This document shows positions 1 through 64,000 of a DNA stretch of 64,000 nt, piece after piece (the first letter of the stretch is position 1; each line of letters begins with the position of its first letter). The notes under the pieces are model-generated. The model was given only the letters and a program-made list of their open reading frames with translations. It was not told the DNA's origin and searched no databases. The stretch is from a virus. Lineage: Duplodnaviria; Caudoviricetes. The stretch lies in IMG/VR virus record IMGVR_UViG_3300032219_000688, positions 511 through 64,510 of that record, one strand, 5' to 3'. The position numbers and the translations under genes were made by a program.

Positions 1-1
1 T

Positions 2-1105
2 CCAGGTTGGGCATGGATGTCCAACAACTCTATCGAAGCAAATGTTGGAATGGATTACGAAAAGTATGTAGACCGTATTGTTGACAACGGTGAGCCAGGA
101 TTTATTTGGCTTGATGTTGCTCGTAACTTTGGTCGTTTGGCAGACCCAGCAGATGGCAAGGACTATCGTGTAATGGGCTTCAATCCGTGTGCAGAACAGC
201 CACTAGAGTCATATGAACTATGTACCCTTGTGGAAGTACACTTAAACCGTCACGAATCAAAAGAAGACTTTCTGCGTACTCTTAAGTTTGCTTACTTGTA
301 TGGAAAGACTGTAACACTTCTTCCTACTCACTGGCAACAGACAAACGGTATCATGCAAAGAAACCGCAGAATTGGAACATCTCTAACAGGCATTGCATCA
401 TTTGCTGATGAACATGGTTTACCTGCTACTCGTGAATGGATGGACGAAGGTTACAACAAGATTCGTTACTATGACAATAAGTATTCAGAGTGGATGTGTG
501 TTCGTGAATCTATTCGTGTAACTACAGTAAAGCCATCTGGTTCTGTATCAATCCTTTCTGGTGCTACCCCTGGCGTTCATTGGGGTCCAGGCGGAAAGTT
601 CTATCTAAGGGCAATCCGTTTTGGAAACACAGACCCAATGCTACACTTGTTCAAAGCGGCAGGGTATAAAATTGAAGCAGACCTAGTGTCAGCAAATACT
701 TCAGTAGTATACTTCCCAATTGCTTCAGGACAGAAACGAGCAGAAAAGGATGTAACTCTATTTGAGAAGACAGCCCTTGCTGCTACCGCTCAGAAGTACT
801 GGTCAGACAACGGTGTTTCAGTAACACTATCATTCGATACAGCAACTGAGAAACAGCACATTGCATCTGTTCTAAACATGTATGAAGGACAGTTGAAGGC
901 TGTATCCTTCTTGCCAATGGGTAACACTGTTTATCCACAACAGCCATATTCTGAAATTACAGAAGATGAGTACAACTACTACATTGGTAGACTAGCAAAG
1001 ATTGACTTCTCTGCTATCTATGATGGAGTGGACAATCTGGAAGCACAAGGCGAAGCCTACTGCACCACCGATTACTGTGAAATCAAGATTCCAGATAAAA
1101 ACTAA
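2..1105 (+). CDS. nrdJ: Class II (adenosylcobalamin-dependent) ribonucleotide reductase, 5'-truncated by the window edge
   Basis: The frame is open from base 2 (PGWAWMSNNS...). It has the catalytic NPCAE motif, TTVKPSG and a C-terminal CTTDYC redox pair. Confidence 0.93.
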   Translation, partial: PGWAWMSNNSIEANVGMDYEKYVDRIVDNGEPGFIWLDVARNFGRLADPADGKDYRVMGFNPCAEQPLESYELCTLVEVHLNRHESKEDFLRTLKFAYLYGKTVTLLPTHWQQTNGIMQRNRRIGTSLTGIASFADEHGLPATREWMDEGYNKIRYYDNKYSEWMCVRESIRVTTVKPSGSVSILSGATPGVHWGPGGKFYLRAIRFGNTDPMLHLFKAAGYKIEADLVSANTSVVYFPIASGQKRAEKDVTLFEKTALAATAQKYWSDNGVSVTLSFDTATEKQHIASVLNMYEGQLKAVSFLPMGNTVYPQQPYSEITEDEYNYYIGRLAKIDFSAIYDGVDNLEAQGEAYCTTDYCEIKIPDKN

Positions 1106-1115
1106 ATAAGTAAGA

Positions 1116-1149
1116 TACCCTGTCATTAACTTGGCAGGGTATTTTCTTA
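1116..1149 (+). terminator. Intrinsic terminator after the RNR gene
   Basis: Stem TACCCTGTCA/TGGCAGGGTA followed by TTTTCTT. Confidence 0.75.
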
Positions 1150-1151
1150 TG

Positions 1152-1160
1152 TGATAGAAT
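1152..1160 (+). promoter_or_regulatory. Extended -10 promoter (TGA-TAGAAT), likely leaderless transcript
   Basis: The hexamer ends 7 nt before ATG 1168; no Shine-Dalgarno (SD) sequence. Confidence 0.6.
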
Positions 1161-1167
1161 TGTAGAT

Positions 1168-4035
1168 ATGACTACCAAATCTCACCATTATGCAGACAAA
1201 ATAATTGCAGAACATCCCAGAGCAGTATATGTTTTAGGAGATTCCTTTATTGACGCATTCGCTGAAAGTCCAAAATATTTTGATGCCTACAATACATCGA
1301 AGGATGCAGCAGAGATAGACTCTGGTATTTCTATTGAAAAGGTTGCCCCTATTGTTTATGGCTCTGACTATTCTGTTTTCCTATCTGGAAACTCTGAAAC
1401 ACTTACCTTGCCATCTTTCGGGGTATTTAGTTCAAGAGCAAAGTATGCAAAAAATACATTAGAGTTCTGGACAAAGATAGATAAGCCATATCTAGGAAGA
1501 CGAAAGATAGTTGGACCAGTAGGAGATACTAGCGATAGTGGTCTTTATGTAAATCAAACATCTCTCATCCTCAAAGTAGGAACTCAAAGTAAATCAGCAT
1601 ACATCAAAGACTTTAACAGACCATTCCTAATTCAAATAGTTAGTTACGACAATGTATGTCTATTGCTTGTAAACGGAGAACTGTTGATATCTTTGTCACT
1701 ATCTGATAGCGATATTGCTTTACTACCATCAAGCGATTCAATTGTTTTTGGTCCTGGAACCTATGACTGTATTTCAATTTATCCTTACAACGTAGACAGA
1801 AGCCAGGCTTTAAGAAGGTTTGCCTTTGGTCAGGGGGTATCGTTCCAAGAGAATGTCATAAAGTCATTTGACGGAGCATCTGCAATCATTGACTACTCTA
1901 AATCAAATTATGCAAATAACTATAATTATACTACAAACTCTAACTGGAAACAGTCAAAAAACAATAATCTAAATGTAGAACAGTATGCTTTATCTAATTT
2001 CCAATACACCCCACCAACATTTAATTGTGCCACTAGTTCTACTATCTCTTTCTCTGGAACAACCTTTAGTTTGCCAGCATCATCAAACCTAAAGTTAGAT
2101 AGTTTAGAGATGATGAACTTTCCAACAAAAGCATTCTACATGCATGGAAGTTACGCAGCCTTACCAGGCTCAGAGCAAATACTGTTTAAACTAGTAAATA
2201 ACAGCAATGACTCAACTTTTACTATTAGCGTAAACAGCAATAACATATATTATAAGATAAAGATTGATGCAACCGCAGAGTACACAATATTTGAGGAACT
2301 TGCTCCAGCAACAAACTTAATACTAAATTCAGGTGTTTATAAATTTATTATAGGACTAGACATAGACAAATTTACAGCATATTGCATAGAGAACAACTTA
2401 GGGTCAAATGTCTTAAACTTTTTTGCAAACCAAAAAGACCTATCTGTTTACATTGGTGGAAACGATGACCTAACTGTAAATAAAACATGTTTAGCAAACA
2501 TTAGTTCTGTAAAATTCTTAACAGCAGAAAATTTAGAAAAAAAGCCAACCCTTGTCCTGACCTCTGGTACGTTCAACCATCCAACTAACATAAATTCAAA
2601 TCCATCTGGAACTGAAGCAAAGCAAAATGCTATAACTGGAAGTTACGATATTAAGTCATACAGGGACAAACTAGAGTATGTTGACGGAGCCTACAGACTT
2701 TCAGTTGCCACAAACGGATACTGGAAAAATGATATTCCACTTACCCACTTTTGCAAAACTGTAAAAGATACTAATGGAAATGACACCTACACGTTTGACT
2801 TTATTCAATTTAATTATGACTACGAATCGCCAATACTTTTAGATTCAACCTACCTTGATACAACAAACTACGAAACCAGCGTAAAGACATACGTCACCTT
2901 TGAGCCACTCAATTCTGCGTACAAACAAGATTCTGTGTTTACAATTGTAAAAGCAAGTTCGGAAAGGGTTTTAGTTCCAGGGGCATCTTGGGCAACAGAA
3001 AAATACGAAATTACAGACAATTTTGTAATTTACCCACCAACAGGCATAGACCTAAAAGAACACACAATGGTTATTCATTTAGATTTTGATGTAGCAGATA
3101 CACAAAATAACGTGGTAACTATTCAAAAAATGCAGTTAGCATCACAAGCATACAACGCAAATGCAGAGAATCCAATAGGTACAAGGTTTGGTAGCAAATT
3201 AGTACCATACACATACACCATTCCAGTTTCTACAAGGCTGTATGATTACAAGGCTTATAACCCATTTCTGATTAATAAAAAGGATAATCCATATATCTAT
3301 ATGGCAAGAGATTCTGGAATTAGATTGGTAGGGCTTGGAACTACAACCGCTGGAGTTTATCGTGGAATCAAGATGCCAATTAATGAAAGTCTAAATAGTT
3401 TCTTTAACATAAATGTTTTGCAACTATCAATTTTCTATAATGCAGAATTAAATACTAGTTCTTCTCCATTCTATGCAAAGTTTCCAAATGCATCAGAACA
3501 AATTTTTGAGATACAGGCAAACAACAAAACTGTAAAATTCTACCTAACTAGAACTGGTAATGGAGACACAGCAACGCTATCTGCAATCTCTGACGAAGTT
3601 ACTAATCAAGACATCAAATACTATCTCAATGGAGAATTAAAAGCAAGTCCAAGCATATACACAAATAAGTGGTACACGTTGACCATAGTTTTCTCAAACC
3701 CATTGATTTTTGATGGTGCTGAAGGAGAGTTTGACTTAGTTGGCGGTATATCAATCGACAACTTGTCCTACTATCAATTTACACCAGAACAAATGGCAAG
3801 AAACGGTTGGCAACTAATAGTTCCATATACTTGGCAACATGTATCAAACACATATACATGGGAACAGTTGCCAAACCTTTCATCAATATCTCCTGTAGAT
3901 TCTTATTCTATGTTTACTGGAACAAATAGACTTATTGGTCAAAGCAGACCAGAGTACAGTTTGGCACTCATAGAAACAGGATATGACTACTATCCAGATA
4001 TTTCAAAGCAAACAATTACATCCATTCCGATATAA
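1168..4035 (+). CDS. Large beta-rich putative virion protein, possibly with concanavalin A/LamG-like domains (955 aa)
   Basis: Long ORF rich in S/T/N/Y, with LamG-like segments (TLEFWTKI, NKWYTLTIVF). It lies just upstream of the portal operon. Confidence 0.5.
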   Translation: MTTKSHHYADKIIAEHPRAVYVLGDSFIDAFAESPKYFDAYNTSKDAAEIDSGISIEKVAPIVYGSDYSVFLSGNSETLTLPSFGVFSSRAKYAKNTLEFWTKIDKPYLGRRKIVGPVGDTSDSGLYVNQTSLILKVGTQSKSAYIKDFNRPFLIQIVSYDNVCLLLVNGELLISLSLSDSDIALLPSSDSIVFGPGTYDCISIYPYNVDRSQALRRFAFGQGVSFQENVIKSFDGASAIIDYSKSNYANNYNYTTNSNWKQSKNNNLNVEQYALSNFQYTPPTFNCATSSTISFSGTTFSLPASSNLKLDSLEMMNFPTKAFYMHGSYAALPGSEQILFKLVNNSNDSTFTISVNSNNIYYKIKIDATAEYTIFEELAPATNLILNSGVYKFIIGLDIDKFTAYCIENNLGSNVLNFFANQKDLSVYIGGNDDLTVNKTCLANISSVKFLTAENLEKKPTLVLTSGTFNHPTNINSNPSGTEAKQNAITGSYDIKSYRDKLEYVDGAYRLSVATNGYWKNDIPLTHFCKTVKDTNGNDTYTFDFIQFNYDYESPILLDSTYLDTTNYETSVKTYVTFEPLNSAYKQDSVFTIVKASSERVLVPGASWATEKYEITDNFVIYPPTGIDLKEHTMVIHLDFDVADTQNNVVTIQKMQLASQAYNANAENPIGTRFGSKLVPYTYTIPVSTRLYDYKAYNPFLINKKDNPYIYMARDSGIRLVGLGTTTAGVYRGIKMPINESLNSFFNINVLQLSIFYNAELNTSSSPFYAKFPNASEQIFEIQANNKTVKFYLTRTGNGDTATLSAISDEVTNQDIKYYLNGELKASPSIYTNKWYTLTIVFSNPLIFDGAEGEFDLVGGISIDNLSYYQFTPEQMARNGWQLIVPYTWQHVSNTYTWEQLPNLSSISPVDSYSMFTGTNRLIGQSRPEYSLALIETGYDYYPDISKQTITSIPI

Positions 4036-4053
4036 TATGGTATACTAGTGGTT

Positions 4054-4449
4054 ATGAATATAGATACTACAAAAGATATTGGTCAAGTCATGCCCAACCA
4101 AATTGGTAAAACAAGAGTTTCTGTCGTAGAGGAACCTTTTTCAGACTATGGAATCTACGTTTGGCAACTACGCTCAGGTAAAATGTTTACCGATGGAGAA
4201 GGCAATGCCCTCAGCATCGACTCTATGAAGGGCGATGAATCAAGAATTGCTTTGCTTCGTAACGAGGCTGCTTGGCTAGGACAGCCAGATGGTCAGGCAG
4301 TATTCTTTGCCAATGTTCGCAAGGTATCCGATGAAGAGTATAGCGAACAGATTGACCGTATGTCTCAGGGATATATTCCTTCAGAAACAGACCTAGGTGC
4401 TTTGGTCGATGCAAAGAAAACTTTTGACCAATTTGGAAGTGACGATTAA
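4054..4449 (+). CDS. Hypothetical protein immediately upstream of portal
   Basis: ATG 4054 lies 7 nt after TGG-TATACT (4038-4046); its stop overlaps the portal start (TAATG). Confidence 0.7.
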   Translation: MNIDTTKDIGQVMPNQIGKTRVSVVEEPFSDYGIYVWQLRSGKMFTDGEGNALSIDSMKGDESRIALLRNEAAWLGQPDGQAVFFANVRKVSDEEYSEQIDRMSQGYIPSETDLGALVDAKKTFDQFGSDD

Positions 4450-6047
4450 TGAGTTATTATGAATACGCCAATACTCCTGCAAGATTAGACGAGGCTCCAG
4501 AAACTGTAAACGAATTTGCGTCTATGGACCCATTCACCAAGTCTTGGGAAGAACTAAAGGGTCTTTCTGGTATGCAGACTAACTTTAAGCGTAGAAGTTC
4601 TAGAATGTCTAAGGCTTTGGGCGATGATGCCTATCTAGAGTCTGCTGGTGCAATCCAGATGGGTACTAATGGTGCTCGCTCAAATGCCATTAACCCTGGT
4701 ATAGTATTTCGCAACGCATACTCACTATTTGATGTAATTACCCCACCATACAATCTTTACGAACTTGCAAATTACTACGACACATCTTTTGCCAACCACG
4801 CTGCTATTGACGCTAAAGTAGAAAATACAGTTGGTCTTGGCTACGATTTTATAGTATCTGACAAAACAAATCTTAAACTAGAGGCTGCAACAGCAGACCA
4901 AATGGCTCGTGCTAGAAATAGAATAGAAAGACTAAAGGTTCAACTCAGAGACTGGGTAGAAGGATTAAACCAAGACGAGTCATTCTCTTCTGTTCTTGAA
5001 AAGGTATTTACTGATGTACATGCAATGGGCAATGGCTATATTGAAGTTGGAAGAACAACCAGTGGAGACATTGGCTACATTGGTCATATTCCTGCATCAA
5101 CAATGCGTGTTCGTAGATTGCGTGATGGCTATGTTCAAATTATCTCAAACAAGGTTGTTTACTTCCGCAATTTTGGAGCAAAGAATGTAAACTACATTAC
5201 AGAAGACCCAAGACCAAATGAGATTATACACATCAAAGAATACTCCCCTCTAAATACTTTCTATGGTGTTCCAGACATTATGGCGGCTATGCCATCTCTA
5301 CTAGGAGACATGTTGGCATCACAATATAACATTGATTACTTCAACAACAAGGCTGTACCACGTTACATTGTAACTCTTAAGGGTGCACAACTTACTCAAG
5401 AGGCAGAGGACAAGTTGTTCCGTTTCTTACAGACTGGTCTAAAGGGTCAGTCACACAGAACTCTTTACATCCCATTGCCAGGAGATTCAGATAGCAACAA
5501 GGTTGAGTTCAAGATGGAACCAATTGAAAATGGTGTTCAGGAAGGCTCATTCTCAAAATACCGTGACCAGAACCGTGACGATATTCTTGTTGCTCACCAA
5601 GTACCACTTTCAAAACTTGGTGGTAGCAGTTCATCATCAATTGCTGACTCACTAGCACAAGACAGAACATTTAAAGAGCAGGTAGCAAGACCAGCCCAAC
5701 GTAATCTTGAGAAGATTCTAAACAAGATTATTCGTGAAAAGACAGATGTCTTAGAATTTAAGTTCAATGAACTTACACTTACCGATGAATTGGCTCAGTC
5801 ACAGATTCTTACCAATTATGTTAAGAACCAGATTATGGTTCCTAACGAGGCTCGTGAACTTCTTAATCTTCCAGAGCGTGAAGAAAGTGATTCAATGATT
5901 CAACCTACTGCTCGCCAAGCAGCAGATTCAAACGCTAACAATGCAGGGAACAGAGAGCGTGATGCTCAACGCCAACAGGCTCAGGCTGACAATACAGCAA
6001 CAACTGCAGGTAGAAATGCTCAAGGCGAGGGGAGACGCTCCTCTTAA
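4449..6047 (+). CDS. Portal protein (HK97/PBSX-like)
   Basis: 532 aa with GNGYIEV, EIIHIKEYSPLNTFYGVP, YFNNKAVP and MVPNEARELLNLP motifs; precedes the protease and capsid genes. Confidence 0.9.
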   Translation: MSYYEYANTPARLDEAPETVNEFASMDPFTKSWEELKGLSGMQTNFKRRSSRMSKALGDDAYLESAGAIQMGTNGARSNAINPGIVFRNAYSLFDVITPPYNLYELANYYDTSFANHAAIDAKVENTVGLGYDFIVSDKTNLKLEAATADQMARARNRIERLKVQLRDWVEGLNQDESFSSVLEKVFTDVHAMGNGYIEVGRTTSGDIGYIGHIPASTMRVRRLRDGYVQIISNKVVYFRNFGAKNVNYITEDPRPNEIIHIKEYSPLNTFYGVPDIMAAMPSLLGDMLASQYNIDYFNNKAVPRYIVTLKGAQLTQEAEDKLFRFLQTGLKGQSHRTLYIPLPGDSDSNKVEFKMEPIENGVQEGSFSKYRDQNRDDILVAHQVPLSKLGGSSSSSIADSLAQDRTFKEQVARPAQRNLEKILNKIIREKTDVLEFKFNELTLTDELAQSQILTNYVKNQIMVPNEARELLNLPEREESDSMIQPTARQAADSNANNAGNRERDAQRQQAQADNTATTAGRNAQGEGRRSS

Positions 6048-6104
6048 AAAGTGGTATAATAACATTTGTATAACACTTTCACAAAAAGGGGCTATAATTA
6101 ATCT

Positions 6105-7355
6105 ATGAGTATTCAAAAAGCACATTTTGACATTGACGGAAATAATGTCCGTATCTCCATGCCTTTGACTAAGGTGGACGAAGAACGAAGAATTGTATCT
6201 GGTTTTGCCACGCTTGATAACATCGACAAGCAAATGGACATTGTAACTCCAGAAGCATCAGTAAATGCTTTCTCAAAATTCCGTGGCAACATTCGTGAAA
6301 TGCACCAGCCAAAAGCGGTAGGCAAGATGGTAGCATTTAAAGAAGACAAATACTTTGACCCAGAAGAAAAGAAGTTCTATCAGGGTGTCTATGTGTCTGC
6401 TTACGTTTCTAAAGGTGCACAAGACACTTGGGAAAAGGTTTTGGATGGCACACTTACTGGATTTTCCATTGGCGGTAAAATGAACAAGTGGGATGATGGA
6501 TATGACGAAAAAAGCGATTCCGCTATTAGAATTATTAAAGACTACGACTTGGTTGAACTATCCCTTGTAGACAGTCCAGCAAATCAATTTGCAAACATCC
6601 TATCTGTTGAAAAGGTTGACGGTGTTGACACCATCACAGGCGAGGGTACTGACACAGTTCTAGAAAATGTATTCTGGGACAAAGAATCGGGATTGGTAAC
6701 AATCTCAGAAGAAGAAGTAGCAACTAGCCCAGTCACTGGTGCAAGTATGCAAAACATAGGTTTTGTCGAGAAGTCAGATGCTGACAAACTTGACATGATA
6801 AAGTTCTTAGTAGATAGTGCTAAAGGCATTAATACTTCTAAGACTATTAAAAAGGAGAATGATAACATGACCGATGAAAACGTAAACGTTGAATCAGTAG
6901 ATGTCGCTCCAGAGGCAGAAGTTGTAGTTGACGCTCCTGCTACAGAAGAAGTTGTTGAAGACGCTCCAGTAGCAGACCCAACACATGTAGAAGAAGTTGT
7001 AGAAGATGTAGTTCCAGGTTCAGAGGAAGAAATTGCCAAGGCAGTTTCAGAACTAGGCTCAACAGTTACAACAGCCTTTAGCGACATTACAGCAATCATC
7101 AAGTCTCTAGCAGATGCAAATGCATCACTAGTTAATGAAGTTGCTGAACTAAAGAAGTCTCTTGGATTTGTTACCTCAAAGGTTACAGATGCAGAGTCAG
7201 ACTTTAACAATCTTGGAAAGCGTATTGATGCTGTTGAAGCAGATACCGCTTTCCGCAAGTCTGGTGACCTCGGTGAGGTCATTCAGGAACCAGTACTGGT
7301 GGAAAAATCAGTATGGGGCGGAAGTTTCCTCACAACATCCGATTTACTAAAATAA
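6105..7355 (+). CDS. Prohead protease (HK97 family) fused to an acidic, coiled-coil scaffold region
   Basis: VSGFATLDNID, NIREMHQ, LTGFSIGG and ELSLVDSPAN motifs; the C-terminal half is E/V/A-rich and then coiled coil. Confidence 0.88.
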   Translation: MSIQKAHFDIDGNNVRISMPLTKVDEERRIVSGFATLDNIDKQMDIVTPEASVNAFSKFRGNIREMHQPKAVGKMVAFKEDKYFDPEEKKFYQGVYVSAYVSKGAQDTWEKVLDGTLTGFSIGGKMNKWDDGYDEKSDSAIRIIKDYDLVELSLVDSPANQFANILSVEKVDGVDTITGEGTDTVLENVFWDKESGLVTISEEEVATSPVTGASMQNIGFVEKSDADKLDMIKFLVDSAKGINTSKTIKKENDNMTDENVNVESVDVAPEAEVVVDAPATEEVVEDAPVADPTHVEEVVEDVVPGSEEEIAKAVSELGSTVTTAFSDITAIIKSLADANASLVNEVAELKKSLGFVTSKVTDAESDFNNLGKRIDAVEADTAFRKSGDLGEVIQEPVLVEKSVWGGSFLTTSDLLK

Positions 7356-7378
7356 TTCACTAGGAGGTGAAAAATAAA

Positions 7379-8542
7379 ATGTCAGAAGAAATTATCAAAA
7401 ATATGCCTTCAGGTACGTCTCCAGTTTCTGGATACCCTAACGCTGAAGGTGCTTTCGGTACATCAGACAGCGTGTCGAGCGGCACAGGAGCGTTCTCAGA
7501 AAACGGAACTTTCCTAGGTACCAGCCCGACTGCTAACTTTGGTGTAACAACAGGTGCAAATGCTGTAAACCCATCTAGCACTGCGAACAACAACTATCCA
7601 GGTACTGGTATCCTACGCCCTGAACAGGCAAGACGATTTATCGACTATGTTTGGGACGCAACCACACTTGCAAAGGACGGACGCAGAGTTACAATGAGAG
7701 CAAACACAATGGAGTTGGAGAAGATTAACGTGGGAGACCGTGTTATTCGTGCTGCAAACCAGGGTGTTTCAACATACACTAACACAGGTGCAACTTTCTC
7801 AAAGGTTGAACTAACTACCAAGAAGATTCGTCTAGACTGGGAAGTTTCTGCGGAGACACTCGAAGATAACATCGAGGGTGCTGCTCTAGAGGACCACCTA
7901 GTTCGTCTAATGACTAATGCTTTCGGTAACGACATCGAAGACCTAGCCATTAACGGTGACGGTTCAACAGGTTCGTTCCTAAGCATTATGAATGGATTCA
8001 TTAACTTGGAGAAGACTAGCCCTAGCGTTAGTTCTGGTAACAACCCTGGAAGTGCACACGAAGTAATTAACACAACACTAGTTGGGTCAAATGCTGCGTT
8101 CACTGATTGGACAACTGAAAGAATGCAAGCACTTATCTTGGCTATGCCTCGCAGATACCGTGCTATCACTAACGGACTAAAGTTCTATGCTGGTACAGAC
8201 ACATTTGCCAACATCGTTAAGAACAATGGTACTGTTATTGCTAACATCGGTTCTACTGAAGGTTCTCGTGGAGAGTTCCTAGGTGGTGCAAACCAGACTT
8301 TCGGTGAAGCACGTCAGACTCGTGTTCTAGGTGTACCTGTTCTTGAAGTTCCTTACTACCCTGCAGGATTCGTTGACCTAACGTTCCCACAGAACCGTAT
8401 TTGGGGCTTCCAGAGAGATATCACTGTAAACCGTTTCTATGTACCAAAGAAGGACACTGTAGAATATACAGTATTCGTTCGTTTCGGTATCGCATGGGAA
8501 GAACTGGATGCAGTAGCATTCGCAGACACAACAACAGACTAA
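7379..8542 (+). CDS. Major capsid protein (HK97 fold)
   Basis: SD GGAGGTG (7363-7369) precedes ATG 7379. Motifs FIDYVWDAT, LTTKKIRLDWEVS, AFGNDIEDLAINGD; highly biased codons; followed by a terminator. Confidence 0.92.
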   Translation: MSEEIIKNMPSGTSPVSGYPNAEGAFGTSDSVSSGTGAFSENGTFLGTSPTANFGVTTGANAVNPSSTANNNYPGTGILRPEQARRFIDYVWDATTLAKDGRRVTMRANTMELEKINVGDRVIRAANQGVSTYTNTGATFSKVELTTKKIRLDWEVSAETLEDNIEGAALEDHLVRLMTNAFGNDIEDLAINGDGSTGSFLSIMNGFINLEKTSPSVSSGNNPGSAHEVINTTLVGSNAAFTDWTTERMQALILAMPRRYRAITNGLKFYAGTDTFANIVKNNGTVIANIGSTEGSRGEFLGGANQTFGEARQTRVLGVPVLEVPYYPAGFVDLTFPQNRIWGFQRDITVNRFYVPKKDTVEYTVFVRFGIAWEELDAVAFADTTTD

Positions 8543-8567
8543 TCTCTGTTTAGTGTTATCCTTGAAT

Positions 8568-8601
8568 GGGGGTAGGGATTAATTTCTCTACCCCCTTTCT
8601 A
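8568..8601 (+). terminator. Intrinsic terminator after the capsid gene
   Basis: Stem GGGGGTAGGGA/TCTCTACCCCC followed by TTTCT. Confidence 0.8.
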
Positions 8602-8644
8602 TATTTATCTGGTATAATTAAAATAAATCTAAGGAGGATTTATC

Positions 8645-9040
8645 ATGGCTGAAGAAAAAAAGACACCTACCCCAAAGCCTGTTGTTGAAGATGCAGTTGT
8701 AGAAACAGTTGTAGAAGAAGTAGCAGAAGTGGTTGAGGAAAAGGTTATCGTAGCACCAGAACCAACAAGAGACGTTCCTACATTGGGATTCAATGCAGAT
8801 GGCGTAATTGGTTCAACAACTACAAATGCTGGAAAAGCAAAGGTAGAAAAGAAAGAGGTTGAAGAAGTATCAGTAACCACAAAGGTTGCAGTATTCTCAA
8901 CACGCAACGTATATGCAGATGGCTTTGGAAAGATTAATGTTGGCTACAACATTATTCCAAAAAGATATGCAGACTTCTGGACAACACAAAGAGGCATTCG
9001 CCTATGTACTCCAGAAGAAGTAGCGGAGGCATTTGCCTAA
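8645..9040 (+). CDS. Hypothetical head-associated protein (131 aa)
   Basis: Own promoter (TGG-TATAAT 8610-8618) and SD AAGGAGG (8631-8637); lies between capsid and neck genes. Confidence 0.7.
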   Translation: MAEEKKTPTPKPVVEDAVVETVVEEVAEVVEEKVIVAPEPTRDVPTLGFNADGVIGSTTTNAGKAKVEKKEVEEVSVTTKVAVFSTRNVYADGFGKINVGYNIIPKRYADFWTTQRGIRLCTPEEVAEAFA

Positions 9041-10198
9041 ATGGAGGTCTTGAGAGTTCCACCTTATCCAATTACAACTAAATGGGATGTGCCAGCAGCA
9101 ACTACTGCATATTCTGTTTATGTAGAGGATTTGGTGGACCACTCATACGAAACATCCACGCTTACGTCAGACGCAAACAAGCAAATATCATATGTTTTGT
9201 CACGCTCAAAGGTACAGTATGACCGTGAGTTTTTGTTCAGGGTAACTGACTCAAGCGGAGAAATTGTAGTAGAAGACAACATAAGCGTTTATCGTCCATA
9301 TGTTAATCCAAATACTTTGGCAACTACAGCAGACGACATTGCTGAATATAAAAAGTGGGAAATCATTGCAAGGTCAATCATGGATGATTACATCCTAAGT
9401 GGCTCTGCAAATGGAGATGCTTTTTATAACCACAAACTAGTTATTGTAAAAGAAGGACAGGGCGGAGACTACTTCCCAATCTGGCACAATATAAACAAAA
9501 TTTTAAAGGTATATGAGAACAACGTTCTTATTTATAATGGAGAAGATGTTGCCATTACCCTTGCAACACAAACCCCAACAATATCTTCTGGAACTGTAAC
9601 CTTAACAACCTCTTCTGCTCATGGATACGAAATTGGGGATGTAGTGACAATCTCTGCAGTTGTTCCAACAGGATATCGTGGAACATTTGTTGTTACAGCA
9701 GTTCCGACAACAACATCTTTTAGTTTTGCAAATACAACAACAGGAAATATAACCACTGCTGGTACGGTTCTTAGAGTATGGGAATATGAGTACAAAACAT
9801 TGCTAGATAATTCTGCTATCGCTAGGGTAGAAGCAAATGGAGTATACAATAGAAACGAATCAACTCCACTAAGACTTCCAGGAGCGTCTGGAGACCTAGC
9901 AGTACACGCTGGACAAAGAACTGGTTATGCAGCCTTTGCAGAAGGAAGTGATTTTACCTTCATTGTTGATGCTGGATATAAGACCATCCCACCAGATGTA
10001 GAAAAGGCTGCAACAATACTTGTAGAAGAACTAAAATGCGGAACAAATGACTATTACAAAAGATTTGTGACTCAATATAAAACAGACCAATTTGATATCA
10101 AGTTTGCCCCACAATTCTTGGAGGGAACTGGCAACATGCTTGTTGATAAGATTCTTAACAACTATAAGGGCAATGTCTTCAAGCCAGCAATACTATAA
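9041..10198 (+). CDS. Head-to-tail adaptor-like protein with an inserted beta domain
   Basis: Position plus C-terminal VDAGYKTIPPDVEKAATILV typical of connector proteins. An internal TLTTSSAHGYEIGDVVTI...GTFVVTAV insert lies at about 9554-9777. Confidence 0.65.
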   Translation: MEVLRVPPYPITTKWDVPAATTAYSVYVEDLVDHSYETSTLTSDANKQISYVLSRSKVQYDREFLFRVTDSSGEIVVEDNISVYRPYVNPNTLATTADDIAEYKKWEIIARSIMDDYILSGSANGDAFYNHKLVIVKEGQGGDYFPIWHNINKILKVYENNVLIYNGEDVAITLATQTPTISSGTVTLTTSSAHGYEIGDVVTISAVVPTGYRGTFVVTAVPTTTSFSFANTTTGNITTAGTVLRVWEYEYKTLLDNSAIARVEANGVYNRNESTPLRLPGASGDLAVHAGQRTGYAAFAEGSDFTFIVDAGYKTIPPDVEKAATILVEELKCGTNDYYKRFVTQYKTDQFDIKFAPQFLEGTGNMLVDKILNNYKGNVFKPAIL

Positions 10199-10644
10199 TG
10201 ATATGCGAAACCACAGATTTTACCTATCCACTACTTGCTGATATCTACTATCCAATAGTTGAGACTGGTGCTTATGGCAATACAAAAAAGCAGTGGGTTT
10301 TAGACAAAACAGTTGCATCTTTCTTTAATGTCGGAGGTAGCAAATTTAAAGAAGACGTAGGGACAGAAGCAAATATTAATATTGATAATTCTATTATTGG
10401 TAGAGTAAGAAATGACCCAAGAATATCTAGCAATGAGTCTATGTATTCTATTACAAATATTGTTATTACTAACATTAGAAATAATCTTGGAGAAACTATT
10501 TATAACGAAACTGCAGGACCACGTTCTGGAAATCCAACACTATTTGAAGTAGCAACACTTAATCCTATTGTTGGTCCATTTGGAAAGGTAGAGTATTATA
10601 AAGTTATTCTTAGACGTTCTGAGAATCAGGCGGTAGACCTGTGA
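10198..10644 (+). CDS. Head closure/stopper-like protein
   Basis: 148 aa, TAATG-coupled to the adaptor; call rests on position in the neck module. Confidence 0.55.
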   Translation: MICETTDFTYPLLADIYYPIVETGAYGNTKKQWVLDKTVASFFNVGGSKFKEDVGTEANINIDNSIIGRVRNDPRISSNESMYSITNIVITNIRNNLGETIYNETAGPRSGNPTLFEVATLNPIVGPFGKVEYYKVILRRSENQAVDL

Positions 10645-11318
10645 TAGTAGAATTTGACATAAAAAACATAACAAGTAAACTAAACAATATTGCAAAATAC
10701 TCTATTGGATTTTTAGAAGGTGCTGAAGCAGGTCACCCAAAGTTTATGGATAATTTAGGAAAAACTGTTATAGAATCATTAAAAAACTTTATAGATTCTA
10801 ACGCAAGGGTAAATCCAGAAATACTGCATCACGTTTACGAATGGTACGAGACAGGAAGTCCAGAGGCAAGACTCTTTGACCTTGAATATAGGGTTAATCA
10901 GAATAGCGTTATTTCTTTTAGTTATACTTTTTCTCAATCAAGTTCTTACTCAAATGGTTCTACTAAACCGTTTTACGATAAAGCAACAATTATGGAGAAT
11001 GGCTCTCCAATAACAATTAGACCTAAAGCCAATGGCGTTTTAACTTTTAATGACAATGGAGAACAAGTATTTACTAAAAAGCCAGTTGTAATAGAAAACC
11101 CTGGTGGCACAGAAGTAGAGAATGGTTTTGAAAATACACTAAGAGATTTCTTCAATAACTATTTTAGTCAATCATTTCTTATCTCTAGTGGAATAGGAGA
11201 ACACTTTAAAGATGTAAGAACATATAAGCAAAATTTTGCTGCTGGTTCAAAACAAGGAAAGTCTTTAGGTTTTAGAGTTGGATACGACTGGGTATCTAAA
11301 GGTGGTAGAATAGAATAA
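10641..11318 (+). CDS. Neck/tail completion protein (putative)
   Basis: 225 aa, overlaps both neighbours; call rests on position. Confidence 0.45.
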   Translation: MIVEFDIKNITSKLNNIAKYSIGFLEGAEAGHPKFMDNLGKTVIESLKNFIDSNARVNPEILHHVYEWYETGSPEARLFDLEYRVNQNSVISFSYTFSQSSSYSNGSTKPFYDKATIMENGSPITIRPKANGVLTFNDNGEQVFTKKPVVIENPGGTEVENGFENTLRDFFNNYFSQSFLISSGIGEHFKDVRTYKQNFAAGSKQGKSLGFRVGYDWVSKGGRIE

Positions 11319-11842
11319 TGAGTAAAACATCAATCTTAAATACCCCAGTATTGTGGGTTAACGCCTATTTACAGGAGAAGTTAGAAGACCTTGGCTTTGA
11401 GACAGTTCCGTTCTTTCCAACTACCCCATCTACAATTAACGATGTTACAGAGTTCTTTCCTCCTGGCGGTGTAATGTGCACCTATGACAGAATGATGAGA
11501 ATGCGTAAAAGTTCTTTTCCACACATCAAGTGTGAGCAACTACTTTACTACTTCTATGCCACTGCTGAAAACTCAATTATAAACATGATTAAAGTCACTG
11601 AAAGAGTAAATAGACTTATGGATGGCGAAGACGAAACAGCCCAAGACCTGAATGCTTGGTGTATACAAAAAGGTTCTATCACTGTAGAGGGAGAGGTTTT
11701 GCAACCAAACTTTAGATTTCACAGTTTCAAGGTATTCCAATTACAAGAAACTAGAGATATTATCAACTTTGCATCAGCCAGGACCTATGGCGGTAACAAG
11801 ATAGTCATCTACTATGACTATACAATGGTCGAATTAGAGTAA
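11318..11842 (+). CDS. Tail terminator-like protein (putative)
   Basis: 174 aa, directly upstream of the tail tube gene. Confidence 0.45.
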   Translation: MSKTSILNTPVLWVNAYLQEKLEDLGFETVPFFPTTPSTINDVTEFFPPGGVMCTYDRMMRMRKSSFPHIKCEQLLYYFYATAENSIINMIKVTERVNRLMDGEDETAQDLNAWCIQKGSITVEGEVLQPNFRFHSFKVFQLQETRDIINFASARTYGGNKIVIYYDYTMVELE

Positions 11843-11918
11843 TCCTTAAAACTATGCTATAATTATATAGAGGAAACACCGAACCACAAATTCATAAATG
11901 AAAGATGGTGAAATAAAT

Positions 11919-12686
11919 ATGGCATATACAAGAGGCTCAAACGCTAACATTATCGTTGGTGCTGCTGCATTGTTTGTAACAACAAACACAGCGTCACTAA
12001 CATCAGCAACACGCCCAGGTTTCGTAGATGGTGAATCATACCGTGAATCACTAGCACTACGTCACACAGATAGATTCCGTAACGTTGGTTACACTAACAA
12101 CGGTCTAGAAATCTCATTCGCTCCAGACTTCGGTGAAGTTATGGTAGACCAACTACTTGACACAGCAAAACTGTTCAAGCAGGGAATGAAGGTTACACTA
12201 AAGACAACTCTTGCCGAAGCAACATTGGAGAACCTTCTCCTAGCAGTTGCAGGTAAGACATCTGACTTTGGTGTTCTGAACCTAGGAACATTGTTGGACA
12301 CTGCTCAGTTGGTAAACCCAACTGCTGCTCAGACAACACCGACAGCAAACGTTGGTTCAGTACTACTGACAACAATCCAGACAGCGACACTAAGCACTAA
12401 CACCTTCCTGAACCTAACTTCAGGAGACCTTGGGGACTACCCAATCGAACGTGGTATTATTGCAATCGGTCCAGGAACTGGAAACCTATCAGGTGTGGCT
12501 GGCATCTCTGGCGGAAACGTACTAACAGACCAGGCAGAACGTGTTTACATTGCATACCGTGCTATCTCAATCGATAGCGTAACAGTATCAGCAAAGCGTG
12601 ACTCAGCAACAGCATTCGAAGTATCGTTCCGTCTGCTTCCAGACGACAGCGGTGCTTACGGACAAATCGTTGACAGTTCATACTAA
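11919..12686 (+). CDS. Major tail (tube) protein
   Basis: Likely start MAYTRG at 11919. Motifs NVGYTNNGLEISFAPDFGEVMVDQ and TTLAEATLENL; biased codons; own promoter (11855-11863) and terminator. Confidence 0.85.
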   Translation: MAYTRGSNANIIVGAAALFVTTNTASLTSATRPGFVDGESYRESLALRHTDRFRNVGYTNNGLEISFAPDFGEVMVDQLLDTAKLFKQGMKVTLKTTLAEATLENLLLAVAGKTSDFGVLNLGTLLDTAQLVNPTAAQTTPTANVGSVLLTTIQTATLSTNTFLNLTSGDLGDYPIERGIIAIGPGTGNLSGVAGISGGNVLTDQAERVYIAYRAISIDSVTVSAKRDSATAFEVSFRLLPDDSGAYGQIVDSSY

Positions 12687-12713
12687 AATTAAATAATAAC
12701 TGAATATCGTGAG

Positions 12714-12750
12714 ACTGCCCTGGGTTTACTCCTGGGGCAGTTTCTTTTTT
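12714..12750 (+). terminator. Intrinsic terminator after the tail tube gene
   Basis: 11-bp stem with G-U pairs, ACTGCCCTGGG/CCTGGGGCAGT, followed by TTCTTTTTT. Confidence 0.82.
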
Positions 12751-12764
12751 GGTATACTTAAATA

Positions 12765-13475
12765 ATGCCAACAAACATATATGATATTGAAGAAGTAGAA
12801 TTAGTAGACGGAACTATATTAGAAATTAGTCCATTGAAGATTAAGTTTTTAAAGCAATTTATGGCAAAATTTGATTTAATTAAACAATCTAAAAATGATG
12901 AAGAGTCGATATCTGTGCTTGTAGACTGTGTTCGAATATCGATGAAACAGTTCTATCCAGTTATAAAAACAACAGAAGATGTTGAGGATAATATAGACCT
13001 TCCAACAATATATAAGATTATTGAACTATGTGCTGGAATTAAAATAAACAATGACTCTTCTAACGTTGAGCAGCAGGTTGTAGCAAAACCAAAACAAAAA
13101 GGGGATGGTTGGGAAAGTCTAGACCTTGCAAAACTAGAGTCAGAACTTTTTACTTTAGGGGCTTGGAAAAATTTTGAAGAACTTGAGTCAAGCATATCCA
13201 TGCCAGAACTTATGACAATTTTAGAATCTGTTAGAGAATTAGACTATAATGAAAAGAAGTTCCTCGCTGCTATGCAGGGGGTAGACCTGGACGAAGCCAG
13301 CGGAACAAAAGAAGAAGACCCTTGGGAAGCGATGAAAGCCAGGGTAGCGGCACAAGTTTCTGGTATTGGTAGTGGAGACCCCAATGATATTCTATCTTAT
13401 CAGGGTCAAAAGGCTATGCAAAACGGTTTTGGTATTGGAATGGGTCTTGACTATGAAGTTATTAGTAAATCCTAG
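12765..13475 (+). CDS. Tail assembly chaperone, long (gpGT-like) form encoded in a single frame
   Basis: The N-terminal ~95 aa is paralogous to 13517-13843, followed by an extra ~130-aa domain. Lies between tail tube and TMP. Confidence 0.7.
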   Translation: MPTNIYDIEEVELVDGTILEISPLKIKFLKQFMAKFDLIKQSKNDEESISVLVDCVRISMKQFYPVIKTTEDVEDNIDLPTIYKIIELCAGIKINNDSSNVEQQVVAKPKQKGDGWESLDLAKLESELFTLGAWKNFEELESSISMPELMTILESVRELDYNEKKFLAAMQGVDLDEASGTKEEDPWEAMKARVAAQVSGIGSGDPNDILSYQGQKAMQNGFGIGMGLDYEVISKS

Positions 13476-13516
13476 TTCTTTATGCTATAATTGTTAAGAA
13501 ACCATAAGGAGGATTC

Positions 13517-13843
13517 ATGTCTACAACTATCAACGAAACTAAAACTGTAGAACTATTGGATGGAACAAAAATTAATGTTCGTCCACTAAAAATCTCTCTT
13601 CTTCGCCCTTTTATGACAAAGTTTGAGGGTATTGCAGAAGTAGCAGACAACAACGAGAAGTCAATGACTCTTCTCATGGAGTGTGTACAGATTGCACTAA
13701 AGCAGTACGCTCCAGAACTAGCAACAGACCTGAAGGCACTAGAAGAACTTCTAGACCTTCCAACAGTATACAAGATTGTCGAAGAGGCATCTGGTATTAA
13801 ACTTAGTGAAGCATCACTAATGGGTGGTCTAATCAACGCTTAA
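13517..13843 (+). CDS. Tail assembly chaperone, short (gpG-like) paralog
   Basis: Shares VEL.DGT, PLKI..L..FM.KF and DLPT.YKI.E...GIK with 12765-13475; strong SD AAGGAGG and its own promoter (13483-13491). Confidence 0.72.
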   Translation: MSTTINETKTVELLDGTKINVRPLKISLLRPFMTKFEGIAEVADNNEKSMTLLMECVQIALKQYAPELATDLKALEELLDLPTVYKIVEEASGIKLSEASLMGGLINA

Positions 13844-13857
13844 GCGGTGTGAGTTGA

Positions 13858-16800
13858 ATGGCTGATATCGAATCCAATATAAAAGTAAATATAGATACGT
13901 CAGATGCTCTGGCACAACTAAAACTTTTACAACAACAGATATCAGCCTTTCAGCAAGCAATGAAGAATGCTGGGCAAGCAAATGCTCAAGCCGCTGCTCA
14001 AATGCAGCAAAATCTAGTATCATCAATTAACGCTACTGGTAAATTCAGAGCCAATATTCAGACAATTAAAACAAGTGCTGAATCTTTTACAGAATCCCTA
14101 GAAAAAAATAAACTATCTATTGGAGAATACTTTAGGTATGCTGGTGGGGCATCTAAAACTTTTGGTAAATTATTTAAATCATAATTTGCCACGATTCAGC
14201 AAGTGGCAATTGAACGAGTAAAGCAAGTTCAAACACAATATATTAAACTTGGTCGTGACGCTCAAGGTGCAATGAAGGCTATTGCTGTTAAACCACTAGC
14301 GTTAGATATGAATAGTCTTGCTACAAAAACTCAGATTGCTGCACAAAAACAACAACTCTTTAACCAGTTGATGAAACAAGGTTCAACTCAACTACTAAAC
14401 TTTGGTAAGAATACTCAGTGGGCTGGTCGCCAACTTATGGTTGGTTTTACTATTCCACTTACCTTGCTTGGAACAGCAGCATCAAAAGCATATATGCAAA
14501 TAGAACAGGCTTCTATTAAATTTAAGCGTGTTTATGGAGACCTGAATACTACAACAACAGAAACCAATAAAATGGTTAAGTCTGTGCAAGCACTTGCAAA
14601 TGAATTTACAAAGTATGGTTTGGCAGTTGCAGACACAATGGATATGGCTGCTCAGGCAGCAGCAATGGGTAAAACTGGTGCAGACCTGCTACAGCAAATT
14701 GACCAAGCAGCAAAACTTTCTGTTCTTGGTGGGGTAGACCAATCACAAGCACTAGCAACCACTATTAGCCTAACTGACGCATTCAAGGTTTCTACAGATG
14801 ACCTTAGCAAAAGCATTGACTTCCTAAACGCAGTAGAAAACCAAACTGCTTTGAGCATCGAAGACTTGACAGTTGCTATTCCAAAAGCAGCACCAGTTGT
14901 TCAGCAACTTGGTGGAGATGTAAAGGACCTATCGTTCTTCCTAACAGCAATGAAGGAAGGTGGCATTAACGCATCTGAAGGTGCCAACGCACTTAAGTCT
15001 GGTCTTGCATCTTTGATTAATCCTAGTAAAAAGGCTGCAGAGTTTGTTGGAAATCTTGGTATTAACATTAATGGAATTGTTGAGAGCAATAAGGGAGACA
15101 TCAAGGGAACGGTTATAGGCTTTGCTAAGGCTCTAGATACCCTAGACCCACTAAACCGTGCTCGTGCTATCGAACAGATGTTTGGTAAGTTCCAGTTCTC
15201 TCGTCTGTCAACTCTATTTCAAAACGTAATTGCTGAGGGTAGTCAGGCTCAGACTGTAGCAAGTCTAGCAAACCAGACAACAGAAGAACTAGCCATCCTA
15301 TCAGAACGAGAACTAAAAAGAGTTTCAGACTCTCCAATGTTCAAGTTTCAAAAATCTATTCAGGACATGCAAGCAAAACTTGCTCCTGTTGGTGAAGCAT
15401 TCCTAAAAGCAGTTACTCCAATTGTAGAATTTGTAAGCAAAATCCTAGATGGTTTTAATAATCTTAGTGATGGTGCAAAAAACTTTATAACAATTTTGGT
15501 CACTGTTGTTGGTGGTATTGGACCAGTTCTACTAATGACTTTTGGTCTAATTGCTAACGGTGTAGCAAACATTATGAAACTGTTTACAGGAATGAAGAGT
15601 TTTATAAACAAGACAACAAAGCCATCAGATTTGCTTGGCGAACAAACACAGTACATGAACTCAGAGCAACTTCGTGCAGCCGCTATTGCCGCTTCTCTTG
15701 ACCAAGCACATGCAAAACTGCGTCAAACATTTACATCCGAAGCAGCAGCAGTTCAGCAACTAACCGATGCATATAGAAATGCAGTTCAGGCTCAACAGGC
15801 ATTCTCTGGAGTTCCAGGAGTACCAGTTGGTAATCCAAACGCAACTCCAAAGAAATATGCTAACGGTGTATCTATGGTTCCTGGTCCTGCTGGTGCAGGT
15901 GACATTGTTCCTGCTCTACTATCTCCAGGAGAAGCAGTCATCCCAGCAAAATCTGCACAAAAGTATGCACCAGTTATCCGTGGCATGATTGCTGGAAACC
16001 TTCCAGGATTTGAAGATGGTACACCTGGTGCTGGTATGCGTCAAAGTATGATTGGTCCAATGACTAAAGAACAAATTGATGGTATGGCAAGAACTGGAGC
16101 AAAATTAAAAGATATTAGCGATGAAGTTGCTGCAGGTCCTTATGCTCAAACTCCACCAACTAATTATGGTACACAAATTAGTCCAACTACAGGACATTCG
16201 TTCCCAGCATTTGGAGTTGGTGGGATATATGAAAAACCAGATGGTACTAGAGTATTTGTAAAACCACAGATTGACCTAGTTTCTGCAATGGCAGAAATAA
16301 GAGGAACAACAATTGCTCGTGATGCCCATGGACTTGTATCGCCAGAACAAGCACTTCGTGTAATGATGGACCCAACAGACCCAGAGAATAGAAGAAAATT
16401 CCTTGTTCTTGAATCAGCACTTGATGAAAGAATTGGAAACATTCCAACATCATTTAGCAAAGAAGATTATTTCAAACAACTTGTTGCATCTCTTCTTCGT
16501 GGAGATAAAGACCTTGGAGTTGGAAATCTTGGTGGCAATGTTCTTGCAGACGTTGGTCCTGCTGGAGTATTCCAAAGAGCATCTGGTAAACGTGAACTTG
16601 GTGGCAAAATTAACTCAATGGAAGAGCAAGCCATTATTAACTTGCTTGGTGTAAAGGGCGGTGCTAAGAGATTCTTTGCTGAATCAACAGCAGAGATTGC
16701 TAAGAGCATGAAACCTGGTGAATATGATGCCGCAATGAAGGCAGAGATTCAAGCAGTTATTCCAAAACTACAGGCTACTATTGCTGGTTTTGGAAATCTT

Positions 16801-19800
16801 TCTCCAGAAGAAAAGAAAGCATATGCAGATATGCAGCAAAGACTTCAGGCAGGTATGTCTGTTGATTGGGGTAAGTATCAGGTAATGCATTCCAAAGTAC
16901 CTCCAAAGAAACTTGCTGAAGGTGGATTTGTTGGCATTGAAAACAGTCAGTCATTTGCTCAAAGTTTGATGAGCATGTCTAGTGATGAGATAAAGAAACA
17001 ACTTAATATCAATGACACTCACTTGGTTACCCCAATAGACTTAACAAAGAATCCAGAAGTTCTTGGTCAAATTAGAGATGTGCTTCCAGGAGTAACTAAA
17101 GAAGAACTGCGAGGATTTGAACCAGTATCTAATCTAACAGCACAACTTCCAGCAAATATGAACCAAAAGATGAAAACTCAGGGATATCCTGCTCAAACTT
17201 TTGCTTCAATTTGGAATGGGTTTATTGGCAAGTTATCTAAGAGTGCAACAATTGCTGGAATTGATTTGCCAAGTTCTCAAGTAATTGAAGACGAGTTGGG
17301 TACACAAATTGCTGCCGCTGGAGGAAATATAAATGATGTCAAAATTAGTGAAATTATTGGAGATGTTCTTGGAAAATCTTCAAAAGTTACTGACCTAAAA
17401 GAAACTAAACAAAAACTATACAGTTTAGCACTTAAGGTTGCACAACTTAGAAGCAAGCCAAAGCAACTAAGCCAAACAGGTAATGATTCAATTCATTCAA
17501 TTGTTCTTAGAATGATAAAAGATGGCTCTGCACGATTTAACGACAATGGAACAAGTATTACTAGAACTATTGGAGAAGGAAACGTTACAAGGTTCGGAAC
17601 TTGGGAGTTTGAAGGGGTAGGAACTGGCAAAGAAGATGGAACAATAGAGGACAAAGAAATACGAAGAAGAGCACAGCAAGCGGCTTATGGTCCAACTGGC
17701 TGGGCAACAGTAGGAAACTGGAACGCTCCAATGCCAACAGTAAATCGAAAACTTGTTAAGCCTCAAGACTGGAGTACAGTAACTAATCCTGCAAATTGGA
17801 ATAAGATGACTGCAGAACAGAAGATTCAGTATCTTTCTGCAATACCAGGAACCAATCCAACAACTCTTGGATTTAGAAAACAAGACTATGAACAGGGCTT
17901 TGGAAATAACAAGGGTCCTGCATCAGGATGGTCTTATGACTCTAGTAAACTAAAGGCTGGAATTAAGTGGAGAAATTCAAACCAAGCCATGCAGATGGGG
18001 TATAACGAAATGGCTGCAAATGGAATGATTCCACCAGCAGGACAAAAGTTCTTCAGTGCACTTGCCGCAGGTAAACAAGTTTTGAAGATGGCTAAGGGCG
18101 GAATGGTTCCAGGCTATGCAGAAGGTACACAAAGTGCTGGGAGAACAGGAAAGCCTAAAGCATCAGTATTTGACGTAGACGATACACTACTTGACCTAGC
18201 ATCATTCATGCCAGCACACCAAGAAAGAAACAAGGCTCTACCTAAAGAACAAAGACTTAACTGGTGGGAAGAAGTAGCCAAAAACCCTAAAGGTATTCCT
18301 GCCGCTATTCAAAGATTAAAAGATGCTCAGATGCGTGGTAATAAGATTCTTCTTATGACTGCAAGACCAAAGGCTTATGATGCTGTTACATTGGATACCC
18401 TGCAAAAACTGGGTATTGATACTAAGGGTGTCAAACTAATCTCTAGAGAAAATAAAGATTATCGTAAACCAGAACAGATGAAGTATGACAAAACTTCTAA
18501 GTATATGCAATGGTATGACATCGAAGAGTTCTATGACGATATGGCTAAGACTCGTGGTGCTGTAAGTATTCTAGGCATCAATGCTATTAATCCTCTTAAA
18601 CTTGCTAAGGGTGGAGTTATACCTGGATATTCTGGAGGAACTCCAGGAGCAGTTCCAGCACCACAAGAAGCATTACTTTCTAGACTTGGACAGTATCGTT
18701 CTCAAATAGTTGGTTCAGATACTAGGTCATTAACAAAATATGAGTCAGTTCTTAAACTTCATAGAGATGGACAATATACTGAAGCATATAAGACAGCAAT
18801 GGACTTATTTGAATATCTTGCTTCTGTAGATGAAAAGCGTGTGGTTCATCCAGGACTACAAAAGAGTGGTCTAAAAATGGAACAAGTTTATCCAGACCTA
18901 TACGCATATGAAGATGCTATTGCTGCTTTTAAGAAGGGTGGCGGAACAGAAAAGGTCATTGAGTGGGAAGAGACTTTGCCTATTGAACTTGCTAAGGGCG
19001 GAATCATTCCTGGATATGCTAAGGGAACAGATAAAGCAGATAAACCAAAACTAAAAGTAATTAATCCTGCAGGAGTTTCAAGGTATCTAGGAATTGTTAA
19101 AAAGATTACTGATAACACGATGGGTCAAACTATAAAAGATTTAGGAATGACTCCAGGACAAGAAAAATATCTGTGGAAGTTGTTTATGGATAATCCAGAA
19201 GCAGCAATGCCATATTTAGCAAAATTTACAACTCGTGCTGCAAAACCTTCTTTTGTTGGTCCAGGAAGAGGAATTTCTAAAATAAATCAGGATGAAGTTT
19301 TAAAAATCGCTAGAGAAAAAGGACTTAAAGGTGCTGATAAAGCAACAACTGGTTATGGATTTTCTGGTAAATTAGGACTTGATTATAGACCAACAGAAGA
19401 CCAACTTTTAAAAGATTTAGTAAATGTTATTTTACCAAATGCACAAGGACAATCAAAATTAGAAATTCAAAGATTAAATCAGTTAAGAAAATTAGTTAAG
19501 CCTTATGAAAAAGACCCATCAAAGATGCCAGGTGGTATTAAAGCAGCATTACAAGATATGTTTGCTATTCACAGAAGTCAATCTAAAAATCAAAAAGCGG
19601 TTCCAGCAGGTAAGGTTAAAAGTCAATTTAACATGTTTGCTGATGGACCACTAGAAGGTCCTGGATTATACACATCTGCAACATTAAAAATATCTGACCA
19701 AAAATGGAGTGATTATGCTGGAGACAATCTGTATAGACAATCGTATTCTCCAGGGGCTTGGAATCAACTTTTAAAAAGCAAAGGATATGCTGATGATGCT

Positions 19801-22800
19801 GCAATTATAAATGAAATTGAAAAGAATCCTAAACTATTAGAAAAATATGGATATAAGATAGATAAAACTTATGGACCAAGCGTTGACCTAGGTGGTCTAA
19901 AAATTTCAGATAAACTTATTCAACATTTACTTAAACAAGGGTATGTTGGATATTATGGTGGTGCAACTGTTAAAACAAATTGGCGTACTGGCGAAAAAGG
20001 TTTTGGACTAGAATCATTTACACCTAACATGAATAGCGTTTTGGGTTATGCTAATGGTGTATTCTCAGTTCCAGGACCAAAGGGTGCTGGAGATGTAGTT
20101 CCTGCAATGCTATCTCCTGGTGAGGCTGTTATTCCTGCAAAGCAAGCAGCGAAGCACCGCCCTATGATTCAGCAGATGATTGCTGGTAATTTGCCAGGCT
20201 ACGCTAAGGGTGGAATTATTCCTGGGTATGAGGATGGCGGTATTGTTCAAAAATTTAGTATTGGTGGATGGGCTAAAAAGTTGGGTAGCAAAGTAGATTC
20301 TGTTGGTGAAAAACTTCAAAGTAGTTCTTTGTGGTCTAAATTTGCAGATAAGATGCTGGGTGTTGATAGCACACAAGAAAAAACTCTAAAGATTACTCAG
20401 GAAAATCTAGAAGAAGAATTGTCTTTATCAATTAAGAAGTATGATAGAGCACTACAAGAAAACAAACAGTTAAGAGCAAAAGTTCAATTAGATGAAAAAG
20501 ACCAGAAGAGACTTCAGGAAAATGATGAATATATTGCTAGAAAAGAACAAGAATATCTAGAAAAAAACAATATGACAGTTAAAAAGCCTAAAGGTCTTAA
20601 GTCATTAATTACTAGAAATGAGTTTACAGGAAAAGCCACAGGAATGATGTATGGTGCTTCTGGTTTGGCTGGTTTGCTAACTCAGGTTCCTGGTGATGTT
20701 GGTAAGGGTGCTCAAGCAGCACTACCTGCTATTGGTGCTATGACATCTGCTATGTCTATGATTCCTGGACCTGCTGGTATGGTTGTTGGTGGTTTGTTGG
20801 CTGTTGCAACAATTGCTGGACAGTTAGATGCACATTTTAAAGCGTTAAGAGAAGAGGCTGCAAAATCTGTAAGAGCGTTAGGTGCATCAAATGAAGCAAT
20901 GAAGGGTTTTGCGGAATTTGCTAAAAAGGTTAGTTCTAAAGAAATTATGGATAAAAGACGTGAAGAGGCTACTGGAAGTTTCTTCTTTATTAAGCCAGGT
21001 AAGAAAACTTTTGGTGAGTCTTTTATGGAGTCAGAAAAAGGAAAAGAGTTAACCACAGCAACAGCAAGTGCTCTGAAAAGCCAGGACACAAAGTCAGCAG
21101 CAGCGTTAATTACATCTCAAATGTCTACTGCTATTATTAGTGGTTTGCTAACTCCAGAAGAGGCACGAAGTGTTGTAGCAAATCTTGGAAAACAAATTAA
21201 GAATAGTTCTTTTGCAATTGACATCAATTCAAAAATAACATCGTTCTTTGGACCTGATGGGAAGCCATTAGATTTTGCAAACAATACTATTAAGGTTGCT
21301 ATGGAAGCAGTAGTTGCTGTATCAGACGATAGACCTACTGGAACTCCAAATGATAGTGCTACTAGTGGCGGTGCAGTAAATGAAGCAATGATTTCTGCCA
21401 TGAACAGCATTCAGGCTGCCCAAGATTCCTTGGCTCTAAATAAAAAAGCAACACAGGAAGACAAAGATGCTTTGGCTGAAACTAGCAAAACATCTTTGCT
21501 AGATATATTTAATAAAATTCAGTTTTCAAATAACAAATCTAACCTTAATGAGTCTGCTATTACAGCGGTAGAGGCAGCATACAAAGGTAGTGGTTTGGAA
21601 GAAAGAGCAAAAGAAGTTGCACAAAGAGTTAAGAATTCCGATAGTTTGTATGACCAAAGCCAAGAAATTTTTATAAATCAAATGATTGCATCAAAAAATC
21701 TAGGTGTTACACAGGGATTGACAGCAACTAATTTGGGTATAGGTGGAGCAGACCTTGTAGAACTTTTGCAAACAAATGCTGCAGCAACTAATCAGTTACT
21801 TTCAGTTGCTGGAACCATGTCCAAAGAACAGGGTCAACTTCTTGTAACCTCTCAAAAAGGAAAAACTTCTGAGGAAATAGCCTCTGCTGCTAGTGCAGTT
21901 GGTTTAGCACAAAAAACAACTGGCGTATATGAAATGGATGACGCACAAAGACAATCTATTTTGGAATACTATATCAGTGAAGAAGGATTAAAGAAAGCAC
22001 AACAATTAGATAAACAGTTTGCGGCATTGGATAAAAAGAAAACAATCACTATTGAAACGATTATGAATGCTTCTGGAAATAATACTGCATTAACAAATGC
22101 CTTAAAGGGAGATAACCTAGTAAAGTTTAATAAATATTTTGACAAACTTAAAGATAAAAAGAATAAACTAATATACACAACAGAATTTACTTCGTTAATA
22201 AATATTCCAGATGCTAAACTAAAACCAGCAATTATAAATTATATTAGCGAAAAGTATAAAGATTTGAAGCCTAAAGATATGAGCGATACAGAAATTTTAA
22301 AATTCAAGGTAGAGTATGCTGCATATGAGGCAAATAGAGTAACAGATGCAGGAGCGTTGCAAGACTTAACAGTAGACCCTAATGCAGACACAGGTGCTGA
22401 AAAACAAGGTCCAGACCCATCTATCCTTGACCCATATGTTAAGATGCTTCGTGAAGGTGCTAACTGGCAACAGAAACTAACTGTTGGTTGGGATGCTTCA
22501 TACAAGGCTATTATGAGATATGGAAAAGCAGCCATTACACAAATGTCTGGTGTGGCAGCCCTTATGAAGCAATACGGTGCTGATACTGGAATTATTAATG
22601 ATTTCTTGGGCGGTACCCCAGAAGAACAAGACAGAATCATTGATAAGACTACTGGAAAACTTAGAGCAGGAGCAGGAATCCTTATTGCTAAGATGAAGCA
22701 AATTAAGGATATGCAAGAGTTTGGTCTTTCATATGTATTAGCAACAGCAGCAGAACGTATGGCTAAAGACAATGAGTTGTATCAGGCTGGTCTTGATGTT

Positions 22801-24399
22801 ATTGGTAATAAAGAAAAGAAGATTAACGACAAGTATGACAAACGCATCAAGGCTCTTGACGAGATTGGCAAACTTCAGGATAAAAACAATCAGCAACAGC
22901 AGGATACTCTTACTTTGGCTGACGCTCTTTCTAAGGGTGATATAGCGGCTGCTGCAAGAGCAGCAATGGCAGCAAAACAAAATAATCAAAAGCGAGCATT
23001 AGAAGAGGCAAAAGAAAGTATTGAACTTGCTCGTAAACAAGAACTTGCTACTGTTACTACAACAATTTTGGGAAAGACCGTAACTCGTGCTGACCTAGAA
23101 TCACAGATTGAAGTCAATTCAGGAAAGATTGCTGAACACAAGCGTATAGAACTAAACCGTCAGGTTGAGATTGGAAAGAATGCACTGATTGCTGCTAAGG
23201 CTAGTGCAGAACAACTTGCTAACGGAAAGGCTATTGCTGGTCTTCCAGGAGCAAATGGTAGTGGTCCTACTACTGGTGGCGGAACAGACCCTAAGAAAAC
23301 CCCACCTGGAAATAATCCACCTAAAAATAATCCACCTGCTTTTAGTCTTACAAATTTCCAAAGTGCAGAAAAGGCAGCAACTGTTGCTGGTCTAACGGAA
23401 GCCAAAGGTAAGGCAGAGGCAGCAGTAGAAACAGCAAAAACTGCAATTACTAAAAAATTTAAAAGTGTTAGTTTATTAGAACTAAATACAGCACTAAAAA
23501 GTGGTAATTATCAAGAAATATATAAAAATCTAAAACCAGCAGAGCAAAGCGAATTTGTTTCAATGTTTAAAGACTTGCAAACAAAAGAAACTAATGTAGA
23601 TAAATATACTCCTCAATATGGTGGAGACATCACAAGTAGTAAAGCAGGTGAAGAAGCAAAAGCAGCAATTAAGGATACAATTCCACAGGCTGTAAAAGAT
23701 GCAGCAAGCCTAATTATTACAAATGGTAGAACTGGTCAATTTGGAACGTGGACTGCAGACAAGCAAGACTATGATAACGCAAGAAGAGCCTACAAAGATA
23801 AACTTAAAAGTATGGGTCTTGAAGGGGTTAAGTGGGAAAAAATAACTCCAGAAAATCAGGAAAAATTAAAACCTCAATATGACGCATATCAGGCACAAGA
23901 AAAAGAAGTAAGAGACAAGTTAAAGGCAACAAATGATGCAAGAAAAACTTTGATATATTTTATGAAAAAATTAAAGGTCACTGGAGAAGCAAATAAGGTA
24001 AAGTTTTTAAATCAATATTTTGGAACAGCCTATGACATATTTGAAAACGATAGTCTCAGACCTGTTGACGGTACAAAAGACTTTATGTCCTGGAAACATT
24101 ATGCTATGGGTGGTATGGTTGCTCCAAAGGGATATGCTCGTGGTGGTGGTATTTACGGAACAGATACAGTACCTGCTATGCTTACCCCAGGAGAATTTGT
24201 TATGCGTAAATCAGCGGTAGACCAAATAGGTTCTAAAAAACTAAATGCTATGAATAGAGGAAACGTAGGTTCGGATTCAGTGTATAATTATAGTATTACA
24301 GTCAATGCAAACTCTTCAGATGCCAGCGATATTGCAGATGCAGTTCTTAGACAGATTAAGAGAGTTGACTCACAAAGACTTAGGAGCAATGTTCTATAA
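13858..24399 (+). CDS. Tape measure protein (~3,513 codons), interrupted by one in-frame TAA at 14182-14184
   Basis: The ORFs 13858-14184 and 14203-24399 are in the same frame, separated by TAA plus six sense codons. TP901-type core (KNTQWAGRQLMVGFT, FLNAVENQT, EGANALKSGLA), TM-like segments and C-terminal GTDTVPAMLTPGEFV. Confidence 0.92.
15856..16020 (+). repeat. 55-aa direct repeat, copy 1, in TMP
   Basis: YANGVSMVPGPAGAGDIVPALLSPGEAVIPAK...MIAGNLPGFEDG; 40/55 identical to copy 2 by manual alignment. Confidence 0.95.
16201..16911 (+). other. Atypical kinase-like (HipA/PI3K-like fold) domain embedded in TMP
   Basis: Gly loop GVGGIY, VFVK lysine, AE helix, DKDLGVGN catalytic-loop-like segment and ADVG. 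Confidence 0.55.
18157..18600 (+). other. HAD-superfamily phosphatase domain (PNKP 3'-phosphatase-like) embedded in TMP
   Basis: Motif I FDVDDT (D at 18172), motif II LMTAR, a conserved K and motif IV FYDD, in the correct order and spacing. Confidence 0.85.
19561..20000 (+). other. ADP-ribosyltransferase-like domain embedded in TMP
   Basis: IHRS ... GPGLYTS ... DYAG ... LLKQGYVGY resembles the H...GxGxY[TS]...Y...GYDG pattern of PARP-like ART domains. Confidence 0.45.
20047..20211 (+). repeat. 55-aa direct repeat, copy 2, in TMP
   Basis: YANGVFSVPGPKGAGDVVPAMLSPGEAVIPAK...MIAGNLPGYAKG. Confidence 0.95.
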
Positions 24400-25007
24400 T
24401 GGCAGATAGTGTATATTTAGCAGGTAGGAAAAAGTATCGTAGACCACAGGCTATGCTATGGTCAGATGCTCCGCCAGTTATTTCTAACAATGTTTATGTT
24501 CCGCAGGGCTATGAGGTAAACCAAATAACTGCTGGAGATGATTTCATTGTTCTATCTGACCACAGTAGAAAAGACATATCTTTCAAACCAGAACGTATTG
24601 AAAAGCGTGAACGTATGATTAATGGTCGTATGCGTTCATACCACGTTGCTGACAAACTAACTATTTCTACATCTTGGGATATGTTGCCATCAAGAGCATT
24701 CAGCCTTGACCCACAATTCAATGACTCAACTGGTGCAACAACAACATCAAACCTAACACAATACACCGTAGACGGTGGTGCAGGTGGTAATGAACTACTT
24801 GACTGGTATCAAAACCACACAGGTTCATTCTATGTATTTCTAGCATATGACAAGAAAGGTAACTTTACATCTAATCAGTATAGCCACCTAGCAGAATACA
24901 ATGAAGTAATTGAAATGTTTATTTCTAGTTTTGACTATAATGTGGTAAAGCGTGGCGGTACTAATTACGATTTTTGGAATGTGTCAGTAACGCTGGAAGA
25001 GGTATAA
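24399..25007 (+). CDS. Distal tail (Dit)-like protein
   Basis: 202 aa, directly after TMP; ends WNVSVTLEEV. Confidence 0.6.
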   Translation: MADSVYLAGRKKYRRPQAMLWSDAPPVISNNVYVPQGYEVNQITAGDDFIVLSDHSRKDISFKPERIEKRERMINGRMRSYHVADKLTISTSWDMLPSRAFSLDPQFNDSTGATTTSNLTQYTVDGGAGGNELLDWYQNHTGSFYVFLAYDKKGNFTSNQYSHLAEYNEVIEMFISSFDYNVVKRGGTNYDFWNVSVTLEEV

Positions 25008-28000
25008 TGTACCAGAACACTAGTCTACAAAACTATTTAGAGCAATCATCTTCTGTTAGTTTGCAATCATTGGTTGTGGCAGAATGGAATCTAAACTTTT
25101 CAGACAACATTTTAAGACTTGGAAACTATAGAAATAGACCAGGAAGTACATTTACTGGATTGACTGCAACAATTACGTCTGGACAAAACACAGTTACTGT
25201 AGCAGATACATCTGTATTTTTAGTTGGTCAACTACTTACAAAAACAAGCGGTACTGGTGTATTCGGAGCAAGCCCAGTTGTTACTCAAATTAATTCAGCG
25301 ACACAAATAACGGTATCAGTCAATCACGTTACCAGCGGTGCCATCACCTTTTCAACTAGTCAAAATCCATACAAATACATAAGCACAGAAACTATTTCTA
25401 CAAGAAATGCAGGATGGTTTGGTGCTACAGATTCTGAACTAGTTGTCAATACTGGACTAAATACACAAACATCAAAGCCAACAACCTTTATGAGTAAGAA
25501 TGAAACAGAAAGAATTCTCTACTCTTTGACAGACTGCATATCTAGATTTAGACCACGTTCTGGAATTAACAAGATTAGATATTTTAAGAATAACTATCTT
25601 AATTTCTCAGATGAATATTTATTCTTGCAACCAAGATATTATCTGTCCTCAAAAGATGACAAGTTTAAGTACTGGAGTTCTTATAGAGTTGAGGGTAGCA
25701 AATATCTAACATCAATTGCTCTAACTGGAACAGCAACTGCTGGGTCAACTACACTAACAGTTTCTTCAACTTTAGGACTTGTTAAAGGTCAACCTATTAC
25801 ACAAACAGGCGGTACTGGAACTTTGGGAGTTAATCCTATAATTCAAGATATTTATCCAGAGTTGCTTCAGATTGTACTTTCTGTGTCAAGTCTTGCATCT
25901 GGAAGCATATCTTTTACCGCTAATGATTTTACAGCGGTAGAGAAAGGCATTGCAAAAAATAAAAAGACAAGCGGAGAGTTCTATATTGAAGATGCAGCAC
26001 CATTTGTTGTCTACGACAAACTAGTTCCTGCAAATAGGCTTGTTGTAAAGATGCAGACACACGCAAGCGACTTTGACCGTGGAAGTTTTACAAGGTCAAC
26101 AAACTCTACTTTTTCAGACCCATTCTATGAAGACCCATCAAATACAGGTGCTTTAGTAAATCAAGAAACACCAGAAGACTGGAAGATTCAGTATCTTGAC
26201 TCAAACGAAGTTTGGCAGGACGCTAAAGTATTTACAAGTTCATCTACAAGGTCAACAGGAAAAAGAATTGTTGGCTCTGACGGATATGTAGAACTTGCTT
26301 ATGGAATTACCAATACGTTGCCAGAAGGATTCAGAGACCTTGGTCAGTATCCATCTCAAGCATCTTTGCCAGTTAGTGCAAACATAGGAGATGCCTACTT
26401 AGTTCCAGGAGCAGGAACAGGTGTATACTACGTTTGGGATGGAACTGACTGGACAACAGACCAATTTGTTCCAGTATATGGTTGGTATGTAAAAGAAGAA
26501 GACGAAACTCTTCAGACATCTAAAGTAAATAATTTAACATCGCCAGACTTTTACGGAACGCCAACAACTATTTATGACGCTACATATAGAGAGTTTCAAT
26601 TTATCAAGGGTATTAGGGTTGTAGTCAATACTATGAGTAAGAGAGATGCAATATTTGAACTAATAGAGATGTCTCCTAGACTTGTTGCAAATTTCTCAGA
26701 CAGAACAAAAGAATACTCTATTACAAAGATAGCGTCAGATATTGGAAACACTGGAATTCCAGTAGGAGAACTATCTGCTGCAACAGGAAACCTATCATTG
26801 TTTGACTATGACCAAGCCTTCAATCCATACAATGAACTTGTGCTGTCTGGCGGAGATATCACAGGAAGTATAATTTACAACATCAACTCTAAAAATTTGC
26901 AGTTTAAGTTTTATGAACAAATTATAGACAACAGAACTACAACAATTCAAGACTACTTTGTTCCCATTAAAACAATGTATGTAGATGGTTTTCCAAATGT
27001 AAGTAAAGAAGACAGGTCACTTAATCTAGACCTCAGAGACCTATTCTTCCACTTCGAATCTATTACTGCCCCAAGTTTGCTAATGCAAAATGTTAAACTA
27101 AGTAAAGCAATTGCCACGCTACTAGATAACATAGGATTCTCAAACTACAAGTTCTACAGGAATGAAGATGAAAAAGATGACGTTATTCCATACTTCTACA
27201 TTGCCCCAGACACTAACGTTTCAGATGTTCTTAATGACCTTGCTAAATCTACACAGACAGCCATGTTCTTTGACGAATACAATAACCTTATTGCAATGTC
27301 AAGAAACTACATAATGCCAACATCAGAACAGAGGGCAACAGACATAGTACTTTATGGAACTAGGGACTTCCAAAGGGATAATGCTTTCAGAAATGAGTAT
27401 AACAATCCGTCAGCCACCAACTCTCAGTTAGCAAATATCATGTCCCTGACATCAGAAGACAATCAGATTTTTAACGGTGGTAAGGTTACTTATTCAAATA
27501 AATATATTCAAAAGTCTTATGGAACAATTAAAGAAGCGTCTTTCTTGAATAGTGCTCAATCATTCAAATACAAGCCTGTCCTGTTGTGGGAGGTATCTGG
27601 AACAGACATCCTAAGACCAACTAACGAAGAAGTTGGTAATCAGTCTAGTTATGCTTTAAGTGCTTTACCACTAAACACAACCCTGCCAGGAACATTACCA
27701 ACAGTAAGCAGCGGAAGCATCATAGACAACATCATTGACTTTGGAGAATCAATCTACTGGCTAACCAGATATGAAGGATACCTTTATGCAAATGGAGAAA
27801 TCATAAAGTATAAGGGAGTTGAACATGCTGTTCAAGGTAGCGTTATTTCTGGACTAGAGGCAACACTTACTTCGTCACAAAACTATTTTACTCTTACTAC
27901 TGGAAATATCTATAACCTATCTGTTGGTCAAGTACTAACAAAAACTAGCGGTACTGGAGCATTTGGTGCACAATGCAAGATTACAGGAATAGATAGAAAT

Positions 28001-30289
28001 AGAAAGATAGTTACCGTATCAGTAAACAACGCTACAAGTGGAAGCATCGTATTCTCCATTGCTCCAGAAACAACAAACGTTTGGATTGAAAATGTAGATG
28101 ACTATCAAAAGTATTTTGCAAAAGTTAAGTTTAATGGAAAAATTTTCCCAACAGGTAGAGTAAAGATTTATGCAGAACCAGACTTTAATGCAAATGGAAC
28201 TATCAAAGAAGGTACTGTTGCAAAGCATGGAAGAATGCAATTCGGTACTGGAGTATACGACCCAGTAACAAAAGCACTTGTTCCTGCAACACATTCAGTA
28301 TTAGATTCTTCAAATGAATGGCTCCAATCAGCAAACGCAAAAGCATTTGCAATGAAGTCCGAATGGTTGTTTAAAAATAATCACGAATATACTCAGACTA
28401 AATACACTCTTACAAGCGTGACAGGGTCGGGTTCTCAGAAAGTAATTACTCTTACTTCTGGAGATACTAAAGGTATGAAGGTTGGTTGGCTTGTAAGTGG
28501 AACCAACGTAGCGTCAGACAGCGTTATTGAATCAACAACAAATACAACTATTACTTTAAATAAAAATTTAACTGGTAGCGTTGCTGGTCAGACAATTACT
28601 GTTGTAGATAGGAAGATAGAAACTCTTTCCGTTGCAAGCATAGGTACACTAACTGCAAAACCAACCACAAGCGGAACAACAAAAAATATGTTTGACACAT
28701 CATACTTTACTGAAGCACCGTCTACTACAACAACAGATAAAGTAAAGCCGAATGGCTCTATAAAGTCTTCAGCATTAATCATTGACGGTGTTAAAAAAAC
28801 AACTGGTAATTCAAATGACTATCTTTCATATGTTTTTAAAAACTATTCTGGTTCGGTACCATCAGCAAATGTTTTTGGTACAAGAATGAGAGTTTTGGGA
28901 AAGCGAACAGAAAACGATGATGACAAGAAAACCTTTAACCAAGAAGCAATTGGTGCAGACATCATAGACAGTCCTAGCGATAAGAAAAACATCTATGGAA
29001 CTGGAGGCGGTATTGCCATTAACCTAGACACAACAACAAATACCCACACAGGATACTACTTTGAAATCCTAGCACTAAGCAGAGAAAGCATATCTGAAGA
29101 GTCTGGAGAAAACAAAAACTCTGAAAATATTCCAAATCTTTACTTCTATAAAGTTCTGAAAGATGCTACCAATAACGTGGCAATTCCAGTAACCTTGTGG
29201 TATGGAACTGCACCAATTCTTGTTGACGATGGCTCATTCCCTGGCATAGGAAAAATTGTTGGTAAAGAAGTATCCACAGTATACGACCTGTGTGTAAAAA
29301 CAGAAGAGGTTTCAGATGGAAGAAACTTCCACCTATACATAGACAATAAATTAGTAGCAACTGTTACAGATACAGACCCAATACCAGTTACCCAAAATAC
29401 CAAAAATATTGCTTTGTTTGTTAGAGGTGGCGGTAGTTCAATGTTTGAGCATGTCTACGCAATACAAGATAATCAATTTAATCAGTTTGAAAAGACATCT
29501 TCTCCACTGTATGCACGAGTAGAAACAAAAGAATCTTTTAGTTCTGAAGCATGGAAGAAGTATCTCTTAAATCCAACCGTCATAGATTCGTACCTAAACG
29601 GTATTGGTGCAGCCACTCAGAAGACTAAAGAACTTTACTATGAGGAGTTTGGAACAATTATGAGAGAGTGCTCTTACTTCAATGTTAGGTATGACAAAGC
29701 ATATCCTGCACTTTATTCTCAGATATCTCCAACCTTTAACGAGCAGCAAGGGTATGTTGTTTCTGGATTTAGGGCTAACCCATATGGAGCAGAGTTTTTG
29801 GTTTTCAACGTAACTGATTTTGCACTAAACCTAGATGAATCTAGTGGAAACTATTTGAGAATCCAGGGTATTACATTCACACAGCAATCTGCTCACGACC
29901 TGACAGTAGAAGAATACTTTACCAACGCCAGTAGCCTAAACAACTACAATAACTATACTAAACTAAATAGCAAGTATGTAGATATCCAGAATAGCGTAAG
30001 CACATATGGAAGAAATGATTTTACAATTGAGGGAACATATATACAAAATATAGATATGGCAACATCTCTAATGGACTGGATGGTAAATAAGGTTATGGTT
30101 CCTAAGAAGTCTATTTGTGTTGAAATATTTGCAAACCCAATGATTCAGTTGGGTGACATAGTTACTATTGACTACGAGATTGATGGCATACAGCAACTAC
30201 CAAACTCTAGATTCGTTGTCTATCACACTGAGTATAGCCGCAGTTCTAATGGACCATCAATGACTCTATACTTAAGTGAGGTGCTATAA
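25007..30289 (+). CDS. Large tail-tip/baseplate hub protein with four internal ~70-aa beta modules
   Basis: Likely start ATG 25007 (TAATG overlap). C-terminal ANPMIQLGDIVTIDY is typical of tail-associated hub proteins. Confidence 0.7.
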   Translation: MYQNTSLQNYLEQSSSVSLQSLVVAEWNLNFSDNILRLGNYRNRPGSTFTGLTATITSGQNTVTVADTSVFLVGQLLTKTSGTGVFGASPVVTQINSATQITVSVNHVTSGAITFSTSQNPYKYISTETISTRNAGWFGATDSELVVNTGLNTQTSKPTTFMSKNETERILYSLTDCISRFRPRSGINKIRYFKNNYLNFSDEYLFLQPRYYLSSKDDKFKYWSSYRVEGSKYLTSIALTGTATAGSTTLTVSSTLGLVKGQPITQTGGTGTLGVNPIIQDIYPELLQIVLSVSSLASGSISFTANDFTAVEKGIAKNKKTSGEFYIEDAAPFVVYDKLVPANRLVVKMQTHASDFDRGSFTRSTNSTFSDPFYEDPSNTGALVNQETPEDWKIQYLDSNEVWQDAKVFTSSSTRSTGKRIVGSDGYVELAYGITNTLPEGFRDLGQYPSQASLPVSANIGDAYLVPGAGTGVYYVWDGTDWTTDQFVPVYGWYVKEEDETLQTSKVNNLTSPDFYGTPTTIYDATYREFQFIKGIRVVVNTMSKRDAIFELIEMSPRLVANFSDRTKEYSITKIASDIGNTGIPVGELSAATGNLSLFDYDQAFNPYNELVLSGGDITGSIIYNINSKNLQFKFYEQIIDNRTTTIQDYFVPIKTMYVDGFPNVSKEDRSLNLDLRDLFFHFESITAPSLLMQNVKLSKAIATLLDNIGFSNYKFYRNEDEKDDVIPYFYIAPDTNVSDVLNDLAKSTQTAMFFDEYNNLIAMSRNYIMPTSEQRATDIVLYGTRDFQRDNAFRNEYNNPSATNSQLANIMSLTSEDNQIFNGGKVTYSNKYIQKSYGTIKEASFLNSAQSFKYKPVLLWEVSGTDILRPTNEEVGNQSSYALSALPLNTTLPGTLPTVSSGSIIDNIIDFGESIYWLTRYEGYLYANGEIIKYKGVEHAVQGSVISGLEATLTSSQNYFTLTTGNIYNLSVGQVLTKTSGTGAFGAQCKITGIDRNRKIVTVSVNNATSGSIVFSIAPETTNVWIENVDDYQKYFAKVKFNGKIFPTGRVKIYAEPDFNANGTIKEGTVAKHGRMQFGTGVYDPVTKALVPATHSVLDSSNEWLQSANAKAFAMKSEWLFKNNHEYTQTKYTLTSVTGSGSQKVITLTSGDTKGMKVGWLVSGTNVASDSVIESTTNTTITLNKNLTGSVAGQTITVVDRKIETLSVASIGTLTAKPTTSGTTKNMFDTSYFTEAPSTTTTDKVKPNGSIKSSALIIDGVKKTTGNSNDYLSYVFKNYSGSVPSANVFGTRMRVLGKRTENDDDKKTFNQEAIGADIIDSPSDKKNIYGTGGGIAINLDTTTNTHTGYYFEILALSRESISEESGENKNSENIPNLYFYKVLKDATNNVAIPVTLWYGTAPILVDDGSFPGIGKIVGKEVSTVYDLCVKTEEVSDGRNFHLYIDNKLVATVTDTDPIPVTQNTKNIALFVRGGGSSMFEHVYAIQDNQFNQFEKTSSPLYARVETKESFSSEAWKKYLLNPTVIDSYLNGIGAATQKTKELYYEEFGTIMRECSYFNVRYDKAYPALYSQISPTFNEQQGYVVSGFRANPYGAEFLVFNVTDFALNLDESSGNYLRIQGITFTQQSAHDLTVEEYFTNASSLNNYNNYTKLNSKYVDIQNSVSTYGRNDFTIEGTYIQNIDMATSLMDWMVNKVMVPKKSICVEIFANPMIQLGDIVTIDYEIDGIQQLPNSRFVVYHTEYSRSSNGPSMTLYLSEVL
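25151..28609 (+). repeat. Dispersed ~70-aa beta-module repeats (about 25151-25360, 25711-25924, 27844-28066, 28405-28609)
   Basis: Consensus resembles ATxTxGxxxxTxxxxxxLxVGQxLTKTSGTGxFG...T.I...VSV....SG.I.F. Copies 1 and 3 share GTTGGTCAA.TACT.ACAAAAAC.AGCGGTACTGG at the DNA level. Confidence 0.85.
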
Positions 30290-30762
30290 TGGCTGGTAAA
30301 GATGCAAAACCACCAAAGAAAACGGTTCTAGGTTACAATAAGAAAGAACCAGTAAAAATTGCTACATCAAACCTATTTATAGATACAGATGATGTTCCAG
30401 TTGACTACATGGTTGGTGTAATCTTTGAGGAGATTGGTGGACAGGAACTAATAAGCCAGTCATCGGATTCTATTTACAATAGTAACTCATCTGAAATCAG
30501 CAACATTTACGAGGTATCTGAAAGATACAGTCCGTTTAATATCTTAAACATATCTGACGGAATGCTATCTACCCTGGGAAACATAGATATTAATTTAAAC
30601 AGTTATCTTCCACAACTAGATTTAAGTCTAAACGCAAATTTTGAGATAGACAATCCATCAGCATACATAGATTCTAACTGGAAAAATCTCATAATTGAAT
30701 TTGAGGATGCTGCGGAAGACTTCTATGTCGAGGTAGAGATTATATCCTGGGACACACCCTGA
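30289..30762 (+). CDS. Hypothetical tail-module protein (157 aa)
   Basis: TAATG-coupled to the hub gene. Confidence 0.65.
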   Translation: MAGKDAKPPKKTVLGYNKKEPVKIATSNLFIDTDDVPVDYMVGVIFEEIGGQELISQSSDSIYNSNSSEISNIYEVSERYSPFNILNISDGMLSTLGNIDINLNSYLPQLDLSLNANFEIDNPSAYIDSNWKNLIIEFEDAAEDFYVEVEIISWDTP

Positions 30763-30785
30763 TATGCTATAATTAGATAGATACC

Positions 30786-32162
30786 ATGATTACTTCAACA
30801 GGCAGAGACATCTTAGCAAAATACCTAATAGGGCAAACATCTTCGTTTGCTTCGCACATTGCCATTGGCTGCGGACCTTTGCCAAGTTTAGATTCGGCAG
30901 ACTATAGAAACAAAACAGAACTAGATTTTGAAATGGATAGGTATCCAATTGTTTCTAGAAGCCTTTCATCAGAAAAAATTACTCTCAGTTTTTCTTCAGT
31001 ACAGGCAGTATCAGAAACTTTTATATTCACAATTGCAGATGGAGGAAATAATCAATTTGTTGTTGGTCAAACAATTGTAGTAAGCGGTCACTCTGGATTT
31101 AACAATAGTGGAGACCCAACTACCTATGCAAATGGAACACATGTAGTTACTGCAGCAACATCTATAACAATCACTGTAGATGATACAGAAGGAGGAACAG
31201 TTCCTCAAACAGATACAGATTCGATAACAATTTCTGGTTATGTTCCACAAATTGTTTTTACTGCAGAACTTCCTCTGTCAGAGAGATATGAAATAACAGA
31301 GTTGGGACTTTATCCAAGTTACTCAAATCAATATTCAAATGGTTTGGATAGCAGAACAGTAACAAATCTAACAACCGCAGAGTCTTGGAAATATTTTACT
31401 AACTCAACAGCAACTTATTCTGACATACCTTATTATTCAACAATAACTGACTCTACAAACAATATTACAGTAACAGAAAAAGCCTTTCAAACAAATTCAG
31501 ATAATCCATTCTTTATTGTAGACAGAGTTCAAAGACAAGAAAGACCGAGATTTTTAAAAGACATAACCATAATTGATGGAGACATGTCAGACTTTACTGG
31601 TGATTTAACTCCAGCATCTACAGCAAACTACATACAACTGAATAACTTTGGATTAGACCTTAGCAAAAATAACGCAGATATTGACACACTAAAGGTTGCA
31701 TTTTCATTAATTAATGCTGTGTCAGCACCATCACAGACACCAAAAAGTTTAAATATTATGTTACAGTTTATTACAGCCAATGGTACCGAGTCTGCAAAAT
31801 ATCACTATAGACAGACAGATTCATCGACACTAGCATCTACAAATAGATATGAGGTACTTTCCTTGTCCCTGAATGATGCAACATTCTCTTCAAGAACAAC
31901 AAACTTTAGTTGGGAAAATGTGTCTACACTTAGAATTTATGCTGGCATAGAGAATGCAACAACTTATGGTGGCACACAAGTAACAGATTACGCAATTGCA
32001 CTAGACGCTATTAGATTTGAAAACAAGTCAAACGCAAATCCACTCTATGGCTTAGTTGGATATACTCTTGTAAAAACATAAGAATATCCACTTGTAAAAA
32101 GTTCGGGTACAAACAACCTAGTTGAATTTAGACTTTTTGTTGGGGTATCTGGAAATGTCTAA
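30786..32162 (+). CDS. Tail/baseplate protein; in-frame TAA at 32079-32081 separates the last 26 codons
   Basis: N-terminal MITSTGRDILAKYLIG...IAIGCG. After the TAA the frame continues EYPLVKSSGTNNLVEFRLFVGVSGNV to a stop overlapping the next ATG (32155). Confidence 0.65.
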
Positions 32163-33879
32163 AAAAGTAATAATCCCACTATCCGATATAGATAAATTTA
32201 TTGCTAATAATGAATTTGCTGGTGTTGGCTTTAGATATAGGCTAAAAAGCACAGACAGCGAACAGGTGTCAGAATGGTCTCCTATGCAGATTGCCCAACT
32301 TGAAGATTCTTATGGAAACAACATAACCTTAGCACAGTCTAATGGATATTCATCTTGGGAGGCTTCTAGGTCATCAAACAATCAAAGTGCGTATTCAAGA
32401 ACACCTGGTGGAGCATCTAAATCTATACAAAGCCAAATTGACCAAGTAATTTCACAAAAAATTGCAAGCACAACAAGTCCCCATGTTCCAGACCAAGACT
32501 TGTATCGCTACTCATGGAATACACCGACAAACTCAAACATCAAAAACTTTGACATATTTACATGTTGGAAAATATTTGCTTATCAAAGTCAAACTGCAAC
32601 TATAAGTTCTCCATCTGGTGCTGGTCCATATACAGGAACTATTACTCTAAGCGGTGTTGGTAGTACGAATACTGGAGCAACCATAAAAACATTAATTGAA
32701 AAACTTGGAAACAGTGTTATCAAACTCTATGCTGGACCAGGAACAGGGGCAATAAATAATTTGCTAACAATCACATCTTATACATTAGTAACAAACGTTT
32801 TCAACATTTCATCCGATTCTACATGGACAGCAGGAACATTAAGAAATATTTCAAGAACCCATGGGTGGACAGATTTTGAGTACGCTGGAACAACAAGCAA
32901 TAAAAATTTTGAATTCAATAGAAAAATGACATCAAACAAGGTTTCTGCAACTATTACCGCAGGTGATTATCTTATAAAACTTTCAGAAGGAGAGAGTTGC
33001 TTTGAGGCTGGAATAGTTCCAGGAATGATTTTACAAAAAGTGTCTGGTGATGGAGAGTTTGCCACGGATGCAAGAATTACTCAGGTAGATTATCAAAACA
33101 ATACAATATTAGTTTCAGAATTACAGGCAGATTCAACAATCATATCGTCAACTGGAACTATTGGAAGCATTACAGGAACTGCAGGAAATTATAGTGCAAC
33201 AATTACTGGAATGTCTGGAGTAACTCCACTTGTAATTGACGCAAAAATAACTGCAACTGCTGGAACAGGTTCTCTTGGAAAAAATAATGCTATTGTTACA
33301 GCCCAACTTTCAGGTACCTCTATAAAAATATCTTCCGATTATACACCAACTGCTGGAACAATAACAGATATTAGAGTTGGAACAAAAACTTCTCCGTCAA
33401 AAGCACATACTGTAAGCGGATATGTCGAATTTGTAGCACAGTCTGGTTTGGTATCTGGGGCAACTTCGGACGGAACAAACTCAATAGAGCAATATTGGTA
33501 TAAGCCAATGTATGTCCAAGCAATGCTAAATGCGGCTACATCAAAAAGGTCAAACATTGGAAACTCACATCCATACCCATATGCACTACTATCTATCTCC
33601 GAAGCACAGTCAACCTTCTTTGACGTATATGGAACAATTTCTGGTAGAACCACTACAGCACCCTTTACAGCAACATTAGGAGGAATGAGTCTCCAGTATG
33701 CTGACGGTGTTAACTATGTTGGTGCTACACTTTATGGACTTAGCAGCCCATTACCAACTTCAACAGTATCTTTAGGTGTAGGAGAGGTCAAGATTGCAGA
33801 TTATGTAGATGTTGTTAGCCTTAAATTGACTTCTACTGCAGCAATGAACAATGGTGTAGTAACATCTCTTAGGCTCTAA
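32155..33879 (+). CDS. Tail fibre/receptor-binding-like protein with several T/G/S-rich beta modules
   Basis: N-terminal FRYRLKS...SEWSP; internal modules resemble those of the 25007 protein (GMILQKVSGDGEF, ITATAGTGSLG). Confidence 0.55.
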   Translation: MSKKVIIPLSDIDKFIANNEFAGVGFRYRLKSTDSEQVSEWSPMQIAQLEDSYGNNITLAQSNGYSSWEASRSSNNQSAYSRTPGGASKSIQSQIDQVISQKIASTTSPHVPDQDLYRYSWNTPTNSNIKNFDIFTCWKIFAYQSQTATISSPSGAGPYTGTITLSGVGSTNTGATIKTLIEKLGNSVIKLYAGPGTGAINNLLTITSYTLVTNVFNISSDSTWTAGTLRNISRTHGWTDFEYAGTTSNKNFEFNRKMTSNKVSATITAGDYLIKLSEGESCFEAGIVPGMILQKVSGDGEFATDARITQVDYQNNTILVSELQADSTIISSTGTIGSITGTAGNYSATITGMSGVTPLVIDAKITATAGTGSLGKNNAIVTAQLSGTSIKISSDYTPTAGTITDIRVGTKTSPSKAHTVSGYVEFVAQSGLVSGATSDGTNSIEQYWYKPMYVQAMLNAATSKRSNIGNSHPYPYALLSISEAQSTFFDVYGTISGRTTTAPFTATLGGMSLQYADGVNYVGATLYGLSSPLPTSTVSLGVGEVKIADYVDVVSLKLTSTAAMNNGVVTSLRL

Positions 33880-33896
33880 TGTGGTATAATTAGGTT

Positions 33897-34316
33897 ATGG
33901 CAAAAGTACCTTCACTACCAAGCAATGGGCAACCTATCGATACCCAGTACATCTATGACATCGTTTCCTCTCTCATCGACATCAATAAAGAGATAGCGTC
34001 TAGTGGTTCATCTAATATCCAAGACCTTCCAGCACAAAAAACTTCTAACCTAAAGATTCAAGCAAGGACAATCAATGCTGTATCAGCGGCTAAAAAGGTT
34101 TCAAAAACATCTTCAGAAACTGGAACTCTTACTTTTAAGACAGCGTTTACACAGGTTCCAGTAGTTGCTGCAACATTGGTTTCTAGAAGTAGCACAACAG
34201 TAAAAGCAAATCTAACTATTACTGCAGTAAACACAACTACCGTATCTTATAAGATAGATTTTGACACAAACGGTTTTACAACACTTGACCTAAACGTTAT
34301 TGCTATTGGAGTATAA
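33897..34316 (+). CDS. Tail-tip protein with an H-type-lectin-like C-terminus
   Basis: LTFKTAFTQVPVVAATL...TTVSY...LNVIAIG pattern; apparently leaderless after TGG-TATAAT (33882-33890). Confidence 0.5.
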   Translation: MAKVPSLPSNGQPIDTQYIYDIVSSLIDINKEIASSGSSNIQDLPAQKTSNLKIQARTINAVSAAKKVSKTSSETGTLTFKTAFTQVPVVAATLVSRSSTTVKANLTITAVNTTTVSYKIDFDTNGFTTLDLNVIAIGV

Positions 34317-34846
34317 TGGCTGCCCAGACAATGGAAGAGTACAATGCTTCTCCTGTTATTCCAGGGAATAAAAAAGTATGGTTTCTAAATGGAAATCTAG
34401 TCCGTGTATATCACATGAACAATTCTAATGGCATAATGTCTGTTTATAATATTACACTTGACCAGATTGAAAGTTGTTTAGTTAGTGATTTTAAGAAAAA
34501 CAGAGAACGAGCATACACCGTAGGACAGGCTGCAAGCCTCGTAAACAGGCACAAGAAGTATATGCCAGCATTAATGCTAAAAGGTGTTATTCCCTTCCCT
34601 ATGGGGTCACAGAAGGGCGGAGAGAGGGGCTGGCAGGTCCGTTCTTACTATTCCGAATCACAGGTAAGGGAAATTCGTGATATACTAGCATCCTACCACC
34701 ACGGTAGACCAAGAAAAGATAAACTAATAACCAACGATGTAACACCTACAAAACAAGAGTTGACAAGGCGTATGGGCGATGGTATACTGGTTTATACAAA
34801 GACAGAAGATGGCAGATTTGTGCCTATCTGGAATGAATCAATTTAG
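34316..34846 (+). CDS. MerR-like helix-turn-helix DNA-binding protein
   Basis: YTVGQAASLVNRHKKYMPALMLKGVIP...RSYYSESQVREI. Confidence 0.55.
   Translation: MAAQTMEEYNASPVIPGNKKVWFLNGNLVRVYHMNNSNGIMSVYNITLDQIESCLVSDFKKNRERAYTVGQAASLVNRHKKYMPALMLKGVIPFPMGSQKGGERGWQVRSYYSESQVREIRDILASYHHGRPRKDKLITNDVTPTKQELTRRMGDGILVYTKTEDGRFVPIWNESI
34760..34788 (+). promoter_or_regulatory. Consensus sigma70/SigA-type promoter inside the HTH gene, upstream of the replication block
   Basis: TTGACA (34760-34765), 17-nt spacer, extended TGG-TATACT (hexamer 34783-34788). Confidence 0.75.
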
Positions 34847-34867
34847 TTCTTGAAAGGAACACTGGGT

Positions 34868-35077
34868 ATGAATAACGATGAGACTAAGGTTACGGTAGGG
34901 CTAGGCTATACGCTTAACCTAGGTAACTTTCAATCCTTGCGTATTGACCTATCTGTATCAGATAGCAAGCGTAATGGAGAAAATACAGCAGAGGCTTTTG
35001 AACGTGTGTATGCGTTTGTTGAGCAAAAACTGTCTGAAAAGGTTAAAGAATCTCTAGAAGAGGCTGACAATAAGTAA
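34868..35077 (+). CDS. Hypothetical protein (69 aa)
   Basis: Start ATG 34868; motif LGYTLNLGNFQSLRID. Confidence 0.7.
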   Translation: MNNDETKVTVGLGYTLNLGNFQSLRIDLSVSDSKRNGENTAEAFERVYAFVEQKLSEKVKESLEEADNK

Positions 35078-35385
35078 TGGCTGAACGCAAAGACCGCATG
35101 GCTTTGCTTAGTCGCTACAGTAAACTACATACTGCAAAGTACGAAGAAAAGCCATCTTTAAATTTAAATGTTGAGCAGTGGGCTGCTGATGCACTCATTG
35201 AATCCTATGGCATACCAGAATGCTATGAACTGCTCCAGTACTACTTTGATGTATCTGAAAACCCATCATGGAAATACTTTGCAAATTATGCAGACCACAT
35301 TGTTTACAAGCGTAAGCAAGTAGAACAAGACAACAAGGAACGAGCAGAACGTAGGCTCAAAGCGAAGGAATGGCTAAGTGAATAA
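35077..35385 (+). CDS. Hypothetical protein upstream of the helicase
   Basis: 102 aa, coupled to both neighbours. Confidence 0.7.
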   Translation: MAERKDRMALLSRYSKLHTAKYEEKPSLNLNVEQWAADALIESYGIPECYELLQYYFDVSENPSWKYFANYADHIVYKRKQVEQDNKERAERRLKAKEWLSE

Positions 35386-36598
35386 TACAGAATCAAAACT
35401 AATCTCTGCTGTATTGGCAGACAAACAAGTTCACGTTTTGCTACAGGCAAACGTAGACAACATCTTAAGAACCCACAATGATATTTGGACTTTCATCCGC
35501 AACTACTCTGAAACTAATGGAACAGTTCCACCAGTATCTTTGGTTGTAGATAAGTTTCGTGACTTCTCTCCAGTTGATGGTGTTGGTGCTACCAAGTATC
35601 ACCTAGAAGAACTACAGGCTGAGTTTTTGAATGATAGTCTAAAGGATGTTCTTAGAACTACTGCTTCAGATGTTCAAGCAGGTCAGGGTACTAAGGCACT
35701 AGAAGACCTAATCCAGAAGACATCGGAACTAAAGAAGAACACAGCAGTTATCCGTGACATTGATGCCACTGATATTGATTCTGCTGTTGCATACTTTGAG
35801 AACCTTGCTCGTCAGAATGAACTAGGTTCAATCGGTATCAAGACTGGTTTGCCAGGATTTGACAACTATCTTCCTGCTGGTATTACTCCAGGACAGTTGG
35901 GTGTGTTCCTTGCTTATCCAGGAATTGGTAAGTCTTGGTTTGCTCTTTACATGGCAGTTCAAGCATGGAAGCAAGGCAAATCACCGCTAATCATCTCACT
36001 TGAAATGTCAGAGACAGAAGTTCGTAATCGTGTGTTTGCTATCATGGGTGAGGGTCTTTGGTCACATCGTAAACTTAGCAATGGTCAAGTAGAGATTGCA
36101 GATTTAAAACGCTGGCATGCAAAAGAACTTGCTGGTAAACCAGAGTTTCACATCATCTCTAACGACAACGGTGGAGAAGTAACTCCGTCAGTTATTCGTG
36201 GTAAGATTGACCAGTACAAGCCTGACCTAGTTATTGTTGACTACCTACAGTTGATGTCACCTAACCAGAAGTCCGATAATGAAACTGTCCGTATGAAGAA
36301 CCTTTCTCGTGAACTAAAGTTGATGGCTATCTCTGAAGAAATGCCTATCATCTCTATCTCATCTGCTACACCAGACGATGTTACCAAGTTGGACACAGTT
36401 CCTACCTTGGGACAAACTGCTTGGTCTCGCCAGATTGCATACGATGCTGACTGGGTTCTAGCCCTAGGTCGTGCAACAAACTCAGACATTCTAGAGTGTG
36501 TGTTCCGTAAGAACCGTAATGGTTTTATGGGCGAGTTCCTAGTTCAGGTAGATTTTGACAAGGGCTACTATCGTTATAAGGATTTTGAAGATAACTAG
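35378..36598 (+). CDS. dnaB: Replicative DnaB-like helicase
   Basis: Walker A AYPGIGKS, ISLEMS, VIVDYLQLM, QIAYDADWV and KNRNG. Confidence 0.92.
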   Translation: MNNTESKLISAVLADKQVHVLLQANVDNILRTHNDIWTFIRNYSETNGTVPPVSLVVDKFRDFSPVDGVGATKYHLEELQAEFLNDSLKDVLRTTASDVQAGQGTKALEDLIQKTSELKKNTAVIRDIDATDIDSAVAYFENLARQNELGSIGIKTGLPGFDNYLPAGITPGQLGVFLAYPGIGKSWFALYMAVQAWKQGKSPLIISLEMSETEVRNRVFAIMGEGLWSHRKLSNGQVEIADLKRWHAKELAGKPEFHIISNDNGGEVTPSVIRGKIDQYKPDLVIVDYLQLMSPNQKSDNETVRMKNLSRELKLMAISEEMPIISISSATPDDVTKLDTVPTLGQTAWSRQIAYDADWVLALGRATNSDILECVFRKNRNGFMGEFLVQVDFDKGYYRYKDFEDN

Positions 36599-36610
36599 TT
36601 ATAATAGAAT

Positions 36611-36955
36611 GTGGACAATATATATCACAGACCTATTAAGAACTTTACCTTTGACGGTATCATCAAGAATGATGCCGCTATTGGCAGACTTCGCCTAGAA
36701 CTTGTGAGACTCAAGACACTTGAGATGTGTGAATTGGGTTATGTGCCAAGGCTTGACATAGAACCACAATTTACGATAAAATATAATAGCGAAAAAGATT
36801 ATTACGAGTTTACATTAACCGTATACGGAACATACATAGGAAAGAATAAGGCATTATGGATAAAGGGAATAGACGGAACACACATAGTTCCTACTCAAAA
36901 GAACAAATTAAAAGAGTTATCACAGGGTCAGGCATCACAATCGAATCAGAAGTAG
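36611..36955 (+). CDS. Hypothetical protein overlapping the primase start
   Basis: 114 aa, GTG start, 100-nt overlap with the primase. Confidence 0.55.
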   Translation: MDNIYHRPIKNFTFDGIIKNDAAIGRLRLELVRLKTLEMCELGYVPRLDIEPQFTIKYNSEKDYYEFTLTVYGTYIGKNKALWIKGIDGTHIVPTQKNKLKELSQGQASQSNQK

Positions 36956-37800
36956 ATTCTGATTACATTATCTTCTGTCCTTTTCATAACAACTATCGCT
37001 CACCTGCTGGTGAAGTAGATAAAAGTTCTGGTCTATTCTTTTGCTTTTCCTGCCACCATGTCTGCGACCTACCATCTTTAATTATGCATACATCTGCTAG
37101 AACCTATTTTGAATCTGTTCGCTACATCAAGTCTAAGGAAACGGAGACTGACCTTTCCTATCAGATTAACCAGACACTTGTCCAGAAGCCAGACTATGTT
37201 CCGTATGACGAGTTGCAGATTAAAAGATTAAACCAGCAAGCATTAGAATCTCCAAGAGCAACCAGATACTACGATGGTAGATTAATCAATGAGACATCTA
37301 TCAAAAAGTTCCAACTTGGTTTCTCAGAGAAACAAGATATGGTAACTATACCTGTACACTCCCCAGACGGAATTCCTGTGGGCTTCGTTGGTCGTTCTAT
37401 CGAGGGTAAAGAATTTAAGAACACTCCAGGACTTCCAAAGTCAAAAACTTTATTCAACATACATCGTGTAAAGACTGCTGGCAAAGTCTATGTAGTTGAA
37501 TCATCATTTGATGCTATCCGTTTAGACCAATGTGGTTTTCCAGCGGTAGCAACTCTGGGTGCAAACGTATCCAGTTTCCAAACAGACCTACTCATTAAGT
37601 ATTTTAATAACGTTATTGTTATTGCTGATAACGATGAGGCTGGCGGTAATATGAAAGATAAGATTGTGGAACGTCTTGGCTCTCGTGTTACTGTTATTAA
37701 AATAGATAAACAATATAAGGATATTGGCGACATGTCTGATGAAGCAATTAAAAATATTGACGAATCATTTGACAAAACTATTGCCAGTATGCTAAACTAG
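36856..37800 (+). CDS. dnaG: DNA primase (CHC2 zinc finger plus TOPRIM)
   Basis: CPFH...CFSC zinc finger; VVESSFDA, ATLGA and ADNDEAG TOPRIM motifs. Confidence 0.9.
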   Translation: MDKGNRRNTHSSYSKEQIKRVITGSGITIESEVDSDYIIFCPFHNNYRSPAGEVDKSSGLFFCFSCHHVCDLPSLIMHTSARTYFESVRYIKSKETETDLSYQINQTLVQKPDYVPYDELQIKRLNQQALESPRATRYYDGRLINETSIKKFQLGFSEKQDMVTIPVHSPDGIPVGFVGRSIEGKEFKNTPGLPKSKTLFNIHRVKTAGKVYVVESSFDAIRLDQCGFPAVATLGANVSSFQTDLLIKYFNNVIVIADNDEAGGNMKDKIVERLGSRVTVIKIDKQYKDIGDMSDEAIKNIDESFDKTIASMLN

Positions 37801-37831
37801 TATACCGCTAAGAAAACATAAGGAGAATATT

Positions 37832-38485
37832 ATGAGCGTAATTAAAGGGCTAAAAGATATCGGTGCAATTATGGATAAGCCAAAATATGAAAACAATGGT
37901 CAGAAAGTTCGTTGGGTCAAGTTGGCTGACGGACAATCTGCAAAGGTTCGTTTCGTTGAAGAACTAGATACAGAATCAGCAAACTACAACGAGGGTCGTG
38001 GACTGTCTGTGGTAATCGCAGAACACACTAACCCAAAGGACTACAAGCGTAAAGCAGTCTGTACAATCGACTCTGAGGGTCGTTGCTATGGTTGTGAAAT
38101 GGGTCGTAAAGAACCCAAGAGCGGATGGCGTTCACGTCTTCGCTGGTATGGTAACGTCATTATCGATGATGGTACTGAAGCACCTTATGTGGCTGTATGG
38201 TCACAGGGTATCTCAAAGCAGTCTGCTTTCGGAAATCTCCGTGAGTATGCAATTGAGACTGGTTCAATCTCGAACCTAGAGTGGAAGATTAAGCGTAATG
38301 GTCAGGGAACTGAAACCAACTACACATTGCTTCCAACAAAGCCAGACACAGAACCTTTCAACTTCGATGGCATTGAGCCATTCAATCTTGAAAAGGTTGT
38401 TCGTGAAGTGGCTTATGCAGAGCAGGAGAATTTCTACTTCGGTTTTGATGCTCCATCTCTAACATCCAGTAACCAAGACTGGTAA
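37832..38485 (+). CDS. Single-stranded DNA-binding protein (phage type, putative)
   Basis: Strong SD and biased codons; C..C metal site, KIKRNGQGTETNYTL, acidic/aromatic C-terminus ending QDW; lies between primase and polymerase. Confidence 0.65.
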   Translation: MSVIKGLKDIGAIMDKPKYENNGQKVRWVKLADGQSAKVRFVEELDTESANYNEGRGLSVVIAEHTNPKDYKRKAVCTIDSEGRCYGCEMGRKEPKSGWRSRLRWYGNVIIDDGTEAPYVAVWSQGISKQSAFGNLREYAIETGSISNLEWKIKRNGQGTETNYTLLPTKPDTEPFNFDGIEPFNLEKVVREVAYAEQENFYFGFDAPSLTSSNQDW

Positions 38486-38498
38486 TCAATTAATCGTG

Positions 38499-38530
38499 GT
38501 GGGGGTAGACGATTCGCTCTCTGCCCCCAC
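38499..38530 (+). terminator. GC-rich hairpin after the SSB gene (no clear U tract)
   Basis: Stem GTGGGGGTAGA/TCTGCCCCCAC. Confidence 0.55.
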
Positions 38531-38557
38531 TGCTCTAAACTTTAAGGAAAATTTTAT

Positions 38558-41500
38558 ATGAGTTATGCTGGACTGCACGTTCACACTCACTACTCGCTAT
38601 TTGATGGCATAGCAACACCACAAGAATATGTGGACAGAGCAATCGAAATTGGAATGCCAGCCATCGCTATCACAGACCACGGTTCACTATCTGGACACCG
38701 TGAAATGTATCGTGTCGCTATTGAAAAGGGTATCAAACCAATTCTTGGTGTCGAAGGATACATTGCACAAGACCGCTTTGACCAGAGAGACAAAGAAGAC
38801 CGTGAAGACACTCCCCTAGACCTTGTATACAATCACTTAATCATTCTTGCTAAGAACGAAAAAGGTCTTGAGAATCTAAATAAACTAAACGAGATTGCTT
38901 GGACTGAGGGTTTCTACAAGAAGCCTCGTATGGACTGGACTTCACTAGAGAAGTATAAAGAAGGTCTAATCATTACTTCTGGCTGTCTATCTGGCTTCCT
39001 TGCTAAAGCAATTGAAGCAGATGACTTTGCTGCTGCAAAAGAACATTTACAGTGGGCTAAGAAAACTTTTGGAGATGACTACTACATCGAAGTTATGCCA
39101 CATAATCCACCAGAGATTAACAAAACTATTCTTGCTCTTGCAGATGAGTTCGGTATCAAACCTATCGTCACACCTGACTGCCACCACTCTGGTCCAGAAC
39201 AGCGTGAGATTCAGGAACTTAAACTAATCCTAAACACTTATTCAAATAAGGTTCAGAAAGATGCAACCTTTGCTGGTACTCAGGATTACGATAATCTTAT
39301 GGATAAGTTGGATTACCTTTATGGTGCTGACCGCCAGATTACTTTTAGAGATTATGAGATTCACCTGCTCTCTGATGAAGAGATGCACAAGTCTATGGAA
39401 GCCCAGGGTATCACTCGTCAGGACATGTACGACAACACTATTGAGATTATGAATAAGGTTGAAGACTACAACATTAAAGACCACCTAGACTTGCTGCCAG
39501 CACAGTATCAAAATCCAGACCAAGAACTTTATGAACTTGCTATGGAAGGATTGACTTCTCGTGGTGTTGGTGCTGACCCTGCATATCACGTTAGGGCTGA
39601 AGAAGAACTTCAAATCATCAAGGATAAAAACTTTGCTCCTTACTTCCTAGTTGTTCGTAACATGATTAACTGGGCTAAGAAAGAAGGCATTATGGTTGGT
39701 CCAGGTCGTGGTTCATCTGCTGGTTCTCTAGTTTGTTATGCCTTGGGCATTACTGACATTGACCCTATTGAGCATGGTCTTTTGTTCTTCCGTTTCATTA
39801 ATCCAGAACGTAATGACTTCCCAGATATCGATACTGACATCCAAGATTCAAGACGTGAAGATGTCAAAGATTATCTAGTTAGACAGTATAGACACGTTGC
39901 TTCTATCGCCACATTCCTTGAGTTCAAGGGTAAAGGTATGATTAGAGATATTGCTCGTGTACTAAACATTCCACTAGCAGATGTGAACAAGGTTCTCAAA
40001 CTTGTTGATGACTGGGATGACTACTTAAGGGCTAAGTCTACTCAGGAGTTCCGTGAGAAGTATCCAGAGATTGAACTCTATGGTGAACAACTTCGTGGTC
40101 GTATTCGTGGTACTGGTATTCACGCTGCTGGTGTGGTTACTGCTAAAGAACCTATCTTTAAGTATGCACCATTGGAGACTAGAACAACTCCAGGTAGCAA
40201 GGAACGTATTCCAGTAGTAGCGGTAGACATGGAAGAAGCAGAACGTATTGGTCTGATTAAGATTGATGCTTTGGGTCTAAAGACCCTATCTGTTATTCAG
40301 GACACGCTTGCTATCATCAAGGAACGTTCTGGAGATGTCGTTGACCTGTATAAACTTAATATGGAAGATGCAAATGTTTATCGTATGCTTTCAGATGGAT
40401 TCACTAAGGGTGTCTTCCAGTGTGAAGCAACACCATACACGAATCTTCTTGTGAAGATGGGTATCAAAAACTTTAGTGAGTTGGCTGCTTCTAACGCCTT
40501 GGTTCGTCCAGGTGCTATGAACACAATCGGTAAAGACTATGTTGCTCGTAAGCATGGTAAACAAAACATTGATTACAAACACGAAGTTCTAAAAGCATTT
40601 ACAAAAGAGACCTATGGATGTATTTTGTATCAGGAACAAGTTATGCTTGCCTGTGTGGAACTTGGCGGTATGACAATGGCCGAAGCGGATAAGGTTCGTA
40701 AGATTATTGGTAAGAAGAAAGATGCTAAAGAGTTCGATGTCTTCAAGGATAGGTTCGTAAAGGGTGCTTCTAGATTCTTGTCGCCTAACGCTTCCGAAGA
40801 CCTTTGGACAGACTTTGAAGCACACGCTGGATATTCGTTCAATAAGTCTCACGCTGTGGCTTACTCAACAGTTTCTTACTGGACAGCATGGCTGAAGTAT
40901 TACTACCCTATTGAGTTCATGTATTCATTGCTCAAGAATGAAAGTGATAAAGATGCTCGTACTGAATACCTGATTGAAGCAAAGCGTATGGGTATTCCTG
41001 TTCGTCTTCCACACATTAACGATTCAGATGTTGACTTTAAAATCGAAGGTAAAGGCATTCGCTTCGGACTATCATCTATTAAGTTTATTAGTGATAACAT
41101 TGCTAATAAGTATATTGATGCTAGACCGTTTGCTTCATACAAAGAACTAGAAGAGTTTACTTTTGGTAAAGGCAATGGCGTTAACAGTCGTGCACTACAG
41201 GCTCTACGCCTTGTAGGTGCTGCAACGTTCCATGACCAACCTAGAAACGATGAAGAAGTTCGTGAGAACCTTTATGAGTATCTAAACTTGCCAGAGTTCA
41301 ATACTTCTATTCCGCAACACTACCACGCATTCATAAACGATGTTGAAGAGTACGAAGAAAAGGGTGCTTATGTTCTTATGGGAATGATTAAGAGCATCAA
41401 GCGTGGCAAGGGCTGGTCTAGAGTGGAACTTCTTGACAGAACTGGTAGCACTGGAATCTTTGATGACGAGAACACTACTATCGAAGCAGGTAGAACTTAC

Positions 41501-41839
41501 ATAGTTCTAGCAAGCGATAATAGAATCGTTACAGCAATTCCAGCAGATGAAATTAAAGGCAATCCATCTGGATTGATTAAGATTCTAAACTTCCGTCAGT
41601 TGCCCTACAAAGAAGATGAACTTTTTGTAGTATCATTTAAGCCCAGGGTAACTAAGGCTGGTAAAAAGATGGCTTCTCTAGTTCTAGCAGATGCTAGTCG
41701 TGAGATGCATAGCGTTACAGTATTTCCTACATCTTTCTCTAAAGCGTATATGAAGATTGATGAAGGAAATGTATATAAATTCTCTTTGGGTAAAACTAAA
41801 GATGGAACAATAATTATGGAGGATGTGTTCAATGTTTGA
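38558..41839 (+). CDS. dnaE: DNA polymerase III alpha subunit (C family)
   Basis: PHP HVHTHYSLFDG and AITDHG; GRGSSAGSL, PDIDTD, GIHAAGV, IKIDALGL and YSFNKSHAVAY. Confidence 0.96.
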   Translation: MSYAGLHVHTHYSLFDGIATPQEYVDRAIEIGMPAIAITDHGSLSGHREMYRVAIEKGIKPILGVEGYIAQDRFDQRDKEDREDTPLDLVYNHLIILAKNEKGLENLNKLNEIAWTEGFYKKPRMDWTSLEKYKEGLIITSGCLSGFLAKAIEADDFAAAKEHLQWAKKTFGDDYYIEVMPHNPPEINKTILALADEFGIKPIVTPDCHHSGPEQREIQELKLILNTYSNKVQKDATFAGTQDYDNLMDKLDYLYGADRQITFRDYEIHLLSDEEMHKSMEAQGITRQDMYDNTIEIMNKVEDYNIKDHLDLLPAQYQNPDQELYELAMEGLTSRGVGADPAYHVRAEEELQIIKDKNFAPYFLVVRNMINWAKKEGIMVGPGRGSSAGSLVCYALGITDIDPIEHGLLFFRFINPERNDFPDIDTDIQDSRREDVKDYLVRQYRHVASIATFLEFKGKGMIRDIARVLNIPLADVNKVLKLVDDWDDYLRAKSTQEFREKYPEIELYGEQLRGRIRGTGIHAAGVVTAKEPIFKYAPLETRTTPGSKERIPVVAVDMEEAERIGLIKIDALGLKTLSVIQDTLAIIKERSGDVVDLYKLNMEDANVYRMLSDGFTKGVFQCEATPYTNLLVKMGIKNFSELAASNALVRPGAMNTIGKDYVARKHGKQNIDYKHEVLKAFTKETYGCILYQEQVMLACVELGGMTMAEADKVRKIIGKKKDAKEFDVFKDRFVKGASRFLSPNASEDLWTDFEAHAGYSFNKSHAVAYSTVSYWTAWLKYYYPIEFMYSLLKNESDKDARTEYLIEAKRMGIPVRLPHINDSDVDFKIEGKGIRFGLSSIKFISDNIANKYIDARPFASYKELEEFTFGKGNGVNSRALQALRLVGAATFHDQPRNDEEVRENLYEYLNLPEFNTSIPQHYHAFINDVEEYEEKGAYVLMGMIKSIKRGKGWSRVELLDRTGSTGIFDDENTTIEAGRTYIVLASDNRIVTAIPADEIKGNPSGLIKILNFRQLPYKEDELFVVSFKPRVTKAGKKMASLVLADASREMHSVTVFPTSFSKAYMKIDEGNVYKFSLGKTKDGTIIMEDVFNV

Positions 41840-42170
41840 TGAAGTAGCAAAAGACCTGCACGAAACAGCAGTAGAAAAAGGTTTCTGGAGCATTGCCTAT
41901 AACAATGATGACAAGGAATCCTTGGATATATTTATGACTAAACAACTAATGATGATTGTGTCAGAAGCGGTTGAGGTCATGGAAGCAATTCGCAAGTCCA
42001 AGGGTCCAGAAGAAGTAGCAGACGAGATGGCAGACATTATCATTCGCACCCTTGACCTGTATGCAGGTCTGCGTGAGTTTGAGTATGTCAATGGCAGTCT
42101 TGACGATGCTTTTGAAAAGAAGACTGGCTACAATAAGTCTAGACCAGAAAGACATGGGGTTCGTTTCTAA
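41832..42170 (+). CDS. MazG-like nucleotide pyrophosphohydrolase
   Basis: SEAVEVMEA...EVADEMADIIIR acidic motif. Confidence 0.7.
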   Translation: MFDEVAKDLHETAVEKGFWSIAYNNDDKESLDIFMTKQLMMIVSEAVEVMEAIRKSKGPEEVADEMADIIIRTLDLYAGLREFEYVNGSLDDAFEKKTGYNKSRPERHGVRF

Positions 42171-43177
42171 TGACTACTATCGAAGAGGCAATGGCAGCAT
42201 TAGACCCACGCATCCGTAAGCGTTTGACTAACGGTGTTGGGTTTAAAACTGAGTACCAGGGAACTCCTAGTTTTGGTCTTAATCGTGCACTCAATGGTGG
42301 GTTACCACTAGGCAGACAAGTTTTGATTTGGGGAAGTAAGTCTTCTGCCAAGTCATCGCTATGCTTGCAGATGATTGCTCAGGCACAAGAAGAAGGCAAG
42401 TTGTGTGCTTGGATTGATGCTGAAATGTCATACTCAGAAGATTGGGCTAAGAGACTTGGGGTAGATACAGATAACCTTATAGTATCACAAGCCAGAACTA
42501 TTAATGAAATGGTTGATGTAGGAACAAACCTAATGAATGCTGGAGTAGATATCATTGTAGTTGATTCAATTACATCTCTGCTACCTGCTATCTATTTTGA
42601 AAAGGATACTGATGAACTTAAACAGTTGGAAAACACTAAACAAATTGGTGCGGAGTCTAGAGATTTTAGCAACGCTTGGAAGATGCTTAATTATGCTAAT
42701 AACAAAGTTAAGCCAACCCTTTTGGTTCTTATCTCGCAATCTCGTAACAATATTTCTGCTATGTATACTAGTCAACAGCCTTCTGGTGGTCAGGCTACTA
42801 AGTTTTATTCATCAACGGTTATCAAGTTATTCTCTTCCGAATCAGACAATCAAGCAATTAAAGGCAAGATTGCAGTTGGCGATAAACTCATTGAGGAAAA
42901 GATTGGTAGGAAGATTCGTTGGGAAATCCAATTTAGCAAGACATCGCCAGCCTTCCAATCTGGAGAGTACGATTTTTATTTCCGAGGTGATGTTGGCATT
43001 GACAGCATTGGTGATTTGGTTGATACTGCAGAGATGATGGGTATTGTAGAGCGTACAGGTGCTTGGTATATTCTACCAGACGGAAGTAAATTGCAGGGTA
43101 GGGATAAGTTCGTGGCTCGTGTTCGTGAAGACCTAGACCTACAAGACGATATTAAGGCTAAGGTTATGAATGGGTAA
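42170..43177 (+). CDS. recA: RecA-like recombinase
   Basis: LNRALNGGLPLGR, P-loop GSKSSAKS, WIDAE, VVDSI, ISQSR, GGQATKFYSS and GAWY. Confidence 0.88.
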   Translation: MTTIEEAMAALDPRIRKRLTNGVGFKTEYQGTPSFGLNRALNGGLPLGRQVLIWGSKSSAKSSLCLQMIAQAQEEGKLCAWIDAEMSYSEDWAKRLGVDTDNLIVSQARTINEMVDVGTNLMNAGVDIIVVDSITSLLPAIYFEKDTDELKQLENTKQIGAESRDFSNAWKMLNYANNKVKPTLLVLISQSRNNISAMYTSQQPSGGQATKFYSSTVIKLFSSESDNQAIKGKIAVGDKLIEEKIGRKIRWEIQFSKTSPAFQSGEYDFYFRGDVGIDSIGDLVDTAEMMGIVERTGAWYILPDGSKLQGRDKFVARVREDLDLQDDIKAKVMNG

Positions 43178-43352
43178 ATATACAGTTTATCCAGGTAAAT
43201 TTCCTTGCCACACCTGCAGGGTAGAAGTTAAATCTGTAAGAGTATATCCATCAGATAAACTAATAACTTGGATGTGTCCAGACAAACATCTAAACGAAGT
43301 AAGCCTTGAGACCAAGAAGAAGAAAGATTATGAGCGAGAAAAGCGAGAGTAA
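43170..43352 (+). CDS. Small Zn-ribbon protein
   Basis: CHTC...CPDKH. Confidence 0.6.
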   Translation: MGKYTVYPGKFPCHTCRVEVKSVRVYPSDKLITWMCPDKHLNEVSLETKKKKDYEREKRE

Positions 43353-43629
43353 GCGTATCGGTGCTAAACAGCATAAGAACTCTGGCAGGGGTACTCATAA
43401 AGGCGATGCTTCTTGGGAAGGCTTCACTGTTGACTTTAAAGAGGTTGGCAAGTCCTTTACCCTGAATAAAGATGTTTGGGCTAAGGCAACTACAGATGCT
43501 ATTCGTAATAACGATAATCCAGCAATTGTAGTTGTCCTTGGCGAGGACGGTATTAAAACAAGATTAGCAGTCATTGAGTTGTCTCTACTAGAGATGATAC
43601 TTGACCAACTACCGCCTAATAGTGTATAA
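43330..43629 (+). CDS. PD-(D/E)XK Holliday-junction-resolvase-like nuclease
   Basis: SE...NSGRG..KGDA...VDFKE pattern. Confidence 0.6.
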   Translation: MSEKSESKRIGAKQHKNSGRGTHKGDASWEGFTVDFKEVGKSFTLNKDVWAKATTDAIRNNDNPAIVVVLGEDGIKTRLAVIELSLLEMILDQLPPNSV

Positions 43630-43655
43630 TAGAATTACAACATTAAGGATACTAA

Positions 43656-43955
43656 ATGGAACAAACAACAATTGAACAGGTCAATGGTCTCACAGAGATT
43701 GCTGACTTTATGAATGATGAAGAACTGACTACCGCTCTTACCTTTATTGCTAAGGTAATTCTTAAGCCAGATATTCCTCTTAACGTTGCACAAGTAGAAA
43801 TCGTTCGCTTACAAGCAATTGCTGCGAAGATGTCTTTCAAAGCCACATGGCTAACTAACGTAGATAAAGGAGACAGAGCGAAAAAGAATATTTATTACAC
43901 CGCTGCTGAGGCTATTAACAACCTCGTTTCGGCTCTTAAATATATCACTCGCTAG
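43656..43955 (+). CDS. Hypothetical protein (99 aa)
   Basis: ORF with an upstream TATAAT (43625-43630). Confidence 0.7.
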   Translation: MEQTTIEQVNGLTEIADFMNDEELTTALTFIAKVILKPDIPLNVAQVEIVRLQAIAAKMSFKATWLTNVDKGDRAKKNIYYTAAEAINNLVSALKYITR

Positions 43956-43962
43956 TGTTATT

Positions 43963-44772
43963 ATGGCAAAAAATTTATTAAGTCAGGTAATGATTAAAAA
44001 GGTTGAGAGTAATCCCAATTCTAAGCCATCATTCCTAGACAAGAAAGCATTGATTGATAAAATTAACTCTGGTTATACTGTCAATCGTGTAGACAAGTTT
44101 CAAACAAAGAAAACATTTGCACCTAGTACGATTGCGTTCTCTCATGGAGAATGTCCTCGTTACTGGTATCTAGCCTTTGAGGGTGCTAACTTTGTTGATA
44201 ATGCTGATGCGTATGGCGGTGCAAACATGACTGCTGGTACAAAGGCACACGAAAGAATTCAAGAGGCTATGGGCAATGTTCCTGGACTTCTTGTAGATTC
44301 CGAGTTTAAGGTAACATATAATGACCCACCAATCTTTGGTTATGGTGACGTTATTCTTAACTGGGAAGATAAAGAACTGCTTGGCGAAATTAAGACAATG
44401 CCTAACGAGGGCTTTGAGTATCGTAAAAATGCAGGGAAGCCTAAACTGGGTCACATGATTCAGTTGCTTATCTATATGAAGATTCTTAATAAGAGCAAAG
44501 CAGTGTTGATTTATGAGAACAAGAATAATCACGAACTGTTGATTTTTCCTGTAGAATTAAATCAGTACATGTACGAGTGGGTAGAGAACACTTTTGAGTG
44601 GATGAGGAATGTTCGAAAAGCATGGGAAGATAAAACCCTGCCAGAGAAAAATTATCGTTCTAATTCAAAGATATGCAAGACATGCCCTATACAAGCGGCT
44701 TGTGCTTCTGCAGGTTCTGGAGAGATAAAAATCAAATCTCTGGAGCCTTTAAATGAAGAACAAACATTGTAG
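43963..44772 (+). CDS. Cas4/RecB-like exonuclease (not CRISPR-associated)
   Basis: APSTI...ECPRYWY, GDVIL, GEIKT, QLLIYM and C-terminal CKTC.....C iron-sulfur staple. Confidence 0.8.
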   Translation: MAKNLLSQVMIKKVESNPNSKPSFLDKKALIDKINSGYTVNRVDKFQTKKTFAPSTIAFSHGECPRYWYLAFEGANFVDNADAYGGANMTAGTKAHERIQEAMGNVPGLLVDSEFKVTYNDPPIFGYGDVILNWEDKELLGEIKTMPNEGFEYRKNAGKPKLGHMIQLLIYMKILNKSKAVLIYENKNNHELLIFPVELNQYMYEWVENTFEWMRNVRKAWEDKTLPEKNYRSNSKICKTCPIQAACASAGSGEIKIKSLEPLNEEQTL

Positions 44773-45052
44773 TTGGTGCGATAAGCAATTCCAAACTAAA
44801 CTATCCTATCAGATATACTGCTCTCCAGAATGTAGAGAGCAAGCAACTAGAGAAAAGATTGCTGAAAAATATCTGAGGGACAAGGTTAAGAAACGTGCTG
44901 GCAAGGTTCGATTGTGTAAGACTTGTAATAAGCAACTCTCAATGTATACAGAAGAAACTATCTGTCAATCTTGCGAGATAAATCCAGATGATGTTAGAGA
45001 CACTCTTAAAGAGATTAAGGATATCCTAAATGGTAAAACTAAACTTGACTAA
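44753..45052 (+). CDS. Cys-rich zinc-binding hypothetical protein
   Basis: CSWC, YCSPEC, CKTC and CQSC. Confidence 0.65.
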   Translation: MKNKHCSWCDKQFQTKLSYQIYCSPECREQATREKIAEKYLRDKVKKRAGKVRLCKTCNKQLSMYTEETICQSCEINPDDVRDTLKEIKDILNGKTKLD

Positions 45053-45605
45053 AAAGCCTAAAAGATTCTGTGCTATTGATGCAAGCACTAATAGCCTAGC
45101 CTTTGCTATTTTTGAAGATAGTAAAATTATTGCTTGTGGAAAGATTAAGTTTGAGGGCATATCTACCTATGACAAGGTTATGGATGCTGCCAAGAAAACA
45201 AAAGCCTTTTTTGATAAGTTTGATTTTGATACTATCATCATTGAACACACAGTATTTATGAACAGCCCTAAGACTGCTGCACAACTTGCTATGGTGCAAG
45301 GAGCATTGCTTGGGGCTGCTTCTATGTCTGGGGTAAAGAAGATTGGTTCAGTATCTCCTATGACTTGGCAAAACTTTATTGGTAACAAGAAGATAACCAA
45401 AGAAGAGAAGCACGAGATACAGAAGAAGAATCCAGGTAAGTCAGTTTCCTGGTTCAAGAATGAAGAACGAAATATTCGAAAGCAGAGAACGATTAACTTT
45501 GTTAATATAAACTATGATAAGCAGTTAGAAGATGACGATGTTGCAGATGCTTGTGCTATTGGGCACTGGGCTTTAAAGAACTGGGACAAGGCGTTTGGAT
45601 ACTAA
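45030..45605 (+). CDS. ruvC: RuvC-like resolvase
   Basis: AIDASTNSLAF, IIIEHT and DVADACAIG catalytic carboxylates. Confidence 0.8.
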   Translation: MVKLNLTKKPKRFCAIDASTNSLAFAIFEDSKIIACGKIKFEGISTYDKVMDAAKKTKAFFDKFDFDTIIIEHTVFMNSPKTAAQLAMVQGALLGAASMSGVKKIGSVSPMTWQNFIGNKKITKEEKHEIQKKNPGKSVSWFKNEERNIRKQRTINFVNINYDKQLEDDDVADACAIGHWALKNWDKAFGY

Positions 45606-45760
45606 TGGCTAATAAGTTTTATACAAATGAGGCATGGCTAAAAAAGCGTTACCATGTCGATAAGAAAACTCCAGAGCAGATTGCTTTAGAGTGTGGAACT
45701 AGCGTAGAAACAATCTACGTTTATTTAGCAAAATTTGGACTAAGGAAGTCAAAGAGATGA
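45605..45760 (+). CDS. Small HTH DNA-binding protein (51 aa)
   Basis: TPEQIALECGTSVETIYVYLAKFGL; start ATG 45605 (TAATG). Confidence 0.65.
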   Translation: MANKFYTNEAWLKKRYHVDKKTPEQIALECGTSVETIYVYLAKFGLRKSKR

Positions 45761-46044
45761 AAAAAGTAAGGTCAGTCAAACTGCAGGAAACAAAATTTAA
45801 CAGAGAGAATGAGTTACAAATTGGTAACTTTACTATTGCTAAAGGTGATATCATTAAAATAGAGGGAGAACATGGTGTCAAATTTAAGTTTGATGCTGTT
45901 GTAACCAATACCGAAAATGGTAAGGTATGGGTAGACTGCTTTGAGATGCAGAAGTCAACCGCTACTGCATGGCGTTCGTTTGACCCTGAAAGAGTTAAGC
46001 GTATTCCAACAAAACGAGGAAAACGAAAGAAAAATGTCGATTGA
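45757..46044 (+). CDS. Hypothetical SH3-like protein
   Basis: 95 aa, overlaps both neighbours. Confidence 0.55.
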   Translation: MKKVRSVKLQETKFNRENELQIGNFTIAKGDIIKIEGEHGVKFKFDAVVTNTENGKVWVDCFEMQKSTATAWRSFDPERVKRIPTKRGKRKKNVD

Positions 46045-46567
46045 AGATTTAACAGTTGAACATCTCGATGAGATGAACAAAGTTGTGGAGAAGTATCTCC
46101 AGGGTGAAGAGCCTACTCAAATTTCTAAAGAACTTGCAATGCCAAGACAAAAAGTGGTTGCTCACATTAACCAGTGGCGTGTTATGGCTTCTGACAATGC
46201 TGCTATTCGTGCTCGTGCCAAGGAAGCATTGGTTGGTGCAGACACACACTATAACAAACTAATTAGTAAAGCATATGAAGTTATGGATGATGCAACTACT
46301 GTTGCCAATCTTGGTGCTAAGACCGCTGCAATTAAACTTGTTATGGATATTGAAAGCAAGCGTATAGACATGCTTCAGAAAGCAGGTCTGCTTGAGAATA
46401 AAGAACTGGCAGAAGAGATGCTAAACATTGAACACAAACAGGATATCCTTGTTGGTATTCTTAGAGATATTGCAAGTGAGTACCCACAGATTCGTGACGA
46501 GATTATGCGTAGGCTTTCGCAGGTATCAAAAGAGCAAGAGGTTATAACCATTGTCAATGTTCAATGA
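46034..46567 (+). CDS. terS: Terminase small subunit (putative)
   Basis: N-terminal HTH (PTQISKELAMPRQKV) with a helical body; directly upstream of and overlapping terL. Confidence 0.6.
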   Translation: MSIEDLTVEHLDEMNKVVEKYLQGEEPTQISKELAMPRQKVVAHINQWRVMASDNAAIRARAKEALVGADTHYNKLISKAYEVMDDATTVANLGAKTAAIKLVMDIESKRIDMLQKAGLLENKELAEEMLNIEHKQDILVGILRDIASEYPQIRDEIMRRLSQVSKEQEVITIVNVQ

Positions 46568-48347
46568 TTTTCTTGAGGTACTGAAGAGCAACGTCTTTGC
46601 AGAGATGCCAGTAGACGTTAAGACATTTGTCGAAGGTGAAGACTATCTGCAGCAACCACCACTATCTCAAATTCAATACGATATTGTAGAGGCTATGAGC
46701 CAAATCTACAAACTAGAAGAAGTTATTGAAATCCTGGGGGACACAGAAGGTCGTAGATACTATAATAAGTATACAAAGAACGAAGTTATCCTACAACTAG
46801 GAAAGGGTTCTGGTAAGGACTTTGTTTCTACAGTTGCTTGTTGCTACATTGTTTATAAGTTGCTTTGTCTTAAAGACCCTGCTCGTTACTTTGGTAAGCC
46901 TACTGGCGATGCTATTGATATTATTAACATTGCGATTAACGCACAACAGGCTAAGAACGTTTTCTTTAAAGGCTTCAAGAACAAGATTGAACGCTCTCCA
47001 TGGTTTGCTGGAAAATACTACGCAAAGGCAGACAGCATTGAGTTTGATAATGCTATTACTGTTTATTCTGGTCACTCTGAGCGTGAGTCTCACGAAGGTC
47101 TAAACCTTCTCCTTGCAGTACTGGACGAGATTTCTGGTTTTGCTAATGAGGTTGGAACTGGTAATGACCAAGGAAAGACTGCTGACAACATCTACAAAGC
47201 CTTCCGTGCTTCCGTAGACTCTCGCTTTCCTGACCTTGGAAAGGTAGCCCTACTATCTTTCCCTCGCTATCCAGGAGACTTTATCTCCACCAGATACGAT
47301 GCAGTTATCGCAGACAAAGAAGTTGTAACAAAGAAACATAAGTTTATTATGAATCCAGACTTACCAGAAGATGCGGAAGGAAATACCCTTGAGATTGAGT
47401 GGGACGAAGACAACATTCTAGCATACAAGTTTCCTGGAATGTTTGCTATTAAAAGACCAACATGGGTGGTAAATCCTACTCGTAAAATTGATGACTTTAA
47501 GTTAGCATTTTATACAGACCTTGGAGATGCTATGATGCGTTTTGCTTGTGTCCCTACCTACGCTTCCGATGCTTTCTTTAAGCAGCAAGAAAAAGTTCGT
47601 GCTTGTATGACAGTCGTAAATCCTATTGACACTAATAAAAGTTTTATGGAATCATTTAAGCCAGACCCAGACAAGAAATACTTTGTCCATGCTGACCTTG
47701 CACAGAAGCATGACAAATGTGCTGTGGCTATTGCTCACGTTGAGAAGTGGGTAAATGTCCAGGTAGTCAAAGACTATGCACAAGTAATGCCTATCGTAGT
47801 GGTAGATGCAGTAGTGTATTGGGAGCCAAAGATTGAGGGACCAGTTAATCTTTCAGAAGTGAAGCAGTGGATTCAGAACCTACGCAGACTAGGCTTTGAT
47901 ATTGGTATGGTTTCCTTTGACCGCTGGCAATCATTTGATATCCAAAATGAACTTAAGTCTGTTGGTATAAAAACTGAGACTGTATCTGTTGCTAAAAAGC
48001 ACTATGAGGATATGGCTATGCTTGTATATGAAGAACGCCTTGCTATGCCAGCCATAGAGTTGCTGTTTGAAGAACTAACAGAGTTGAAGATTATGAGGGG
48101 TAATCGTGTAGACCACCCTAGAAAGTCTTCTAAGGACCTTGCAGACGCTGTTTGTGGTGCTATTTTTGGTGCTATCTCACACACTGTAAAAGACAATAAT
48201 CAGATGGTAGAGATACACACATTCCGTGACAGAAAACCAACAGAAGAACTGCACGAGTTTGATAAGCGTAGCATCATTGAACGCAACAAGCCAGACCAAA
48301 AACAACTAGATTCATACTTTAAACAGTTTAACATAAATATAATGTAG
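46551..48347 (+). CDS. terL: Terminase large subunit
   Basis: Walker A GKGSGKD, Walker B LAVLDE; nuclease motifs HADLAQKHD, SFDRWQS and DLADA. Confidence 0.92.
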   Translation: MSMFNDFLEVLKSNVFAEMPVDVKTFVEGEDYLQQPPLSQIQYDIVEAMSQIYKLEEVIEILGDTEGRRYYNKYTKNEVILQLGKGSGKDFVSTVACCYIVYKLLCLKDPARYFGKPTGDAIDIINIAINAQQAKNVFFKGFKNKIERSPWFAGKYYAKADSIEFDNAITVYSGHSERESHEGLNLLLAVLDEISGFANEVGTGNDQGKTADNIYKAFRASVDSRFPDLGKVALLSFPRYPGDFISTRYDAVIADKEVVTKKHKFIMNPDLPEDAEGNTLEIEWDEDNILAYKFPGMFAIKRPTWVVNPTRKIDDFKLAFYTDLGDAMMRFACVPTYASDAFFKQQEKVRACMTVVNPIDTNKSFMESFKPDPDKKYFVHADLAQKHDKCAVAIAHVEKWVNVQVVKDYAQVMPIVVVDAVVYWEPKIEGPVNLSEVKQWIQNLRRLGFDIGMVSFDRWQSFDIQNELKSVGIKTETVSVAKKHYEDMAMLVYEERLAMPAIELLFEELTELKIMRGNRVDHPRKSSKDLADAVCGAIFGAISHTVKDNNQMVEIHTFRDRKPTEELHEFDKRSIIERNKPDQKQLDSYFKQFNINIM

Positions 48348-48390
48348 TGGTATAATAGTCTTGTTGGGCACTTCCAACGAGGAGATTAAA

Positions 48391-50328
48391 ATTAAAAAAA
48401 CCCAAATTATTTTAGCAGTTATAACACTAGCACTTTCCCCTATTTTTTTAGCACAGTCAGCATTTGGAGAAACAAAAGCAGAGTATAGTGCAAAAGTAGA
48501 AGAGGCAAAGGCTGTTATTGACGCTGCCCAGAATGCCTTAACTCTTGCTCAAGAAGCCTACCAATTAGCAGTAGATAGCAAGGCTGCTATCGATGCCACG
48601 GTAGAGTCAAACAAAACAATCCTAGATAACAAAATTCTAGATGTACAAAGCAAACAATTGCTTGTAGACAAAGCACAAGCAAGTTTAGACTTGGCTAAAG
48701 AAAACTACAATACAAAATTAATTTCAGACCCTAACTGGATTAGACCAGACAAAGAAGTTACACAGACTATTGATGTGGCATATACAGTTCAGGTTCCTTA
48801 TACTGAGTTAGTCCCAAGAGTAGAACTTGTACCAAGAACAGTTTTGATACCCTACACAGAGATGGTTCCTTATTTAGATTATGAGCCAGTTGAGGTTACA
48901 AGGGTAGTCCCAGGTGGACTTACAGCAACATCTTACAACAGACAGGGATACAATAATGCACCACCACTACCAACAGACATAGAGATACCCCTAGCAACTG
49001 AGAACGTGCCTAACATTAATTTTCAATGGGGTAGTGGACTGGTCCTGAACTCTGGAAAGACTGAGGATGTTCTTGTTAAGTTTGAGGGAAATCTAATGGT
49101 TCCAGAAGACAACTGGTATAGTTTCTACGCACCAGGAGATGATGGAGTCAAACTAACTATTGCTGGAATGTCTCTAATTAATGACTGGAGAGATAAGGGT
49201 GGAGGCGGAAGTATCTCTGAGCCTATGTGGATTAGAGCAGGTATTTTTTATCCAACTACCCTATACTACTATGAAAATGGTGGTGGAGCATGGGTGCAGT
49301 TTTACTCACAGGTTTCTGGAGGGAACATGCAGATAGTTCCTGCAACTTGGTTTGGAGAAACAACAGTAACAGAAACAATTTATCAGCCAGTTGTAAGGTA
49401 TCAGGAAGTAACTTATTATAGAGAAGAGATTGTTTACGATGAGGTTACAGTATATGACGAGATTACTTTATTTAGAGAAGAAACTAGATACAGAAAAGAA
49501 GACATAATTGTAATTGTTCCAGACGAGGATGCTACTGCACCATTAATTAATGACCCAGTTTTGGCTATAGTTGTTGGCTTAGTACAGATTGAGTTAGATG
49601 AAAAACAATCTATTTTATTATCTGCAACGACAGATAGAAACAGGCTACAGCAAGACTACGAGTCTTCCCTGATTACTCAAGCAGAAAAAGCAGGTATAAT
49701 TGAAGTAGCATCGCAAGATGTAATAACTAAACAGGAGGAACTGCTTGTCGCTCAACAAAAACTTGACTCCATTCCACCTTACAAAGAGCCAACACCTACA
49801 CCTACGGAGACCGAGGAACCTACTGAAGAGCCAGAGGAAGTTGAGCCAGAACCGATACCAGAGCCAGAGCCGCCAGTGTCCCCCGAACCCAGTGAACCTG
49901 AGTTACCAGTAAATATTGAAACGGTAGACCCACAAACACTTTCAAATGAACAAGTAGCAGAACTTATATCTGTAGCAAATGAAATCCTAGACAATTCAGA
50001 ACAAGGCTCACCAGAGTATGAAGAAGCCCTTGACGCACTATTTGTTGCTGCTCAGGCAGACGATATTGTCATCTCTGAAGAACTAGCAGCCATTCCAGGA
50101 GCAGAAGCATTGGTTGGTGCAATTAACTTTATTGGTAACGTTGGAGCAGACATGTCTCCAAAGGTTAGAGAAGAATCAGAGAAGGTTGTTGTAACAGCGA
50201 TTGTTGCTGTTGGAGCAGCAGTCAACGCAGCAACAGGAGCAGCACTTACTGCAGCAGCACCATCAGCGGCAGCATCTGCATCAGCAGGTGGCTCAGGTGG
50301 AACATCAAGTACAAGGAGGAAAGATTAA
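48391..50328 (+). CDS. Exported/membrane-anchored PA14-domain protein
   Basis: Signal-peptide-like MKKTQIILAVITLALSPIFLAQSAFG; coiled coils; PA14 motifs (NINFQWG, FYAPGDDGVKL, YYYENGGGA); P/E-rich linker; hydrophobic C-terminus. The start is uncertain (TTG 48361/48364 or ATT 48391). Confidence 0.7.
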   Translation: MKKTQIILAVITLALSPIFLAQSAFGETKAEYSAKVEEAKAVIDAAQNALTLAQEAYQLAVDSKAAIDATVESNKTILDNKILDVQSKQLLVDKAQASLDLAKENYNTKLISDPNWIRPDKEVTQTIDVAYTVQVPYTELVPRVELVPRTVLIPYTEMVPYLDYEPVEVTRVVPGGLTATSYNRQGYNNAPPLPTDIEIPLATENVPNINFQWGSGLVLNSGKTEDVLVKFEGNLMVPEDNWYSFYAPGDDGVKLTIAGMSLINDWRDKGGGGSISEPMWIRAGIFYPTTLYYYENGGGAWVQFYSQVSGGNMQIVPATWFGETTVTETIYQPVVRYQEVTYYREEIVYDEVTVYDEITLFREETRYRKEDIIVIVPDEDATAPLINDPVLAIVVGLVQIELDEKQSILLSATTDRNRLQQDYESSLITQAEKAGIIEVASQDVITKQEELLVAQQKLDSIPPYKEPTPTPTETEEPTEEPEEVEPEPIPEPEPPVSPEPSEPELPVNIETVDPQTLSNEQVAELISVANEILDNSEQGSPEYEEALDALFVAAQADDIVISEELAAIPGAEALVGAINFIGNVGADMSPKVREESEKVVVTAIVAVGAAVNAATGAALTAAAPSAAASASAGGSGGTSSTRRKD

Positions 50329-50507
50329 TGAAGAATTTTTTAAATGACCTATTGGGTCAAGCATGGACACTTCTTGGTATGTTTGTCGCATGGCTCGTCC
50401 TTGAGGGTTCGGCAAAAGAAGTTGTGGGATATGCAATCGTTGGAACATCTGTTCTATGGATGATTACTTATCCACTTAGAAATCCAAAAGACAAGGAGGA
50501 AGAATAA
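50328..50507 (+). CDS. Small two-TM membrane protein (59 aa; below the ORF-track cutoff)
   Basis: MKNFLNDLLGQAWTLLGMFVAWLVL...; TAATG-coupled on both sides. Confidence 0.75.
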   Translation: MKNFLNDLLGQAWTLLGMFVAWLVLEGSAKEVVGYAIVGTSVLWMITYPLRNPKDKEEE

Positions 50508-50800
50508 TGAGACTATTTGGTAATGTATTTATGCGTATTGTTGCTACCTTTGTTGCTTCTGCACTTGGTGTAGTTGGTGCTGGTAGCGTAGCAAGCGGTA
50601 TTAGTGGTGTCGAGATTCCTATTTGGTTTAGTGCTGTAATGGGCGGTATCTTGGCAGTAGCAAAGGTAGTAGAGTTACTAGCCTTGGCATTCCTTGAAGA
50701 TGGCAAACTATCTCGTAATGAGATTAATGCTGCTTTCCGTCAGACTATTGCTCTTAAAGATGTAGCACAGGATGAGGAAACATCTAAGCCTAAGAAATAA
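50507..50800 (+). CDS. Two-TM membrane protein (holin-like or PA14 partner)
   Basis: Two hydrophobic segments and a charged C-terminus. Confidence 0.6.
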   Translation: MRLFGNVFMRIVATFVASALGVVGAGSVASGISGVEIPIWFSAVMGGILAVAKVVELLALAFLEDGKLSRNEINAAFRQTIALKDVAQDEETSKPKK

Positions 50801-50801
50801 C

Positions 50802-50830
50802 TTGACAAACCCCTTTCGGTAGTTTATAAT
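50802..50830 (+). promoter_or_regulatory. Perfect consensus promoter inside an inverted repeat
   Basis: TTGACA (50802-50807), 17 nt, TATAAT (50825-50830). Confidence 0.8.
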
Positions 50831-50857
50831 AGATATAGACCTGAAAGGGGTTTTTCT

Positions 50858-51097
50858 ATGTCAATGACTTTTGACGAATGGCTACAGCATGGCTTAACAC
50901 AAGGCTGGGTTGGTCCTGCTGTATGCAGTACACACGATGGCATTCCTACCACTAGAGATGAAGATTTAGAGTGGGAAACTGGAGACCCATGCATTCATGT
51001 ATTAAGATTGTATGAAGATGAAGCAACCAAGTTGGCTGTGGAAGAGAATCATGCTCCGTCTGTATGGCGAGCAACAAACAGTGGTTACACTGTATAA
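50858..51097 (+). CDS. Hypothetical protein (79 aa)
   Basis: Motifs GPAVCSTHDGIP and DPCIHVLRL. Confidence 0.7.
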   Translation: MSMTFDEWLQHGLTQGWVGPAVCSTHDGIPTTRDEDLEWETGDPCIHVLRLYEDEATKLAVEENHAPSVWRATNSGYTV

Positions 51098-51108
51098 CTA
51101 AATAGTGA

Positions 51109-51181
51109 TGGGCATTAACTCAGTTGGCAGAGTGTTCGACTGTTAATCGAAATGTCCCTGGTTCGAACCCAGGATGCCCAG
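51109..51181 (+). tRNA. tRNA-Asn(GTT), CCA not encoded
   Basis: Cloverleaf: acceptor TGGGCAT/ATGCCCA, anticodon loop CTGTTAA, T loop TTCGAAC, discriminator G. Confidence 0.93.
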
Positions 51182-51185
51182 CAAA

Positions 51186-51259
51186 GACTCTGTAACTCAG
51201 TTGGTTAGAGTGCCACCCTGTCACGGTGGAAGTCGCCAGTTCAAGTCTGGTCAGAGTCG
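51186..51259 (+). tRNA. tRNA-Asp(GTC), CCA not encoded
   Basis: Acceptor GACTCTG/CAGAGTC, anticodon loop CTGTCAC, T loop TTCAAGT. Confidence 0.93.
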
Positions 51260-51263
51260 CATC

Positions 51264-51338
51264 GCCACCTTAACTCAGCGGTAGAGTGCCATACTTGTAA
51301 TATGGAGGTCAACAGTTCAAATCTGTTAGGTGGCTCCA
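51264..51338 (+). tRNA. tRNA-Thr(TGT), CCA encoded
   Basis: Acceptor GCCACCT/AGGTGGC, anticodon loop CTTGTAA, 3' TCCA. Confidence 0.93.
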
Positions 51339-51404
51339 ACTACGAATGCTATAATAGTATTACTATGAACATTCATAGAATACATCTTGAAAGGAAGTAT
51401 TAAT

Positions 51405-51896
51405 ATGACAGAAGCAATTTATGTAGAACCATTCCCGAAGAATAAGCGTGGAGATGGATTCAAGAACATGGCATCTTACAGAACAAATCCACACCGTGGA
51501 GTTGACTGGTCAGTTGCTGGCGGTAGCAAGATTAAGGCTATCACAGGAGGAACAGTAATGGAAGTAGGAGAGACAGCAGTACTTGGACACTATTTGATTC
51601 AATCAACTTATGACAAGCACTTCATTCTTTACGCACATTTTCAGGTCCCATCAACACTCGCCAAGGGTGACAAGGTAGAAGCAGGTAAGACAATTGTTGG
51701 TCTAGTTGGAACAACTGGTACCGCCTCAACTGGAAATCACCTCCACGTTACTTACGGTGTTAAGCAGAATCTAATCACTGCTGGTATGCCTGACCTTCGT
51801 GACTTGTTTGCAGTTCTTGACGCAGCACCTAAGAAGACTGTTGCAGCCAAGGTTGTTACAGCAGTAAAGAAAGTCGTTCCTACCAAAAAGGCGTAG
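51405..51896 (+). CDS. M23 family peptidase (endolysin)
   Basis: HRGVD, LYAH and STGNHLH zinc-peptidase motifs; basic C-terminal tail. Confidence 0.85.
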   Translation: MTEAIYVEPFPKNKRGDGFKNMASYRTNPHRGVDWSVAGGSKIKAITGGTVMEVGETAVLGHYLIQSTYDKHFILYAHFQVPSTLAKGDKVEAGKTIVGLVGTTGTASTGNHLHVTYGVKQNLITAGMPDLRDLFAVLDAAPKKTVAAKVVTAVKKVVPTKKA

Positions 51897-51913
51897 GCAA
51901 CAAGAGGAAAAAT

Positions 51914-52090
51914 ATGCCAACATATAATTTTAAATGCCCAGGCTGTGAAAAAACATCACAAGAAGTGAGAGCCTTTGAAGACGCTGACAAAGAACTACTT
52001 TGTGATGCTTGCAATACTGCAATGCATAAGGTATACTCAGTAGGAGCAATTAAATTTAATGGTGGAGGATTTTACTCAAATGACAAATAA
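51914..52090 (+). CDS. FmdB-family zinc-ribbon protein (58 aa; below the ORF-track cutoff)
   Basis: MPTYNFKCPGC...CDACNTAMHKVYS...FNGGGFYSNDK. Confidence 0.85.
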   Translation: MPTYNFKCPGCEKTSQEVRAFEDADKELLCDACNTAMHKVYSVGAIKFNGGGFYSNDK

Positions 52091-52325
52091 CCTAATAGAA
52101 CAAATAGACAAGAAGTGGACACTAGATACATCGCATCGCTGTGATGTTTGTGGTTCACAGGCTTATGTTCAAACTTTGGGGGTAACAGGGGACTTGCTTT
52201 TCTGTGCTCATCACTACCAAGGCATACTTGATAATGAGAAGGCACAGGAAGCAATGACCCAGTTTGCTTACCAGATTATCGATGAGCGTGAACATCTCCA
52301 GGAAGAACTAGTTAGACATGAATAA
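52080..52325 (+). CDS. Small Zn-binding hypothetical protein
   Basis: HRCDVCGSQAYV...LLFCAHH. Confidence 0.7.
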   Translation: MTNNLIEQIDKKWTLDTSHRCDVCGSQAYVQTLGVTGDLLFCAHHYQGILDNEKAQEAMTQFAYQIIDEREHLQEELVRHE

Positions 52326-53241
52326 TTTCCCTACATTTGAATATAACCAAGCAGAGTTTGGTGGAACAGAAACTATGGCAAGAGGTTTTATTAAAAATAT
52401 TTTGCCAGAGATGACCAACATAAAAAAATATCATTCAATTATTATTCCTGGAGCAATTCCAAATGCAAGAGTAATTGGAACTACTGGAGACAGGTATATC
52501 TTTTGGCTTCATAATAATGTTAGTCAGTTTGTTCCTTTTGTTGGAGAAGTTTTAAAAAATAGTGCTGTAAGAAAACATACGGAAAGAATTATTGCTGTAT
52601 CAGAATATGAGCGTAGAGTTATAGCAGATGAAATAAACATCGAATTAGATAGGATTACTGTTATTCCTAATGCTATTATTCCAGTAGTGCCAAATCCAAA
52701 TAAGTTTAATAATATTAACAAGGTTAAAATTGTTCATGCTTCTACTGCAGAACGAGGAATGAGAGTTCTTTTAGATGCAATCCCACTGATAGAAGAAGAC
52801 TTTGAACTAAATGTTTTTAATGACTTCTATCCAGACTTGCCTCATTCATATAACCTAGATGCTGTCAATGACCCAAGGGTAAACTTCTATGGTAAGACAC
52901 CACGCAAAACTCTGTACAAATTCTTTGCAGATGCACACATTCACGCTTACCCATCTACATATCCAGAGACATCCTGCCTGACACAGATGGAAGCCTTGTC
53001 TGCTGGATGTTACGCAGTATACACAAACTTGGGGGCATTGCCAGAAACATCCTTGGGATACGGAACTATGATTCCTATTGAAGAATTAACACCAGAACGA
53101 TATGCTGAAGAACTAACTAAGGCTATTAAAACAATTAAAGAAAATGGATACGACTATACACAGCAGGTCCAAGATATTCACAACAATTTTACTTGGGAAA
53201 TAGCCAAGAAGAATTGGCTTGCCTTTGATGAAACAATCTAG
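52318..53241 (+). CDS. Glycosyltransferase (GT-B fold, GT4-like)
   Basis: GGTE, AVSEYER, VIPNAI and YPETSCLTQMEALSAG (EX7E). Confidence 0.85.
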   Translation: MNNFPTFEYNQAEFGGTETMARGFIKNILPEMTNIKKYHSIIIPGAIPNARVIGTTGDRYIFWLHNNVSQFVPFVGEVLKNSAVRKHTERIIAVSEYERRVIADEINIELDRITVIPNAIIPVVPNPNKFNNINKVKIVHASTAERGMRVLLDAIPLIEEDFELNVFNDFYPDLPHSYNLDAVNDPRVNFYGKTPRKTLYKFFADAHIHAYPSTYPETSCLTQMEALSAGCYAVYTNLGALPETSLGYGTMIPIEELTPERYAEELTKAIKTIKENGYDYTQQVQDIHNNFTWEIAKKNWLAFDETI

Positions 53242-53263
53242 TATAATTATTTTAGGTGATTAA

Positions 53264-53647
53264 ATGGAATATCTTGCTGGCTCTATCCTTACCCTACTTA
53301 CAATAGTAATTGTTTCTAGGCTCGTAAAGAAAACCCAAAGAGAAATCGTTCCTGTAAAGGTTAATTTTAGTCAGTCTCGAAACCACGAACTGGTAAAAGA
53401 TTATATTTTTATTAAACAAGAAGCGTCAAATACCCAGTCCTCAAAACACTATGGTAAGCAGTGGTCAAAAGTTGTTCTTTCTGGGGACATGGCATACTGG
53501 ATTGAAGATAATGCTGTTTATTCTGCAAAGCATGATGGTGCAGGAATTGTTCCAGAAACAAAGAAAATAGTTGACATGATGGGCATTGATAAGGTAGAAT
53601 TAGATAAGATGATTCTTATCGTAGATAGATTAACAGAAGGAAATTAG
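53264..53647 (+). CDS. Membrane-anchored hypothetical protein
   Basis: N-terminal TM segment; the 3' end contains a promoter. Confidence 0.7.
   Translation: MEYLAGSILTLLTIVIVSRLVKKTQREIVPVKVNFSQSRNHELVKDYIFIKQEASNTQSSKHYGKQWSKVVLSGDMAYWIEDNAVYSAKHDGAGIVPETKKIVDMMGIDKVELDKMILIVDRLTEGN
53571..53600 (+). promoter_or_regulatory. Promoter embedded in the 3' end of the 53264 gene
   Basis: TTGACA (53571-53576), 18 nt, TAGAAT (53595-53600). Confidence 0.55.
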
Positions 53648-53648
53648 A

Positions 53649-53999
53649 ATGATAGTAGCAATACAGGGTAGCAAGAATTTCAATGACTACAACGTATTCC
53701 TGAGAGCAATGGGGGTGGCTTTGTCTAGCCTACCTGAAGGTGATACAGAGTTTACTATTGCATCCGCAGGACCTTTGCACATCAACCAGATGGGGCTAGA
53801 GTTCTCTAATGTTTCTGAGCGTAGCCTAAAGGCTCGTGGAATTAGAATTAAACTAATTAAAGTTCCACCAGTTTGGATTAAGAATAACATTAATAGTATT
53901 TCATATTTTGCTTATTTTAGCAAACCAAAAGAAGCAGTATCCGAACTTGTTGACTTGGCAGAAGCCAAGGACATACAGGTTGGGGTATACCGCTACTAA
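53649..53999 (+). CDS. SLOG/YspA-like (DUF2493-type) nucleotide-binding protein (putative)
   Basis: N-terminal IVAIQGSKNFNDY resembles the xxxxxGSRxFxDY start of this family. Confidence 0.5.
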   Translation: MIVAIQGSKNFNDYNVFLRAMGVALSSLPEGDTEFTIASAGPLHINQMGLEFSNVSERSLKARGIRIKLIKVPPVWIKNNINSISYFAYFSKPKEAVSELVDLAEAKDIQVGVYRY

Positions 54000-54012
54000 C
54001 AGAAAGGTGATT

Positions 54013-54234
54013 ATGTTAATTAAATCACTAGAGAAAATGGAAGCAATTGTAGAAAACAATAAGTTTCTGTCGTGGGATGGCTGGACAGTTTTAGAACTGA
54101 GAAAGTCTGATATGGCTTGGATGAAACCAAATGCCAAGTTCATCAATAACGAGTGGTACACTGCCAATCGTTTTGATGCCAATGCTGATGGCTGGAATAT
54201 ACCTGCTAGTTTGGTAAAGAAGAATGCCAAATGA
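54013..54234 (+). CDS. Hypothetical protein (73 aa)
   Basis: SD-like AAAGGTGA before ATG 54013; motif LSWDGWTV. Confidence 0.7.
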   Translation: MLIKSLEKMEAIVENNKFLSWDGWTVLELRKSDMAWMKPNAKFINNEWYTANRFDANADGWNIPASLVKKNAK

Positions 54235-54514
54235 TAAGGACTGGAAAAGTCAAGCCAAGTGTGCTGGTTGGGATGTCAACTTATTCTTTGATAAGTATGA
54301 AGAAGATGTCGAACTAAGAAAAGATGTAGATGATTTTTGCTCCGACTGTCCTGTAATGAGACAATGCTTTGCAGTTGGGGTTTCAACAAAGCAGGTTGGG
54401 GTTTGGGGTGGCGTTTACCTAGACAAGGGTAAAATATCCAGGGAATTCAACAGGCATAAAACAAAAGATGATTGGGCTAAAACTTGGTCCGATTTAACAA
54501 TAGATAAGGAATGA
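54224..54514 (+). CDS. whiB: WhiB-family transcription regulator
   Basis: C...C..C.....C cysteines followed by the GVWGG turn. Confidence 0.88.
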   Translation: MPNDKDWKSQAKCAGWDVNLFFDKYEEDVELRKDVDDFCSDCPVMRQCFAVGVSTKQVGVWGGVYLDKGKISREFNRHKTKDDWAKTWSDLTIDKE

Positions 54515-54517
54515 AAT

Positions 54518-54751
54518 ATGTATACATTAGAGATGGCAACTGCCTTTAAATCAATCGTACCACCAGAAAACTTTAAGGTAGTCATTTTAGAAAATAATGA
54601 TTTCTTAACTATTCTGATAGACCCAGAAGATATCGAAGCATTGTCTGATGAACAGGCAGAACCTGCTGTAAAGTATATCAACGATGTTAAGAAGGCTCTT
54701 GAGAATGAAGGTGCTATCGTGTTTGTTGTAAGGGATGTGCTGAAAGACTAA
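54518..54751 (+). CDS. Hypothetical protein (77 aa)
   Basis: ORF coupled to the next gene. Confidence 0.65.
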   Translation: MYTLEMATAFKSIVPPENFKVVILENNDFLTILIDPEDIEALSDEQAEPAVKYINDVKKALENEGAIVFVVRDVLKD

Positions 54752-55185
54752 TGCAGATATTAGAATCTATAGTTGCAGGAACACTTGTAACCTTAATTAT
54801 TTTTTTAGTCTATAGACTGTTCAAGATAAAGCAGTTTGCAAACACTCTGTCGGAAGCATATATGCAACAGTTAGCAGACAACTTTCTTTTACAAAAAGAA
54901 ATAGAAAAACTTTATCAGGATATTGAAAACAAAAAACTGGAACAGACTGATGGATTTTTAAAATTTGTTTCAGAATCTCGTGACTGGGCTTTTCAATACA
55001 TAGAAGAAGTACAAAAAGCACTTGCTGAATTTGATGATGAGGTAGCGGCACAACTACAGTGGGCAACCACTTATGGAAGACTTTCTGGTGACACAGTTCA
55101 CACAAACACAGTAAATATAGTTTCCGAGGCATACAAAAAATTAAAATCAGTATTGCCAGAGAATACAGAAACGCCTAATAATTAG
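54751..55185 (+). CDS. Membrane-anchored coiled-coil hypothetical protein
   Basis: N-terminal TM; motif FLKFVSESRDWAFQYIEEVQ. Confidence 0.65.
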   Translation: MQILESIVAGTLVTLIIFLVYRLFKIKQFANTLSEAYMQQLADNFLLQKEIEKLYQDIENKKLEQTDGFLKFVSESRDWAFQYIEEVQKALAEFDDEVAAQLQWATTYGRLSGDTVHTNTVNIVSEAYKKLKSVLPENTETPNN

Positions 55186-55207
55186 GCATTAAACAAGGAG
55201 AAATAAA

Positions 55208-55471
55208 ATGGATGCAAAACTAAAGGCACTTGCTGCCTCATATGGAAGAAGCGTACTTGGTGCGGCTTCTGCACTCTATCTAGCAGGGGTAACTGACCCA
55301 CTAGACTTGGCGTGGTCGTTGGTTGCTGCAGTATTGCCAGTTGCTCTGAGATATCTTAACCCAAAGGACCCTGCTTTTGGCATCGTTCCAAAGGAAGCAG
55401 ATATCAAGGAAGCACTCGCAAAAGCAACACCAAAGAAGGCTCCAGCCAAAAAGACTACACCAAAGAAGTAG
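55208..55471 (+). CDS. Holin-like small membrane protein
   Basis: Two hydrophobic segments, LRYLNPKDPAFG and a K/A/P-rich tail; SD AAGGAG. Confidence 0.55.
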   Translation: MDAKLKALAASYGRSVLGAASALYLAGVTDPLDLAWSLVAAVLPVALRYLNPKDPAFGIVPKEADIKEALAKATPKKAPAKKTTPKK

Positions 55472-55533
55472 TCTAACTATCCTGGGTATGATTTAAAACT
55501 GCCCAACCCTAATAGATATGGTATAATAATCAA

Positions 55534-56670
55534 ATGGAACAATTCTTTTTTAAATCAACTTATGGGGCAAACCCATCATCAACACCAAACCCTAACTATC
55601 CTAACAGTGGTGTAAAAACACCAGACTCCATGCGTGGAGGAAAAAAGGTAAAACTTCGTAAACCAAAGTTGCAGGGTGGCAACGGTGGAGACGCTTCTGG
55701 GGCTATGTCTTCTGGAGGCACATCAATTAGTGCTGTCTACAAGCAAGGTGGAGAAATTATGGAGGGTTGCTATGTAATGGGTATGACCACAGAGGGCATG
55801 GTTCATGGCATGGTAGAGCACATTATGACTGAAGGTGGCGTGTATGGTGTTCCTGGAACAGAGTATGCTATCCAATCAATGCCGCCAGAGAATCCAGCAA
55901 TGGCTGTTAGAATTTATGAAGAAGACGAAGACGAACCAGGAACTTGGGAGCCAACTGCATACAGCATTGGCATGATGTACAAGGATGCAATATACCTAGA
56001 GACTTTAGAAGACCACCACATGGAAGATGACATGGAGGGTGAGATGGAATACAACATGGACTATGGTGTAGAAAAAGCAGAGGGCTATGCTCCTACTGCT
56101 GGTATGAAGGCTGCTGCTGCTCGTGCTATTCGTTGGAAAGAAGAGGGCAAAGCCACTGGTGCAGGAACTCCTGTAGGCTGGGGTAGAGCAAGAGACATCG
56201 TGGCAGGACGCTCAATGTCACTTAGCGTAGTAAAAAGAATGTATTCATTCTTCTCACGCCATGAGGTAGACAAGAAGGGCAAAGACTTTAACAACACAAG
56301 CAACCCAAGCAACGGAAGAATTATGTGGGACGCTTGGGGCGGTAACGCTGGATATAGTTGGTCTCGTGCTATTGCAACTAGAGAAGCAGACAAGGCTTTG
56401 TTTGCTGATTTTGGTAAAGATTATTCAGACCAAGGACAATTGGCTAAGGCTGGTAGTGTTGGTAGTATGGTTTCTTGGAATTCTTCTGGCGGTACAGCAA
56501 CAGGAAAGATTGTTAGAATTATTAGAAATGGTAAGTACAATGTTCCTAATTCAGACTTTACAGTAACAGGAACACCAGAAGACCCAGCGGCAGTCATTAG
56601 AGTTTATCGTGACGGTAAGCCAACAGACACCTTGGTTGGTCATAAACTCAAGACTCTTAGAGCCAAGTAG
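55534..56670 (+). CDS. Three-domain protein: two diverged Tudor/SH3-like repeats flanking a helical domain (possible head-internal protein)
   Basis: Regions ~55741-56000 and ~56449-56667 align (G.Y.VP..........PE.PA..IR.Y); central PTAGMKAAAARAIRW...WDAWGG domain. Confidence 0.55.
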   Translation: MEQFFFKSTYGANPSSTPNPNYPNSGVKTPDSMRGGKKVKLRKPKLQGGNGGDASGAMSSGGTSISAVYKQGGEIMEGCYVMGMTTEGMVHGMVEHIMTEGGVYGVPGTEYAIQSMPPENPAMAVRIYEEDEDEPGTWEPTAYSIGMMYKDAIYLETLEDHHMEDDMEGEMEYNMDYGVEKAEGYAPTAGMKAAAARAIRWKEEGKATGAGTPVGWGRARDIVAGRSMSLSVVKRMYSFFSRHEVDKKGKDFNNTSNPSNGRIMWDAWGGNAGYSWSRAIATREADKALFADFGKDYSDQGQLAKAGSVGSMVSWNSSGGTATGKIVRIIRNGKYNVPNSDFTVTGTPEDPAAVIRVYRDGKPTDTLVGHKLKTLRAK

Positions 56671-56673
56671 CCC

Positions 56674-56702
56674 TTGACAAACACCGCAATATACGGTAAA
56701 AT
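56674..56702 (+). promoter_or_regulatory. Consensus promoter, likely leaderless transcript
   Basis: TTGACA, 17 nt, TAAAAT; ATG 56709 lies 6 nt downstream. Confidence 0.75.
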
Positions 56703-56708
56703 ATATAT

Positions 56709-56960
56709 ATGAGTAAACCAGATTGGGCTACACGCCTACAACGCACATTTAAACGTAAATATGATAAGGGCTATGAAGATGGCTATAATAAGGGTTGGAG
56801 CGAAGGCTTTGAGACTGGCAGGAAGAAAGCAATCGCAGAACAACGCAAAGTAATCATTGCTGCCATTGAGAAAGACCTTAAGAACAATGGTCAACATTAC
56901 AACCCAGGAATTATTGCTGGAGTTCATTCCGCTATCAGTATGATTAGAAAGATTAGATAA
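56709..56960 (+). CDS. Hypothetical protein with G-x3-G repeats
   Basis: YDKGYEDGYNKGWSEGFETG. Confidence 0.7.
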   Translation: MSKPDWATRLQRTFKRKYDKGYEDGYNKGWSEGFETGRKKAIAEQRKVIIAAIEKDLKNNGQHYNPGIIAGVHSAISMIRKIR

Positions 56961-57310
56961 TGATTAAGTCAGTTAAGATTGGTCCACAAACATTTAGCGT
57001 TATTCAACGTGACCCAGATGAAGACGGTATGCTAAACGATGGTGCCTATGGCTATACCATTGATGGCAAAAACCTGATTGTAATTGCTGCTGGATTAAAT
57101 CGTAGCAAGCAACAGATAACACTACTGCACGAAATACTACATGCAGTCCGCATGAGTAATGACGGTATGCCACGTCCAACCAAAGAAGATGACTTTGAAT
57201 CCTGGGAGCATTACTTTATTGCGATGTATGAAACTGGATTGTTAGCAGTGCTAAAAGATAATCCAAAACTAAGAGAATGGCTGGTTAATGACCAAACAAC
57301 AAATAAGTGA
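56960..57310 (+). CDS. HExxH zinc metallopeptidase-like protein
   Basis: TLLHEILHAV plus a downstream E (ESWEHY). Confidence 0.6.
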   Translation: MIKSVKIGPQTFSVIQRDPDEDGMLNDGAYGYTIDGKNLIVIAAGLNRSKQQITLLHEILHAVRMSNDGMPRPTKEDDFESWEHYFIAMYETGLLAVLKDNPKLREWLVNDQTTNK

Positions 57311-57467
57311 TGATGGTATGACATGGCTAATATTTATATCTGGCTTTTTTATTATTGGAATAGTATTGGCAATGATTATTACTGCAAACTTACCAGAAGA
57401 AAACTGTTGGGATAAGTATCCCAATAATGAAGTTCAAGCAATACTAAATTGTGAAGGAAAAGAATAA
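57288..57467 (+). CDS. Small membrane protein (59 aa; below the ORF-track cutoff)
   Basis: One TM segment and two Cys; TAATG-coupled to the next gene. Confidence 0.6.
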   Translation: MTKQQISDDGMTWLIFISGFFIIGIVLAMIITANLPEENCWDKYPNNEVQAILNCEGKE

Positions 57468-57637
57468 TGGAACACGACCTACTAGAAGTAGTATTTGGCA
57501 TTAACCACATCATTGCTGAATTCTTTTGGAATGCTGTATTTGCATTAGCGGTATACGGATTTGCAAAGGCTAGAACGCTTCGCAAGATTCACAAGTATGT
57601 GGACAGTAAACACAACATAGAACACGAGGAGTATTAA
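57467..57637 (+). CDS. Small membrane protein (56 aa; below the ORF-track cutoff)
   Basis: MEHDLLEVVFGINHIIAEFFWNAVF...HNIEHEEY. Confidence 0.65.
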   Translation: MEHDLLEVVFGINHIIAEFFWNAVFALAVYGFAKARTLRKIHKYVDSKHNIEHEEY

Positions 57638-57638
57638 A

Positions 57639-57929
57639 ATGGATTTAAATTCAGATTTTGTAAAGGCAGTAGGCATTACATATGACGAAGCAGAGAAACT
57701 GCTTCTTAAAAAGCACAAGGATTATGGACCAAAGAATATTTCTGGTAGTCCAGGAGGAGCATTAAATGGACTTAGGGTTAGAATGCACGACAAGTTGGCT
57801 CGCATTAACCATCTTTATGATTCTGGTGCTACCCCCGAAAATGAAAGTCTTAGGGATTCTTTTATTGATATGGCAAACTACGCAATTATCGCAATGCTGG
57901 TATTAGATGGTAAGTGGGACCGTGATTAA
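57639..57929 (+). CDS. DUF1599 / nucleotide-modification-associated domain 1 protein
   Basis: KKHKDYGPKNI, VRMHDKLARI and ESLRDSFIDMANYAII. Confidence 0.75.
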   Translation: MDLNSDFVKAVGITYDEAEKLLLKKHKDYGPKNISGSPGGALNGLRVRMHDKLARINHLYDSGATPENESLRDSFIDMANYAIIAMLVLDGKWDRD

Positions 57930-58233
57930 AGCACCTGAAGATGTTATCATCATTAAATTAGAAAAGAAAAGCACTGAGCCAGAAAAGAATGCCAGTGGTC
58001 TATTGATTATCCAAAGTGAAACAGATAAGCCAAAGAATATTGGTGTTGCTTTTGCAGTAGGTGAAGGTAGACAATTAAGAAGTGGCGTTCGTTTAGAGAT
58101 GGATGTAAAAGTAGGGGACAAGATTATGTTTAATCCTAACAATGCTATTAAGTTTAAGCATGATGGGGATGACTACATGTCAGTATTTAGCGGCAACGTC
58201 TTAGCCATTCTTGGCGATGAAGATGAGGTATAA
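57922..58233 (+). CDS. groES: GroES-like co-chaperonin
   Basis: Mobile loop ASGLLI, AVGEG, VKVGDKIMF; likely GTG start at 57922. Confidence 0.85.
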   Translation: MIKAPEDVIIIKLEKKSTEPEKNASGLLIIQSETDKPKNIGVAFAVGEGRQLRSGVRLEMDVKVGDKIMFNPNNAIKFKHDGDDYMSVFSGNVLAILGDEDEV

Positions 58234-58240
58234 TTAAACT

Positions 58241-58906
58241 ATGAATAAAGTATTGATAATTGTACCTTCGAGGTCAAGACCAGAAATAAGCCTAGAATTC
58301 TACGAAGAGTTTAAAAAGAATTCCGTAATCTCAGACCTGATGTTTGGTCTAGATGACGATGATGTAGAGTATCCACGCATTCCAGGGGTACTGTATGAAG
58401 TTAATCCACGCAAAGGAATGAACGGAACTCTTAATGAACTTGCTGCTAAGTATGCAGACCAGTATGATTATATCGGTTTCCTTGGTGATGACCACCGTCC
58501 AAGAACATATGGCTGGGATGAGATTTTAGTTAATGCTATTAAAGATATTGACAATGGCATTACTTATGGCAGAGACCTGACACAAGATAGTGTACCTAGT
58601 CCTATCTGTACTTTTGTAATTATTGATGCAAAAATTATTCGTAAACTTGGATACATGGCACCAACAGAACTAAAGCATCTTTATTTAGATAATTTCTGGA
58701 GAGACCTTGGTGTTTATATGGGGACACTTAGATATAACCACAACGTAATTGTTGAGCACATGCATCCTGCTTTTCACAAGGGAGATTGGGATGAGCAGTA
58801 TCGTGAAGTAAATGCTCCATCAATGTTTGAACACGACAGAGCGGCATATCAGTCTTATATAGATACTGGAGAATTCTTAAAAGCAGTTGAAAGACTTTCC
58901 AAATAA
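58241..58906 (+). CDS. Glycosyltransferase (GT-A fold, GT2-like)
   Basis: IIVPSRSRP, LDDDD, FLGDD (DxD), YLDNFW and VEHMH. Confidence 0.8.
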   Translation: MNKVLIIVPSRSRPEISLEFYEEFKKNSVISDLMFGLDDDDVEYPRIPGVLYEVNPRKGMNGTLNELAAKYADQYDYIGFLGDDHRPRTYGWDEILVNAIKDIDNGITYGRDLTQDSVPSPICTFVIIDAKIIRKLGYMAPTELKHLYLDNFWRDLGVYMGTLRYNHNVIVEHMHPAFHKGDWDEQYREVNAPSMFEHDRAAYQSYIDTGEFLKAVERLSK

Positions 58907-59487
58907 TGGAATGGAAACTTTTTCATGGAGACACACATGAGTATGCATCAGCCGAATGGTATTCGGGAAGAGAAGCGGCACATCACCTAGAGCAATTTGA
59001 CCATGGGGAAAGGCTTAGAGAGACTGCAAAAGTTGTTCAACTTGCAATTGACAACGGTGCTAAAACTTTAGTTGACCTTGGTTGCGGTGATGGTGGACTA
59101 CTTCAATTAATAAAAGATTTTAAAATCATTTCCTGGGGATATGACCTAATGCAATCCAATGTTGATTATGCTGTTAATGTTAGAGGAGTAGATGCAAGGT
59201 ATACTGATTTTAACAATGATGATTCGATTGACTATGGCGACATATCTGTTTTTGCAGAAGTACTTGAGCACATGGAAAATCCACACCACGTTATTAAAAA
59301 CTTAAAGTCAAAGTATATTATTGCCAGCAGTCCGTATAATGAAAATGATTTAAATCATTATGAATTTCATTTATGGGCTTGGGACCAAGAAGGATATAAA
59401 AAACTTTTGGAAGACAATGGCTATAAAATTATCTATTCTGCAACAGCCGCTGGTTGGTCACAAATTTTATTAGGAATAAAAAATTGA
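58906..59487 (+). CDS. Class I SAM-dependent methyltransferase
   Basis: VDLGCGDG and AEVLEHMENP. Confidence 0.85.
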   Translation: MEWKLFHGDTHEYASAEWYSGREAAHHLEQFDHGERLRETAKVVQLAIDNGAKTLVDLGCGDGGLLQLIKDFKIISWGYDLMQSNVDYAVNVRGVDARYTDFNNDDSIDYGDISVFAEVLEHMENPHHVIKNLKSKYIIASSPYNENDLNHYEFHLWAWDQEGYKKLLEDNGYKIIYSATAAGWSQILLGIKN

Positions 59488-60350
59488 AAATTTTAATTAC
59501 AGGGCATTGTGGCTTCGTTGGTAAATACTTTGTAGAGAAGTATAAAGACCATGACATCACAGGCGTAGACATTGTTGAAGGAATAGATGTTCGTGAGTTC
59601 TTTAAGACTAATAGAGAGAGTTATGATTTAGTTATTCATCTTGCTGCTATCGTTGGCGGTAGAGCAACCATTGAAGGCAATCCCCTATCAGTAGCAACAG
59701 ACCTAGCAATAGACTCAGACTTCTTTAACTGGGCATTAATAACAAGACCAGGACGCATTGTATATTTTAGTTCTAGTGCTGCCTATCCTACAAAGTTCCA
59801 AGGCAACGAAGACTGGGTAAGGCTAGAAGAATCAATGATTGATTTAGATGACATTAGTAACCCAGACCTAACCTATGGTTGGAGCAAACTAACAGGAGAA
59901 TACCTTGCTAAGTTTGTTCAAGAGGCTGGCATACCTGTTCACATCTTTAGACCGTTCTCTGGCTATGGCACAGACCAGTCGTTAGACTATCCGTTCCCTA
60001 GTTACATTAAGAGGGCTGTGGACCGCATGGACCCATTTGAAATCTGGGGAGATGGGGAACAGACCAGAGACTTTATCCACATGTCTGACGTTGTTGATGC
60101 AGTTGATGAAGCAATCAGACAAGACATCCAGGGACCAATCAATCTGGGCTGGGGTCGTAGGACTACGTTCAATGAGTTAGCCAAGATAGTTACTGAAATT
60201 GAGGGGTATTCACCAGAGTTCAAACATCTACCAGCAGCACCAGTAGGAGTTCTAAACCGTATAGCCAATCCAACCAAGATGCTATCATTCTATACACCAA
60301 AGATTACTTTGGAAGAAGGTATCGAAAGGGCACTAAAAGGAATTGTCTAA
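59484..60350 (+). CDS. NAD-dependent nucleotide-sugar epimerase/dehydratase (extended SDR)
   Basis: ITGHCGFVG, HLAA, SSSAAY, YGWSK, RPFSGYG and RDFIH; likely TTG start at 59484. Confidence 0.88.
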   Translation: MKILITGHCGFVGKYFVEKYKDHDITGVDIVEGIDVREFFKTNRESYDLVIHLAAIVGGRATIEGNPLSVATDLAIDSDFFNWALITRPGRIVYFSSSAAYPTKFQGNEDWVRLEESMIDLDDISNPDLTYGWSKLTGEYLAKFVQEAGIPVHIFRPFSGYGTDQSLDYPFPSYIKRAVDRMDPFEIWGDGEQTRDFIHMSDVVDAVDEAIRQDIQGPINLGWGRRTTFNELAKIVTEIEGYSPEFKHLPAAPVGVLNRIANPTKMLSFYTPKITLEEGIERALKGIV

Positions 60351-61029
60351 GATAGGACTCGTAATACCATGGAGACCAACTCCAAGTAGATTAAAACCAT
60401 TAGATGCAGTTCTAAAATGGTATCAAACTAATTTACCAGACATTGAGGTATTTTATAGCGACAGACCAGGGGATAGATGGAATGCTGCAGCCAGTCGTAA
60501 TGATGGTGTAAAAAGGGCACAGGAGGCTCACTGTGACGTTATTATTCTTAATGACGCAGATACACTACCCGAAATTGAACCTTTATTAGAAGCAATAGAA
60601 CAATGCAAAACTGATGGACTTGTTCACAGCCCCTATGACAAATGTAAGTATATAGATATTGAAATGAGTGAACTCTACTATGCTGGCAAGGATATTAAAT
60701 TACTTAAACATACATTATTTAGTCCAGCAACAGGTGGTGTATGGGTTTGTACACCAGAAGCATGGTGGAGTGTTTATGGAATGGATGAAAAATTTCAACA
60801 GTGGGGACCAGAGGATGCCGCTTTTGATATCTCTCATAGAATAATTAAGGGAGTTCCTTTAGTTCCACACGAAGGATATATTTATTGTCTTGGTCATACT
60901 CATCAGATTCACGATGAAGGCTTTATGCAAAGTCAACAGTTTAACACAACATTGTGGAATCTTTATCTTGCTGCCAAAACTCCAGGAAGAATTAAATGGA
61001 TAGTCAATACAAAAAACATTTATGAATAA
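60343..61029 (+). CDS. Glycosyltransferase (GT-A fold, GT2/GT7-like)
   Basis: LVIPWR, SRNDG, LNDAD and GMDEKFQQWGPED. Confidence 0.82.
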   Translation: MSKIGLVIPWRPTPSRLKPLDAVLKWYQTNLPDIEVFYSDRPGDRWNAAASRNDGVKRAQEAHCDVIILNDADTLPEIEPLLEAIEQCKTDGLVHSPYDKCKYIDIEMSELYYAGKDIKLLKHTLFSPATGGVWVCTPEAWWSVYGMDEKFQQWGPEDAAFDISHRIIKGVPLVPHEGYIYCLGHTHQIHDEGFMQSQQFNTTLWNLYLAAKTPGRIKWIVNTKNIYE

Positions 61030-61048
61030 AGGTAGTTATACTTATATT

Positions 61049-61255
61049 ATGAACTGTTCATTGTGTGAAGAACTTTTAGTTCCAATTGTTTACGGATTCC
61101 CAACTTACGAGCAGATAATGACTGCTAAGGAAGACAAGATTGTTTTAGGCGGATTGCCTAGACCTCTTGCTCCAACTCATTTTTGTATTCCTTGTCAGGA
61201 AGAGTATCGTCTGGATGGGGACATTCACACACCCAAGTTTTCTCATAATAACTAA
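61049..61255 (+). CDS. Small Zn-binding protein
   Basis: CSLC...IVYG.P...LGG...HFCIPC; apparently leaderless after TATACT (61037-61042). Confidence 0.65.
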   Translation: MNCSLCEELLVPIVYGFPTYEQIMTAKEDKIVLGGLPRPLAPTHFCIPCQEEYRLDGDIHTPKFSHNN

Positions 61256-61316
61256 TAATCTTTTTACAGTTCCAGTGATGTCCAGTCATGCAAAACCCAC
61301 AAATTCTAATTTCCAA
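61158..61316 (-). CDS. Unannotated 52-aa Cys/His-rich protein, antisense-overlapping 61049-61255
   Basis: Manual translation (TTG)EIRICGFCMTGHHWNCKKIISYYEKTWVCECPHPDDTLPDKEYKNELEQEV; its start overlaps the stop of the upstream minus-strand gene. Confidence 0.65.
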   Translation of the reverse strand: MEIRICGFCMTGHHWNCKKIISYYEKTWVCECPHPDDTLPDKEYKNELEQEV

Positions 61317-61680
61317 TTTGATGCTCTACAATGTGTGATAGTTTAATTAGGTATCCTTTAGATGGGTTTGGCTCAATGTTGCACTTAATGGCTCTGCCAT
61401 TCTTTTCTACAACAGCCTTCAAATCTTCGGTGGTAGTAATGACAACCATGTTCTCAAGAACAAAAGCATAGTGAGTAGCCTTAGATACACTAAGACCAGA
61501 TGGTTTCCAAGACTGAGAAGCATTATACCAACAATCAGTTTCAATGTATAGGTTGCCTGTTTCTTTCCAACGCTTATCACGCTTCACCTCTACTGTCTCT
61601 ATGGACAGGATGTTTGCTACTGTTGCTTCGCCTTGCTGACCAAACTTTAGGTCAATATCAAAATCGCTATTGGCTGGCAT
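61306..61680 (-). CDS. PD-(D/E)XK-like nuclease-fold protein (putative)
   Basis: FDIDLKFGQQGE...VEVKRD...TGNLYIE...SGLSVSKA. Confidence 0.5.
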   Translation of the reverse strand: MPANSDFDIDLKFGQQGEATVANILSIETVEVKRDKRWKETGNLYIETDCWYNASQSWKPSGLSVSKATHYAFVLENMVVITTTEDLKAVVEKNGRAIKCNIEPNPSKGYLIKLSHIVEHQIGN

Positions 61681-61681
61681 A

Positions 61682-61789
61682 TTAAGCCCTAACTAGTTTA
61701 CGTTTGATTGGGTCAAATTTAAGTGGATGCTTCTTAGAAGCCTTACCATTCTGTCTGTTGCTGTTTCTTGCACCTTTTGCTTTAGCCAT
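61682..61789 (-). CDS. 35-aa highly basic peptide (below the ORF-track cutoff)
   Basis: MAKAKGARNSNRQNGKASKKHPLKFDPIKRKLVRA; SD GAGGA; TAATG-coupled. Confidence 0.65.
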   Translation of the reverse strand: MAKAKGARNSNRQNGKASKKHPLKFDPIKRKLVRA

Positions 61790-61989
61790 TATAGGTCCTC
61801 TCTAACCATCATCATGGCTGTCATCATTGCAGTAAATACTCCAGCAATGGTTTCGCTTATAGCGACAATAGTTCTATCATATCCTATTGCACTGAATAGA
61901 ATAAGCAGGGGTATTTGGGAACTAAGCCATAGTAATCCCCATGTAATAATAAATGTTAATCTTTGTCTAGCCATTACCACCAACTCCAT
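61789..61989 (-). CDS. Small two-TM membrane protein
   Basis: Hydrophobic 66-aa ORF in the minus-strand operon. Confidence 0.55.
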   Translation of the reverse strand: MELVVMARQRLTFIITWGLLWLSSQIPLLILFSAIGYDRTIVAISETIAGVFTAMMTAMMMVREDL

Positions 61990-62165
61990 TCATTCTCTTC
62001 GTTTTCTTCTAAATCTCTAAAAGTTTTAATAATCATTTGGGTCTTTCTAACATGGTATCCCATTTGGATAATGTCAAGACCAGTAACCTCTACCTCATCG
62101 CCATCGTCTAGCGTAACCACATAGGTGCGGTCAGGGATAATTACAAAGCGTGTTTTATTTGGCAT
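61974..62165 (-). CDS. Hypothetical protein (63 aa)
   Basis: TGG-TATAAT on the minus strand (62171-62179) lies 5 nt before the ATG. Confidence 0.6.
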   Translation of the reverse strand: MPNKTRFVIIPDRTYVVTLDDGDEVEVTGLDIIQMGYHVRKTQMIIKTFRDLEENEENEWSWW

Positions 62166-62179
62166 AATTTATTATACCA

Positions 62180-62527
62180 TCAATCAATCGGAATATCGTT
62201 AGGATGGATAGAGTTTATGCCAGCCTTTGTATAAATGTTTCTGGCTCCAGTGTTATCGTCAATGGCAAGGGTAGCATCTGAAAGTTTCTCAGCACACTCA
62301 GCCTTCCATTTGTTAGTAAATTTATAGTTATATGGATTAAGAAGAAGACTGTTATACTTTAGACCAGCATCTTTTAGAGCCTTCTCTGTCTCTGCTCTCA
62401 TGCTTCGGCTTCTTCCACTAATCACAATCACCTTGGTATTAAGTGAATTAATATAATCAATGGTCTTTTGGATTGGTGTAGAACTCATGTGTTCTAGGAC
62501 GGTATCGTCAATATCTGTAATAATCAT
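62180..62527 (-). CDS. Stand-alone HAD phosphatase (PNKP-phosphatase-like)
   Basis: ITDIDDTV, VISGR, WK and AIDD; minus-strand TGG-TATACT at 62534-62542. Confidence 0.8.
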   Translation of the reverse strand: MIITDIDDTVLEHMSSTPIQKTIDYINSLNTKVIVISGRSRSMRAETEKALKDAGLKYNSLLLNPYNYKFTNKWKAECAEKLSDATLAIDDNTGARNIYTKAGINSIHPNDIPID

Positions 62528-62597
62528 ATATCCAGTATACCAGCAAAAGTTCGGTTTGTAAAGAGTAAAATCGGGCGGAAATATGAGGTCTTAACGC

Positions 62598-62626
62598 TTG
62601 ACAAGCAAGCGATTATCCTGTACAAT
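62598..62626 (+). promoter_or_regulatory. Consensus promoter, divergent from the minus-strand operon
   Basis: TTGACA (62598-62603), 17 nt, TACAAT (62621-62626). Confidence 0.75.
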
Positions 62627-62659
62627 TGATGTATAAGGTCCATTAAACGATAGGAACGT

Positions 62660-63190
62660 ATGCAAACCTTTTTACCATATAAAGACTTTGATAAGTCTGC
62701 ACAAGCCCTAGACAATAAAAGATTAAATAAACAAGTATTAGAGTCTTACCAGATTCTTAAGGTGTTGTCTAATGATGACCCACATGCTGCTTGGCGTAAT
62801 CATCCTGCTGTTAAGATGTGGCGTAACCACGAAGGTCAGTTGTGGCTATATACTATGGCTATGGTTAAAGAAGCAGATATCCGTGGCATTAAGACTGATA
62901 AGAACATGGAGAACCTTACTAATCTTAAGGCTGTTGCTGGCGATAACTGGGGGTATTCAATTCCTAGATGGTATAAGAATCCATTTGCATTAAGTAGACT
63001 TACTACTAGCCATAAGGCTAACCTATATACTAAGGACCCTATATATTACTTTGAGTTCTTTAGTTCACTAGAAGATAGCAACCCTTGTTGCCCTGAGCGT
63101 AGAGAACCTTGTAAGTATTATTGGGTTGCACATGACCCACTATTTAAGGAGGACCATGAAGTTACCAAAGTTTTTCAGATGGCGAGTTAG
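62660..63190 (+). CDS. Pyrimidine-dimer DNA glycosylase-like protein (DenV-related)
   Basis: MQTFLPY...LDNKRLNKQVLE..QI...HPAVKMW...SHKANL..KD..YY. Confidence 0.78.
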   Translation: MQTFLPYKDFDKSAQALDNKRLNKQVLESYQILKVLSNDDPHAAWRNHPAVKMWRNHEGQLWLYTMAMVKEADIRGIKTDKNMENLTNLKAVAGDNWGYSIPRWYKNPFALSRLTTSHKANLYTKDPIYYFEFFSSLEDSNPCCPERREPCKYYWVAHDPLFKEDHEVTKVFQMAS

Positions 63191-63395
63191 ACTAGTTCAG
63201 CAAGGATATGATAAAGGCTGGGAGCATGGCTATGAAGCAGGTATGGTTGAGCAGAAGAATCAAATTATAGATTTGTTGTCTAGTCATATTGAGAAGATTG
63301 ACTGGCTACAGGAAACACCGATAGAAGTGAAAGATATTTTGCCTATCGTAAAGAACCACGAAGAAGATAAGGAGTTAGTGGGATGGGAAGACTAA
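63156..63395 (+). CDS. Hypothetical protein with G-x3-G repeats
   Basis: SD AAGGAGG before ATG 63156; GYDKGWEHGYEAG. Confidence 0.65.
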   Translation: MKLPKFFRWRVRLVQQGYDKGWEHGYEAGMVEQKNQIIDLLSSHIEKIDWLQETPIEVKDILPIVKNHEEDKELVGWED

Positions 63396-63589
63396 AAGAT
63401 ATAGATGTAGAGATGCATGAGTTATCTGATTTTGAGAAGGGCGTTCAGTTTGAGAGAGAACGTATCCTAAACATTCTTTCTAACAAAGGTTTAGAGTTAG
63501 AGAAAGATGTCTCTTGTGATGATGAAGCATCACACATAAGATATGTATTTATGATAGATATCCTAGAACTTCTTAGGGGGTATAGATGA
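63383..63589 (+). CDS. Hypothetical protein (68 aa)
   Basis: Overlaps both neighbours; FEKGVQFERERIL. Confidence 0.6.
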   Translation: MGRLKDIDVEMHELSDFEKGVQFERERILNILSNKGLELEKDVSCDDEASHIRYVFMIDILELLRGYR

Positions 63590-63792
63590 TTAAGGTAGAG
63601 AACGATATGCTTGTCCTAGACAGTACCTTTACCAAGGAAGATGTCCAGGCTATTGATGAGTTTGTTAATATTAATATAGATAGAGAACGTCAAAGACTTA
63701 TAGCATTACTGCATGACTATGGCACAATGAACTACATTTCAGAGTCAACCTATCACGAACTTGTTGCTCTGATAACAGACTCAGTATATTAA
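63586..63792 (+). CDS. Hypothetical protein (68 aa)
   Basis: ATGA overlap; DRERQRLIALL. Confidence 0.6.
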   Translation: MIKVENDMLVLDSTFTKEDVQAIDEFVNINIDRERQRLIALLHDYGTMNYISESTYHELVALITDSVY

Positions 63793-63864
63793 TAAAAATT
63801 TCGGGGAATAGAAGAAGCCTTCGTAATCCCTAGTATAAAATAAACCTAGTAGAAAGAATAACAC

Positions 63865-64000
63865 ATGAGCAGATATGTACACACATTCAAATATAATAAA
63901 CTAACACAAGGAACAAGAAAGTATAGCCCTATCAGGATAAAGTTCTGGCTATGGGGCTTCGGATTTACCTATGAAACAAAGAAAACTCTAGGTGGATTTG
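63865..64000 (+). CDS. Hypothetical protein, 3'-truncated by the window edge
   Basis: ATG 63865 with an open frame to the end of the window. Confidence 0.45.
   Translation, partial: MSRYVHTFKYNKLTQGTRKYSPIRIKFWLWGFGFTYETKKTLGGF

Follow-up and report, generated by a model that had tools for sequence, protein, structure and literature searches.

A phage tape measure protein with a variable array of enzyme-like modules between its hydrophobic segments

Tape measure proteins (TMPs) exit the phage tail before the DNA and have hydrophobic segments that are believed to insert into the membrane of the host; TMPs of the mycobacteriophage TM4 type have cell-wall hydrolase motifs embedded in them. The closest published precedents for the protein described here, gp96 of Thermus phage P23-45 and pb2 of T5, each carry a single enzyme. 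The former is a TMP fused to a virion RNA polymerase whose proposed site of action is the TMP pore during DNA entry (PMC10770324), and the enzyme borne by the latter acts after ejection (PMC10038345). Polyvalent proteins are known from head-associated, N4 vRNAP-type and conjugation settings; their commonest domain, a zincin metallopeptidase (MPTase) found in about 36%, is proposed to separate the parts, and the paper describing them makes no mention of either tape measure proteins or phosphatases (Iyer et al. 2017, PMC5512222).

The TMP studied here lies in a 64,000-nucleotide stretch of DNA (the window) from an uncultured freshwater phage, known here from sequence alone. Its likeness to gp96 consists of a giant TMP, transmembrane segments and an enzyme presumed to act in the cytoplasm (PMC10770324), but gp96 has one fixed N-terminal enzyme and lacks an array, a junction peptide, bracketing repeats and reported module exchange. 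As in pb2 (PMC10038345) and the TM4-type TMPs, an enzymatic part sits within the TMP and would leave the tail tube as infection starts. The enzymes of pb2 and the TM4-type TMPs, however, attack the envelope peptidoglycan, whereas here there are multiple, exchangeable kinase, HAD phosphatase and ADP-ribosyltransferase (ART)-like modules, which use ATP, phospho-substrates or NAD and thus point to the cytoplasm. Polyvalent proteins, which are large, injected and multi-domain, resemble it in combining kinases, ARTs and other conflict domains and in their extensive domain shuffling (PMC5512222), but the MPTase common among them was not detected here. Finally, Sle1-type TMP-related effectors share a TMP-derived membrane-targeting platform and a species-variable, exchangeable functional domain; theirs is a single C-terminal domain in actinobacterial contractile injection systems (PMC13277306), unlike the present phage ruler, whose multi-module array is internal.

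Table 1. Features of the TMP gene and its upstream fragment (positions in the window; aa, residues of the TMP ORF)
Feature	Position	Strand	Basis or remark
108-aa ORF, true TMP N-terminus	13858..14184	+	matches residues 1-115 of relatives' uninterrupted TMP ORFs
TMP ORF P0001	14203..24399	+	PF10145 PhageMin_Tail, PHROG TMP families, gene order
Hydrophobic segment TM1, aa 425-462	15475..15588	+	Kyte-Doolittle mean up to 2.18
Anchor repeat RA, aa 552-606	15856..16020	+	40/55 aa identical to RB
Module 1 (M1), atypical protein-kinase-like domain, aa 622-903	16066..16911	+	fold search, invariant residues
Joint J1, LAEGG, aa 904	16912..16926	+	without PGY half
Module 2a (M2a), aa 935-1134	17005..17604	+	predicted folded alpha/beta domain, pLDDT 70-84
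Module 2b (M2b), aa 1135-1295	17605..18087	+	low-confidence model, pLDDT <50
Joint J2, MAKGGMVPGYAEGT, aa 1296	18088..18129	+	AxGG motif
Module 3 (M3), HAD phosphatase, class IIIB / PNKP-phosphatase-like	18130..18600	+	PF03767, 4e-17
Joint J3, LAKGGVIPGYSGGT, aa 1467	18601..18642	+	AxGG motif
Module 4 (M4), aa 1481-1595	18643..18987	+	small, predicted helical, pLDDT 32-57
Joint J4, LAKGGIIPGYAKGT, aa 1596	18988..19029	+	AxGG motif
Module 5N (M5N), aa 1610-1760	19030..19482	+	low-confidence helical model
Module 5C (M5C), aa 1761-1945	19483..20037	+	probable ADP-ribosyltransferase fold, pLDDT 75-95
Anchor repeat RB, aa 1949-2003	20047..20211	+	83-97% identical to close relatives' RB
Joint J5, YAKGGIIPGYEDGG	20200..20241	+	full joint, overlaps RB end
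C-terminal scaffold, aa 2016-3299	20248..24099	+	weakly conserved across family
Hydrophobic segment TM2, aa 2183-2209	20749..20829	+	hydrophobic segment after RB in every relative checked
C-terminal anchor (class C)	24100..24327	+	two YAxGG units, then GTDTVPAMLTPGEFV…

The ORF encodes a TP901-type TMP of 3,398 aa: residues 131-328 match PF10145 (3e-24), residues 18-607 match the PHROG TMP families (1.7e-96), and the gene order around it is that around the TMP of Streptomyces phage Mildred21. On these matches, the product is a real TMP. An in-frame TAA (14182-14184) cuts the true N-terminus off the gene in this record, the severed 108-aa ORF agreeing at 99% with the TMP start of one relative (L002); the position of the stop is occupied by Glu in 84/84 ungapped relatives, and this particular genome may carry a defect or an assembly error there.

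The family includes at least 598 related IMG/VR loci, with TMPs from 1,845 to more than 4,055 aa long, and flanks and module content were compared in more than 80 of them. Conservation in these extends over 606 aa at the N-terminus and ~1,400 aa at the C-terminus. TM1 precedes RA by ~105 aa in all 26 relatives checked; RB and TM2 are about 130-650 aa apart among relatives and ~200 aa in the closest ones, and in cargo-poor TMPs a second hydrophobic segment follows RA after ~400 aa. The C-terminal scaffold, 23-55% identical in most relatives and with an A+E+K+Q+L content of 45% vs. 37% in the cargo, is presumed to be the ruler. It is followed by the motif variant that the initial annotation had noticed at 24100-24220 (YAMGG...YARGG...VPAMLTPGEFV); the core of this C-terminal anchor is present in annotated TMPs of cultured Gordonia, Rhodococcus, Clavibacter, Nodularia, Microcystis, Acinetobacter and Stenotrophomonas phages and also matches Vibrio, Synechococcus and Mycobacterium phage records.

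The anchor repeats enclose TMP residues 607-1948 and bear out their earlier description as two 55-aa direct repeats with diverged third codon positions: both are in frame, 40/55 aa and 106/165 nt are identical, and the identities at codon positions 1, 2 and 3 number 43, 45 and 18 of 55. The residues G, D, E and I do not vary among 39 anchor copies, and dN/dS is 0.03-0.20 for RA, among the lowest values in the TMP, and 0.04-0.28 for RB. This arrangement bears on whether the cargo might act in the producing cell, late or trimmed off during tail assembly, with the fusion to the TMP merely ensuring co-expression. The TMPs of lambda and T5 do lose or separate a part in assembly, but here the cargo is not terminal: it lies mid-scaffold between two conserved hydrophobic segments (in 26/26 TMPs checked), where excision would sever the TMP, and the anchors flanking it are the most constrained parts. 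As the TMP-fused enzyme of P23-45, moreover, travels in the virion and serves the phage at entry (PMC10770324), we regard action in the producing cell as highly improbable.

The module sizes of 297, 387, 157, 115 and 339 aa in the initial annotation follow from the joint positions, but structure prediction and relatives divide two of its five modules, 2 and 5, into M2a and M2b and into M5N and M5C; the motif thus does not stand at every module boundary, as had been supposed, since these two inner boundaries lack it. AlphaFold2 predicts M1 (pLDDT 80-98), M2a and M5C to fold as alpha/beta globular domains. All 50 rows of the structure search with M1 were kinase-fold, with matches to CotH (5jda; Z 11.7, rmsd 4.2, 215 aligned), MavQ (Z 10.5) and PI4KII-alpha (Z 9.8), and its motifs GxS..G, VxVKP, AxAE, RxDxDL...N and DxG show no variation among 35 sequences; M1, present in 49/94 non-redundant TMPs (the set used for all module counts), is by its model an atypical kinase fold with invariant catalytic residues. 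M2a (23/94) had no match in Pfam, PDB sequences or Atlas, and M2b (13/94; dN/dS 0.24-0.41) parts from it in relatives. The HAD domain does fill its own module, the Pfam match covering aa 1310-1436 within module 3 (aa 1296-1466); at least 95% of 18 copies embedded in TMPs (18/94 TMPs) retain D1324, D1326, T1328, T1386, K1427, D1445 and D1446, and likewise HAD motifs I-IV, and by these residues M3 is an intact HAD phosphatase domain. M4 occurs in 5/94 TMPs (dN/dS 0.41 vs. L083) and M5N in 3/94 (0.46 vs. L082). For M5C, the middling matches to AcrIF11 (6kyf; Z 5.8, 117 aligned), SAIP (Z 5.6) and diphtheria toxin (Z 5.6), together with PARP, cholix and RES rows, a weak PARP match of the homologue P0027 (E 0.066) and the conserved motifs HRS, GPGxY(FA) and KGY, faintly suggest that it is probably an ART fold; no catalytic acid is conserved among its copies.

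The claim of globular modules thus holds for at least the enzyme-type domains M1, M3 and, probably, M5C but goes too far for M2b, M4 and M5N, which are low-confidence or helical in the model and, given these poor models, could be extended ruler-like sequence. The whole insert might similarly be only extra ruler that lengthens the tail, its enzyme likenesses being relics: M4, M5N and M2b would suit this, as would the 5,002-aa TMP of P23-45 that accompanies an extremely long tail (PMC10770324). We give such a reading almost no credence, however, as the catalytic residues of the kinase and HAD domains are invariant across copies 25-90% identical, M1, M2a and M5C have predicted globular folds, and dN/dS is 0.1-0.46 in all modules with a true orthologue, indicating purifying selection; nor would a role in length alone account for cases in which a module gives way to an unrelated one about as large.

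The four linkers (J1-J4) lie at exactly the starts first given for them, but J1 lacks the PGY half and a fifth, full joint (J5) had been missed. The joint is short and Gly/Pro-rich, of the form [LMY]-A-x-G-G-h-h-P-G-Y, and the same units precede every anchor core. Across all six frames of the window, the extended form GG-h-h-PGY occurs four times, and joint and anchor patterns were not found outside the TMP ORF; module 2 itself contains a joint-like MAANG (aa 1270). The core [LM]-A-x-G-G appears to resemble double-glycine or LXGG-type cleavage motifs, and the joints could be protease sites at which a TMP polyprotein would be cut, while the tail is assembled or once it has been ejected, releasing the enzymes and leaving a shorter ruler. 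Consistent with this, the peptide is kept while its codons diverge, and it lies in linkers that are disordered in both AlphaFold2 models (pLDDT about 30); T5 pb2 and lambda gpH are processed, the former between a hydrophobic stretch and the enzymatic domain (PMC10038345), and self-processing is thought to occur in polyvalent proteins (PMC5512222). Nevertheless, the prohead S78 enzyme was the sole protease detected in the 20 window ORFs scanned, and neither a cysteine protease nor a metalloprotease was found in these, the TMP or the cargo regions of 68 relatives. At orthologous positions, furthermore, the joint is degenerate in some relatives (KKYSKGNVPKGY in L005, KKYGLGTSKV in L004) and absent in sublineage ii, a decay more in keeping with a linker than with a site where cleavage is obligatory. 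Cleavage is possible, and the data do not require it; we consider it unlikely that the joints serve as protease sites. A point against cargo borne in the tail is that three folded 280-aa domains per trimer would exceed the ~4 nm lumen of the tail tube, so that storage must be unfolded or elsewhere. The joints are most likely flexible linkers, allowing each domain to be stored unfolded in the tube and to refold independently. Their disorder fits a linker role, or the hinge role that the initial annotation had listed among the functions of a modular joint.

Its other proposal, an exchange point, was borne out by the alignment of related TMPs, in which the flanks are conserved, module content varies and junctions fall inside the motif (e.g., LA/NG and PGY/ANG, the slash marking the junction). 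The RA-RB distance ranges from 346 to about 2,070 aa, and modules are present, absent, replaced or reordered. With K for M1, a and b for M2a and M2b, H for the HAD domain M3, 4 for M4, n for M5N, R for M5C, j for a joint and [A] for an anchor, the window TMP reads [A]KjabjjHj4jnR[A] and its relatives L083 [A]KjabjjHj4[A], L085 [A]KabjjHj[A], P0005 [A]Kjabj[A] and L016 KjHjj...; in the fragment P0016, the order is reversed to R-j-H. In L083, the closest relative with modules 2-4 (93% identical over aa 545-1310), module 5 is absent and the LA of J4 continues as the NGVFSVPGP of RB; in L085, the equivalent of J3 passes directly into RB (…PGY/ANGVFSVPGP…), and in L016, that of J1 connects the kinase straight to the HAD domain. 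BLAST HSPs with identities of 55% or more gave 228 breakpoint clusters, of which 85 are no more than 12 aa from a motif, vs. 24.9 expected; about two thirds lie away from one, many being single noisy HSP ends, and the breakpoints common to more than two partners all (in the window) or nearly all (in relatives) fall at a joint, where RA ends or where RB starts. The dS values against L083 (N-terminus 1.21, M1 0.47, M2a 0.07, M2b 0.02) read as mosaic ages across the TMP. One large sublineage keeps the kinase without the second anchor repeat, and hence without a bracket, and without AxGG joints. As the joint is nearly identical everywhere, recombination within it can add or remove modules, and the alignments show in-frame recombination inside the joint adding, deleting, replacing and reordering whole modules among related phages.

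Overall, we favor, with a probability of about 0.7, a siphophage TMP with a conserved scaffold whose TM1-TM2 loop is a hot spot for cargo insertion, with cassettes swapped at the joints and delivery to the host likely. The scaffold would consist of the PhageMin_Tail domain, TM1, a 55-aa anchor element, TM2, a long C-terminal region and the C-terminal anchor; the loop between the hydrophobic segments would have been turned into an insertion site for globular cargo, here an atypical kinase, the M2a domain, a HAD phosphatase, the small M4 and a probable ART-fold domain, strung on short disordered joints and closed by the second anchor copy. Given that TMPs leave ahead of the DNA with segments believed to enter the host membrane, the loop cargo most likely enters the host as infection begins and would act there as pre-made effectors. 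In function, the protein may amount to a polyvalent protein incorporated in the ruler, and the tail would probably supply the host with enzymes already made, in a combination that can change.

Within a conserved scaffold, the tape measure protein (TMP) of this phage has a loop between two hydrophobic segments that is a hot spot of insertion, and whole modules have been exchanged there at a short disordered peptide. The 3,398-aa product is a genuine TMP of the TP901 type: it matches the Pfam family PF10145 PhageMin_Tail above the curated cut-off (aa 131-328, 3e-24) and, within aa 18-607 only, ten PHROG TMP families, and it has hydrophobic membrane-type segments (TM1 and TM2) and a conserved C-terminal end. 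Its gene stands within the tail module, in the order portal, S78 protease, putative capsid gene, small open reading frames (ORFs), TMP, 202-aa ORF and 1,771-aa ORF, the last two being tail genes. The arrangement in Streptomyces phage Mildred21 is parallel, and there the homologue, 2,104 aa long and 33% identical across the N-terminal domain, carries a TMP annotation. Among cultured phages, the nearest relatives are Streptomyces phages of the Stanwilliamsviridae, and freshwater Actinobacteria are suggested by the low GC and the freshwater origin. The real N-terminus of the protein is a 108-aa ORF upstream, and an in-frame TAA stands where 84 of 84 relatives, including locus L002 at 99% identity, have Glu; the ancestral TMP is ~3,513 aa long. 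The TAA represents a nonsense variant or else an erroneous base in this record, which is 64.5 kb long with an estimated completeness of ~60%. In the 416-aa S78 protease ORF, the prohead protease domain takes up only the first ~170 aa, and the remainder is probably a fused scaffold-like region.

The cargo is bracketed by two anchor repeats, RA and RB. The initial annotation had described them as direct repeats of 55 aa, and they are indeed present, in frame, with 40 of 55 residues and 106 of 165 bases identical. By codon position, the identities are 43, 45 and 18 of 55 for the first, second and third; as third positions have diverged and the peptide has been kept, the duplication is old, and selection on the peptide has maintained it. 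Few parts of the TMP are more constrained than the anchors (dN/dS 0.03-0.28; 0.03-0.15 in the four closest relatives), and a G, a D, an E and an I do not vary across 39 copies. RA and RB belong to one class, with 52-60% identity, and the C-terminal anchor (class C) represents a second; common to both is the core VPAMLxPGExV, which numerous cultured phages have in their TMPs. In T4-like cyanophages, the core of the C-terminal anchor lies in proteins annotated as lysozyme/endolysin or transmembrane protein (records H19/H20 of Synechococcus phage S-SCSM1 and H33 of S-SM2). Outside TMP genes, the sole copy of an anchor motif among 87 loci begins a 155-aa ORF of locus L019 that directly follows the putative major capsid gene (DVVPAMLEPGEAVIP).

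The joints, short peptides between modules, consist of the [Y/L]AxGG unit found before every anchor core and then the PGYxxG that ends RA and RB; in the family's short TMPs, three or four [Y/L]AxGG units precede the C-terminal anchor. Four joints start where they had been placed previously, and the related motif at the protein end is there too, but the first joint, J1, lacks the PGY half of the proposed pattern; a fifth full joint directly follows RB. Across six frames of the window, joint and anchor patterns are confined to the TMP ORF. At the nucleotide level, the joints share only runs of 9-11 nt, which does not exceed what peptide and codon usage would give, and a recombination signal in the DNA is therefore not supported as the main reason for their conservation. 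In both AlphaFold2 models, the joints have a pLDDT of ~30; RA is below 50 and RB at 36-68, with a hairpin and a helix.

Features of the tape measure protein gene, its surroundings and related loci
Feature	Sequence	Nucleotides	Residues (aa)
S78 protease ORF	window	6105-7355	
Upstream ORF (TMP N-terminus)	window	13858-14202	
In-frame TAA	window	14182-14184	
TMP ORF	window	14203-24399 (+)	
Anchor RA	window	15856-16020	552-606
Anchor RB	window	20047-20211	1949-2003
Joints (starts)	window	16912; 18088; 18601; 18988	
Fifth full joint (start)	window	20200	
Joint-related motif at protein end	window	24100-24220	
C-terminal anchor (class C)	window	24100-24327	
M1, kinase-like	window		622-904
M3, HAD phosphatase (Pfam match)	window		1310-1436
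M5C, ART-like	window		~1761-1945
AlphaFold2 models	window		545-1310; 1460-2020
Free-standing HAD-like ORF	window	62180-62527 (-)	
ORF beginning with anchor core	L019	4623-5090	
Zinc finger hint in cargo	L003	11819-18025	1953-1984
DUF3626 hint	L061	11006-13183	
Second bracketed array	L068		2856-3585
Second bracketed array	L013		2922-3342
Second bracketed array	L037		2667-3085
Second bracketed array	L030		1709-2080
Tandem ART-like modules	L082/L087		1832-2306
C-terminal anchor core (H19/H20)	phage S-SCSM1	164223-164405	

A search with the N-terminal 606 aa found at least 598 IMG/VR loci, of which 80 were fetched; the TMP ORFs of relatives range from 1,845 to more than 4,055 aa. In a BLAST map, aa 1-606 were conserved in all relatives compared (60-99% identity) and aa 2000-3398 weakly in most, and aa 607-1948 were present only piecemeal. 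The alignment of related TMPs, which the initial annotation had proposed as a check on its idea of swappable modules, thus bears it out: flanks are kept, module content varies and, as read from the junction peptides, the crossover lies inside the joint. A second internal anchor is present in 38 of 94 non-redundant TMPs, the two being 346 to ~2,070 aa apart. Writing K for M1, a and b for M2a and M2b, H for M3, 4 for M4, n for M5N, R for M5C, j for a joint and [A] for an anchor, the window reads [A]K j a b j j H j 4 j n R[A]; L083 has the same string minus n R, L085 minus 4 n R and P0005 minus H. An unrelated module of ~190 aa replaces H or 4 in P0003 and L026, L082 has one extra module and a second R, L016 has K fused directly to H, and the fragment P0016 has R, joint and H, the window order reversed. 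At the junctions, the M4 end of L083 (...PIQ-LA) runs into NGVFSVPGP of RB, and L085 and P0005 read ...PLK-LAKGGVIPGY-ANGVFSVPGP and ...PLK-LANGVFSVPGP.

A crude first count of breakpoints, taken over every relative and the entire C-terminal region, proved too noisy, and a restricted pooled test was used instead, in which flanking HSPs had at least 55% identity and near meant within 12 aa of a motif. Breakpoint clusters lay near a motif in 85 of 228 cases against 24.9 expected (nominal binomial p 2e-25, the clusters not being independent). The window sites with more than two partners are the RA end (22 partners), the RB start (27) and the joints J3, J4 or J5; in the relatives, nearly all such sites are again at the RA end, the RB start or a joint, and most of the remaining ones consist of single HSP ends. 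Between the window and L083, dS is 1.21 in the N-terminal scaffold, 0.47 in M1, 0.07 in M2a, 0.02 in M2b and 0.15-0.17 in HAD, M4 and RB, a mosaic indicating that part of the array moved recently between TMP genes that are otherwise diverged. The cargo region had no match in cultured phages by megablast or tblastn. A silent cassette reservoir nearby was also considered: when the post-RA TMP sequence of 79 relatives was compared with the window and 86 loci minus their TMP genes, tblastn gave no match at 1e-6, only weak matches to one small L019 ORF, and the idea was dropped for that reason.

The grammar of cassettes and joints that the initial annotation proposed holds for the exchange, but a large sublineage (e.g., L046, L053 and L039) has neither AxGG joints nor a second anchor; after RA, these TMPs have ~300 residues of no recognised type, then the kinase and then a Lys/Pro-rich linker. 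J1 is degenerate in L004, L005 and L006. Likewise, the division into five modules agrees with the joint positions, but modules 2 and 5 are composite: M2a and M2b, as well as M5N and M5C, are separate in relatives, and the window has no canonical joint between either pair. Shortly before the C-terminal anchor, L068, L013, L037 and L030 have a second bracketed array, set between an internal anchor (C-type as read in L068) and the terminal one; an ART-like (ADP-ribosyltransferase-like) module lies inside it in L068 and L030, and the four segments had no Pfam match. Tandem ART-like modules with a joint between them are found in L082 and L087, which are the same contig.

The inserted modules are of globular enzyme type and under purifying selection, with dN/dS of 0.1-0.46 for every module that has a true orthologue, the poorly modelled ones included. 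That they are separate globular domains, as had been suggested, agrees with the AlphaFold2 models for M1, M2a (an alpha/beta domain, pLDDT 70-84) and M5C; M2b, M4 and M5N are of low confidence or helical. M1 is modelled at pLDDT 80-98 and, in a fold search against 48,161 PDB representatives, all 50 matches listed have a kinase fold, the best being CotH (5jda; Z 11.7, rmsd 4.2, 215 aligned) and others MavQ (10.5), PI4KII-alpha (9.8), CtkA (9.1), Fam20C (8.9) and HipA (8.5). Foldseek gives the same families, and BFVD matches include phage PI3K/PI4K-type proteins within large uncultured-phage proteins. Residues G120/S122/G130, V142-K143-P144, A153-E154, R222-D224-D226...N231 and D239-G241 are invariant in 35 sequences (41-93% identity), and from their order and spacing we read them as the Gly-rich loop, beta-3 Lys, helix-C Glu, catalytic D...N and metal-binding DxG. 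M1 combines two hallmarks of the kinase superfamily, a predicted bilobal kinase fold and, on this reading, the catalytic motif set. The 11 short matches that resembled free-standing kinases are almost all on contigs below 3 kb and probably TMP fragments.

M3 is a class IIIB HAD phosphatase (PF03767, 4e-17) with HAD motifs I (DxDxT), II (T/S), III (K) and IV (DD); D1324, D1326, T1328, T1386, K1427, D1445 and D1446 each recur in at least 95% of the 18 copies embedded in TMPs. Elsewhere in the window, a 115-aa ORF that stands alone is HAD-like, with DxDDT and a similar tail, GINxIxP; it resembles M3 only weakly (BLASTP E 0.005, 28% across 65 aa). M5C (pLDDT 75-95) probably has an ART fold according to its model, its activity being uncertain. 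Its Z scores, for AcrIF11 (5.8), SAIP (5.6), diphtheria toxin (5.6) and VPA0770 (5.0), are all under the clear level of the tool, and weak Foldseek rows comprise diphtheria toxin, PARP, cholix and RES; the non-helical matches are ART-fold proteins only. The M5C family counts 22 proteins among 1.84 billion representatives, with HRS, GPGxY(FA) and KGY in common; the R and S of HRS, like the Y of GPGxY, are invariant or nearly so. Among 11 TMP copies, none of the acidic residues is invariant, and the window has A/T at the likely position. The family profile gave chance rows only against the PDB, and searches of Pfam, PDB sequences and the Atlas with M1, M2, M4 and M5 gave nothing usable. Across the cargo regions of 68 relatives, Pfam reports HAD in 5, DUF3626 in 2 and a primase zinc finger in 1; the hints of a primase-type zinc finger in L003 (2.6e-06) and of DUF3626 in L061 (1e-04) are under the Pfam cut-off.

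In 26 of 26 TMPs examined, the cargo lies between two hydrophobic segments, one ~105 aa ahead of RA and the other ~130-650 aa past RB (~200 aa in the closest relatives). In T5, expulsion of the TMP ahead of the DNA, with hydrophobic segments entering the membrane, has been documented (PMC10038345); the same has been proposed for P23-45, where an RNA polymerase fused to the TMP transcribes the first genes (PMC10770324). On the strength of these two cases, the TMP would be expelled before the DNA, its hydrophobic segments would enter the membrane, and the loop cargo would be carried into the host and act there early. The analogy with P23-45 further suggests that the cargo may be stored in an extended, metastable form and count toward tail length. 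The joints could also be cleavage sites that free the modules, one of the roles initially considered for them; the joint has decayed in some lineages, however, and no protease has been detected, which favours a linker that is also an exchange point over obligatory cleavage; cleavage, though less likely, stays a competing reading. Pfam, which divergent versions could escape, finds no peptidase family in the TMP or in the cargo regions of 68 relatives, and scanning 20 window ORFs revealed no dedicated protease.

TMPs with a single enzyme have been published for T5 (pb2) and P23-45 (gp96) (PMC10038345, PMC10770324), as have TMP-derived CIS effectors with an exchangeable functional domain (PMC13277306). 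The window TMP also resembles polyvalent proteins: like them, it is one large polypeptide with several unrelated effector-type domains in shuffled architectures. The description of polyvalent proteins includes kinases and ARTs and mentions neither TMPs nor phosphatases (Iyer et al. 2017, PMC5512222); their commonest hub domain, present in ~36% of them, is a zincin metallopeptidase (MPTase), proposed as processing agent (PMC5512222). One survey of mosaicism among phage proteins was unable to confirm that TMPs show genuine recent mosaicism (PMC10684548). In the literature, we found no TMP described as having a bracketed array of several cassettes delimited by joints; the published TMP-borne enzymes are single fixed domains.

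Phages inject a few pre-made proteins, and how long-tailed phages manage this is poorly understood. In at least 598 environmental phages, the TMP loop between membrane segments is a slot for interchangeable kinase, phosphatase, ART-like and many uncharacterised modules, and there is clear evidence that cassettes were recently exchanged at a single short peptide; as most modules lack a Pfam family, new folds and activities can also be sought among them. Should the cargo be delivered, it would be a large and so far unexplored pool of anti-host or anti-defence effectors that act early, would explain the two-fold variation in TMP length between close relatives and bear on whether TMP length always equals tail length, and the joint and anchor would be a natural design rule for loading foreign proteins into siphophage tails. 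More broadly, the joint A-x-G-G-h-h-P-[GN]-[YF] and the anchor core G-x-D-x-V-P-A-x-L-x-P-G-E-x-V may form a general plug-in interface shared by giant TMPs of several aquatic phage lineages that are not related to each other. A specific partner, be it the tail-tube lumen, the hub, a chaperone or a protease, would recognise this interface and would pack, register and release every cassette; we give this a chance of roughly one in five. Were it true, the TMP would be a natural and programmable device for injecting multiple proteins, with a payload that evolves through the exchange of cassettes.
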